A stretch of 64,000 nucleotides of DNA. It comes from Eledone cirrhosa. Its lineage: Eukaryota. The stretch's first letter is position 1; every line of letters starts with the position of its first letter. Below are positions 1-64,000 of this stretch, piece by piece. The position numbers were made by a program, and so were the translations under genes. The notes under the pieces are model-generated. The model made no database searches and had not been told where the DNA came from. It was given only the letters and a program-made list of their open reading frames with translations. The stretch lies in NCBI GenBank assembly GCA_964016885.1, contig OZ024756.1:28582001-28646000 (forward strand), written 5' to 3'.

Positions 1-180
1 GAAAACACAAATATTATTGCATGATGATGTTTGTTTTTGAAATGCGCATAATAAAATACATGGAACTCCTTTAACCATCTTTTGATCTTATATTATGCAT
101 ACTCCAGTCCTACAAACTGTAGAGTGCTTCTTATCCGATATCTGCATTGCTTTATTGTACTACAATAAAACTCACCTCCT

Positions 181-224
<44 letters not shown>

Positions 225-227
<3 letters not shown>

Positions 228-660
228 ACCTGGGATGAGGTGATAAAAGCTGACCTTGCCCAATTGCACCTCTCAAAGGTGATGACACAGGACCGTGACC
301 TCTGGCGTCACGCAGTAATACAGAAGACCCGACTTCCCATGGGAACAAGCCGAAGCTGAAGCATATAGACAATATTCCCCCATCCCCTCCCACTGCAAAG
401 TGAACGTGGAGGCGCCATGACAAAAAAGCACCCAGCCCACACTGTAAAGTGGCCATGTAGGCGCCACGGAGAAAAAGCACCCAGTACTCACTGTACGTGA
501 AGTTGGTGTTAGGAAGGGCATCCAAGGATAGAAATCAAGCCAGAATCAGTTCCCGCATGAGCAAGACAAGGTCACCCGAACTGGCGTTGCCCACAACAGG
601 ACGACCCGTCTAACCCATGTTAGCGTGGAAGAATGGATGTAAAACGGTGATGATGATGAT
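225..660 (+). mobile_element. RTE-clade LINE 3' end (ORF C-terminus plus 3' UTR, (GAT)n tail)
   Basis: Encodes KTWDEVIKADL...DRDLWRHAV*, matching the RTE ORF C-terminal pattern. The UTR ends in gatgatgatgat. Starts abruptly in a (TA)n tract. Paralogue at 15700-16086. Confidence 0.75.
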
Positions 661-1082
661 ATATACACACATCACCTTCTGTCCCCTACCATCCTCCTTT
701 TCACTCCCCCATCTTCCCTTCCACATCCTCCCCCACCAATACCCCCATTTCAAAAGAATTCAATTCAATATATAACAATGTTAGATATTTGAAATTGAAA
801 AATAACAGAATGACACTTTTTGCATAAAACTTCTTTTTCTTTTTCTTCTTACAATATATATACAATATTTTGTATGTGTGTGTATGTGCGCGCGCACACA
901 CACACACACACACACATATATGTGCACACAATCCTGTATACAGAGATATATCTGTTTATATATATATATTTACACATACAAACACACACAATCTTGTATA
1001 CATTGATATATATGTTTGTGTGTGTGTATGTATATATATATATATATATATATAGATATATATATATATATATATACACACA

Positions 1083-1513
1083 CAAAGGGCAGAAGAACTC
1101 ATAAGAGTCAACGGCCATCCAAAAGTGTGTAAATATGTATATACACATGTACATATGTCTGTATATGTGCGGGGACATAGAAATAGTCGGGCTGGACACC
1201 TGACCGCGCGGTTAAACCACTGGGAGTGAAGGATCCCTAGCCTTTGTCAGGGCATTCTTCTAGAAGGTGGCAACTCAGGAAACTGGGATAACTCCGATAT
1301 AAAACCTGCGGCTCAGTCATTACCGATGATGTTGATCTTTTCTTCTTTTCGAGTTATAGCTACTGTCGCTCAGAGAGTGGGATTGGCTCAGTGCACAGTC
1401 TTTCCTCACTTTAAAAAATATCTTCACGCACAGGCATTGCACGATAGAATTAGTAATTATTAATAATGGTATATCGTGGAATGGCCATACTCGATAACGC
1501 GGGGGCAGCCATC
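1083..1513 (+). mobile_element. Diverged relative of the bipartite RTE-derived element at 46441/60072, interrupted by a microsatellite
   Basis: Shares aaagggca..ga.ctc.taagagtcaa.ggccatccaaaa, tagcctttgtca, gatgttga and the 3' end ggcc.tactcga.aacg.g..ggcagcca.cat with 46441-47050. Confidence 0.7.
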
Positions 1514-1923
1514 ATATATACACACACACATATATACATGCACATATATACACACACACACACACCTATATATACATGCACATATACACACACAATCCTG
1601 TATATATAGATATGTTTATATAATTACACACACACACACACACACATATATATGCATACATACCTATATTTATAAATACACACACTCCTGTATACATAGA
1701 TTGTATATATGTTTATATTTGTTATTTCTCAAATTTTATATTGCAATTTATGAACAATTGTGTCTTTACTTAAGATTTTTCAACAGGCCAATGACTGGTT
1801 TACTGTATTTCTGATTATATACACACACACACACACACACATACATATACACACCCATATATATATATATATATATGTGCGTGTAAACATGCATATATAT
1901 ATACATACATAATATTGGTTTCT

Positions 1924-2262
1924 GAGGCACATAGCTTAGTGGTTAGAGCATTGGCCTTGCAATCGAAAGGTTGTGAGTTCAATTCTCAGACCGGGTGATG
2001 TGTTGTTTCCTTGAGCAAGACACTTTATTTCACATTGCTCCAGTTTACTCAGCTGTAGAAATGAGATGATAGGGACTGGGGTCCCTATCATTCCACTGCA
2101 AAGTGGTCGTGTAGGTGCCACAGCAAAAAGCACCCAGCACTCACTGTAAATGAGGTTGGTGTTAGGAAGGGCATCCAGCTGTAGAAATCAAGCCAGAATC
2201 AGTTCCCGTCCCACCCTTGCAAGCAGGGAAAAAGCGGACGTAAAATGACATGATGATGATGA
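1924..2262 (+). mobile_element. tRNA-derived SINE (family A), full length
   Basis: A-box-like agcttagtggttagagc, B-box gagttcaattc, central ccttgagcaagacactttatttcacattgctccagtttactcagctg, RTE-like 3' part and (GAT)n tail. Many copies in the window. Confidence 0.85.
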
Positions 2263-2325
2263 CATATATATATATGCATACAAATATATTATTATTTAAC
2301 ACTCATTTGATGATCTCTCTCTCTC

Positions 2326-2388
<63 letters not shown>

Positions 2389-2965
2389 TTCATTTATTTT
2401 AAGCAAAAATATGTCAAATTGAAATTTTGTCAGTTTTTATTTTCGTTTCTATTTTCCAATTATAATTTTCTATCTATTTAGAAATAATCTGATCAAATAT
2501 CAATTTCCCACAGAAATCACCGAATTCTCACAAAAAAAAAAAAAAAAAAAAAAAACGCAATTAATTGTCGGGATTTACTAAAAAAAAAACAAACAAAAAA
2601 AAAAACGTAACAAAAACAGACAGATTTTTGGGGGAAATATTGGTTTCTGATTTAGGCACAAGGCCAACAATTTTGGGGAAGAGAAATGTTGATTAAATTG
2701 ACCCCTGGTTCTTTATTTTATCGACCTCCTCAGATCGTAAAGAGTGTGGAGGAAGAATCAGTAGAGAGAGGTGTCTGGTTGAAGAGTCGACCACAGTATT
2801 TAACTGGTACTTTATTTATCGACCTTAAATGGATGAAAGGCAAAGTTGACCTCTGTGGGATTTCGATAAAGAACACTGAGGCAGAACAAATACTACAAAG
2901 TATTCTATCCAGTGTTCTAATGACTCAGCTCTTTTACTGCCTTGTATTTTATTGTAACTGGTCTA

Positions 2966-2967
<2 letters not shown>

Positions 2968-3011
<44 letters not shown>

Positions 3012-3470
3012 CCCCTCTTTCTCCGCCTCTCCCGCTTTCTCTGCCTCTCCCGCTTTCTCTGCCTCTCCCCCCTCTCCCCCCTCTCCCTGCCTCTCTCTTC
3101 ACCTCTCTGTCCCTCTCTCCTCACCTCTCTGTCCCTCTCTCCTCACCTCTCTCTTCACCTCTCTGTCCCTCTCTCCTCACCTCTCTCTTCACCTCTCTGT
3201 CCCTCTCTCTTCACCTCTCTGTCCCTCTCTCCTCACCTCTCTGTCCCTCTCTCCTCACCTCTCTGTCCCTCTCTCCTCACCTCTCTGTCCCTCTCTCCTC
3301 ACCTCTCTGTCCCTCTCTCCTCACCTCTCTGTCCCTCTCTGTCCCTCTCTCCTCACCTCTCTGTCCCTCTCTGCCTCCCTTTCTCTCTGTCTCTCTCTGT
3401 CCTCACTCTGTCTCCGTCCCCCTCTCTCCATCTTCTCTTCTCTCTCCGTCTTCTCTTCCTCTCTCCCCCA
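2968..3470. repeat. (CT)n-derived polypyrimidine minisatellite
   Basis: (CT)n followed by repeated ctcctcacctctctgtccctct units. Confidence 0.9.
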
Positions 3471-3734
3471 CACAATACAATTTACTATTAGTATATCCTT
3501 AGACATTACTAACTACTTATTACATATTTAATTTTTTAAAATTTATTTTTGTTTTTATTTTTTCTTTCATTTAATTATTGAGGTTAATTTTTTTTTTTTT
3601 CTTCTTCTAAAAATACAAAATCATTGTTTTGGCTTCTGAAATTGTTATATTGATTTTCTTCTTCCTCACCCCACCCCTCACTCAATCAAATTTCTCTTAT
3701 CTTCTTCTATAGATTCTTGGAGTGAGAATTTGAC

Positions 3735-4330
3735 TTCGTTTGCACAGATTTCGCATCTTAACGACACTGGCATCATAACAGTGTTTCTGCAATTATGTTT
3801 GCACAAATTTCACATTTTAATCACAATAGCATCTTAAATATTTCATTCGCACAGTTTTCACATTTAAACAACATCACCTACTTCATTTTAATAGCTGTAG
3901 TCTATTAACTTTAATAGGTTTCGGCCAGTATTGGCCCAGGCCATGTCTAACTTGATAGTACCAACTATTTCACTTGCACAGATTTCACATTTTAACGACA
4001 TCAAGTACTTCATTTTAATAACAGTAGAATATTAACTATTTTATTTGCACAAATTTCACATTTTAACCACACCAGCCTCATATCTATTTCATTTGCACAG
4101 ATTTCACATTTTAACACTGGTATTTTAAACATTCCTATCACATAGATTTCACATTTTAATGATATCAGTTACTTCATTTTCATTTCACTAGCATCTTAAA
4201 TATTTCATTTACACAGATTTCACATTTTAACAACAGTAGTTATTTTATTTTAATAATACTGGCAACTTCATTTGCTTAAATTGCATATTTTAAGGTCACT
4301 AACAATTTAACTATTTCCCCAGATGATACA
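3735..4330. repeat. Degenerate minisatellite (core gcacagatttcacattttaa)
   Basis: About 9 decayed copies at irregular 44-71 bp spacing. Confidence 0.75.
3917..3963 (-). mobile_element. 3' tip of the CR1-group LINE family seen at 36230-37980
   Basis: ggccagtattggcccaggccatgtctaactt is identical to 36246-36276. Confidence 0.7.
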
Positions 4331-4473
4331 TGTTAATGACACTAGCAACTTCATAATTTGTGTTTATCAATGAGAATAGGTACACTGTGACCCTACATGT
4401 AAGAGATAACTAAAAGGGTAGGTGGTGGGAATGGTATCTGGCTGTAAAGCATTGCCTCAAAAGGACTCAGAAA

Positions 4474-4671
4474 TACAAGAGTCGGCTGAAAAATTCATAG
4501 GCTGACCAAGATTCTCTCATGGAATGACCAAATGAGGTTTAGTTTTCAACATAGTCCCTGGAAAGAAACAGTGCAGTTATTAATAAGAAGAGTTGAAATT
4601 AATGCATGCAATATTTCACAGCTCTAACATTAATCCTTCATAGCCTATGGACTTTTCAGCCGACCCTCATA
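4474..4671. mobile_element. Mariner-like MITE
   Basis: Imperfect TIRs tacaagagtcggctgaaaaattcataggct and agcctatggacttttcagccgaccctcata, with TA ends. Confidence 0.7.
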
Positions 4672-4979
4672 AGTATGAAACCCTTAATGGCACCCACAAA
4701 GCTAAACCCCTACTTTAACAAGGAAAATGTCCTTAAAACTCTTGTCGTTGCTGATGTATCAGTGAGATGGAAAAATATTTCTTTGTTTCTTTGTGTAGTT
4801 ATTTTAATTACAGAGTAAGAAACTCTACAAGCCAGGGATAATATTTATTAATTGTTGAATACAGCCAATGAAGGGCACAGTTGACCATAGCGGGGTTTCA
4901 GCTCAGTGTGCAAAAGGCCAGAATAACCACTGCAAAGTACATCTTCAACTTCTCTAACATTTCAACAAATTCACAGCCT

Positions 4980-5375
4980 TTAACCCTTTCATGACCATAT
5001 TTCTAATGAAATACACTCACTCTATTTCAATTAATTACTGAAGAATTTTAAGGGATTTACCAAAATTATTAATTATTTTATTATTACAATAGTAACTTAA
5101 CATATGGTTCTTGCATAAAACCACATTGGAATATATTAATTTAAATAACTCATTAACCCTTTTGTGACCATATTTCTAATGAAATACATTTATGAAGAAT
5201 TTTAAGGGATTTAACAAAATTAATCATTTCATTACTATGAAATTAACTTAATGTATGGTTCTTGCATAAAATATTATGTTGGAAGATTTTAATTTAAATA
5301 AGAACACTTTAAATTGGATGGTGGGTTGCATAGAACCAGAGCTGGTTTTGCCTGGGCTGCTATCAGAAAGGTTAA
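4980..5375. mobile_element. piggyBac-like MITE with duplicated left part
   Basis: Begins ttaa-ccctt and ends aaagg-ttaa. The left end is repeated at about 5153. Related copy at 56403-56592. Confidence 0.55.
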
Positions 5376-6682
5376 AAAAAAAACTCTTGTAAAATGTTGA
5401 CGGTTAAACAGAGAAACCATAGGGTAGAACAGACTCTTTAGTCTTGTTGAGGACTTGACAACCTCCCTAGTGCTGGTGCCCTTAGTTACATATTGTTAAG
5501 TGGTTGGTGTTAACAAGGCCATCCAGCCAGAGAAACTGTCTCAAAATTGGAATGTATGTTAACCTTCTTGGTGCTGTCACCGATAGATGATACAGTGTCA
5601 GGGAAGTAATTCATAAAAACAATTCAGCATCTTGAATGTTAAGAGGTTGATATTAGCAAGGCCATCCAGCCAGAGAAACCTTGTCAAAATTGGATAGTAT
5701 GTTTGAGGTATGGTCAGCCAAACTAGCAAGGCAGTAGTAACACAAATATGAACTGATTTGGACTATAGTCACCCAGCTAGCCCACCCAACCAATGCCAGC
5801 ATGGATATGGGACCTAAAGTGACAACAGTGAAATGAAATTCTAGTTAATAGTTAAGAATTACATAGAGCTAAAAAAAAAAACTCCAAAAACAAATACTTT
5901 TTTTTTTTTTTTTTTCCTGCATTGTTGGAAATCTTTTTAAAATATAGCTGAGAATGCAGAAGTTTTTTTTTTTTTTTGCCTATAAATATTTGAAGTGAAT
6001 AATTCTCTATGCTGCATACTTTCCAAGGTTGTTGTTGATGTTATTGCTGTTATTGCTGTTGTTGTTGCACTAGTTATCTATCGTAAGAGCTTTCTATCGA
6101 TTTATCTGGATTTAGAAAGAAGAAATAAATAAGAAAGAAAAAAAAAATTAGAGTAAGATGGTGGTTTTAGTTGTTGTTGTTATGGTGGTGGTGGTGGTGG
6201 GGAAGAAATCAGTTTTGTGTAAAAGAAGAGTGATTCTTCAGTTAGTGTGATAGACTGACATTTTCTGTGTTCCTGACACCTAAGAAGAATTCTTTCTGCT
6301 GAGAAGATTAACGGCTTTACTGATCGGTGTTGTTGTTGTTTTTGTTATTATCATCAATCAGCCCTCCTCTTCACAACCACCACCACCATAATCAAAACCA
6401 TTACTACCATAACCACCACCACCACCACCACCACCACCACCACCATTATTTGAACAGAAATCTGCCAAGGTTTAACTTGGGTGCTGTTTTGGTTTTTTTT
6501 TTTTACAGTATAGGAAGTGTTGTTGATTATATATTTTATTTATGTATTTTAACTTGATTTTGATATTTTATTATTATTATTATTATTATTATTTTAAGTA
6601 TCATTGACACTCCATTTTATGTTGAACATTTCAACTGAGAAAAACTCCTTTTTCTGTAGTGTCAAAAACATATGTCTATTAT

Positions 6683-6742
<60 letters not shown>

Positions 6743-6829
6743 ACTGCAGTAAAAGTTTGGTAGAAATATCCAAGAGTTAGAGCACTGAGTCCATAGGACG
6801 AGTTTAGTATAAATAATTATTCAATCTCT

Positions 6830-6868
<39 letters not shown>

Positions 6869-7064
6869 TCATTTAACATCCATTTTTACACACAAGCATG
6901 AGTTAGATGAGTTGTCCTGTTGTGAGACAAGTCAGATCAAGTGAGTGTGTTGCTCACACAGAACTGGTTCTGGCTTGGTTTCTACGACTGGATGCCCTTC
7001 CCTAACACCAACCACATTTACAGTGTGTACTAGGTGCTTTTTGCTGTGATACCTAAACTGAATA

Positions 7065-7192
7065 TTCCTGATGATTTCATGCGAAGGAAACCTTCCTAGT
7101 CCTGTAGAAGTCATTTCAATATATAATGAAGTTGCCTATACTCTACCAAAGTATTGAGTACCTTTTTTAACTGAGGTTACCCCCCCCCCCCC
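7065..7192 (+). mobile_element. Decayed copy of the hammerhead-bearing repeat at 54136-54586 (hammerhead at 7065-7110)
   Basis: ttc-CTGATGA-tttc-atgc-gaag-GAAA-c...ctGTA-gaa, then tatactctac..a.gtattgagtacctt...ggttaccccc as at 54534-54580. Confidence 0.7.
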
Positions 7193-7421
7193 CACACAAC
7201 TCGAGAATTTACATATATGTATGTGTGTGTGTGTGTGTATGTATATATATATATGTATGTGCGTATGTATGTGTGTATATATATGTATGTATGTGTGTAT
7301 ATATATATGTATGTGCGTATGTATGTGTGTATATATATATGTATGTGCGTATGTATGTGTGTATATATGTATGTGCGTATGTATGTATGTGTATATATAT
7401 ATGTATGTGCGTATATATGTA

Positions 7422-7462
<41 letters not shown>

Positions 7463-7506
7463 ATATACATAAATACATACACATGCATATGTATATATGT
7501 ATATTC

Positions 7507-7803
7507 ATTCCCTGCTTGCAAGGGTGGGACGGGAACTGATTCTGGCTTGATTTCTACAGCTGGATGCCCTTCCTAACACCAACCTCATTTACAGTGAATG
7601 CTGGGTGCTTTTTTTCCGTGGTGCCTCCACGTTCATTTTGCAGTGGAATGATATGGACCTCAGTCCCTATCATCTCATTTCTACAGCTGAGTAAACTGGA
7701 GCAATGTGAAATAAAGTGCCTTGCTCAAGGAAACAACACATCACCCGGTCTGAGAATTGAACTCACAACCTTTCGATTGCAAGGCCAATGCTCTAACCAC
7801 TAA
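7507..7803 (-). mobile_element. SINE family A
   Basis: Reverse complement of 1924-2262. Confidence 0.85.
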
Positions 7804-7914
7804 TATATACATACACACACACATACACACACACACACACACACATACACACTCACACACACACACACACATACACACACACATACACACACACATACAC
7901 ACACACATACACAC

Positions 7915-7965
<51 letters not shown>

Positions 7966-8011
7966 CACACACACACACACACACACACTCACACACACAC
8001 ACACACTCACA

Positions 8012-8056
<45 letters not shown>

Positions 8057-8443
8057 ACATACATACATACATACATACATACATCATCGTTATTTATGTT
8101 GCCTTTCCGTGCTGACATGGCAATGTTTTATAAATGGGCATCTGAAGAAGAGTAGTAGAGGTGGTGGTAGTAGTAGTGTTGTTGCTGCTGTTGGTGGTAG
8201 TGGTAGCAGTAGCAACAACAACAACAGAGGCAAGGTTATTTAGTGCTAGAAAAGTCTAAAAATTCTCTCTAAATAAAATGTTGACAGTTTTTCTGTTTCC
8301 TTCAAGGTCATTAACGAAAATGGTATGTATCGATATGGTATGCATTCGATAATTATTGATTTAATTAAAACTGAGAAACCAAAAGTGTATTGAGATGTTC
8401 CAGAGACTCTCGAGGTTTGGGATGAGGCATGGCAGAGTGTTGG

Positions 8444-8516
<73 letters not shown>

Positions 8517-8522
<6 letters not shown>

Positions 8523-8655
8523 GAAGTTATATTTAATTTGTTGGGATTCCAACAAACTTAAAAGTTTATAACTGATATAGAGCACTCAACAGTTAACTGG
8601 AGTAAATATTCAATATATTAATAAATGGAAACTATATTTATAAAACCATAGTTAT
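8517..8655. repeat. Unclassified AT-rich interspersed repeat
   Basis: Homologous in the opposite orientation to 32405-32522, and in part to 53495-53525. Confidence 0.6.
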
Positions 8656-8744
8656 TTTATTATATATATTTCAAGGGCAACTGTGGAATGTTCAGCCACT
8701 TAACCTTATGCCACACTTTGCCACACTGCATCTCCCTGAGAATT

Positions 8745-8940
8745 ACACCTCCACGACCACTTTGCAGTGGAATGATAGAGACCCCTGTCCCTATCATCTC
8801 ATTTCTACAGCTGAGTAAACTGGAGCAATGTGAAATAAAGTGCCTTGCTCAAGGAAACAAGACATCACCTGGTCCGAGAATTGAACTCACAACCTTTCGA
8901 TTGCAAGGCCAATGCTCTAACCACTAAGCCATGTGCCTTC
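8745..8940 (-). mobile_element. SINE family A, 5' part
   Basis: tRNA head and central domain. Confidence 0.8.
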
Positions 8941-9805
8941 CCACAGCCAAACCCAACAGAGGTCCATTCCATTTGGCACCAACCCCAAACACTCTTCTAG
9001 CAGAAAGTAGGCCTCTTCTGACTTGCATGAGAGAGGGGGAAAAAAGAAAAAAGATATGCCATTTTGTGTAACCATCCATGTCTAATTGGAACTAAAATGT
9101 TCGTGGTTGGCTGCACATGCAGGTAATATGCTCTTTAGCTATCACCAATAACTGGTAAACATGGTGGAAGAAGTTATTGATAAAAGTTTAAAACTTTATT
9201 TCATCCTTGTGTTGCATGGATAGATAATACAGCCAATGTCTTAAACTGAACTGACAGAAGATATCACCATGTTCTCATACACACACACACGCACACACAC
9301 ATATATATGTATTGCCATACACGTATATAGTCATATACAGACATATGGTCATGCACAAACACACACATATACAGTCATATACAGTCATACACAGACATAT
9401 GGTCATGCACAAACACACACATATACAGTCATATACAGACACTTACACACATACAGCCCTACACAGAAACACACACACACAGGTATATAAATACACACAT
9501 ACACACCCATATACAGCCATACACAGGCACACACACATAGTTATATAAAGACATACACACTTATACAGCCATACACACACTCACACATAAGTCATATATA
9601 CACACACACATACAGTCATATTCCAACACACATATACAATCATATACAGTCATACACACACACACACACACATACATAGTCATATACAGACACACACACA
9701 TCATCCTTTAACGTCCATTTTTCCATGCTAGCATGGGTTAATCAAGTTATCTTGTTGTGAGACAAGCCAAATCAGCTAACCATGTCTTGCTCATACAGAA
9801 ATGGT

Positions 9806-9842
<37 letters not shown>

Positions 9843-9851
9843 CACACACTT

Positions 9852-10315
9852 ACACCTCTCCAAGACAATGTCACTGGACCGAGACCTTTGGCGGTACTCA
9901 GTAATAGAGAAGACCCGCCTTACCTAAATACATAGTAAAACCTACTACAGCCAGTAGGCATCTCTAACAAAATACACCCCCGTCCCACCACCCACACCCC
10001 CATCCACACCACCCCTCCTATGTAAAGTTATGTTGGTGCCACACCATCCAGGCCGAAACAAATGAGATCGTGTAGGTGTCACGACAAAAAAACACACAGT
10101 CCACGCTGTAATGTGGCCGTGTAGGCAACACGGTAAAAACCTCCCAGACCCACACTGTAAATGTGGTTGGTGTTAGGAAGGGCATCCAACTGTAGAAAAC
10201 CTGCCAGACAGTCCTATGCGAGCAAGACAATCACTCTTGCCTCAAGTAGGAATACCCCTGTCCAAACCCATGCAAGCGTGGAACACGGACGTTAAACGTT
10301 GATGATGATGATGAT
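9852..10315 (+). mobile_element. RTE LINE 3' end, second subfamily
   Basis: DRDLWRYSVIEKTR-like C-terminus, UTR and (GAT)n tail. Near-identical inverted copy at 20183-20600. Confidence 0.7.
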
Positions 10316-11340
10316 ATATTTATATATATATATGTATGTACGGATATGTATGTATGTATATATATGTATATATATGTATGTACGGATATGTATGTATATA
10401 TATATGTATATATATGTATGTACGGATATGTATGTATATATATATGTATATATATGTATGTACGGATATGTATGTATATATATGTATATATATGTATGTA
10501 CGGATATGTATGTATATATATGTATGTACGGATATGTATGTATATATATGTATATATATGTATGTACATATATGTATGTATTTATATGTATACATATGTA
10601 TGTATTTATATGTATACATATGTATGTATGTATATGTATGTACATGTATGTATATATATATGTATGTATATGTATGTACGTGTATGTATATATATGTATG
10701 TATGTATGTATATGTATATATATATATATATATATGTATGTATATATATATATGTATGAATATGTATGTATATATATATGTATGTATATGTATGTATATA
10801 TATATGTATATATATATATATATCTATGTATGTATATATATATATCTATGTATATGTATGTATATATCTATGTATATGTATGTATATATATATATCTATG
10901 TATGTATATATATATATCTATGTATGTATATATCTATGTATATGTATGTATATATATATGTATATGTATGTGTATATATATATATCTATGTATATGTATG
11001 TATATATATATATATCTATGTATATGTATGTATATATATATATATCTATGTATATGTATGTATATATATATATATCTATGTATATGTATTTATATATATA
11101 TATATATCTATGTATATGTATGTATATATATATCTATGCATGTATATGTACGTATGTATATGTATGAATGTATATGTATGTATATATATATCTATGCATG
11201 TATATGTACGTATGTATATGTATGAATGTATATGTATGTATATATATATCTATGCATGTATATGTACGTATGTATATGTATGAATGTATATGTGTATATA
11301 TATATATATGTATGTATTTATGTGTGTATATATACATATA
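10316..11340. repeat. TA/TATG microsatellite with tacgga variant units
   Basis: Low-complexity array; its ORFs are artefacts. Confidence 0.95.
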
Positions 11341-12138
11341 GCGTTAATGTAATATATTCCTTCCCTCTACTGTACCAACTGTGTTGTTATTTTTGTTTAC
11401 CTTTTACACACACCTATATATATATATATATAGGGTCCGGGTGAATATGTCATTTATTTTGTCTGACCCGTTTAGCGTTTATCGTTTTTTTTTTGGCTTA
11501 GGTGGTTAATGGCTTCTTGACCGCTTTCTCAGTTTGTATGGCCTTTACAACTTATGTTTATAGCTTTGGTCTATTTATTTATTTATTTAGCCCATGGAGC
11601 GCTTGCCAGCATGATTCGGAATTTGCGTTACATTTCGCTTTTTCTACCGGCTGAAATGCGATTTTTGCTGAATTTATATTTATATGAGGTTGGTGTTAGG
11701 AAGGGCATCCAGCTGTAGAAATCAAGCCAGAATCAGTTCCCGTCCCACCCTTGCAAGCAGGGAAAAGCGGACGTAAAATGATGATGATGATGATGATGAT
11801 ATATATATATATCACTTAAATGAAACTGCTTTAAAAATTGAATTGTCTGAATGTTAATACCAGCTTCTTTGGTGTAACTGGACTCAAATATGTGATTGGC
11901 AATAACAGAAAATAGAAACAACATTACATTTATAATAATAAGATTGCATTTATCCATCATTTGCCTGTACTTTCCATTACTGGAATTTTCTCTGGCTTTT
12001 TATCCAAATTATTTTTGGATAATGAAGCGTTTTTTTTTTCTTTATTATTTCTTCTTGTTTCAAAAATTTTTTTCTTTTTTTTTTATTCTCTCTTTCTCTC
12101 TCTCACTATTTCTGTCTCTCTCTCTTTCTCTCTCTCTA

Positions 12139-12169
<31 letters not shown>

Positions 12170-12477
12170 CTTTTCTCTCTCTCCCTCACTCTCTCTCTCC
12201 CTCCTCTCTGCCCCCGCCCCCCTCTCTTGCTCTCACAATATTTGAGATTTTGAGACAGTGTTGGCCAATTTTAATATATTTAGTCAATCCTATTATATCA
12301 GGTTGTTATGACGATTGATTTAGTTTTAAGTCTTGAAAGTCGTAAATAATGGCAACTCCAGATAATTGGTAGGATAGAAATTAGATCAACTTGTAAATGA
12401 AAGATTGCCAAAAAACCATTTTCTTAGAAAATGAGGTAATATTTTGGAAAAGTAAAGTTTAAATGCATAATATATAT

Positions 12478-12511
<34 letters not shown>

Positions 12512-12663
12512 TGTTATGCTTTGGGAGGGTCATGTTGCCAATAAGAAACACATGCACCAGTTGTTTTCACTCCAATTTATTATAGGTTAAACTTATAAAT
12601 TTAAGAATTTATAAATTTCCAGTTGGTTGGTTGGTTCCACAACCGGACGGTTGTTCATATATT

Positions 12664-12706
12664 GTCAAAGTTCTTTCGTCACACATTCTGTGACCTCTTC
12701 AGTGAC
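12664..12706 (-). ncRNA. Minimal type I hammerhead ribozyme in the Penelope 3' UTR
   Basis: Exact reverse complement of 13950-13992. Confidence 0.75.
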
Positions 12707-12905
12707 TGGGGATTCTTTTCTTTGTTTTTGTGCCTCTCCTTTGTTCTGTCCTACGCCATCTTGTTTTTGTGTGTGTTGTGTGCTTAGTTTGCGCATGTGT
12801 TACATCCGGGTGTCTGTGTGTGTTTATATTTGTTTATTTATTTATTTGTTTATTTACATGTTACTGGTTGGTTGTTTGTTCTATGTGTGTGTTTTCATTT
12901 TGTCC

Positions 12906-13392
12906 TTAATTGTAAGTTGTGATGTTGCTATTCCATTCATGTTTTCTATTTAATTTTGGTTGGAGTTCATTTATGTTTATTGCCTCTGTGATTTGTCTAA
13001 ACATTGCGTCTTTTCTGTGTGTAGATTCTATTTTTATTTCTATCTTCTCTAATTTACCCTTATGTTCTATTTTAGCATGTTGGTGGAGTACAGATGATTC
13101 TTTTCTATCTTGAAGCTCTCGCCAGTGTTTATTTATCCGTTCTCCTATACTACGAGCTGTCTCACCTATGTACACTCTATTCTTATCTCTACATTGTCCT
13201 TCAGTACATCTTATGCTATATACTACATTTCTAGTTTTACAGTTAATATGGGGGCTTAGTTTACAGATTATACATTTCTTATCTCTACAGGGATGTCTTT
13301 GAAAAGGGTATGTATTGCTAATAAGTGTTTTTATGGAGGTACCTGGTCTTTCTACTATCTTAATATTGAGTTTATGTTTAATATTGAGTTTA
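12906..13392 (-). pseudogene. Penelope GIY-YIG endonuclease C-terminal fragment
   Basis: PCRDKKCIIC...CKTRNVVYSIRC...VYIGETARSIGERINKH...LHQH...RQITEAININELQPKLN: VVY-YIG motif with catalytic R, E and N. Confidence 0.88.
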
Positions 13393-13752
13393 TGTAAACT
13401 AAGCCCCCATATTAACTGTAAAACTAGAAATGTAGTATATAGCATAAGATGTACTGAAGGACAATGTAGAGATAAAAATATCGTGTACATAGGTGAGACA
13501 GCTCGTAGTATAGGACAACGGATAAATGAACACTGGCGAGAGCTTCAAGATAGTAAAGAATCATCTGTACTCTACCAACATGCTAAAATAGAACATAAGG
13601 GTAAATTAGAGAACATAGAAATAAAAATAGATTCTACACACAGAAAAGACGCAATGTTTAGACAAATCACAGAGGCAATAAACATAAATGAACTCCAACC
13701 AAAATTAAATAGAAAACATGAATGGAATAGCAACATCACAACTTACAATTAA
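13393..13752 (+). pseudogene. Penelope GIY-YIG endonuclease fragment (inverted copy)
   Basis: CKTRNVVYSIRC...VYIGETARS; 7 amino-acid differences from the minus copy. Confidence 0.88.
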
Positions 13753-13949
13753 GGACAAAATGAAAACACACATAGAACAAACAACCAACCAGTAACATGT
13801 AAATAAACAAATAAATAAATAAACAAATATAAACACACACAGACACCCGGATGTAACACATGCGCAAACTAAGCACACAACACACACAAAAACAAGATGG
13901 CGTAGGACAGAACAAAGGAGAGGCACAAAAACAAAGAAAAGAATCCCCA

Positions 13950-13992
13950 GTCACTGAAGAGGTCACAGAATGTGTGACGAAAGAACTTTGAC
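13950..13992 (+). ncRNA. Minimal type I hammerhead ribozyme in the Penelope 3' UTR
   Basis: GUCA-CUGAAGA-G-GUCACA-gaaug-UGUGAC-GAAA-G-aa-CUU|UGAC. Stem I 4 bp, stem II 6 bp, short stem III. Confidence 0.75.
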
Positions 13993-14559
13993 AATATATG
14001 AACAACCGTCCGGTTGTGGAACCAACCAACCAACTGGAAATTTATAAATTCTTAAATTTATAAATTCTTGAATTTATAAATTTAACTTATAATAAATTGA
14101 AGTGAAAGCAACTGGTGCATGTGTTTCTTATTGGCAACATGACTCTCCCAAAGTATAACAATATCGGTTTCAACACACGTTTTCAGATAAAGAATCTTAC
14201 TAAACAAATTCAAAAACGAAATATATATGTATATATATATATATGTATATGTGTGTGTGTATATGTGTGTGTGTATATGTGTGTGTGTATATGTATATGT
14301 GTGTATATATATGTGTATATGTGTGTATATGTATATCTATGTATATATATGTATATGTGTATATCTGTATATATATATATATATGTGTGTGTGTATGTTA
14401 ATATTGCTGTTACTGTTGGTGTTGTGACTTTACATCGAGTTACTATCTTAGTAATGAAATAGTTAATAATTTTAGTAAATCTCTTGAAATTCTTCTTAAT
14501 TAAAATAGCGTGTATTTCATTAGTAATGTGGTCAGGAAAGAGTTAATGTTTCTGACACT

Positions 14560-15243
14560 GCTTTTACTATTGTTGTTGTTGTTGCTGCAGTTGTTAATAT
14601 TGTTGTTGTTCTTACTGTTGTTGTTGTTCTTACTGTTGTTGTCGTTATTGCTGTTGTTATTGTTGTTTTTGTTGCTGTTGTTATTGTTACTGTTGTTGTT
14701 GCTATTGTTATTGTTACTGTTGGTGTTGTTGCTATTGTTATTGTTACTGCTGCTGTTATTGTTACTGTTGTTGTTGTTGTTACTGTTGTTCTTATTGTTA
14801 CTGTTGTTGTTGTTACTGTTGTTACTGTTATTGTTATTGTTGTTGTTGCTGTTGTTATTGTTACTGTTGTTGTTGCTATTGTTACTGTTGGTGTTGTTGC
14901 TATTGTTATTGTTACTGCTGCTGTTATTGTTACTGTTGTTGTTGTTGTTACTGTTCTTATTGTTACTGTTGTTGTTGTTACTGTTGTTACTGTTATTGTT
15001 ATTGTTGTTGTTGCTGTTGTTATTGTTACTGATGTTGTTATTGTTACTGTTGTTGTTGCTATTGTTGTTATTGTTACTGTTGTTGTTGTTACTGTTATTG
15101 TTATTGGTGTTGATGTTCTTACTGTTGTTGTTGTTGTTATTGTTACTGTTGTTGTTACTGTTGTTGATGTTCTTACTGTTGTTGTTATTGTTGTTATTAC
15201 TATTGTTTTTGTCACTGTTGCTGTTATTGTTGTTACTGTTGTG
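14560..15243. repeat. (TGT/TAT/TAC)n triplet array
   Basis: Gives artefactual poly-L and poly-T ORFs. Confidence 0.95.
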
Positions 15244-15699
15244 AATTAATCTTTAAGACCTTTCCAGAGATTAATTCATAAATTTGTCTCTCAGAAACAA
15301 AGAAACTAGTGATTAATTTTTACTAACTGTGTATGTATGTATGTGTGTATGTCCGCCTGTGTGTGTATGTGTGTATGTCCGTCTGTGTGTATGTATGTGT
15401 GTATGTCCATGTATGTGTGTATGTCCGTCTGTGTGTGTATGTGTGTCTGTGTATGTCCGTCTGTGTGTGTGTGTGTGTTAAAATTAATAGGTTTTACAAC
15501 CTATTACATGCCCTTCTTGGTGTCAACTCTTTTAGTAACCTGTTATATATCTCTGCGTATCATAAGGGACAATTAAAAGGGTTAGTGTCGGGAAAGGGAT
15601 CTGGCCACAAAAAGAGGCCAATGATGAGTATGACGCCTATCATGGGGCTTACAAAGCGACCCCTGCTCTAGTAGGGAAAATTAACTTTATAAAATTAAC

Positions 15700-16086
15700 T
15701 ACACCTCTCAAAGACAATGACACACGACCGTGACTTCTGGCGTCACGCAGTAATACAGGGTACCCGACCTCCCATGGGTACATGCTGAAGCATATAAACA
15801 ATATGCCCCCACTCCCCCCACCGCAAGGTGGTCGTGGAGGTGCCACGGCAAAAAAGCACCCAGCCCACACTGTAAAGTGGACGTGTAGGCGCCACGAAAA
15901 AGCACCCAGCACTCACTGTAAATGAGGTTGGTGTTAGGAAGGGCATCCAGCTGTAGAAATCAAGCCAGAATCAGTTCCAGTATGAGCAAGGCATGGTCAG
16001 CCGACCAGACACTGCCCACAACAGGACAACCCGTCTAACCCATGCTAGCGTGGAAGAACGGACGTAAAACGGTGATGATGATGATG
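15700..16086 (+). mobile_element. RTE LINE 3' end
   Basis: Paralogue of 225-660 with a (GAT)n tail. Confidence 0.75.
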
Positions 16087-16769
16087 CATACTAAGTTGGT
16101 ATTTTAACTTTTTAGCATTTAAACAGGCTGTTACCGGACAGAATTCTCTCACCTCTTTCTGTTCAAACTAGCCTTAACTGGCCACTCATACTGACGTTAA
16201 GGTATTGTTCTCAAAATAAATAACATCAAAGTCTCATAGATTCCATATTATGTGAGATAATTATATGAGACAAAGCCTTTACCACAAAAATACAATAGTA
16301 TATATAGAGTACTGTAAATGCTGAAAGGTTATGGCAAAGTCTACTTCCTATGGTAGGTATCGGCAAAAAAAAAAAAGAATTTGGATCATTTGTGATTGTA
16401 TGAGTTGTGTCCCTTGCTTGCATCTATGGATTTGAACATCCCTAAAGGGAGTTCTAGTCTTAGAATGGCAAGGATAGTCCAAGTTGTTTGAAGTTTGTTC
16501 CACTTGCCGTATTTAGCATGCAAGACTCTACTGAACATATAAACACCAGGTAGAACACTCCTTCAGGATATTTTTGGCACAGACCATTGCTTACACACAC
16601 ACACACATGCCTACCTATACACACACACACACACACACGCATATATGTACACACACACACACACATACATATGCCCGCATATATACACATATATGCGTGC
16701 ATATATATATACACATACACACGGCCACATATATACACACACACACACACAATATATACACATGTATAT

Positions 16770-16808
<39 letters not shown>

Positions 16809-16859
16809 TATACACGCCCATACACACACACACACATACATACGCCCACATATATACAC

Positions 16860-16895
<36 letters not shown>

Positions 16896-16927
16896 GTTCA
16901 CATATATACATACGTATGCATACACAT

Positions 16928-16968
<41 letters not shown>

Positions 16969-16985
16969 CACATGTGCTGGCATAT

Positions 16986-17047
<62 letters not shown>

Positions 17048-17129
17048 TATGAGAAATACTATCTGTATTTGGTGGCTTAGTCTGACTTAATTTACTGAGT
17101 TAAGTAGTAGACTTACTACAAACATCACC

Positions 17130-17200
17130 AACATTACCAACAGCACACTAACTTCTACTATTACTACATCACCAACAACTCTAACTACTACTACTACTAT

Positions 17201-17233
<33 letters not shown>

Positions 17234-17309
17234 CACTAATACTACCACTAACTACTACTTACTACTACTACTACTACTACTACCACTAATTACTACCACC
17301 ACCACCACT

Positions 17310-17360
<51 letters not shown>

Positions 17361-17523
17361 GCCACCACCGCCGCCACCACCACCACTACTACTACTACCG
17401 CCACCACTAACCACCACCACCACCACCACCACCACCACCACCACCACTACCACTAACCACTAACCACCACCACCACCACCACCACCACCACCACTACTAC
17501 TACTACTAATTACTACCACCACT

Positions 17524-17568
<45 letters not shown>

Positions 17569-18023
17569 GCCACCACCGCCGCCACCACCACCACTACTAC
17601 TACCACCGCCACCACTAACCACCACCACCACCACCACCACCACCACCACCACCACCACCACCACCACCACCACTACCACCACCACCACCACCACCACCAC
17701 CACCACCACTACTACCACCACCACCACTACCACTAACCACCACCACCACCACCACCACCACTACTACTACTACTATTACTACTACTACTACCACCACCAC
17801 CACCACTAACTACTACCTCCACCACCACTACCACCACTACCACTAACTACCACCACTACCACCACCACTACCACCACCACCACCACCACTACCACCACCA
17901 CCACCACCACTACTACTATTACTACTACTACTACTACTACTATTACTACTACTACTACCACCACCACCACCACCAGCAGCATTACAAACAGTACTAACTA
18001 CTACAATACCAACACCACTAACA

Positions 18024-18058
<35 letters not shown>

Positions 18059-18100
18059 GTTAGCATATCATCAACAACATTAACAACCATAACAACAACA
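17130..18100. repeat. (ACT)n/(ACC)n triplet array
   Basis: Seen directly in sequence. Confidence 0.95.
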
Positions 18101-18193
18101 AACACTTCTATCCTCTTCACTAGAACTGCTGTCAGTTACATTAAGAGAATTACTAATGTGATCAGACACTTAGACTAAGACTATATATATATA

Positions 18194-18283
18194 TACAGGG
18201 TGTCCCCAAAAAATGTATACACACATTTATTAGATTAGAATGTTGTTGATGTGTGCATTCATTTTTTTGGGGGAAATTCTGTT
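18194..18283. mobile_element. Short Tc1/mariner-like MITE remnant
   Basis: tacagggtgtccccaaaaaatg ... catttttttgggggaaattctgt imperfect inverted ends. Confidence 0.45.
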
Positions 18284-18549
18284 GTATGTATGTGTATGTA
18301 TACACATACATATATACACACACACATACATAGACATACACACATACATATACACACACACATATATGTATTCATATATATATGTATATTTATAAATATA
18401 TGTATATATATATTCATATATATATGTATATATATATTCATATATGTATGTATATTTATAAATATATATGTTTATTTATAAATATATATATATGTATATA
18501 TATATTCATATATGTATGTATATTTATAAATATATATGTTTATTTATAA

Positions 18550-18588
<39 letters not shown>

Positions 18589-18610
18589 CATACATATGTA
18601 TATTATATAT

Positions 18611-18757
18611 AATTGTTTCTACTTTTGGCACAAGGCCAGCAATAACCCAGTGTATTACTGGTACTTTATTTTATCGACCCCATAAGGATGAAAGGCAAAG
18701 TTAACCTCGGCGGGATTTTAACTCAGAATGGCAAGGGCCGTAACTCTATGCGTCAAA
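18611..18757 (-). mobile_element. tRNA-derived SINE (family B)
   Basis: Reverse complement of gaggttaactttgcctttcatcctta.ggggtcgataaaataaagtaccag...ggccttgtgccaaaagtagaaacaatt. Confidence 0.8.
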
Positions 18758-19022
18758 GTATATTATATCTGTGTATATTATATATAACATATGTATATTA
18801 TATCATCATCATCATCGTTTAACGCTAGTATGGGTTAAACGGGAGTTGTGCCACTTGAGGCAAGGTTGGTCGGGTGACCGTGTCTCGCTCATATAGGACT
18901 ATCTGGCAGGCTTTCTACGGCTGGATGCCCTTCCTAACACCTAACACCAACCACATTTACAGTGTGGAACTGAGAACTTTTTACCGTGTTACCTACATGT
19001 ATATATATACATATGTATATTA

Positions 19023-19657
19023 TATCACCTTGACCGACCAGTCTGTCGGGTGCCAATCGGCGCTGCTGGTCACAGCACGTCGTGCTGTTTTAGCCATAAG
19101 ATAACGCCATCCCACTGGCTGGGCGGGCAGGCCAGTACTCATTTCTACAGCTGAGTCAACTGGAGCAACGTGAAATAAAGTGTCTTGCTCAAGGAAACAA
19201 CACATCACCCGGTCCGAGAATTGAACTCACAACCTTTCGATTGCAAGCCCGATTCTTTAACCACTAATCCATGCGCCTTCACGTATATTATATATACATA
19301 CATACATCATTTCATTTTCATCATCATTTCATTTTACGTCCGCTTTTTCCCTGCTTGCAAGGGTGGGACGGGAACTGATTTTGGCTTGATTTCTACAGCT
19401 GGATGCCCTTCCTAACACCAACCTCATTTACAGTGAGTGCTGGGTGCTTTTTTGCCGTGGCACCTCCACGACCACTTTGCAGTGGAATGATATGGACCTC
19501 AGTCCCTATCATCTCATTTCTACAGCTGAGTAAACTGGAGCAATGTGAAATAAAGTGTCTTGCTCAAGGAAACAACACACCACCCGGTCTGAGAATTGAA
19601 CTCACAACTCACTTTTGATTGCAAGGCCAATGCTCTAACCACTAAGCCATGTGCCTC
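19023..19657 (-). mobile_element. Two adjacent SINEs: a family A variant with a different 3' end (19023-19280) and family A (19311-19657)
   Basis: Shared tRNA head and central domain; the 3' halves differ. Confidence 0.8.
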
Positions 19658-19660
19658 CAT

Positions 19661-19726
<66 letters not shown>

Positions 19727-19785
19727 ATATATATTTATGCATACACACACACTACCCTTTCCAGTGTTTCACTTGTTGTGGTTGT

Positions 19786-19829
<44 letters not shown>

Positions 19830-19946
19830 TTGCTGCTGCACTTCTTCACATTCCTCTGTGTTACATTGGATCTAGTTAGGTTTTGTTAGTATTTTATATC
19901 ACCTAGTGCTGGAGAGGGTACATATGTATGTATGTATGTATTCATT

Positions 19947-19977
<31 letters not shown>

Positions 19978-20182
19978 CTATATATGTGTGTGTGTGTCCA
20001 TGTGTGTGTGTGTGTCTATATGTGTGTGTGTGTGTCTATATATGTGTGTATGTGTCTATATATGTGTGTGTATGTGTCTATATATATGTGTGTGTGTATG
20101 TGTTTATATATATGTGTGTGTGTCTATATATATATGTGTGTGTGTGTGTATATATATATGTATATATATATATATATATATA

Positions 20183-20600
20183 TCATCATCATCATCATCA
20201 ACGTTTAACGTCCGTGTTCCACGCTTGCATGGGTTTGGACGGGGGTATTCCCACTTGAGGCACGAGTGATTGTCTTGCTCGCATAGGACTGTCTGGCAGG
20301 TTTTCTACAGCTGGATGCCCTTCCTAACACCAACCACATTTACAGTGTGGGTCTGGGAGGTTTTTACCGTGTTGCCTACACGGCCACATTACAGCGTGGA
20401 CTGTGTGTTTTTTTGTCGTACACCTACACGACCTCATTTGTTTCGGCCTGGATGTTGTGGCACCAACATAACTTTACATAGAAGGGGGTGGTGTGGATGG
20501 GGTGGGGGTGGTGGGACGGGGTGTATTTTGTTAGAGATGCCTACTGGCTGTAGTAGGTTTTACTATGTATTTAGGTAAGGCGGGTCTTCTCTGTTACTGT
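20183..20600 (-). mobile_element. RTE LINE 3' end
   Basis: Inverted near-copy of about 9900-10315. Confidence 0.75.
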
Positions 20601-20620
20601 TATATATATATATATATATA

Positions 20621-21020
20621 GTTATGGCCCTTTACGTTCTGAGTTCAAATCCCACCGAGGTTAACTTTGTCTTTCATCCTTAAGGGGGTCGATAAAATGA
20701 AGTACCAGTAATGCACTGGGTAATTGCTGGCCTTGTGCCAAAAGTAGAAACAATTATTATTTTCATCAACAGGTAAAGCACGTGAGGGAGTGCCAGTGGT
20801 TGTAGAATAGAATCGGTAGAGTGTCGGACACGATGCTTTGTGGGCATATAGTTAGAGTCCTTTAACATTCTGTGTTCAAATCTCGCTGAGGTTAGCTTTG
20901 CCTTTCGTGCTTACAGGGTCGATAAAATGAAGCAGCAGTAATGTACTGGGGTTGATTTAATCAACTTCCCGCCTTCCTCTCCACCAAAATTGTTGGCCTT
21001 GTGCCTGAATCAGAAATTAT
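20621..21020 (+). mobile_element. Two SINE family B copies
   Basis: B-box gagttcaaatccc and the conserved cctttcatcctt...ggggtcgataaaat central domain. Confidence 0.8.
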
Positions 21021-21294
21021 CATCTTTTCAGATGTAAAAACACATCTCCTTTTGCAGTTGTAATTCCTTCAAAAACAGATTTTTTGTTAGTTAGTCTTTG
21101 TGTAACAAACACCAGTTTACTCCACCGCTCTCACTCCCTCTTCCCTGACCATTTTGTAATTAATTAATTATTTAATTAAGTTTTTGTGTTAATAGAAATG
21201 AAGTCCATTATTTCTTCAGTCTGCTGAATATCATTTGTAAAAAGACAATTTAGTATTCTTGAATTATAGCTATTTAAATTGCTATATACACTTG

Positions 21295-21590
21295 ATTCTT
21301 CTTTTTCTTTTTTTTTTCTTCTTGTTCTTTTTCTTTTTCTTTTTTCTTCTTGTTCCTTTTCTTTTTCATTTTCTTCTTTTTCTTTCTTTTTCTTCTTCTC
21401 CATTTCTTCTCCTTCTTCTCCTTCTCCTTCTTCTTCTTCTCCTTCTTCTTCTTCTTTGTCTTCTTCTTCTTTGCCTTCTTTTTCTTCTTCTTTGCCTTCT
21501 TTTTCTTCTTCTTTGCCTTCTTCTTCTTTGCCTTCTTCTTCTTTGCCTTCTTCTTCTTTGCCTTCTTCTTTGCCTTCTTCTTCTTTGCCT
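21295..21590. repeat. (TTC)n / ttgccttcttc polypyrimidine array
   Basis: Seen directly in sequence. Confidence 0.9.
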
Positions 21591-21917
21591 TCTCCCTGAG
21601 AGGCTCGTGGGGGGCAGAGTCCTCAAACACTCAAGCAAGACTAGCCAAGCTCATCTTGCTCGGGGTCTATCCCTGAGACTCTTGCCGGTTGTTTTGTTTT
21701 TTTTGCCCGTAAAATCTGTCCATCGATTTTTTTTCTTTTTTTTTCTTTCTTTTTTTTTTCTTTCTTTTTTTTTTCTTTTTTTTTTTTTCTTCCTCCTGAG
21801 ACATTCTAACCACATGCCAATAGTATCGGAGCTGTGATCTCTCAATTCGGAGAAGTAGTGGCTCTACCTGGAGTGACTCTCTGATCTCCGAGCTACGCAC
21901 TCTATCAAGTAACATTA
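21590..21917 (-). mobile_element. RTE-like LINE 3' fragment split by a poly-T tract
   Basis: LDRVRSSEIRESLQVEPLLLRIERSQLRYYWHVVRM resembles the RTE post-RT LRW.GHV.RM motif. Confidence 0.6.
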
Positions 21918-22151
21918 CACTTGTTTAAAAGTGAAATTCTTTTAGGTTAAATTTCCCAGACCTTTGCTTACTGAATGGTGTGGAACTAATCAAATTGGAC
22001 CAAGGAAACAATGTTTCCATTGGTGATACTATTTACTGGTAGCAACTCCCGCCAGAAGGAGCAATGTCGAATAAAGTGTCTTGCTCAAGGATATAACACC
22101 TCACCCGGTCAGGGAATGGAACTCACAACTTAATGATTGTGAATCTAACGT

Positions 22152-22770
22152 TGACCCAGGCTGTCGAAAGTTAACATAGAGGTATTTCAGGTGACCCAGG
22201 CTGTTGAAGGTTAACGTAGAGGTATTTGAGGTGACTCAGGCTGTTGAAGGTTAACGTAGAGGTATTTGAGGTGACCCAGGCTGTTGAAAGTTAATATAGA
22301 GGTATTTCAGGTAACCCAGGCTGTTGAAGGTTAACGTAGAGGAATTTGAGGTGACTCAGGCTGTTGAAGGTTAACGTAGAGGTATTTGAGGTGACCCAGG
22401 CTGTTGAAAGTTAATATAGAGGTATTTCAGGTAACCCAGGCTGTTGAAGGTTAACGTAGAGGAATTTGAGGTGACCCAGGCTGTTGAAAGTTAAGATAGA
22501 TATTTAAGGTGACCTAGGCTGTTGAAAGTTAACATAGAGGTATTTGAGGTGACCCAGGCTGTTGAAAGTTAAGATAGAGGTATTTAAGGTGACCCAGGCT
22601 GTTGAAGGTTAACGTAGAGGAATTTGAGGTGACCCAGGCTGTTGAAAGTTAACGTGGAGGTATTTGAGGTGACCCAGGCTGTTGAAAGTTAAAATATAGA
22701 TTTTTGAAGTGACCCAGGCTGTTGAAAGTTAAGATAGAGGTATTTGGAACAAACTAAGATGTTGAAGGTT
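22152..22770. repeat. 40 bp minisatellite (gtgacccaggctgttgaaggttaacgtagaggtatttgag), about 15 copies
   Basis: Contains an exact 120 bp higher-order duplication: 22231-22350 = 22351-22470. Confidence 0.95.
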
Positions 22771-23129
22771 GAAATAAACTTATTTGGGGTGAACAAGTGT
22801 TATTTAGGGATAACACAGTCATTTGCGATTAATGAGGTAGGTTGAAGGTGAATAATAATATTTAGGGTTAACAAATGCTGTGTGAAAATACCCTAACAAT
22901 GTTTACAGATTCTCTCAGTATTGTTATTTTCTGGAACGTGCCTATGTCTAGGAACTTTAATCAAAAGGAAGTTATTGTATTGATTAAAGCTAGATATTCT
23001 CAGACAGATAGCTTCTTTCAGCACATGAACACTAGTTGCTGTTGTTGTTTAATTTCTATGTGTTATTGTCTATTTCTTCAAGCATTATCTTTTATATATT
23101 ATAGTGTTGTTGTTGTTGTTATGAGGGTA

Positions 23130-25055
23130 GTGGACTGGCAGTCAGTCATTGGTGTCGGACAAATGCTTAGCAGTATTTGTTCTGGTTCTTTATGTTCTGA
23201 GTTCAAATCCTGCTGAGGTCAACTTTGTCTTTTAGCCATTTAGCCTTCCAAGGCCAATAAAATTTTGTACCAGTCAAGTACTGGGGGGTCGATATAATCA
23301 ATTCTTTCCCCACCCCACCCCACCCTCAGAAATTTCTGGCCTTGTGTCCATGTTAGGAACCATTATTAAGAAATCCCACCGAGGTTAATTTTGCTTTTCA
23401 TTTTTACAGGGTCAATAAAATAAAGTACCAGTAATACACTGGGATAATTGCTGGCCTTGTGCCAAAAGTAGAAACAATTATTAAGTGAAGAGGGCAGTGA
23501 ATTTACAGTATCAGTAGTGTTCCTCAAAAGATATTTTGAGTTCAAACCTTGCTTAGGACAACTTTGCCTTACATCCTTCTGGGGTCAATATAATCGACTT
23601 TCCCCTTCCTTCAAATGTCTCTCTGGCCTTGTGTCGCTGTTAGAAAGGGGAGCTGTGTTACTGGTGAGCCGGTGCTGTCAAGATTTAAGTTGATTCACAC
23701 ATATATTAAAAGTTATTTCATACGCATGACTTATGTGAAAGAATGGGAGAAAAAAATATCTAGTTTTTTTCTATTCCTCAAAACTGGATGAATTGAAATG
23801 AAAGAGAGGGGTAGCTTCCTAGATAGAGAGATAACTGGCCATTGGAATCCTTCTAAATATATGTTTTTAAGAAATTAGTCACCAATATTGTATAAGTGTT
23901 GTCTGTTTTATTATAAACACTGTTATTTTTACCCTACTTATCTCTCATTTCACATCTTTCTCTCTTTCATTCTCTTAGCGGATTAGCAGTATCGGTAGAG
24001 GGTCGGCTGCCATGCTTTGCAGCATAGAGTTACGGCCCTTTATGATCTGAGTTCAAATCCCACCGAGGTTAGCTTTGCCTTTCATCCTTACGGGGTCGAT
24101 AAAATAAAGTACCAGTCATGAGCTGGGGTCGATCTAATCGACTTTCCCCTCCCCAAAAATTGCTGGCCTTGTGCCGAAATAAGAAACCATTCTCTTTCTA
24201 TTTGTGATGTCAAACCCTCTGTTTTCCTTCCCCCTTTAGTTTTCCTTTATTGATATCTCTCTCTTTCTCTCAACATACCAACTGAGTGTCTATGAGGAAA
24301 CAGAAAGAAAGAATTTGTTAGTAAAGTCATAAGAGTGAAAAAAAGGGGGAGATAAAAATATAAATGGATAGCAAAAGAGAGAGAGAAATTTTATAAAAGG
24401 TTATGCTCAATAAAATAAATATATATACCTACAGTTATAAGATACATATTATTATATTGGGTGACTTTGCCTTTCATCCTTACGGGGTCGATAAACTAAA
24501 GTACCAGTAATGAACTGGGTAATTGCTGGCCTTGTGCCTAAAGTAGAAACAATTATTATTATTATATTGTCCCCTTGTGGCCAATAAGGAAATAATAATA
24601 ATAATAATAATGATTATTATTATTATTATTGATGGTGGATTGGCAGTATCGGTAGAGGGTCGGACGCCATGCTTTGACGCATAGAGTTACGGCCCTTGCC
24701 ATTCTGAGTTCAAATCCCGCCGAGGTTAACTTTGCCTTTCATTCTTACCGGGTCGATAAAATAAAGTACCAGTAATGCACTGGGTAATTGCTGGCCTTGT
24801 GCCAAAAAGTAGAAACAATTATTATTATTGAGGGTGATGGATTGGCAGTATCGGTAGAGCATCAGTCAGTATGTTTTGTGGCATAGTGTTACGTCCATTT
24901 ATGTTCTGAGTTCAAATCCCACCGAGGTTAGCTTTGCCTTTCATCCTTACAGGGTTGATAAATAAAACACCAGTAATGCACTGGGGGCGATTTAATCGAC
25001 TTTCCCCTCCCCTTCAAATTGCTGGCCTTGTGCCTAAAGTAGAAACAATTATTAT
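23130..25055 (+). mobile_element. Cluster of about 7 SINE family B copies or fragments
   Basis: Copies near 23130, 23372, 23530, 23975, 24461, 24632 and 24833 share the head, B box, central domain and (ATT)n tail. Confidence 0.8.
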
Positions 25056-25929
25056 TAGTTGTTGTTATTCAAGCAGTTGATTGGCAGAATTGTTAATGTC
25101 AGACAAGGTTTTTTTTTTAAAAACCCTAATAGTTAAATTGTTGTGAGGGATGAGTGGCTTAATAAATTTAAAAGGGTTACAATGAAAATTCTATCTTTTA
25201 CATAAAGTAAGATGAATTTTTTAAAATGCTTTAATGAAAATTTGCATTTTCCCAGAAATGCAAATGGTTTTACTTGAACATCTTTTTTATAATGTTTTTA
25301 TAAAAAATAATTTTAATGATAAAAAAAAGATAAACACAAGTGTTTTAAGGGCATTTCCCCCCTGTTAAATCAGGGATTAATTCTGCAGCCTCTGATAAGC
25401 TTCATAATTATCACTGGGTCTTTTTTACAGCCAGATGTCCTTGCTGGCACCAGCCTTTTTAGTTGCCTCTTATGAGATATAGGGACATGGTGTACCTATT
25501 TTAAACTGAATACATATAGTATAGATTTAAAAAAAATTAAATAAGATTAAAATATAAATTTTGTGTTGGCAGGAATAAAAATGAATTTTTTAATTTAAAA
25601 ATTAAAAAGTATTAAATGAAAATTTCAGTTAAATTTTTTAATTAAAAATTAAAAATTAAGGTTGTAACAAGAAAATTTGTAATGCCCTGGGAAGAGCAAT
25701 TAATTTTCCAAATTAAAAAAAAAATTATAATATAATAATTTTTTTTATGAATAATTATATTTTATTAATTATAAAATACTAATTGTTTAGCAGTATGAAA
25801 TATATATATATTTTTTAATGGGGCCTTGTCCAATGGCAGTTAATTTGAATGTGACCTTCAAACATGAAAATTCCTCTAGCCCTTCCTGCTAGTTGACGTG
25901 TAGCTTCAATATTAGACTAGTGGTTAAGG

Positions 25930-26388
25930 CAGCATTTCTCAATCTTTTCTCCTGTGTGGAACCCTTGAAATATTTTTCATGATTCTGGGAACCCCTGCAA
26001 AAAATATATTATGTACTAAATATTAATATCTATCTCTTTTATATTTTTATAAATAATATTAAGGGCTGAAGGCTTTATTATAATTGTTTCTAATTTTGGC
26101 AGAAGGCCAGCAATTACCCCAGTGCATTACTGGTACTTATTTTATCAACCCCGTAAGGATGAAAGGCAAAGTTAACCTCGGTGGGATTTGAACTCAGAAG
26201 CCTTTATTATAATGACCAAGGATTTCCAAACAATATGCTGTATGTGTATAGTAAAATTACGAATATAAAATTAAACAAAAACTACTCAAAAATGCCTTAG
26301 CTTATTTATCACTGTTTCTCGTGGAGCCCCTTGTGACCTCTTGCAGAACCCTAGGGTTCTGGGCAGAAACACCAGTTGAGAAACACTG
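25930..26388. mobile_element. hAT-like MITE with 8 bp TSD, containing a nested SINE B
   Basis: TIRs cagcatttctcaa and ttgagaaacactg. TSD ggttaagg at 25922-25929 and 26389-26396. Confidence 0.85.
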
Positions 26389-26960
26389 GGTTAAGGCGTT
26401 GGACCTACAGTCATAAATGTATGTGTCTTAATTCCTGGATTTGGCTATGTGTGATGTTCTTGAGTGCAAGATACCCGTGTTGTTTAATAGGATTGGGGAC
26501 TGTGTATCATTAAAACACTCTGTAAACCTCCCATGAGAGACATCTCTGTAAGAGACCAGCTGAACCTACAAACGTACCAGTTGTAAATTTCATTTTTCAT
26601 TTCATTTCCAACAGAAAAATACTCACCATCACTGCCACCACCACCACCACCACCACCACCACCACCACCGGATATAACTTCAATGCATCTTCTCCCACAT
26701 GTTACATAACAGTTAATGCCAGGGTGGCCTTCCCACATGAAAATGCACACTCCTATCCCCCTCCCCTTCCCCCACATACACAACCTGTTACATGATAGTT
26801 AACCATTTGATGCCAACCCAACAGAAACCAGCTGTTTCTATGGAACAAAACCATCCATTGAAAATGGATAATATTTAAATTAAAATCTTCTTACAACAAT
26901 TTTATATCAGAACCATTGTTAAGTTACTATCTTTAGTCATGAAATGATTAATATTTTTAT

Positions 26961-27189
26961 TTAACCCTTTAGCATTTATATGATTCTATATTTACTATTA
27001 TATTTTCAGAGTAAAGGGTTTATCTTACATAATTATCTCACATAATATTGAATCTATGAGATTTCAGTATTGTGTATTTTGAGAACAATACCGTAACATA
27101 AGTATAAGCAGCAGGTTATGGCTGGTTTGAACAGAAAGAGGTGAGAGAATTCTGGCTGGATATGGTCGCTTTAAATGTTAAAGGGTTAA
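26961..27189. mobile_element. piggyBac-like MITE
   Basis: TTAA-ccctttagcattta ... taaatgttaaaggg-TTAA. Confidence 0.85.
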
Positions 27190-27323
27190 GTCTCTGAAAA
27201 TTCTTTGTTAATTACCATATTTACTGGCCTATTGGATGCTCCTTCGTATAAGACACCCCTGCTTTTATGAATTTGAGGTAGCGGCTATAGTCACATACCT
27301 AGCTTCAGCAAAAACAAAGGGAA

Positions 27324-27368
27324 ATAACCGACGATCGTTTCTCACTGTTTCGCGGTTATCAAGGTTAT
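27324..27368 (-). ncRNA. Minimal type I hammerhead, U3-A8 core variant
   Basis: AUAACC-UUGAUAA-c-CGC-gaaaca-GUG-a-GAAA-CGAUCG-UC|GGUUAU. Stem I 6 bp, palindromic stem III ACGAUCGU, GUC site. Confidence 0.65.
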
Positions 27369-27594
27369 ATATTGCCTCTGTTTTAAACTTTTTTTATAGT
27401 TTGGAGCAAATTAGATTTTATAATTCACTTATTGAAAAAATAACTTTCGTTTTATTTACATTTTTTTTCCTTCATATTTCTTGGTAGCAATGTTTTTTTT
27501 GTTGTTTGTTTGTATAATTTTTCCTTTTCTTTTTCTCTTTCTCTCTACTTGAGTCGAGAGCTATTTTTATTTGATAATTATAGATTTCAGCATG

Positions 27595-27630
<36 letters not shown>

Positions 27631-28045
27631 ATATACACACATTCTCTTTCTCTCTTTAAAATATATGTATTTATAGGCTAGGAATTTAAAATTATAGCCT
27701 TGATGAGAGATAAAGTATTTTTTCTAGCTGTATGTAAGGATGGTGTACAGGTGTAATCTTTAACATGGTGGAGGCACTGATGATATTCAGCCAAATAATA
27801 GGAGGGCTGTATATTTAAATAAAGCTTACTTAAAATACTTATTATAACAGTGAAAGCATGTGGCCTAGCAGTTAAAGTATTGGACTCCTGATCATAAGTT
27901 TTGGGGTTTGATTCCTGGATCAGGCATCACGTGTTCTTCACCAAAACACTTTATTTCATGTTAAATTTCATGCTAGGACTTGGGGGTCCCTATCATTAAA
28001 ACATCCAAGAAGCTTCATATAAGGGCCGATTTCGTAAGGGGTCAC

Positions 28046-28274
28046 TTAACCCTTTAGCATTTACATTACTCTATATTTACTAATGTTTTTTCATGGTAAA
28101 GGTTTTACCTTACATAATTATCTCTCATAATATTGAATCTATGAGATTTTGATATTATTTATTTTGAGAACAATACCTTAACATCAGTATGAGGGGCTAG
28201 TAAAAGCCGGTTTGAACAGAAAGAGGTGAGAGAATTCTGGTTGGATGCGGCTGGTTTAACTGCTAAAGGGTTAA
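28046..28274. mobile_element. piggyBac-like MITE
   Basis: TTAA-ccctttagca ... tgctaaaggg-TTAA; paralogue of 26961-27189. Confidence 0.85.
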
Positions 28275-28532
28275 GTTATGTTCCAAACAACTGCTTAATA
28301 ATCAGAGAGTTATATTACTAAATCTCTCCAAATTCTTGGTTATTTTCAAAATATTTTGAAAATCATAGGCATTATTTTGGGATGAAAGAGTTTATATTTA
28401 TCTAAAACATTCCATCATAATTTTATGTAACTTTCTTTAAGATTTGTTCCAAACTCCAGATTAATATCAAGAAATTCAGCTGGTCTCTTACAGAGATGTC
28501 TCTCATGGGAGGTTTACAGAGTGTTTTAATGA

Positions 28533-28690
28533 TACAGTGAAATTCTGTTATAGCGAAATTCATGGGGTATAAAAAAAAAAATTCGTTGTAACGGAAAATT
28601 CTTTACAACGAGAGCGACCGAAACACATCGAGCATGTGGCCTGGGATTGAAAAAAATTTCATCATACTGAAAAATTTGATATAATGACTA
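28533..28690. mobile_element. Tc1/pogo-like MITE (partial)
   Basis: Paralogue of 57677-57856. Confidence 0.65.
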
Positions 28691-29170
28691 ACAGTTTTAT
28701 CGGTCTACATGGCTGAATACAAGAAATGTAAATTTGAGTTTTCGAATATCAATAATTATATTCAATTCGTTTGCAATTATGCAATCAGCCTCTTAAGCCA
28801 TGTGAGTAGAATAACTGCGTAATTTTACCTGTATTACTAAATCTCTCTAAATTCTTGATAATCTTCAAAATCATAAGCAATATCTTTCGATAGAAATATG
28901 ACAGTGAAAGGGTTAACGTTAAATCTAGAAAATGTATGAACGGAAATTGATAATGGAAAATAAAATAAAGAAATCTATTGAAAATACTACAAGTCATTGC
29001 TTAGTATTTTCAATTTGTTTTAAAATCAAAATTATGATGAATAAATTAGTAGCTGCCTGTAATGAGATTCTGTATTTTAACAAACCAGTTCAATCTAGAT
29101 CATTAATAAGGTGCTGAATGCATTTTTTTTATTTTAATTTTTGCAATGTGTGCCAGCGAACGTCACCATG

Positions 29171-29410
29171 AACCAAAGTATCGTCTTCCTGTCTTCCTCC
29201 GGTTGCAACGTTTTTGAAATATCCAGTTCTGCGTTTACAGATTGACTTTGTTAGTTTCAGAAGATCCCGTTAAGGGTGAAAGCAGCGATTCTTTGCTTAA
29301 ACTTTAATCTGTTATTTTAATAAATATTTGCTCTTCGGTTCTTATATATGATATATATTTTCCTTATCGAGCCCTCTTTGGATTTTAGTCTTCAATTTTA
29401 TTATTATCAC
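29171..29410 (+). mobile_element. Non-coding repeat with a hammerhead-like motif (29253-29303, CAGAAGA core)
   Basis: Close paralogue at 51435-51582. AGUUU-CAGAAGA-u-CCC-guuaa-GGG-u-GAAA-GCA...UGC-UU|AAACU. Confidence 0.6.
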
Positions 29411-29479
29411 TATATATATATATATATATTAGAAAGTGAGGTTTTTTTTTTTACAAAATGAAAGATAACTGACTGAAAG

Positions 29480-29699
29480 TATAAAGAAAAAAAGATGAAA
29501 TCGAAAATGCAACTGGAGTCTTATTTTAAAAAAAATATATATATTCACAGATGTGAGAAAAACCACAGACCCTCCATCTCAACTCTACTTTGGAAAAGCA
29601 GAAGAACTGCGAAACCGGTAAAGGAACCAAATAAATATATATATTTTTTTTAAAATAAGACTCCAGTTGCATTTTCGATTTCATCTTTTTTTCTTTATA
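29480..29699. repeat. Perfect inverted repeat of about 66 bp with an 88 bp spacer
   Basis: Arms 29480-29545 and 29634-29699. Confidence 0.9.
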
Positions 29700-29714
29700 T
29701 ATATATATATATAT

Positions 29715-30170
29715 AACGGCGATGAATTAGTTTTGCGAGGTTTTTGATATGAAATCGTGTGTCGAAACGAATATTGTTATACTTGGGGAGGGTCATATTT
29801 GTGTAATATTGCCAGAATTAATAACAGAACACACTCACTGTTTGGTTGGTTTTCGCTTTTCGCTTCTGTGTCTTTTATATCTGTAATCTAATTTATTCGG
29901 TCCTCAATGTTGCCATTGACTGACCGGCGGTCAAAAATAATACAGATACAATATAGACACAAACACATATATATAGTTTATCAGAGTTCTTTCGTTGCAC
30001 ATCTGCAACATCATCTGTGGTGCTATTGTTTCCTCCCATTGCATTGTATGTCTACGCCATTTTTATTTAGTCTGTCTATATATATTGTTTTAGTTAATAC
30101 CAGCTAAAAACATAAAAAAATGAATTGCAATGTGTGTTTTTGTATTTGTCTGTGTGTTTGTGTACACTAT
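29715..30170 (-). mobile_element. Diverged Penelope 3' UTR / pseudo-LTR fragment with hammerhead-like motif (29980-30021)
   Basis: Shares tattgttata.tt.gggagggtcat, gttctttcgt and ctacgccat with 12509-12760, and 29715-29770 with 14161-14220. Confidence 0.7.
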
Positions 30171-30470
30171 GGCCTTTATCATTAAAACAGCCGAGAAACC
30201 TTCTGTGAGATACAACCTCATAGAGGCCAGCTAAACCTACATAGGTGTGAACAATATGTAAAGACTGGAGCCCCTATCACTAAAGCAGCTGAGAAACCTT
30301 CTATGTGATACCTCATAAGAGGCTAGCTAAACCTACATAGGTGTGAGCTGTAACAGCAACAATATGTAAAGACTGGAGCCCCTATCACTAAAGCAGCTGA
30401 GAAACCTTCTTTGAGATACAACCTCATAGGAGGCCAGCTAAGCCTACATAGGTGTGAGCTGTAACAACTT
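30170..30470. repeat. Three tandem units of about 95-110 bp
   Basis: Repeated tatcactaaagcagctgagaaaccttct...agctaaacctacataggtgtga. Confidence 0.8.
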
Positions 30471-31397
30471 GGAAATATGTTAACGAAAGGGTTAATTGAT
30501 TCCTGACACACTTTTCTTGGTAATTAGCAATATAAGCAAATTTGTTAAATTATTTATTAGAATTGATGTATTTATCACCCTTCTTAAATCCCTACCCACC
30601 CACACAGCCACCACCACAACCACCACCACCACACAAACTATTCAACAAGGACACCTCTGTGTAGTTACTTGACTTGCAAACAGAGAGGACAATAGGTGTT
30701 TTGTTGTGTCTGGAAAGGACATTGTGTTGTATACCTAGTTCAGCTTTTACATAACTTGTTGGGGACAAGTATGGGAGCTTATGACAGTTTAGAGTGTGAT
30801 AGCAAGAGAGAGAGCTGGATATTTTACAGAGAAGAATTGTCTCATAGTTATTTAATGCTCAAGTAACAATAGTTAAAGTGAGCCTAACAACAAGATGATG
30901 TTTGTGGAAGGATTAACTATGTATATCTGTCTTTATTCTCCCTTCTTACCTTCTCTAAGCCTCCGTGTCATTCTTCTTTGTCTGCACGTTGTACTACAGT
31001 CTATATTGTTCTTTTCTGTTTTTTCTATTCCTCCCCTTTCTATATTATTTCTTTTCCTTTGGCTAAGCCCTCGCGCACTGTTCTCTCCCTTCTTTGTCAG
31101 TTGACGTACCTGGGGTACTTTTTCCTCTATATTTGGCAAGTTTTCTACAGTTGGATGTCTTTCCTATTACCAACCACTTTACAAAGTATACAAGTTACAT
31201 TTATCATGGGGATCACCAACATGAGAGTTTGCCATACCCCTGACCCAACTAAAGAATCCTCTTGACCCTTTTGGCATGGTTTCTACAGTAGGCTGCCCTT
31301 CCTATCTCCAACCACTCTAAAGGGTGCACTGAGTGCATTTATCCTGGCACCAGCACTATATGTATATGTACACACACACACACACACACAGACACAG

Positions 31398-31459
<62 letters not shown>

Positions 31460-31603
31460 AGTGATTTTGGTAGTCGATAAGTGAAACGGGATGCAATATT
31501 AACAATGGAGTATATATAATTTCATTAGTTCTTACAGCATAGCTATGTTTTAGCAAAACAAGCTGGTAGTTTGCTTTGCTGAAACACCAAAACTATGCTG
31601 TAA

Positions 31604-31661
<58 letters not shown>

Positions 31662-32019
31662 CACTCATGTAGGTAGTCATGAATGTTCGGATATATGAAC
31701 ATACATGTATATATACGCACAGACACTCAGGAATCCCAGTCTCTTTGAATGTACATATGAATATAGTTGTTTGATTTCAAGCACTACTACTACTACCACC
31801 ACATAGTGACATAGTTCACTTATTTTAGTCTAACTTGTTACTTTTTGTTATTCAATTGTAAATATGTGATTGTGAAATGTTTATCACAAAGTTGTATATA
31901 GGTCTGTTTTTTAACATCTAATCTATTGATTTTCTCTCACCTAACTATATGTAATATATACATTTGTATATATTATTTGTGTGTAATATATGTCATATAT
32001 ATATATATATATATATAAT

Positions 32020-32305
32020 CATTCATCATCATTCATCATTTCATTTTACGTCCGCTTTTTCCCTGCTTGCAAGGGTGGGACGGGAACTGATGCTGGCTTG
32101 ATTTCTACAGCTGGATGCCCTTCCTAACACCAACCTCATTTACAGTGAGTGGTGGGTGCTTTTTTGCCGTGGCACCTCCACGACCACTTTGCAGTGGAAT
32201 GATATGGACCTCAGTCCCTATCATCTCATTTCTACAGCTGAGTAAACTGGAGCAATGTGAAATAAAGTGTCTTGCTCAAGGAAACAACACATCACCCGGT
32301 CTGAG
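32020..32305 (-). mobile_element. SINE family A, 5'-truncated
   Basis: Reverse complement of the 3' part of 1924-2262. Confidence 0.85.
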
Positions 32306-32313
32306 TTGTTTCC

Positions 32314-32361
<48 letters not shown>

Positions 32362-32564
32362 ATTAAATAAATGGAAAACTATATTTATAAAACCATATAA
32401 ATATAATATAGTTTTCCATTTATTTAATATTGTAAATATACTCCAAATATTTGTCGAGTGATTTTATATCAGTTATAAATATTTACTAGTTGTAACCCAA
32501 CAATTTTAAATATAACTTTACATATATATATATATATATATTGTCTATGTGTGTGTAATATATG

Positions 32565-32619
<55 letters not shown>

Positions 32620-32759
32620 TCATCATCATTTAACGTCCATCTTCCACGCTAGCATGGGTTTGGACGGGAATTTTCCCACTTGAGGCAAGATTGGTTGTCT
32701 TGCTCGTATAGGACTGTATATATATATTCTCTGCGTGTGTAATATATTGTGTGTGTGAG

Positions 32760-32798
<39 letters not shown>

Positions 32799-33039
32799 GC
32801 ACGCACGCACGCACGCACGCACGCACACAGAGAGAGAGAGAGATGTTGATATATATATACTTTCTCTTTCTGTCTACCATTTTAGCTTGTTGTTCACTAA
32901 CAACAACAACAACATTTATTTCTATATGAGGTTTTCTTTTTTTTTTTTTTTTTTTATTATTATATTACTTCCTACTTTACCTGTTATCTACATTGAAATA
33001 TTTGGAAAACAATGGAAATGTATGTGTGGGTGGGTGTGT

Positions 33040-33040
33040 G

Positions 33041-33071
<31 letters not shown>

Positions 33072-33206
33072 CATCGTATATATATATATATATGTATATA
33101 TGTATATGTATGTATATGTATGTATATGTATATATATGTATATGTATATATATGTATATGTATATATATGTATATGTATATATATGTATATATATGTATA
33201 TATATG

Positions 33207-33237
<31 letters not shown>

Positions 33238-33238
33238 G

Positions 33239-33269
<31 letters not shown>

Positions 33270-33316
33270 GTATATATATGTATATATATATATATGTATA
33301 TATATGTATATATATG

Positions 33317-33347
<31 letters not shown>

Positions 33348-33358
33348 GTATATATATG

Positions 33359-33389
<31 letters not shown>

Positions 33390-33424
33390 GTATATATATG
33401 TATATATATATGTATATATATATG

Positions 33425-33513
<89 letters not shown>

Positions 33514-33630
33514 GTATATATATATATGTATATATATATATATGTATATATATGTATATATATATATGTATATATATGTATATGTATATATATGTATATA
33601 TATGTATATGTATATATATGTATATATATG

Positions 33631-33677
<47 letters not shown>

Positions 33678-33764
33678 GTATATGTATATATATGTATATA
33701 TATATATGTATATATATATGTATATATATGTATATATATATATGTATATATATATGTATATATA

Positions 33765-33797
<33 letters not shown>

Positions 33798-33804
33798 ATA
33801 TATG

Positions 33805-33849
<45 letters not shown>

Positions 33850-33850
33850 G

Positions 33851-33895
<45 letters not shown>

Positions 33896-33930
33896 GTATA
33901 TATGTATATGTATATATATATGTATATATG

Positions 33931-33967
<37 letters not shown>

Positions 33968-34013
33968 GTATATATATATATGTACATATATATATGTATA
34001 TATATATATGTAC

Positions 34014-34051
<38 letters not shown>

Positions 34052-34394
34052 GTATATATATATATGTATATATATATATGTACATATATATATGTATATA
34101 TATATATGTACATATATATATGTATATATATATATGTATATATATATATGTATATATATATATGTATATATATATATGTATATATGTATATATATATGTA
34201 TATGTATATGTATGTATATGTATATATATATATGTATATGTATATGTATATATATGTATATATATGTATATGTATATGTATATATATGTATATATATGTA
34301 TATATATATATATATGTATGTATATATATGTATATATATATATATATATGTATATGTATGTATATATATATATATATATGTATGTATATGTATG

Positions 34395-34426
<32 letters not shown>

Positions 34427-34857
34427 TATGTATATGTATGTATATATATGTATATGTATGTATATATATGTATATATATATATATGTATGTATATATATG
34501 TATATATATGTATATATATGTATGTATATGTATATATATGTATGTATATGTATGTATATATATGTATATGTATGTATATATATGTATATGTATGTATATA
34601 TATGTATATATATGTATGTATATGTATATATATGTATGTATATGTATGTATATATATGTATATATATGTATATGTATGTATATATATGTATATATATGTA
34701 TATATATGTATGTATATGTATATATATTGTATGTATTGTATGATATATGTATATATATGTATATGTATGTATATATATGTATATATATGTATGTATATGT
34801 ATATATATATATGTATATATATATATGTATGTATATGTATATATATGTATATATATG

Positions 34858-34890
<33 letters not shown>

Positions 34891-35055
34891 GTATGTATAT
34901 GTATGTATATGTATATATATGTATATATATATGTATATATATATGTATGTATATGTATGTATATGTATATATATGTATATATATGTATATATATATATAT
35001 ATATGTATATATATGTATGTATATGTATGTATATGTATATATATGTATATATATG

Positions 35056-35086
<31 letters not shown>

Positions 35087-35111
35087 GTATGTATATGTAT
35101 ATATATGTATG

Positions 35112-35150
<39 letters not shown>

Positions 35151-35303
35151 ATGTATGTATATGTATATATATGTATATATATGTATATATATATGTATAT
35201 ATATGTATGTATATGTATGTATATGTATGTATATGTATATATATGTATGTATATATATATATATGTATATATGTATGTATATGTATATATATGTATGTAT
35301 ATG

Positions 35304-35336
<33 letters not shown>

Positions 35337-35377
35337 GTATGTATATGTATGTATATGTATATATATGTATATATATG

Positions 35378-35408
<31 letters not shown>

Positions 35409-35439
35409 GTATGTATATGTATGTATATGTATATATATG

Positions 35440-35470
<31 letters not shown>

Positions 35471-36229
35471 GTATGTATATGTATGTATATGTATATATAT
35501 GTATATGTATATATATGTATATATATATGTATATATATGTATATATATATGTATATATATGTTATATATATATATATATTATATATATATATGTGTATAT
35601 ATGTATATGTATATATATGTATATATATATGTATATATATGTATATATATGTATATATATATATATATTATATATATATATGTGTATATATGTATATGTA
35701 TATATATATTATATATATATATGTGTATATATGTATATGTATATATATATTATATATATATATGTGTATATATGTATATGTATATATATATTATATATAT
35801 ATGTGTATATATGTATATGTATATATATATATTATATATATATGTGTATATATGTATATGTATATATATGTATATATATATGTATATATATGTATATATA
35901 TATGTATATATATATATGTATATATATGTATGTATATATATGTATATATATGTATATATAGTATATGTATATATATGTATATATATATATGTATATATAT
36001 GTATATTTATATATGTGTATATATATATATGTATATATATATATATGTATATATATGTATATATATGTGTATATATATGTATATATATGTATATATATAT
36101 GTATATATATGATGTATATATATGTGTATATATATATGTATATATATATATGTATATATATATGTATATATATGTATATATATGTATATATATGTATATG
36201 TATATATATGTATATATATATATGTATAT
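33040..36229. repeat. About 3.2 kb (TA)n/(TATG)n array
   Basis: Seen directly in sequence. Confidence 0.97.
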
Positions 36230-37980
36230 AACTTTGAAATGTTTTGGCCAGTATTGGCCCAGGCCATGTCTAACTTAATAGCACCACCTGGCGAGTCTTT
36301 CAATTCAGGATTTGGGCACCATGGCCCATTCGAGAAGAGAATTACTGTTTGCGGAGACATATCCGGGTGTGGGTGGTTTGTCCGGGATTACTTGGAGGAA
36401 TTTGTCCAAAGACTTCTTGAATTTTGTGTGGTCAGTTTCTGTTTTGACGTGTCCTGGTGTGATGTTGAAGAGAGCAGGGCCGATTGAGGTGAAATAATTG
36501 TGCCGTATTGTTGTTATGAGTTGCGATTTAGATTTTTGAATGGGACGGATAGCACGGGGCCCAAGCCTTGGGTGTATCTTGAAGGCGATGCCAACATCAT
36601 TTGGGCAGTGATGATGGAACATTTTCCACATCATGCAGATAATATAACGCTCACGGCGACGTTGGAGTGAGTAAAGTTTCAGGTTTTCCAATCGACCCCA
36701 GTAGTCAAGGTCTGACATGCCATCTATCTTTTTCGTGATTGCCCTTTGAGGAGCTTCAAGTTTCATGATACTTTGTTTCGTGTGGGGAGACCACAGTGGA
36801 CAACAGTATTCAAGGTGTGGTCGGGCGAAAGTAGAGAAGAGAAGGATAATGGTGCGGGAATCTCTCGACTGGAAGGTTCTGAGGATCCAGGAACACATTC
36901 TGCGGGCCATGTCAACTTTGCTGCTTATATGCGTGGTCCAGCTTATGTTGCTGTCCACGGTTACTCCCAAGTCTCTGATGTTGTTAGATGCCACGAGAGT
37001 TTCCCCGGAGGGAAGGGAGTACGGGAGTTTCAGAGCATCCTCTTTTCCAAAGTGGATCAGTTCGAATTTGTCTTCGTTCAGTAACATGTTGTTCTTTTCT
37101 GCCCATTGGGTAACAGCCAGTAGGTCTGACTGAAGGCTTATCCGGTCATCCACGCCATTGATGACCTTTTGGAGCTTGGAATCATCAGCGAAAATTTTAA
37201 TGTTGCTGTGTTTGATGATGTCAGTGATGTCATTAATATAGATGATGAAGAGAAGTGGGCCCAACACAGTGCCTTGTGGGACTCCACTACTGACTTTGGC
37301 TGGGCTTGATTTGACTCCCTCAACTACAACATGTTGGGTTCTGTTTGACAGGAAGCTCTTGATCCACTGCAGCAGCTTTCCAGTGACACCAATATTGGAC
37401 AGCTTTCTCAGTAGAATGTTATGATCAACCCTGTCAAAGGCCTTGCTGAAATCAAGGTAGATAACATCAGTGTTGGAACCCTCTCCCAAGGCTCTCAAAA
37501 TGTCATCAAAGTGATGCAGTAGTTGCGTCAGGCAATCCCTTCCATTACGGAATCCATGCTGGTTGGAGTTCAGCATATTGTTACTCTCAAGGAAGTGGGT
37601 CATTCGCGATCTCACCACTCGCTCAAATACCTTAATGATATGAGAGGTGAGTGAGATTGGACGGTAATTCACGGCAAGGGATTTGTTTCCCTTTTTGAAA
37701 ACTGGGACAACAGACTGGGATAGAAGGTTTTCTGGCACATATCCAGCATCCAGTGAGTTCCGCCACAGATTGGCAAGAGGAGAAGCAAGTTGGTGTTGAC
37801 ACGCCTTCAAGACACAAGCAGGGAACCTATCGGGACCTACTGCTGAATTATGCTTGATTTCCTTTATTGCCGCCAAGACATCAGGGGCGCCAAACGTTAT
37901 GTCCGATAAGGTGTAATGGGGAGTAACATCGCCGATACAGCCCAGATCGGCCATATCAGGATTGCTGAAAACAGAGCAGT
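36230..37980 (-). mobile_element. 5'-truncated CR1-group non-LTR retrotransposon with an uninterrupted RT ORF (stop at 36305)
   Basis: [61 protein letters not shown]. Confidence 0.92.
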
Positions 37981-41605
<3,625 letters not shown>

Positions 41606-43660
41606 CAAGAAGGAATCCTATTTGAAACGTGCACTACTTGACACCGAGATTGCACTCAAGCTTTCACATGAGAATGAGAGGGCAAGGAAAGAGAACAGGG
41701 CCATAGAAAACATTAAAACAAACCCTAAGGCCTTCTTTAAATTTGCAAAAGAAACTGCCTCAGTACACTGCAAGATTGGACCACTCTTCCACACGGACGG
41801 TTCATTAACCGAAAATCCCCAAGAGATATGTGAAATACTGAATGAACAGTACAAAAGTGTCTTCACATGTCCACTGAGGCACATGCAAATAACGAAGCCA
41901 GAGGAGTTCTTTGATGCCACAACACTACATCAAGAAATGGCAACCATCAACCACATAGACATAACGGAGGAGGATGTGGTGTACGCCATTGATGAAATTA
42001 GAACAGACTCGGCTGCTGGACCTGATGGATTCCCAGCAGTTCTCCTAAAAATATGTAAGCGGGCCTTAGCAACTCCACTGAAGATGCTCTTCAGAAGCTC
42101 CTTGGCTAGCGGTGTACTACCCAGGGAGCTGAAAGAAGGCACAATATGCCCTATCCATAAAGGAGGTAGTAGAGCGGAGGCCAAGAACTATAGGCCAGTC
42201 TCCCTGACGTCGCATATCAGTAAGGTCATGGAGCGAGTCGTCAGAAAGAAACTAATCACTTTCCTCGAAGAAAATGACCGCCTGACTAGCACGCAACATG
42301 GCTTCCGCCCAGGAAGAAGCTGCCTTACACAGCTGCTACATCACTACGACTGGGTACTGAGACAGCTACTAGACAGCTCACATGTAGACGTGATATATCT
42401 TGACTTTGCGAAGGCCTTTGACAAGGTCGACCACGGAATGATATGTCACAAACTACACGGACTCGGCATAACTGGAAAAGTAGGTGAGTGGCTGCATGGC
42501 TTCCTGAGGGACAGAAGCCAGGCAGTCGCAGCAAATGGGGCTCTCTCGAGGGAAACACCGATAACAAGTGGGGTGCCTCAGGGGACAGTCCTGGGACCAC
42601 TACTGTTTTTGGTGGCTCTCTCGGACATGCCCTCTGTGGTGCATGCAACAACATCCCTCACTAGCTATGCTGATGACACTAAGGTAGCACAGGCAATCAA
42701 AAACCCGGCTGACACTGCCCTCTTACAGCAGGATCTGGATGCCATATACAGATGGGCGGAAGAAAACAACATGCAGTTTAATGCTGGCAAATTCCAAGCC
42801 CTACAATACAAACCTGCAAACACAAACACAAATATAGCGGAACACAGCTACACAGGACCAGGAGGGACCGATATCCCCGTGTCAAAATCGATACGAGACC
42901 TGGGCATAGACATGAGCGATGATGCATCTTTTTCTTCACACATCATGAAGGTGGCGACAGCATGTAGACGATTCGCTGGCTGGATCTTGAGGACTTTCCT
43001 TACAAGAGATCGAGACACCATGTTGACACTGTGGAGGACTTTTGTCCTAAGCCGCCTGGACTACTGCTCCCAGCTGTGGTCACCCCATAGTGTCAAACTA
43101 ACCACAGAGCTTGAGGCAATCCAGCGAAGCTACACCAAGAGGATTGCCAAGATGAGGGAGACAAGCTACTGGGAGAGGCTGAAGGAACTGAACCTCTACT
43201 CCTTGGAGCGAAGACGGGAGAGATACGCAGTGATCTACATGTGGAAAATCCTGGAGGGACTAGCACCAAACTTTGGCATTGGGAGCTGGACCAACCGTCG
43301 AACAGGACGTCACTGTGTGGTGCCAAAGGTCCCGTCTTCCACATCTAGAATAAGGAGCAGGTATTGCAATAGCCTGGGATTCAAGGGCCCTCAACTCTTC
43401 AACAGGCTGCCGAGGCATCTGCGAGACTTGCATGACGTGGAGGTGGATGTCTTTAAGAAACATCTCGACACCTTGTTATCCAGGATCCCGGATGAGCCCA
43501 CAGCAAGACATGAGGGAAACCTAAGGGCAGCAGCAACAAACTCCCTCCTACACCAGTGGCCAACCTATACAGGCTGGAGATAAAGTGTGTAGCAGCAAGG
43601 GCGGTGCCCCAGCATGGCCTCAGCCGGATGGCTGAAACAGGTAAAAGAGTAAAAGAGTAA
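41606..43660 (+). mobile_element. 5'-truncated CR1-group non-LTR retrotransposon, second family; uninterrupted RT ORF (stop at 43583), (TAAAAGAG)n tail
   Basis: [55 protein letters not shown]. Confidence 0.93.
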
Positions 43661-43703
43661 TATATATGTATGTATATATATGTATGTTATATGTATGTAT
43701 ATG

Positions 43704-43736
<33 letters not shown>

Positions 43737-43761
43737 GTATGTATATGTATATATATGTATA

Positions 43762-43802
<41 letters not shown>

Positions 43803-43853
43803 GTATGTATATGTATATATATGTATGTATATGTATATATATGTATGTATATG

Positions 43854-43886
<33 letters not shown>

Positions 43887-43917
43887 GTATGTATATGTAT
43901 GTATATGTATGTATATG

Positions 43918-43971
<54 letters not shown>

Positions 43972-44062
43972 GTATGTATATGTATGTATATGTATGTATA
44001 TGTATATATATGTATATATATGTATATATATGTATGTATATGTATATATATGTATGTATATG

Positions 44063-44093
<31 letters not shown>

Positions 44094-44197
44094 ATGTATG
44101 TATATGTATATATATGTATATATATGTATATATATATATATTATATATATATGTATATATATGTATATATATGTATGTATATGTATGTATATGTATA

Positions 44198-44238
<41 letters not shown>

Positions 44239-45414
44239 GTATGTATATGTATGTATATGTATATATATGTATATGTATATATATGTATATATATATGTAT
44301 ATATATATGTATATATATGTATATATATGTATATATATATATATATTATATATATATATGTGTATATATGTATATGTATATATATATTATATATATATAT
44401 GTGTATATATGTATATGTATATATATATTATATATATATATGTGTATATATGTATATGTATATATATTATATATATATATGTGTATATATGTATATGTAT
44501 ATATATGTATATATATATGTATATATGTATATATATGTATATATATATATGTATATATGTATGTATATATATGTATATATATGTATGTATATATATGTAT
44601 ATATATGTATGTATATATATGTATATATATATATATGTATATATATATGTGTATATATATATATGTATGTATATATATGTATATATATATATATGTATAT
44701 ATATATATGTGTATATATATATATGTATATATATATATGTATATATATGTATATATATGTGTATATATATATGTATATATATGTATATATATATGTATAT
44801 ATATGTGTATATATATGTGTATATATTATGTGTATATATATATGTATATATCTGTATATATATGTGTATATATATGTGTATATATATATGTATATATATG
44901 TATGTATATATATGTATATATATGTATGTATATATATGTATATGTATATATATGTATATATATATGTATATATATGTATATATATGTATATATATGTATA
45001 TGTATATATATGTATATGTATATATATATATGTATATGTATGTATATGTATATATATGTATATATATGTATATGTATATATATGTATATGTATATGTATG
45101 TATATGTATATGTATATATATGTATATGTATATGTATGTATATGTATATGTATGTATATGTATATGTATATATATGTATATGTATATGTATATATATGTA
45201 TATGTATATATATGTATATATATGTATATGTATATATATGTATATATATGTATATGTATATATATGTATATGTATATTTATGTATATGTATATATATGTA
45301 TATGTATATATATATATGTATATGTATATATATGTATATATATATATATATATATATGTATATGTATATATGTATATGTATATATATGTATATATATATA
45401 TATGTATATATATG

Positions 45415-45445
<31 letters not shown>

Positions 45446-45468
45446 GTATATATATGTATGTATATATG

Positions 45469-45499
<31 letters not shown>

Positions 45500-45716
45500 G
45501 TATATATATGTATGTATATATGTATATATATGTATATATATATGTATGTATATATGTATATATATGTATATATATGTATATATATGTATATATATATGTA
45601 TATATGTATATATATATATGTATATATATGTATGTATATATGTATATATATGTATATATATGTATATATATGTATATATATATGTATATATATGTATATG
45701 TATATATATGTATATG

Positions 45717-45747
<31 letters not shown>

Positions 45748-45764
45748 GTATATATATGTATATG

Positions 45765-45797
<33 letters not shown>

Positions 45798-46157
45798 GTA
45801 TATATATGTATATGTATATGTATATATATGTATATGTATATATATGTATATGTATATATATGTATATGTATATATATATGTATATATATGTATGTATATA
45901 TGTGTATATGTATATGTATATATATGTATATATATATATATATATATATGTATATGTATATATATGTATATATATATGTATATATATGTATGTATATATG
46001 TGTATATGTATATGTATATATATGTATATATATATATATGTATATATATATATGTATATATATATGTATATATATGTATGTATATATGTATATATATGTA
46101 TATATATGTATATATATATATATATATGTATATATGATATATATGTATATATATGTA

Positions 46158-46188
<31 letters not shown>

Positions 46189-46323
46189 ATATATATATAT
46201 ATGTATATATGTATATATGTATATATGTATGTATATATGTATATATGTATATATGTATATATATATGTATATATGTATATATATATATATGTACATATAT
46301 ATATATATGTATATATGTATATA

Positions 46324-46384
<61 letters not shown>

Positions 46385-46440
46385 GTATATATATATATAT
46401 ATATATGTATGTATATATATATGTATATATATATATATTA
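43661..46440. repeat. About 2.8 kb (TA)n/(TATG)n array
   Basis: Seen directly in sequence. Confidence 0.97.
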
Positions 46441-47050
46441 TGTCAGGTCACCAGTTGGTGCTACTGGTAACATGTATCCCAGTACAACCTGTCCCATGGT
46501 CGGGTCGTTGGCGACTAAACTGGCAACCCCACCAAGGTTTCTTGGTGAGGAGGGTGACTTTGGACATCCTGCAGGACTAAAAACAAAACCTGTCAAAGGG
46601 CAAAGGAGCTCTTAAGAGTCAATGGCCATCCAAAATCACCGGGAGAGATGACCCCTTAGCCTTTGTCAAGGCAGAATTCTAGGAGAAGGAAAACTCTGAT
46701 ATAACACCTGCAACCCTGATGGTATCCAATGATGTTGACTTGTTCTTCTTTTTGGTAAATATCATCTTGGTTAAGAGAGTGGGACTGGCTTTGTGCAGTG
46801 CCTTTGCTCACTATAAAAGCTTCACGGCACAGGCATTGCTTTATATCTGGAAATCTCTCTGCACTTGTCGTCACATGGTACCATGGGCCCAGCACTATGT
46901 GTCAGTAATTGTCACAAGTGTAGTGTTTGTACCAGAGTTTTCAAGTCGCTGGCTGGACTAAAAAGTCACACTCGTTCAGCGCATCGGTAGGGGTTCTCCT
47001 ACATGGATATAAAGTAGTGGCCGTACTCGAAAACGAGTTGGCAGCCACCA
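46441..47050 (+). mobile_element. Non-autonomous bipartite RTE-derived element, about 610 bp
   Basis: RTE 5' UTR-like ggagaaggaaaactctga; ORF end [23 protein letters not shown] (46919-46990); 3' hairpin ctcg-aaaa-cgag. Paralogue at 60072-60669. Confidence 0.7.
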
Positions 47051-47368
47051 TATATATATATATATATGTATGTATATATATATGTATATATATATATATA
47101 TGTATATATATGTATATATATATATACATACACACACATATATAGATATACACATACATATACATATGTATATATATCATCTAATTTTTTCACTTTCACC
47201 CCCCTTTGCCCCCCCCCCCCTCTCCACTTACTAGACTCCTCCCTAGAAATAATTCATGAATAAAATAAAAGGAAACAAAATTAGCAAAATGTGAGATATT
47301 GAATATTTAGGTTTTGAAGATGGTTATTGTATGATTGCATTGTTTTTTTGATAATAGTAACTCTGTAG

Positions 47369-47422
<54 letters not shown>

Positions 47423-48060
47423 TGTGTTTTGCTGTGTGTGTGTGTGTGTGTGTGTGTGTGAACATATGCCCTTGCATGGCTTCAGCTTATCTACTAAGAG
47501 GTAATATATATATATAGTCTTGTCAGTGGGCTGCGGCATACCTTGTTCAAACTGAGCTGTATTTGGGTGATGCATTGTGTGCTTGGGCAAGATACTTTAT
47601 TTCATGTTGCTCCTTCTACCTGGAGTTGCGACCGATAGATAGTATTAGCAATTGGAAAGACCAATGGAAACATAGTATCCTCAGTCCGATTTGACGAAAG
47701 TCGATCGACTGTAGATATATATAATGAGGACAAAGTGGAGGTTTTTACATAAGAGATTTATTGGTCAATCCTGGTTCCAAATGTTTCACAAACAGTTGGC
47801 TTGTGATCCAGGTTGACGTTGCAGACTAGATTCCCAAATTGCTTGATTCTCAGACCAATGCTATCACAACAAAAACCGCATCGGATCTGTGGACAAACCA
47901 GCCAGACACAAACAAGTATCTAGAATGACCAATTACAGGCCTAGAATTCACCAGACACATGTCGTATCCCATACGGTACAAGAGAACAACCGATATAAAT
48001 AAAAAAACAAAAACAAATAAAAATACCCACGTATAAATATACCCTTCTGCCTATATATAT

Positions 48061-48095
<35 letters not shown>

Positions 48096-48141
48096 ACGTC
48101 CGCTTTTCCCTGCTTGCAAGGGTGGGACGGGTCTTATTCAG

Positions 48142-48340
48142 CACAGCATCTCTCCACCGTGAGCTTCAATGATCTGAGGTCTGTTCTCACCACCTCCGCC
48201 CATGTTTTTCGTGGTCTACCTCTACCACGTCTTCTTTCAACTGGCAATTCCTGGCACTTGTTCACCCATCGGTCATCCTCCATGCGCATCACATGTCCAT
48301 ACCACCTCAGTCTCCTCTCCCGTACACTACATTCTATCCC
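48142..48340 (-). mobile_element. RTE LINE ORF C-terminal fragment
   Basis: Minus strand reads RERRLRWYGHVMRMEDDRWVNKC...RGRGRPRKTWAEVVRTDL. Confidence 0.8.
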
Positions 48341-48367
48341 TCTTTATTTCATGTATATATATATATA

Positions 48368-48583
48368 TCATCATCATCATCATCGTTTAACGTCTATCTT
48401 CCATGCTAGCCAGGGTTAGACGGGAATTGTCCCATTTGAGGCAAGATTGGTCGGGTGACCATGTCTCGCTCGTATAGGACTATTTGGCAGGTTTTCTATG
48501 GCTGGATGCTAACCACATTTACAGTGTGAACTGGGAGCTTTTTACTGTGTTACCTACACGACCATATTACAGCGTGGACTGTG
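48368..48583 (-). mobile_element. RTE 3' UTR fragment
   Basis: Similar to 20183-20405 and 18806-18995. Confidence 0.65.
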
Positions 48584-48827
48584 TTATATATATATATTTA
48601 TAAAAAGGAAGTTTGTTTGTCTGTATGTTGACCATTAATAACACTAAATAAAATTGGTAATAATTAAGTTATTTTGTATGTTTTCAACTAATTTGACCTC
48701 CGAAAAGCACTCAATTGCCTTTTCTCCCAAAATTGAATAACGAGTGAGGGCATGTCCCTTCACTCTCTAGTGTCATATTCGAAATTATTTCTGAATATAT
48801 TTTTCTCTCTTTTTCTTCTCTCTGTAG

Positions 48828-48969
48828 ATGTGTGGAGTCTTGGAGTTGTTCTGTACATGTTGGTTTGTGGTACACCACCTTTCTATGAAGCTAATGACAG
48901 TGAAACATTAACCATGATCATGGATTGTAAATATAAGTTCCCAGGTCATGTGTCAAAGGACTGTCAGTC
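48828..48969 (+). CDS. SNRK: SNF-related Ser/Thr kinase exon (kinase subdomains IX-X)
   Basis: Polypyrimidine-tag acceptor, gtaagt donor, 142 bp. (D)[35 protein letters not shown] is SNRK-like. Confidence 0.9.
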
Positions 48970-49049
48970 GTAAGTATTAACCCTTTACTGACTAAAATGG
49001 TGGTGGGAATCCTGTAGTCTTTAGATCGTATCTGCCTTTATGGCAGGCG

Positions 49050-49848
49050 ATGTATGGCTTTCTGACAGATTGTAGCCTTCTGACAGACTCTATGGCCTTC
49101 TGACAGACTCTATGGCCTTCTGACAGATTATGTGGCCTTCTGATCGAATATGTGGCCTTCTGATCGAATATGTGGCCTTCTGATCGAATATGTGGCCTTC
49201 TGATCGAATATGTGGCCTTCTGATCGAATATGTGGCCTTCTGATCGAATATGTGGCCTTCTGTCAGATTATGTAGCTTTCTGACAGACTGTGTGGCCTTG
49301 TATTAGACTGTGTGGCCTTGTATTAGACTGTATGGCCTTGTATTAGACTGTATGGCCTTCTATTAGACTGTATGGCCTTCTGTTAGACTGTATGGCCTTC
49401 TGTTAGACTGTATGGCCTTCTGACAAAGTGTGGTCTTCTGACAGACTGTATGGCCTTCCGACAGACTGTGTGGCCTTCCGACAGACTGTGTGGTCTTCTG
49501 ACAGACTGTGTGGTCTTCTGACAGACTGTGTGGTCTTCTGACAGACTAATGTGGTCTTCTGACAGACTAATGTGGTCTTCTGACAGACTGTGTGGTCTTC
49601 TGACAGACTGTGTGGTCTTCTGACAGACTGTGTGGTCTTCTGACAGACTAATGTGGTCTTCTGACAGACTGTGTGGTCTTCTGACAGACTGTGTGGTCTT
49701 CTGACAGACTGTGTGGTCTTCTGACAGACTGTGTGGTCTTCTGACAGACTGTGTGGTCTTCTGACAGACTGTGTGGTCTTCTGACAGACTGTGTGGTCTT
49801 CTGACAGACTAATGTGGTCTTCTGACAGACTGTATGGCCTTCTGACAG

Positions 49849-49850
<2 letters not shown>
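49050..49850. repeat. 20/21 bp intronic minisatellite (tgtggtcttctgacagactg), about 40 copies
   Basis: Seen directly in sequence; organised as blocks of sub-variants. Confidence 0.95.
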
Positions 49851-49885
<35 letters not shown>

Positions 49886-49897
49886 TTTGTTTTTCAG

Positions 49898-50113
49898 TTT
49901 AATTTCTAGTATGCTGATCAGAGAACCCAACCAACGTGCCAGTTTGGAACAAATAATGAATCATGCTTGGTTGAAAAGTGGAGATGTTCCATACTCGAGC
50001 ATTAGCGTCAACATACCTCTGCTTTCTCGAAGTCTAGTCTCTGCTGATGATCATTCATATATTGTGGAACGCATGATAGAAGGAAGGATGGCCACTAAAG
50101 AAGAAATTGCAGT
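49898..50113 (+). CDS. SNRK: SNRK exon (subdomain XI, linker, start of UBA domain)
   Basis: ttttcag acceptor, gtaaga donor, 216 bp; phase 2 joins TC|T. LISSMLIREPNQRASLEQIMNHAWL...IPLLS...HSYIVERM. Confidence 0.9.
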
Positions 50114-50579
50114 GTAAGACATGGAATTTTGGATTTCTATTATTTTTTTCTTATCTGTTTGTTACCATATTTATCGGGTGGCAATTGGTAGAGTCGTTAA
50201 GACATCAGATTAAATTCCTTTGTTTTTTTTGGGGGGGGTTCTTTTTTGTTTGTCCTGACTTGCTGTGTTCTGAGTTCAAATCCTCAGGTCGACTTTGCCT
50301 TTCAACCTTTGAAGGTCAATAAAGTTTTCTTCTTCTTTTCTTAAGTTACCCTCTTTCGAAGGTGAAGCATTCATTTTTTTTTTTGCTTTTTCTAATGATT
50401 AGAATATATGCGACTTGCCATATCCACATAAACATCCACACCACCGATGTTGTCCAGGCAGTGGCTGAGTAAACTGTAGCAACATGAATAAAGTGTCTTG
50501 ATCAAGGGGTCGATTTAATCAACTTTCCCTTTCCCTCAAAGTTGTTAGCCTTGTGCCTAAATCAGAAACCATTATTATT

Positions 50580-50910
50580 GCTAAGAGCGGTGAATCGGCA
50601 GTGTCGGTAGAACATCAGACAACATGCTTTGCAGCATAGAATTACGGCTCTTTACATTCTGAATTCAAATCCCACCGAGGTTAGCTTTGCCTTTCATCCT
50701 TACGGGGTCGATAAAATAATGTACCAGCCACGCACTGGGGTCGACTTATTCGTCTCCCCACCCCCCAAATTGCTGGCCTTGTGCTTATATAAGAAACCAT
50801 TATTATTATTATTATTGCCTTTCATCCTTACGGGGTCGATAAAATAAAGTACCCAGTAATGTACTGGGTAATTGCTGGCCTTGTGGCAAAAGTAGAAACA
50901 ATTATTATTA
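50580..50910 (+). mobile_element. SINE family B plus duplicated 3' half
   Basis: Head, central domain and (ATT)n tails. Confidence 0.8.
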
Positions 50911-51291
50911 TTATTATTATTTTCATCAGCAGGTAAAACACGAGTGAGTGAGTGAGTGCCAGTGGTTGTGATTTATTTTTGGCTCAGTTGTTGCTGCTCC
51001 CTTCTCAGTGCTAGTAGTGACGGGTTATAGTGGTGGAGGTGGAGGTGAGTGTTGCACCCCTCCTCCTATCAAAACGGAAGTCAGTTCAGGTTACTTACTT
51101 ACTGTAGCTCTGTCTTTTACATTACACAATGCCACTGTTTGTTATTACTACACATAGTATATAGTACATAGTATATAGTCAATAGTACATAGTATAACCT
51201 TTTCTAATATAGAGCTTCTGCTGGGATAAATTTATCTTCTCACCTTGCTTGGGACCATATATATATATTAGAGGGGGAGTGAGTATGTGTG

Positions 51292-51585
51292 TATATATAG
51301 TAATAATAATAAATTTGAAGACTAAAATCCAAAGAGGGCGCCATAAGGATAAATATATATCAAATATATAAGAACCCAAATAATGAAGTATTATATTCGT
51401 TTTTTCCCGTTCTTTGCCAGGGAACGTTTCCACGAACCAAAGTATCGTCTTCCTGTCTTCCTCCGGTTGCAACGTTTTTTGAAATATTCACTTCTGGGGT
51501 CACAGATTGACTTTGTTAGTTTCAGAAGATCCCGTTAAGGGTGAAAGCAGCGATTCTTTGCTTAAACTTTAATCTGTTATTTTAT
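51292..51585. mobile_element. Second copy of the 29171 repeat with its 3' part inverted in front; hammerhead-like motif at 51518-51568 (+)
   Basis: 51298-51376 is the reverse complement of 29338-29412; 51435-51582 matches 29171-29318. Confidence 0.7.
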
Positions 51586-51597
51586 ATATATATATAT

Positions 51598-51937
51598 AGA
51601 GGCACATGGCTTAGTGGTTAGAGCATTGGCCTTGCAATCGAAAGGTTGTGAGTTCAATTCTCAGACCGGGTGATGTGTTGTTTCCTTGAGAGCAAGACAC
51701 TTTATTTCACATTGCTCCAGTTTACTCAGCTGTAGAAATGAGATGATAGGGACTGGGGTCCATATCATTCCACTGCAGAGTGGTTGTGGAGATGCCACGG
51801 CAAAAAAGCACCCATCACTCACTGTAAATGAGGTTGGTGTTAGGAAGGGCATCCAGCTGTAGAAATCAAGCCAGAATCAGTTCCCGTTCCACCCTTGCAA
51901 GCAGGGAAAAGCGGACGTAAAATGAGGATGATGATGA
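51598..51937 (+). mobile_element. SINE family A, full length
   Basis: Paralogue of 1924-2262. Confidence 0.88.
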
Positions 51938-51949
51938 TATATATATATA

Positions 51950-52709
51950 TATAATTGAATATAAAAGAAAAACGAACACAGATATATAAATATATGTGTT
52001 CAAATTGCAAGGGACCAGATTCGCTAAGGTGAAAAGAATACTAACTATAGACAATAGGGTTTGCTTGTCTCAATTTAAGAAAAAATCAAGAAAATAAATA
52101 CAAACCGGAACTACCAATCACCCAGACAGCTTGGTGCTGTTTCGCAAAGTTAATTATGAATAGAATTACCAATTCTTTTATATTCAATTATAATATACGG
52201 CTCGCAAAAATCTCTTTCTTAGAGCTATTTTATTGTAAGAGACTATTTTGAGTTCCTAACTCAATATATACCTTTGATATATTCGGCACCGTTAATTTGT
52301 TGAGCTATTTCAAATATCAAATAAACCTGGCTGCTATTTTTAGTGGTGTAAGTTTGTGATACCATGTGCATTATTATATATAGCACACTATTCAGTTACT
52401 TAATATTCTTAGAAGTGTCTAGGATACTAATTCATCACCCACTGATGAGCAACAATTGGTAATTCTATTCACAATCAATATTGCGAAACGGCACCAAGCT
52501 GTCTGGGTGATTGGTAGTTACCACAATTCCGGTTAGTATTCTTAGGTTAGTATTCTATATTAGGTCCCTTGCGATTTGAACACACATATATGTATATATC
52601 TGTGTTCGTTTTTCTTTTATATTCAATTATAATATACAGAAAAAATCTCTTTCTTAGAGCTATTTTATTGTAAGAGACTATTTTGAGTTCCTAACTCAAT
52701 ATATACCTT

Positions 52710-52717
<8 letters not shown>
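51950..52717. mobile_element. Retrozyme / Penelope pseudo-LTR-like non-coding element
   Basis: Direct repeats of about 105 bp at 52173-52280 and 52612-52717 (period 439), an internal hammerhead, and an inverted partial copy at 51950-52174. Confidence 0.75.
52434..52511 (+). ncRNA. Type I hammerhead ribozyme with canonical core
   Basis: AUCACCCA-CUGAUGA-GCAA...UUGC-GAAA-CGGC-accaa-GCUG-UC|UGGGUGAU. Stem I 8 bp, stem III 5 bp, predicted cleavage after C52503. Confidence 0.88.
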
Positions 52718-52761
<44 letters not shown>

Positions 52762-52842
52762 AAGTACATATGTATATATGTATGTATAAATATGTAAACC
52801 CATGCTACCGTGGAAGATAGACGTTAAACGATGATGATGATG

Positions 52843-52875
<33 letters not shown>

Positions 52876-52884
52876 TATGTGTGT

Positions 52885-53200
52885 GTATATCAGTATGTAC
52901 ATGTATTTATGTATATATGTGTATATATCAGTATCTACATATATTTATGTATATATGTGTGTATATCAGTATGTACATATATTTATGTATATATGTGTGT
53001 ATATATCAGTATCTACATATATTTATGTATATATGTGTGTATATCAGTATGTACATATATTTATGTATATATGTGTGTATATCAGTATGTACATATATTT
53101 ATGTATATATGTGTGTATATCAGTATGTACATATATTTATGTATATATATGTGTATATATCAGTATGTACATATATTTATGTATATGTGTGTGTATATAT
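52885..53200. repeat. Roughly 38-40 bp minisatellite derived from a TA/TG microsatellite
   Basis: Repeated atatcagtatgtacatatatttatgtatatatgtgtgt. Confidence 0.85.
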
Positions 53201-53539
53201 ATATGTATATATATGTATGTGTTTATATATGTGTGTTAAACACACACTCATCCATGTAGAATGTGGTGCAAAGACACCAGAATAATTGTGACTGTTTTCA
53301 CTAAACTACTGTATAGAAACTTGTTATATTAGCCCAATTAGTGGAATAGTACTGCTACTAGTAGCAGTAGTAGTAGAAGTATAACACATTGCTATTGGTA
53401 GTTTTGTATAACTTGTAGGTGAACACACACTGTCATAAATTTTTGTGTGTATGTAGTCATATATATATATATATATATATATATTATTACTATATACGAT
53501 ATTAAACAAATGGAAACTACATTTTAATATGATATCTAT

Positions 53540-53862
53540 CATCATCATTCATTTTCATTTTACATCCACTTTTCCCTGCTTGCAGGGTGGGATGGGAACT
53601 GATTCTGGCTTGATTTCTACAGCTGGATGCCCTTCCTAACACCAACCTCATTTACAGTGAGTGTTGGGTGCTTTTTTGCTCCACGACCACTTTGCAGTGG
53701 AATGATAGGGTCCCTATCATCTCATTTCTACAGCTGAGTAAACTGGAGCAATGTGAAATAAAGTGTCTTGCTCAAGGAAACAACACATCGCCCGGTCTGA
53801 GAATTGAACTCACAACCTTTCGATTGCAAGGCCAATGCTCTAACCACTAAGCCATGTGCCTC
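53540..53862 (-). mobile_element. SINE family A
   Basis: Reverse complement of the family A consensus with short deletions. Confidence 0.85.
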
Positions 53863-54095
53863 CATCTATATATATATATACATATATATATATAATATTA
53901 TATATATATAATATTATATATATATTATATTATATATTATATTATATATATATATATTATATTATATATATTATATATATATTATATTATATTATATATA
54001 TATATATATTATATATATATATTATATATATATATATATTATATTATATTATATATATATATATATTATATATATATATTATATATATATTATAT

Positions 54096-54136
<41 letters not shown>

Positions 54137-54236
54137 CAATCGGGGGTAACCACAGTACATAGCAGTGTATAAATATTTAATATAGAAGAGGCTTCTACAG
54201 GACTAGAACTGTTTTATTCGGTAGAAATTATCAAGA

Positions 54237-54287
54237 AGCTTCCTGATGATTTCTCACGAATGAAACAGTTCTAGTCCTGTAGAAGCT
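54237..54287 (+). ncRNA. Type I hammerhead ribozyme
   Basis: AGCUUC-CUGAUGA-u-UUC-ucac-GAA-u-GAAA-CAG-uucuaguc-CUG-UA|GAAGCU; GUA site. Confidence 0.75.
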
Positions 54288-54372
54288 TTTCTATATTAAA
54301 ATATATATATATATATAATATATATATATATAATCATCATCATACGTCCGCTTTTCCCTACTTGCAAGGGTG

Positions 54373-54410
<38 letters not shown>

Positions 54411-54411
54411 G

Positions 54412-54461
54412 GCTTCTACAGGGCTAGAACTGTTTCATTTGAAGGAAATCATCAGGAAAGC
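54412..54461 (-). ncRNA. Type I hammerhead, core intact but stem II weak
   Basis: Minus strand gcuuuc-CUGAUGA-uuuccuucaaau-GAAA-CAG-uucuagcc-CUG-UA|GAAGC. Confidence 0.6.
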
Positions 54462-54997
54462 TATCTTGATGATTTCCTTTGAATGAAACAGTTCTAGTCC
54501 TCTAGAAGCCATTTCTATATTAAATTTGTTGTATATACTCTACTAATGTATTGAGTACCTTACTTACTGTGGTTACCCCCGATTGAACCCAGGACTCACA
54601 CTCACACACATATATAGATATATAGATAAATCTGGATGGATTCAGTTTGAAACTGGTTAGACCATTACTGAACAGTGTCTGGATTTAGCTGTCGAAATGG
54701 CCAAATCTTTTCATATTACCCACTCTACTGCCCCAAGTATTGAGTACTCTGGTGAGTTATGGTCAACCTGGTGTTTTACTACACCCTCTCATGTATGTAT
54801 AAATATGTGTGTGTATATATACACATATATGTATGTATATATGTGTGTGTGTATATATATTATATATATCATCATCATCATCATCATCATCTTCGTTTAA
54901 CGTCCATTTTCCACGCTAGCATGGGTTATATATATATATATATATATATATGGTTTATATATATATATGGTTTATATATATATATATATATATATAT

Positions 54998-55035
<38 letters not shown>

Positions 55036-55370
55036 CAAACACAAACAGGCATACACATTTTTTGTATAAGCACAGAACAGCTTTTCTTTCAAACATTTTA
55101 TATTAACATGACTGTATTCTAGTTTGATCATTTAATGATGTAACTGGAACACATTCATATTTTTAGTATAGCAGAGAGAGAGACCACCCTGAAGTAAACT
55201 AGATTTCAGCTATTGTGTACTTCAAAATAGAAGATTTTATGTTATTGGCTTCATTTGTTTAATTTAATTTTTTTTCTTCTCTAATCTGTTTTCTTGTCAT
55301 TACTGAATGAATTACCAGCATTAAATCTAAATTTAAGCCATCCATTATAACTTCATGGAAGAAACTTTTC

Positions 55371-56381
55371 TTAACCCTTTAGCATTTACATTATTCTATA
55401 TTGGTGGTGGATTGGCAGTATCGGTAGAGGGTCGGACGCCATGCTTTCCAGCATAGTTACGTCCCTTTACGATCTGAGTTCAAATCCCGCCGAGGTTGAC
55501 TTTGCCTTTCATCCTTGCGGGGTCGATAAAATAAAGTACCAGTAATGTACTGGATAAATGCTGGCCTTGTGCCAAAGGTAGAAACAATTATTCTATATTG
55601 GTGGTGGATTGGCAGTATCAGTAGAGGGTCAGATGACATGCTTTGCAGCATAGAGTTACGCCCCTTTACGGTCTGAGTTTAACCCATTAGTGTTCAAACC
55701 GGCCAAAACCGGCCAGAATTCTCTACCTCTTTCTGTTGAAACTGGCTGTAACTGGTCACTCAAACTGATGCTGAGGTATTGTTCTCAAAATAAATACTTT
55801 CAAAATCTCATAGATTCGATATTATGTGAGATAATTGTGTGAGGTAAAGCCTTTACCATGAAAATATAATAGTATATATAAAATAATGTGAAAGCTAAAG
55901 GGTTAAATCCCACCGAGGTTAACTTTGCCTTTCATCCTTATGGGGTTGATAAAATAAAGTACCACTAATGCACTGGTTAATTGCTGGCCTTGTGCCAAAA
56001 GTAGCAACAATTATTCTATATTTACTATTGTATTTTCGTGGTAAAGGCTTTATCTCACATAATATCGAATCTATGAGATTTTGATAGTATTTATTTTGAG
56101 AACAATACCTTAACATAAGTATGAGCAGCGAGTTAAAACCAGTTTGAACAGAAAGAGGTGAGAGAATTCTGGCCAGATACAGCTGGTTTAAATACTAAAG
56201 GGTTAAACCAGCCATATCTGGCCAGAATTCTCTTACTCTTTTTGTTCAAATCAGTTGTTCATACTGATGTTAAGGTATTTATTCTCAAGATTCGATATTG
56301 TGTGAGATAATTTTATGAGGTAAAACCTTTACCATAAAAATATAATAGTAAATATAAAGTAATGTAAATGCTAAAGGGTTT
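55371..56381. mobile_element. Nested piggyBac-like MITE / SINE B / MITE complex
   Basis: Outer TTAA MITE 55371-56206; two SINE B copies bounded by attattctatatt (55390, 55587, 56010); inner TTAA MITE 55679-55906; inverted MITE 56203-56381. Confidence 0.8.
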
Positions 56382-56777
56382 AGATATGTTTAAAACACCG
56401 ACTTAACCCTTTTGTTACCAACCCAGCCAAAACTGGCTCTGGTTCTATGAAATAAAACCACCCATTTAAAAATTTTCCAACAATTTTATGTAAGAACCTT
56501 ACATTGAGATAATTTTAGTAAATCCCTCAAAATCTTTCATGAATTAGTTGAAACAGTGTATTTCATGAGAAATGCAGTCACGAAAAGGTTAAACCTATTA
56601 TTGTTTGATGTAATAAACTTTTCTTAAGATATGTTCCAAACAGTAACTTAATAACGAGAAAGTTAGTTATATTACTTAACCCGATCAAAGGCTGTGTATT
56701 TCATTAGAATGGTAAAGCCTTTACCGTGAAAATATGATAGAGTAATGTAAATACTAAACGGTTAATAATGAAATAAA

Positions 56778-56930
56778 TAATGGTTTCTGATTTAGGCACA
56801 AGGCCAACAATTTTTTAAATTTATCTATCCCGTAAGGATGAAAGGCAAAGCTAACCTCAGCGGGATTTGAACTCAGAATGTAAAGGGACGTAACTATGCC
56901 GTGAAGCATGGTATCCGGCGCTCTGCCAAT
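56778..56930 (-). mobile_element. SINE family B
   Basis: Reverse-complement copy. Confidence 0.75.
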
Positions 56931-56931
56931 A

Positions 56932-57110
56932 ATAAAGGGAGCTCCTTGATCATGCAGTCAAGTGATTATCAAAGGGAGTCTCTTGACCAAATGGTCAAGC
57001 GATTGTAAAAGGAGCCTCTTGACCACACAAGTGATTGTAAAAGGAGCCTCTTGACCAAACAATCAAGTAATTGCAAAAGGGAGCTCCTTCACCAGATAAC
57101 CATGTGACTG
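56932..57110. repeat. Degenerate tandem repeat of about 33-39 bp
   Basis: aaaggagcctcttgacca...caagtgattgt, about 5 copies. Confidence 0.7.
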
Positions 57111-57150
57111 CTAAACATACTTCTTAGTTGAGTTTTTCTTCTGTTTGCAG

Positions 57151-57345
57151 ATCTCTGGAAAAAGATTCTTATGACCACATTGCTGCCACGTATTATCTGA
57201 TGATTGAGCGCAGGTTGAAAGCTAAGCAGTCCGAGATGACGTTAACGACTCAGGGTGGGAAGTCGGCTAATGCTTACCAAATTCGTAAGAACTCAGCACC
57301 AGCCGATGGGAAGCCCCACCTAGAACCGCTCGCTCTTTCTCCTCG
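57151..57345 (+). CDS. SNRK: SNRK exon (UBA C-terminal helix and start of regulatory tail)
   Basis: tttgcag acceptor, gtaagt donor, 195 bp; phase 2 joins GT|A. SLEKDSYDHIAATYYLMIERRLK. Confidence 0.88.
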
Positions 57346-57676
57346 GTAAGTCTCCCAACAACCCCATTTCTCTCTAAACACATCAATCTTTCATTTTATA
57401 TTTATATTTTATCATTATTGTAAATGTTGTGGTTGTTATTGTTATTATCATCACGTCCTCCCTCAGGATTGATCTTAATTCCTCGATTAGTCAAAATAGC
57501 AGACCACATCCAATGATCTTAGGTATCATTATTGTTATTATTATTATTACTTGGGAGAGGGAGGAAGCCAATTATATTGATTGCAGAACCTAAACTACCA
57601 GTGAAGTACTGGGGTTGATAAAACCATCTTCTCTGTTCTCCCAAATTACTGGCTTTGTGCCAATGCTAGAAATTAT

Positions 57677-57856
57677 TACAGTGAAATTCCGTTATAACGA
57701 AATTCATGGGGTATAAAAAGAATTTGTTGTAACAAACAATTCTTTATAAGGAGATCGACCAAAACACATCAAACATGTGGCCGGGAATTGAAAAAAATGT
57801 TGTTATACTGAAAAATTTGTTATAATGGTATTCGTTATAACGGAATTTTACCTGTA
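57677..57856. mobile_element. Tc1/pogo-like MITE
   Basis: TA-cagtgaaattccgttataacgaa ... ttcgttataacggaattttacctg-TA. Confidence 0.8.
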
Positions 57857-58192
57857 GTATTATTATTATTATTATTATTATTACTACTACTACTATCATC
57901 ATCACTACTACTATTGATTTCAGTAAGATCCTGTATGAAACCAATTTGTATACAACCAGTCCCAAATTCCCTGTGCAATTAGTTACAGTTTTTCCAACTA
58001 TTTAGGAAATATTTTCTGTCTTTATTCCACTTTTCCAGCTCAACTTTAAATCTTATATATGCTATGTAAAACTGCCATACATATTTTATATAAAACCTCC
58101 ATACATTTTCTATGTAAAACCTCCTTACATACTCTTTGTAAAGCCTTCATATATATTCTATATAAAAACTCTGTATATATTTTATGTAGAAC

Positions 58193-58259
<67 letters not shown>

Positions 58260-58467
58260 CACACACTTTATGTAAAATCTCCATATATATACTCTATGTA
58301 AAACCTTCAAACTTGTATATAATACATACCGTATATATATATATTTTTCTCTCTCTCCTAAGCTATTTCTGTGGTTTTCATAAAATATTTGCATAGTGTT
58401 TAGTTTGTTTGTTGGAGAGAGGGAATATGTATATGCATTATGTATATGTATGTATGTGTGTGTGTGC

Positions 58468-58530
<63 letters not shown>

Positions 58531-58575
58531 CATATATATATGGAGAGGAATATGTATGTATGTATGTGTGTGTGC

Positions 58576-58611
<36 letters not shown>

Positions 58612-58676
58612 ATACATATATATATGGAGAGGAATATGTATGTATGTGTGTCTATATATATATATAAATACATATG

Positions 58677-58714
<38 letters not shown>

Positions 58715-58715
58715 C

Positions 58716-58746
<31 letters not shown>

Positions 58747-58785
58747 AATACATATGTATATATATATATATATATATATAAATAC

Positions 58786-58816
<31 letters not shown>

Positions 58817-58900
58817 AATACATATGTATATATATACATATGCATATGTATATATATATATATATATATATACATATGTATATGTATATATATACATATG

Positions 58901-58956
<56 letters not shown>

Positions 58957-58970
58957 CATATGTATATATA

Positions 58971-59018
<48 letters not shown>

Positions 59019-59022
<4 letters not shown>

Positions 59023-59066
59023 ATTATACTTTGGGAGGGTCATGTTGCCAATAAGTATAACAATAT
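59019..59066. mobile_element. Tiny fold-back footprint of the Penelope family at 12509
   Basis: ttatactttgggagggtcatgttgccaataag followed by inverted agtataacaata. Confidence 0.65.
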
Positions 59067-59280
59067 ACACTTTATTTCACATTGCTCCAGTTTACTCAGC
59101 TGTAGAAATGAGTGGTCATGTAGGTGCCACGGAAAAAAAGCACCCAGCACTCACTGTAAATGAGGTTGGTGTTAGGAAGGGCATCCAGCTGTAGAAATCA
59201 AGCCAGAATCAGTTCCCGTCCCACCCTTGCAAACAGGGAAAAGCGGACGTAAAATGATTATGATGATTATTATGATGATG
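59067..59280 (+). mobile_element. SINE family A, 5'-truncated
   Basis: Central and 3' parts plus (GAT)n-like tail. Confidence 0.8.
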
Positions 59281-59284
59281 TATG

Positions 59285-59363
<79 letters not shown>

Positions 59364-59577
59364 ATATATATATGTATGTATATATATATATGTATGTATA
59401 TATATATATGTATGTATATATATATATGTATGTATATATATATATGTATGTATATATATATATGTATGTATATATATATATGTATGTATATATATATATG
59501 TATGTATATATATATATGTATGTATATATATATATGTATGTATATATATATATGTATGTATATATATATATGTATGT

Positions 59578-59611
<34 letters not shown>

Positions 59612-59721
59612 GTATATGTATGTATGTATATATATGTATGTATGTATGTATATATATGTATGTATGTATATATATGTATGTATGTATATATATGTATGTA
59701 TGTATATATATGTATGTATGT

Positions 59722-59755
<34 letters not shown>

Positions 59756-59796
59756 GTATATATATATATGTATGTATATATATATATGTATATATG

Positions 59797-59827
<31 letters not shown>

Positions 59828-59832
59828 GTATG

Positions 59833-59863
<31 letters not shown>

Positions 59864-59947
59864 GTATGTATATATATATATGTATATATATGTATGTATG
59901 TATGTATATATATATGTATGCATATATATATATGTATGTATGTATGC

Positions 59948-59982
<35 letters not shown>

Positions 59983-59984
59983 TG

Positions 59985-60018
<34 letters not shown>

Positions 60019-60071
60019 TGTATGTATGTATGTATGTATGTATGTATGTATATATGTATGTATATATATAT

Positions 60072-60669
60072 GTTGGTGCTACTGGTAACATGTATCCCAG
60101 TACAACCTGTCTCATGGTCGGGTCGTTGGCGACTAAACTGGCAACCCCACCAAGGTTTCTTGGTGAGGAGGGTGACTTTGGACATCCTGCAGGACTAAAA
60201 ACAAAACCTGTCAAAGGGCAAAGGAGCTCTTAAGAGTCAATGGCCATCCAAAATCACCGGGAGAGATGACCCCTTAGCCTTTGTCAAGGCAGAATTCTAG
60301 GAGAAGGAAAACTCTGATATAACACCTGCAACCCTGATGGTATCCAATGATGTTGACTTGTTCTTCTTTTTGGTAAATATCATCTTGGTTAAGAGAGTGG
60401 GACTGGCTTTGTGCAATGCCTTTGCTCACTATAAAAGCTTCCCGGCACAGGCATTGCTTTATATCTGGAGATCTCTCTGCACTTGTCATCACATGGTACC
60501 ATGGGCCCAGCACTGTGTGTCAATAATTGTCACAGGTGTAGTGTTTGTACCAGAGTTTTCAAGTCGCTGGCTGGACTAAAAAGTCACACTCGTTCAGCGC
60601 ATCGGTAGGGGTTCTCCTACATGGATATAAAGTAGTGGCCGTACTCGAAAACGAGTTGGCAGCCACCAT
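60072..60669 (+). mobile_element. Bipartite RTE-derived element, copy 2
   Basis: Differs from 46454-47050 by only a handful of substitutions. Confidence 0.75.
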
Positions 60670-60788
60670 GTATGTATATATATATATGTATATATATATA
60701 TATGTATGTATATATATATATATGTATGTATATATATATATGTATGTATATATATGTATATGTATATATGTATATGTATATATATATG

Positions 60789-60823
<35 letters not shown>

Positions 60824-61114
60824 GTATGTATATATGTATGTATGTATATATGTATGTATGTATATATGTATGTATGTATATATGTATGTATGTATATATG
60901 TATGTATGTATATATGTATGTATGTATATATGTATGTATGTATATATATGTATGTATGTATATATATATGTATGTATATATGTATGTATATATATATGTA
61001 TGTATATATATATGTATGTATATATATATGTATGTATATATATATGTATGTATATATATATGTATGTATGTGTGTGTGTGTGTATGTATATATATATATA
61101 TATATGTATGTATT

Positions 61115-61197
61115 CACTCGTTCAGTGCATCGGTAGGGGTTTTCCTACATGGATATAAAGTAGTGGCCGTACTCGAAAACGAGTTGGCAGCCACCAT
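61115..61197 (+). mobile_element. 3' 83 bp of the bipartite RTE element
   Basis: Matches 60587-60669 with 2 substitutions. Confidence 0.8.
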
Positions 61198-61232
61198 ATA
61201 TGTATGTATATATATATATATATATATGTATG

Positions 61233-61283
<51 letters not shown>

Positions 61284-61306
61284 GTATGTATATATATATA
61301 TGTATG

Positions 61307-61337
<31 letters not shown>

Positions 61338-61374
61338 GTATATATATATGTATGTATATATGTATGTATATATG

Positions 61375-61409
<35 letters not shown>

Positions 61410-61474
61410 CTATGTATATATGTATATATCTATGTATATATGTATATATGTATGTATATATATATATATGTATG

Positions 61475-61508
<34 letters not shown>

Positions 61509-61545
61509 TATATGTATGTATATATATATATATGTTATATATATG

Positions 61546-61580
<35 letters not shown>

Positions 61581-61865
61581 GTATGTATATATGTATATAT
61601 GTATATATATATATATATGTATGTATATATATATATATATGTATGTATATATATATATATGTATGTATATATGTATATATATATGTATGTATATATGTAT
61701 GTATATATGTATATATATATGTATGTATATATATATATATGTATGTATATATGTATATATGTATATATGTATATATATATATATGTATATATATATGTAT
61801 GTATATATGTATATATATATATATGTATGTATATATGTATATATATATATATGTATGTATATATG

Positions 61866-61904
<39 letters not shown>

Positions 61905-61975
61905 GTGTATGTATATATGTATATATATATATATGTATGTATATATGTATATATATATATATGTATGTATATATG

Positions 61976-62084
<109 letters not shown>

Positions 62085-62089
62085 GTATG

Positions 62090-62148
<59 letters not shown>

Positions 62149-62169
62149 GTATGTATATATATATGTATG

Positions 62170-62200
<31 letters not shown>

Positions 62201-62323
62201 ATATATGTATATGTATGTATGTATGTATATATATGTATATATATATATGTATATATGTATATATATGTATATATATATATGTATATATGTATATGTATAT
62301 ATATATATATGTATATATATGTA

Positions 62324-62959
62324 TACTCTTTTACTCTTTTACCTGTTTCAGCCATCCGGCTGAGGCCATGCTGGGGCACCGCCCTTGCTGCTACACACTT
62401 TATCTCCAGCCTGTATAGGTTGGCCACTGGTGTAGGAGGGAGTTTGTTGCTGCTGCCCTTAGGTTTCCCTCGTGTCTTGCTGTGGGCTCATCCGGGATCC
62501 TGGATAACAAGGTGTCGAGATGTTTCTTAAAGACATCCACCTCCACGTCATGCAAGTCTCGCAGATGCCTCGGCAGCCTGTTGAAGAGTTGAGGGCCCTT
62601 GAATCCCAGGCTATTGCAATACCTGCTCCTTATTCTAGATGTGGAAGACGGGACCTTTGGCACCACACAGTGACGTCCTGTTCGACGGTTGGTCCAGCTC
62701 CCAATGCCAAAGTTTGGTGCTAGTCCCTCCAGGATTTTCCACATGTAGATCACTGCGTATCTCTCCCGTCTTCGCTCCAAGGAGTAGAGGTTCAGTTCCT
62801 TCAGCCTCTCCCAGTAGCTTGTCTCCCTCATCTTGGCAATCCTCTTGGTGTAGCTTCGCTGGATTGCCTCAAGCTCTGTGGTTAGTTTGACACTATGGGG
62901 TGACCACAGCTGGGAGCAGTAGTCCAGGCGGCTTAGGACAAAAGTCCTCCACAGTGTCA
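62324..62959 (-). mobile_element. 3' 636 bp of the CR1-group LINE at 41606-43660
   Basis: Identical C-terminal peptide and tail; one synonymous difference noticed. Confidence 0.93.
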
Positions 62960-63005
62960 GTATATGTATATATATATATATGTATATATATATGTATATA
63001 TATGC

Positions 63006-63047
<42 letters not shown>

Positions 63048-63049
63048 GC

Positions 63050-63176
<127 letters not shown>

Positions 63177-64000
63177 CCTTATACACCACTGGCAGTTTTT
63201 ATCATTGATTGAAAATAGTTTTTATATATATAAAAAAAATAACATTGCCTATGACATCCTCCAAAATACTTCTTCACAGAAGCAGTCCATTTTCCCTAAC
63301 TTATAAAAAGCTTCGAAAATGTAGTCTATTTATAGGAAGACACTCTAGCATCATGTGGTCTTAAGAAATATATTAACCAAATTACAGAACATCTATAGTG
63401 CTGACATGAAGGTGCGTAGTAGCTTAATGGTCAGGGTGTTGTGTTCATGATCTCAATATCTGGATTAGATGTTTTGTTGTGTTCTTGAGCAAGACCTTTC
63501 ATTTCATGTCACTCCAGTCTTTATTCAGCTGCAAATGAGTGCCTCCACCAGCACCACTACCACCACCATCACCATTCTTAGTCACTTCACACCAATAAAA
63601 CCAGGACAAAAGGCAAAGCTGACCTCGGCAGAAGAACTGACCCCAGTACTAGACTGGTACTTTATTTGTCAACCTCAAAAAGATGAATGATGACGAAGTT
63701 GACCTTGGCAGAAGAACCATCCCCAGTATTTGACCGCTACTTTATTTATCAACCTTGATAGGATGAGTAATGCAAAGCAGACTATCATATGATTTGAACT
63801 GAGATTTATGTTAAATCTGAAGGGAACTGATAAGATTGGCATCATCATCTCTCCTTTACTACCCCTCATCTCTCTTTTCCTTTTACTACCCCGCTCCTCT
63901 CTCACTTTCAAAAATTACTTTCAAATAAAACTAATTTGGTATGAATTATATGCCAAAATTTCCAGTATAAAAAACAATACATTTCCTAACCTCATCTTTA

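What the first reader, a model, noticed from the sequence alone, without database searches (positions are those of the whole stretch)
51950..52717. Retrozyme-like 439 bp unit with a textbook hammerhead, terminal direct repeats and an inverted 5' copy
Seen: canonical CUGAUGA/GAAA/GUC core with an 8 bp stem I at 52434-52511. The ~105 bp direct repeats 439 bp apart look like 1.25 turns of a circular or tandem template. The antisense partial copy (51950-52174) has CAGC/GCUG in stem III where the sense copy has CGGC/GCUG, a pairing-preserving change. There is no ORF. Inference: a non-coding retrozyme or pseudo-LTR whose monomer could be a ~440 nt self-cleaved or circular RNA.
Basis: partly seen in the sequence, partly recalled or inferred. 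Interest (0 to 1): 0.88.

Follow-up and report, generated by a model that had tools for sequence, protein, structure and literature searches.

The report
Hammerhead retrozyme with Penelope-type insertion scars
This is one damaged copy of a non-coding repeat of about 511 bases, present in at least hundreds of copies, that carries a predicted self-cutting RNA motif and was likely pasted around this animal genome by the enzyme of a Penelope-type jumping gene, a known kind of element whose insertion scars are unusually clear here.

Summary
In detail: a type I hammerhead at 52434-52511 (cut predicted after C52503), ~110-bp direct repeats 439 bp apart, and a back-to-back inverted partial copy. Three details are wrong. 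The family unit is ~511 bp; 439 comes from deletions whose main junction occurs once in the genome. CGGC is a private mutation. This locus has one complete ribozyme, so it cannot release a circle by double cleavage.

The family is dispersed (273-1,218 exact probe matches) and ~4% diverged. Its 3' ends fall at two fixed sites ~85 nt apart (87 of 100) and run into (TA)n; 5' ends are scattered. In inverted pairs one arm ends at each site (63 of 68). These are Penelope-like-element (PLE) hallmarks, and Neptune-type PLEs abound here, but no partner with matching ends was found.

Verdict: a non-autonomous PLE-mobilised hammerhead repeat, i.e. a non-LTR retrozyme. A circular RNA template is plausible but unshown; cleavage and expression were not tested. 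New member of a known kind, with modest extra value as insertion-scar evidence for the retrozyme-PLE link.

The parts
52173..52717 (+). Direct arm: about 1.2 passes of the ~511-bp family unit, internally deleted to a 439-bp period, ending at 3' site B
51950..52177 (-). Inverted 5'-truncated arm, back to back with the direct arm (5-nt overlap at 52173-52177); holds the 3' half of the hammerhead, keeps the segment deleted in the direct arm, ends at 3' site A
52434..52511 (+). Type I hammerhead motif: stem I 8 bp, CUGAUGA at 52442-52448, extended stem II, 5-bp stem III, predicted cut after C52503
52173..52282 (+). 5' direct repeat (pseudo-LTR-like: end of the previous pass through the unit)
52612..52717 (+). 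3' direct repeat; contains site A (~52635) and the A-to-B 'tail' (about 85 nt in the family)
52535..52560 (+). Locus-private ~58-bp deletion/rearrangement; with a 12-bp deletion at ~52357 it explains the 439-bp spacing
52712..52759 (.). (TA)n tract at the end of the direct arm (likely target)
   Evidence: family-wide pattern
51936..51955 (.). (TA)n tract at the end of the inverted arm, itself at the end of a tRNA-SINE-like repeat
50114..57150 (+). Host context: GT..AG intron of a protein-kinase gene; the element lies in the sense orientation
   Evidence: flanking exons join in frame

Best explanation
The locus is an old, partly deleted copy of a dispersed ~511-bp non-coding hammerhead repeat that was likely inserted by target-primed reverse transcription using the RT and GIY-YIG endonuclease of an autonomous Penelope-like element, which makes it likely a non-LTR retrozyme (non-autonomous PLE). 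SHOWN: multicopy family, two fixed 3' ends, (TA)n flanks, scattered 5' ends, seamless partial tandems, and inverted arms ending at the alternative site. INFERRED: the PLE protein, likely a dimer, nicks both strands of a (TA)n tract and primes cDNA at two internal sites (A and B) on the element RNA. The two cDNAs stop at varying points and are joined 5'-to-5', giving the direct arm plus inverted arm seen here. Most templates were uncut or religated at the hammerhead site; a few percent were cut. Templates longer than one unit are either tandem transcripts or a ligated circle (about even odds). This copy is likely inert as a source of circles.
For: Exact probe matches in the genome: 273, 640 and 1,218, with reversed controls 0. 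Census of the first 100 of the 640 matches: 3' ends 48 at A, 39 at B, 13 elsewhere; 5' ends spread over ~600 nt; 31 runs exceed one unit. (TA)n follows 106 of 137 A ends, 108 of 122 B ends and 20 of 76 other ends. Of 121 back-to-back junctions, 68 had both arms ending at A or B, and 63 of those were one of each; the window is such a pair. Passes within one insertion share subfamily variants (258 of 294 against 164 expected), as do inverted and direct arms (493 of 547 against 303). The genome has 10,595 first-look GIY-YIG candidates, 150 scored. One is a 938-aa RT+GIY-YIG ORF with 97.8% identical pLTRs ending in (TA)n (L131). A younger sister family shows the same design. The features match those described in PMC8557442, PMC3846280 and PMC11167929.
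Against: No autonomous element with matching ends was found: none among 50 GIY-YIG loci, and three PLE 3' ends scored no better than shuffles against this family. Only 50 of thousands of PLE loci were examined. The A-B tail is ~85 nt against the 30-40 nt described for PLEs (PMC8557442). The ribozyme has a stable stem III, unlike the minimal ribozymes of animal PLEs (PMC4209133). The hammerhead fold is a median 3.3 kcal/mol above the minimum-energy fold in 109 copies. Target-site duplications cannot be read in (TA)n.
Confidence: 0.82

Rival explanations
1. The repeat is only the pseudo-LTR of an autonomous PLE not yet found, and the copies are short 5'-truncated insertions of it.
For: All end features are those of autonomous PLEs. 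Only part of the family was read (about 220 loci).
Against: Copies longer than one unit run from site B straight back into the hammerhead with a ~511-bp period and no ORF. A tblastn of the L131 ORF against 219 family loci hit nine loci (two are the same place); the two strongest (L096, L128) lie 600-700 nt from the unit, as expected for nesting in a PLE's terminal (TA)n; the others were not inspected. The sister family is also ORF-less at up to 3.45 units.
Confidence: 0.08
2. One reading: a ~440-nt monomer is released from this locus and circularised, with freely permuted ends from rolling-circle copying.
For: Ribozyme motif intact here; direct repeats present.
Against: The 439-bp junction occurs once in the genome. 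The locus has one complete ribozyme. Family monomers are 498-511 nt. 3' ends are fixed, not permuted.
Confidence: 0.03
3. A SINE-like element mobilised by a LINE (for example RTE or CR1), or a MITE or satellite that happens to carry a hammerhead.
For: 5' truncation and inversions also occur with LINE enzymes (established knowledge). SINE-like repeats are common nearby.
Against: Two alternative internal 3' ends used one per arm (63 of 68), seamless partial tandems and no poly(A) or LINE-type tail are PLE traits. Copies are dispersed and mostly under two units long, so not a satellite.
Confidence: 0.05
4. The intronic ribozyme at this locus has been kept for a host function, such as regulating the kinase pre-mRNA.
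For: Sense orientation in a 7-kb intron; core intact despite nearby deletions.
Against: 116 of 169 family ribozymes still have an intact core, which is unremarkable at ~4% divergence. No orthologous-locus conservation could be tested.
Confidence: 0.02

Closest known systems
Non-LTR retrozymes of animals (PMC7229834; PMC7761336; bioRxiv 10.64898/2026.07.22.740005)
   Same: Non-coding, AT-rich repeat unit with one type I hammerhead with a stable helix III; monomers plus rare dimers and multimers; co-exists with autonomous PLEs; predicted circle folds better than shuffles (z -2.9 to -3.5).
   Different: Unit ~511 bp, above the 150-450 bp of PMC7229834 but inside the 51-972 bp of the preprint. Mostly dispersed 0.3-1.5-unit insertions rather than arrays. 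Extended stem II. Fixed double 3' ends and inverted arms were not described for retrozymes in the parts I read. No circular RNA or cleavage data here.
EN+ Penelope-like elements, Neptune-type, and non-autonomous Chlamys such as MRC1 (PMC8557442; PMC3846280)
   Same: Partial tandems forming pseudo-LTRs, 5' truncation, adjacent inverted truncated copy, optional tail at one end, microsatellite targets, hammerhead in the repeat.
   Different: No ORF; tail ~85 nt rather than 30-40; full rather than minimal hammerhead; no 3'-end similarity to an autonomous family found.
PAc Poseidon element of the green anole (PMC11167929)
   Same: Two internal RT start sites that mark the genomic tail; AT-rich targets cut on both strands; uncut RNA the main template. 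This fits 90 of 100 copies reading well through the cut site.
   Different: PAc is autonomous, and no RNA ends at its cut site were found; here a small excess of genomic breakpoints lies at the cut.
Plant LTR retrozymes (as described in PMC7229834 and the 2026 preprint)
   Same: Non-autonomous, hammerhead-bearing, terminal direct repeats.
   Different: Those have type III hammerheads in true LTRs with PBS, PPT and 4-bp TSD; this is type I, once per unit, with variable 5' ends.

Membership tests
Non-LTR retrozyme | Type I hammerhead motif in each repeat unit | tested here: met
   116 of 169 copies with intact core; 90.3% of cells paired
Non-LTR retrozyme | Non-coding, GC below 50%, unit of a few hundred bp | tested here: met
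   GC 0.32-0.33, 498-511 nt, longest ATG ORF 18-51 aa
Non-LTR retrozyme | Tandem copies with two complete ribozymes (family level) | tested here: met
   3 cut-to-cut monomers (L004, L006, L015) among 114 intact motifs held
Non-LTR retrozyme | Two complete ribozymes at this locus (the preprint's 'active' criterion) | tested here: not met
   One complete motif; the inverted arm lacks CUGAUGA
Non-LTR retrozyme | Self-cleavage of the RNA | not testable with these tools
   Indirect only: one main compensatory pair and an excess of breakpoints at the cut
Non-LTR retrozyme | Expression as monomeric linear and circular RNA | not testable with these tools
   No RNA holder listed
Penelope-like element | ORF with RT and GIY-YIG endonuclease (autonomous PLE) | tested here: not met
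   No ORF in the unit; none seen attached
Penelope-like element | 5'-truncated partial tandems forming pseudo-LTRs | tested here: met
Penelope-like element | Adjacent inverted 5'-truncated copy | tested here: met
   121 back-to-back junctions among held loci
Penelope-like element | Optional 3' tail at one end (two alternative 3' ends) | tested here: met
   87 of 100 ends at A or B; 63 of 68 pairs have one of each; length ~85 nt, longer than described
Penelope-like element | Insertion into microsatellites (Neptune, Naiad) | tested here: met
   214 of 259 A/B ends run into (TA)n; empty sites not seen
Non-autonomous PLE | 3'-end similarity to an autonomous partner | tested here: inconclusive
   None in 50 GIY-YIG loci, a small part of 10,595 candidates
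Penelope-like element | Target-site duplication | tested here: inconclusive
   Both flanks are (TA)n
LTR retrozyme (plant type) | Type III hammerhead in two true LTRs | tested here: not met
   Type I, absent from the terminal repeats

The most novel reading that the evidence does not exclude
The genome holds a fossil record of a PLE enzyme copying retrozyme RNA circles: a PLE dimer primes at two fixed sites on a ligated ~511-nt circle, one per target strand, and rolls past the hammerhead junction for up to ~3.5 turns. The excess of truncations and junction deletions at the cut site would be scars of cleaved and religated RNA. That would tie the animal retrozyme circRNA cycle to a specific enzyme class and give a minimal substrate for working out how PLEs build tandem and inverted insertions.
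Probability: 0.3. Interest if true: 0.62.

Novelty: new member of a known kind. Interest (0 to 1): 0.36.

Why it matters
Animal retrozymes were proposed to be mobilised by PLEs, on the basis of shared ribozymes and co-occurrence (PMC7229834) and pLTR homology in frogs (2026 preprint). PMC7761336 says their repeats show no motif pointing to the partner. This family carries the PLE insertion signature itself, with a near-strict one-site-per-arm rule (63 of 68) that fits two-strand priming by a PLE dimer. A short ORF-less RNA with two mapped start sites, plus apparently intact PLE ORFs in the same genome, makes the link testable in vitro. The window locus itself is an ordinary decayed copy.

Tried and rejected
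Rfam at gathering threshold: no hammerhead hit, only a weak tRNA match at 1932-1989; not taken as evidence against the motif.

Sequencing runs: no RNA holder listed; three runs of unrecorded type from one sample. Their contigs show the family with joints to opposite strands and (TA)n loose ends at site B; depth was not used as a copy number. At 99% likeness the window's private stretches had no cover; no conclusion drawn.

Autonomous partner: family and cross-family profiles over 50 GIY-YIG loci found only nested relatives 62-84% alike. Tail alignments to three PLE 3' ends were at shuffle level for this family. The sister family scored above shuffles against two of them (0 and 6 of 300); the stronger is likely due to (TA)n inside the tested stretch and was rejected. 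Widely spaced pairs proved to be a local duplication (L091) or separate insertions with other repeats between (L211-L213).

Circle against linear tandem by recurrent differences between passes: not decisive. The main family has a few same-direction recurrences (position 14: 4 against 0; 473: 3 against 1; 498: 5 against 2), which leans to linear templates or mutation hot spots. The young sister family has none among 43 differences in 5,214 sites, which leans to a single-unit template.

One search had a period bug; its end classes were discarded and redone. The strand imbalance (110 against 163) did not recur and was dropped. Earlier scan findings: nothing returned.

Full report
SETTING. The window is G000:C17:28582001-28646000 in a 3.0-Gb genome of 1,796 contigs, rich in microsatellites. 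The finding lies in a GT..AG intron at 50114-57150 of a + strand protein-kinase gene: one exon hits Pkinase, another weakly UBA_SIK3, and the exons flanking the intron join in frame.

OBSERVATION. The hammerhead is present at 52434-52511 with the cut predicted after C52503. A descriptor scan gave 3 motifs in the window and 1 in total over 20 shuffles. Rfam did not detect it at the gathering score. The forced hammerhead fold is -19.5 kcal/mol against a minimum of -21.1. The direct repeats and the inverted arm are real. The inverted arm starts inside stem II, lacks CUGAUGA, overlaps the direct arm by 5 nt and keeps a segment that the direct arm has lost.

THE FAMILY. A search with 52173-52717 gave 2,865 first-look candidates, 40 scored. 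Exact probes matched 273, 640 and 1,218 times, with reversed controls at 0, so copy number is at least hundreds for the ribozyme region and over a thousand for the tail. The period is ~511 bp. The window's 439 results from a 12-bp and a ~58-bp deletion, and the second junction is found once genome-wide.

RIBOZYME CONSERVATION. The core is intact in 116 of 169 copies. Loop 3 varies from 2 to 10 nt between subfamilies while stem III holds. On 66 aligned copies 90.3% of cells pair; one stem III pair is G-C in 34 and A-U in 20, and one stem I pair changes on both sides in 2. The number of pairs with a double change (2) does not exceed shuffles (2.3), so this is about one inherited compensatory event: supportive, not proof. 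Three loci hold two intact motifs in tandem, giving monomers of 508, 511 and 498 nt whose circular folds lie 2.9-3.5 standard deviations below 40 shuffles each.

INSERTION ANATOMY. I took the first 100 of the 640 matches (contig C1) as a census. 3' ends were 48 at site A, 39 at site B (~85 nt further on) and 13 elsewhere, some of these being internal breaks or tandem read-through; 5' ends were spread over ~600 nt; 31 runs were longer than one unit. An earlier sample of 75 occurrences agreed. A and B ends run into (TA)n in 214 of 259 cases against 20 of 76 other ends. Of 121 back-to-back junctions, 53 had an arm ending elsewhere; of the other 68, 63 had one A arm and one B arm. The window is such a pair: direct arm at B (52717), inverted arm at A (~51950). 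After dropping duplicated loci, passes within an insertion agree at polymorphic sites in 258 of 294 comparisons (164 expected) and inverted and direct arms in 493 of 547 (303 expected), so both come from one template lineage.

SISTER FAMILY. Relatives 62-84% alike sit in (TA)n beside PLE loci. One (L148) has 1,208 candidates, best copies 92-99% identical, a period of 528 in L287, arrays up to 3.45 units, two 3' ends 70 nt apart and the same arm rule. Passes within an insertion differ at 43 of 5,214 sites in the 24 loci analysed (6 of 30 dropped as duplicates).

DOES THE RIBOZYME CUT IN VIVO? Ninety of 100 census copies extend more than 4 nt upstream of the cut, so most templates were uncut or religated. 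But 8 of 98 5' ends fall within -4 to +3 nt of the cut against 2.2 expected (Poisson p 0.002; window chosen after seeing the data). A genome-wide pattern for breaks exactly at the cut gave 11 hits: by eye 7 truncations, 3 internal deletions ending at the cut and 1 double substitution. Controls at +4 and +14 nt gave 3 and 5 hits, of which 1 and 2 were truncations; binomial p 0.022 for 10 against the 8 raw control hits. This is a modest sign that cleaved RNA sometimes served as template. Pausing of RT at the structure is an alternative.

PARTNER. GIY-YIG has 10,595 first-look candidates, 150 scored. Most of the 30 read carry a Cys-rich linker before the nuclease, which PMC8557442 ties to Neptune and to microsatellite targeting. 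L131 has a 938-aa ORF with RVT_1 (28 bits, just under the cut-off) and GIY-YIG (over it), pLTRs 97.8% identical, a minimal U3-A8-type hammerhead and a (TA)n end. No family among 50 loci shares ends with this unit, so the partner is inferred, not identified.

MECHANISM. Shown: the anatomy above. Inferred from PLE biochemistry (PMC11167929): nicking of both strands of an AT-rich target, priming at two internal RNA sites, early stops, and joining of the two cDNAs 5'-to-5'. Open: whether the template is a tandem transcript or a circle. Each subfamily has its variants in both passes, so tandems were rebuilt from one unit repeatedly; a circle or a template jump between terminal repeats would both do that. 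The recurrence test was mixed.

LITERATURE SEEN. bioRxiv 10.64898/2026.07.22.740005: parts 1-3 of 5, abstract to discussion; its supplements are closed and could list related families. PMC11167929: parts 1-2 of 4. PMC7229834: parts 2-4 of 6. PMC4209133: part 1 of 4. PMC8557442, PMC3846280, PMC7761336 and PMC13282606: passages only. No supplements were read. Six searches listed no paper on this family or on PLE tails and inverted arms in retrozymes. The library lacks most subscription papers, and Repbase and Dfam were not available, so the family may already be catalogued.

VERDICT. A new member of a known kind: a non-LTR retrozyme or non-autonomous PLE family, of which the window holds a decayed intronic copy. 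Interest 0.36. The most novel reading, rolling copy of an RNA circle by a PLE dimer, has probability 0.3 and would deserve 0.62.

Noticed in passing
window 54180-54285 and 54401-54500: A second hammerhead-bearing repeat: minimal type I motif at 54243 (+) inside short palindromic, MITE-like units flanked by (TA)n; hits 40 held loci.
   Followed up: partly
window 27330-27362 (- strand): Third hammerhead-like motif with a U3-A8 core variant; not checked for copies.
   Followed up: no
window 51307-51575: Another repeat family nested in (TA)n, with direct and inverted pieces in 38 held loci; it has a hammerhead-like stretch with a non-standard core that did not pass the descriptor.
   Followed up: partly
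window 51583-51930 and 53530-53880: Inverted pair of tRNA-SINE-like repeats flanking the element, 90% identical overall and 97-100% in blocks; could pair in the kinase pre-mRNA.
   Followed up: partly
window 48737-57349 (+): Exons of a protein-kinase gene with a UBA-like domain; resemblance to SNF-related kinase is recalled, not tested.
   Followed up: partly
L131 (G000:C1:145868100-145878000, - strand): Apparently intact Neptune-type PLE: 938-aa RT+GIY-YIG ORF, 97.8% identical pLTRs, minimal U3-A8 hammerhead, (TA)n end.
   Followed up: partly
L148:7770-8230 and L278-L307: Younger sister retrozyme family (about 64% alike over ~200 nt; period ~530; arrays to 3.45 units; same two-end rule), a better target for RNA tests than the window's family.
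   Followed up: yes
L262, L265, L269: Copies with internal deletions whose downstream breakpoint is exactly the hammerhead cut, as expected if a trimmed 3' end was joined to a cleaved 5' end.
   Followed up: partly
window 22152-22746, 49051-49849, 52856-53220: Minisatellite arrays of 40, 20 and 38 bp.
   Followed up: no
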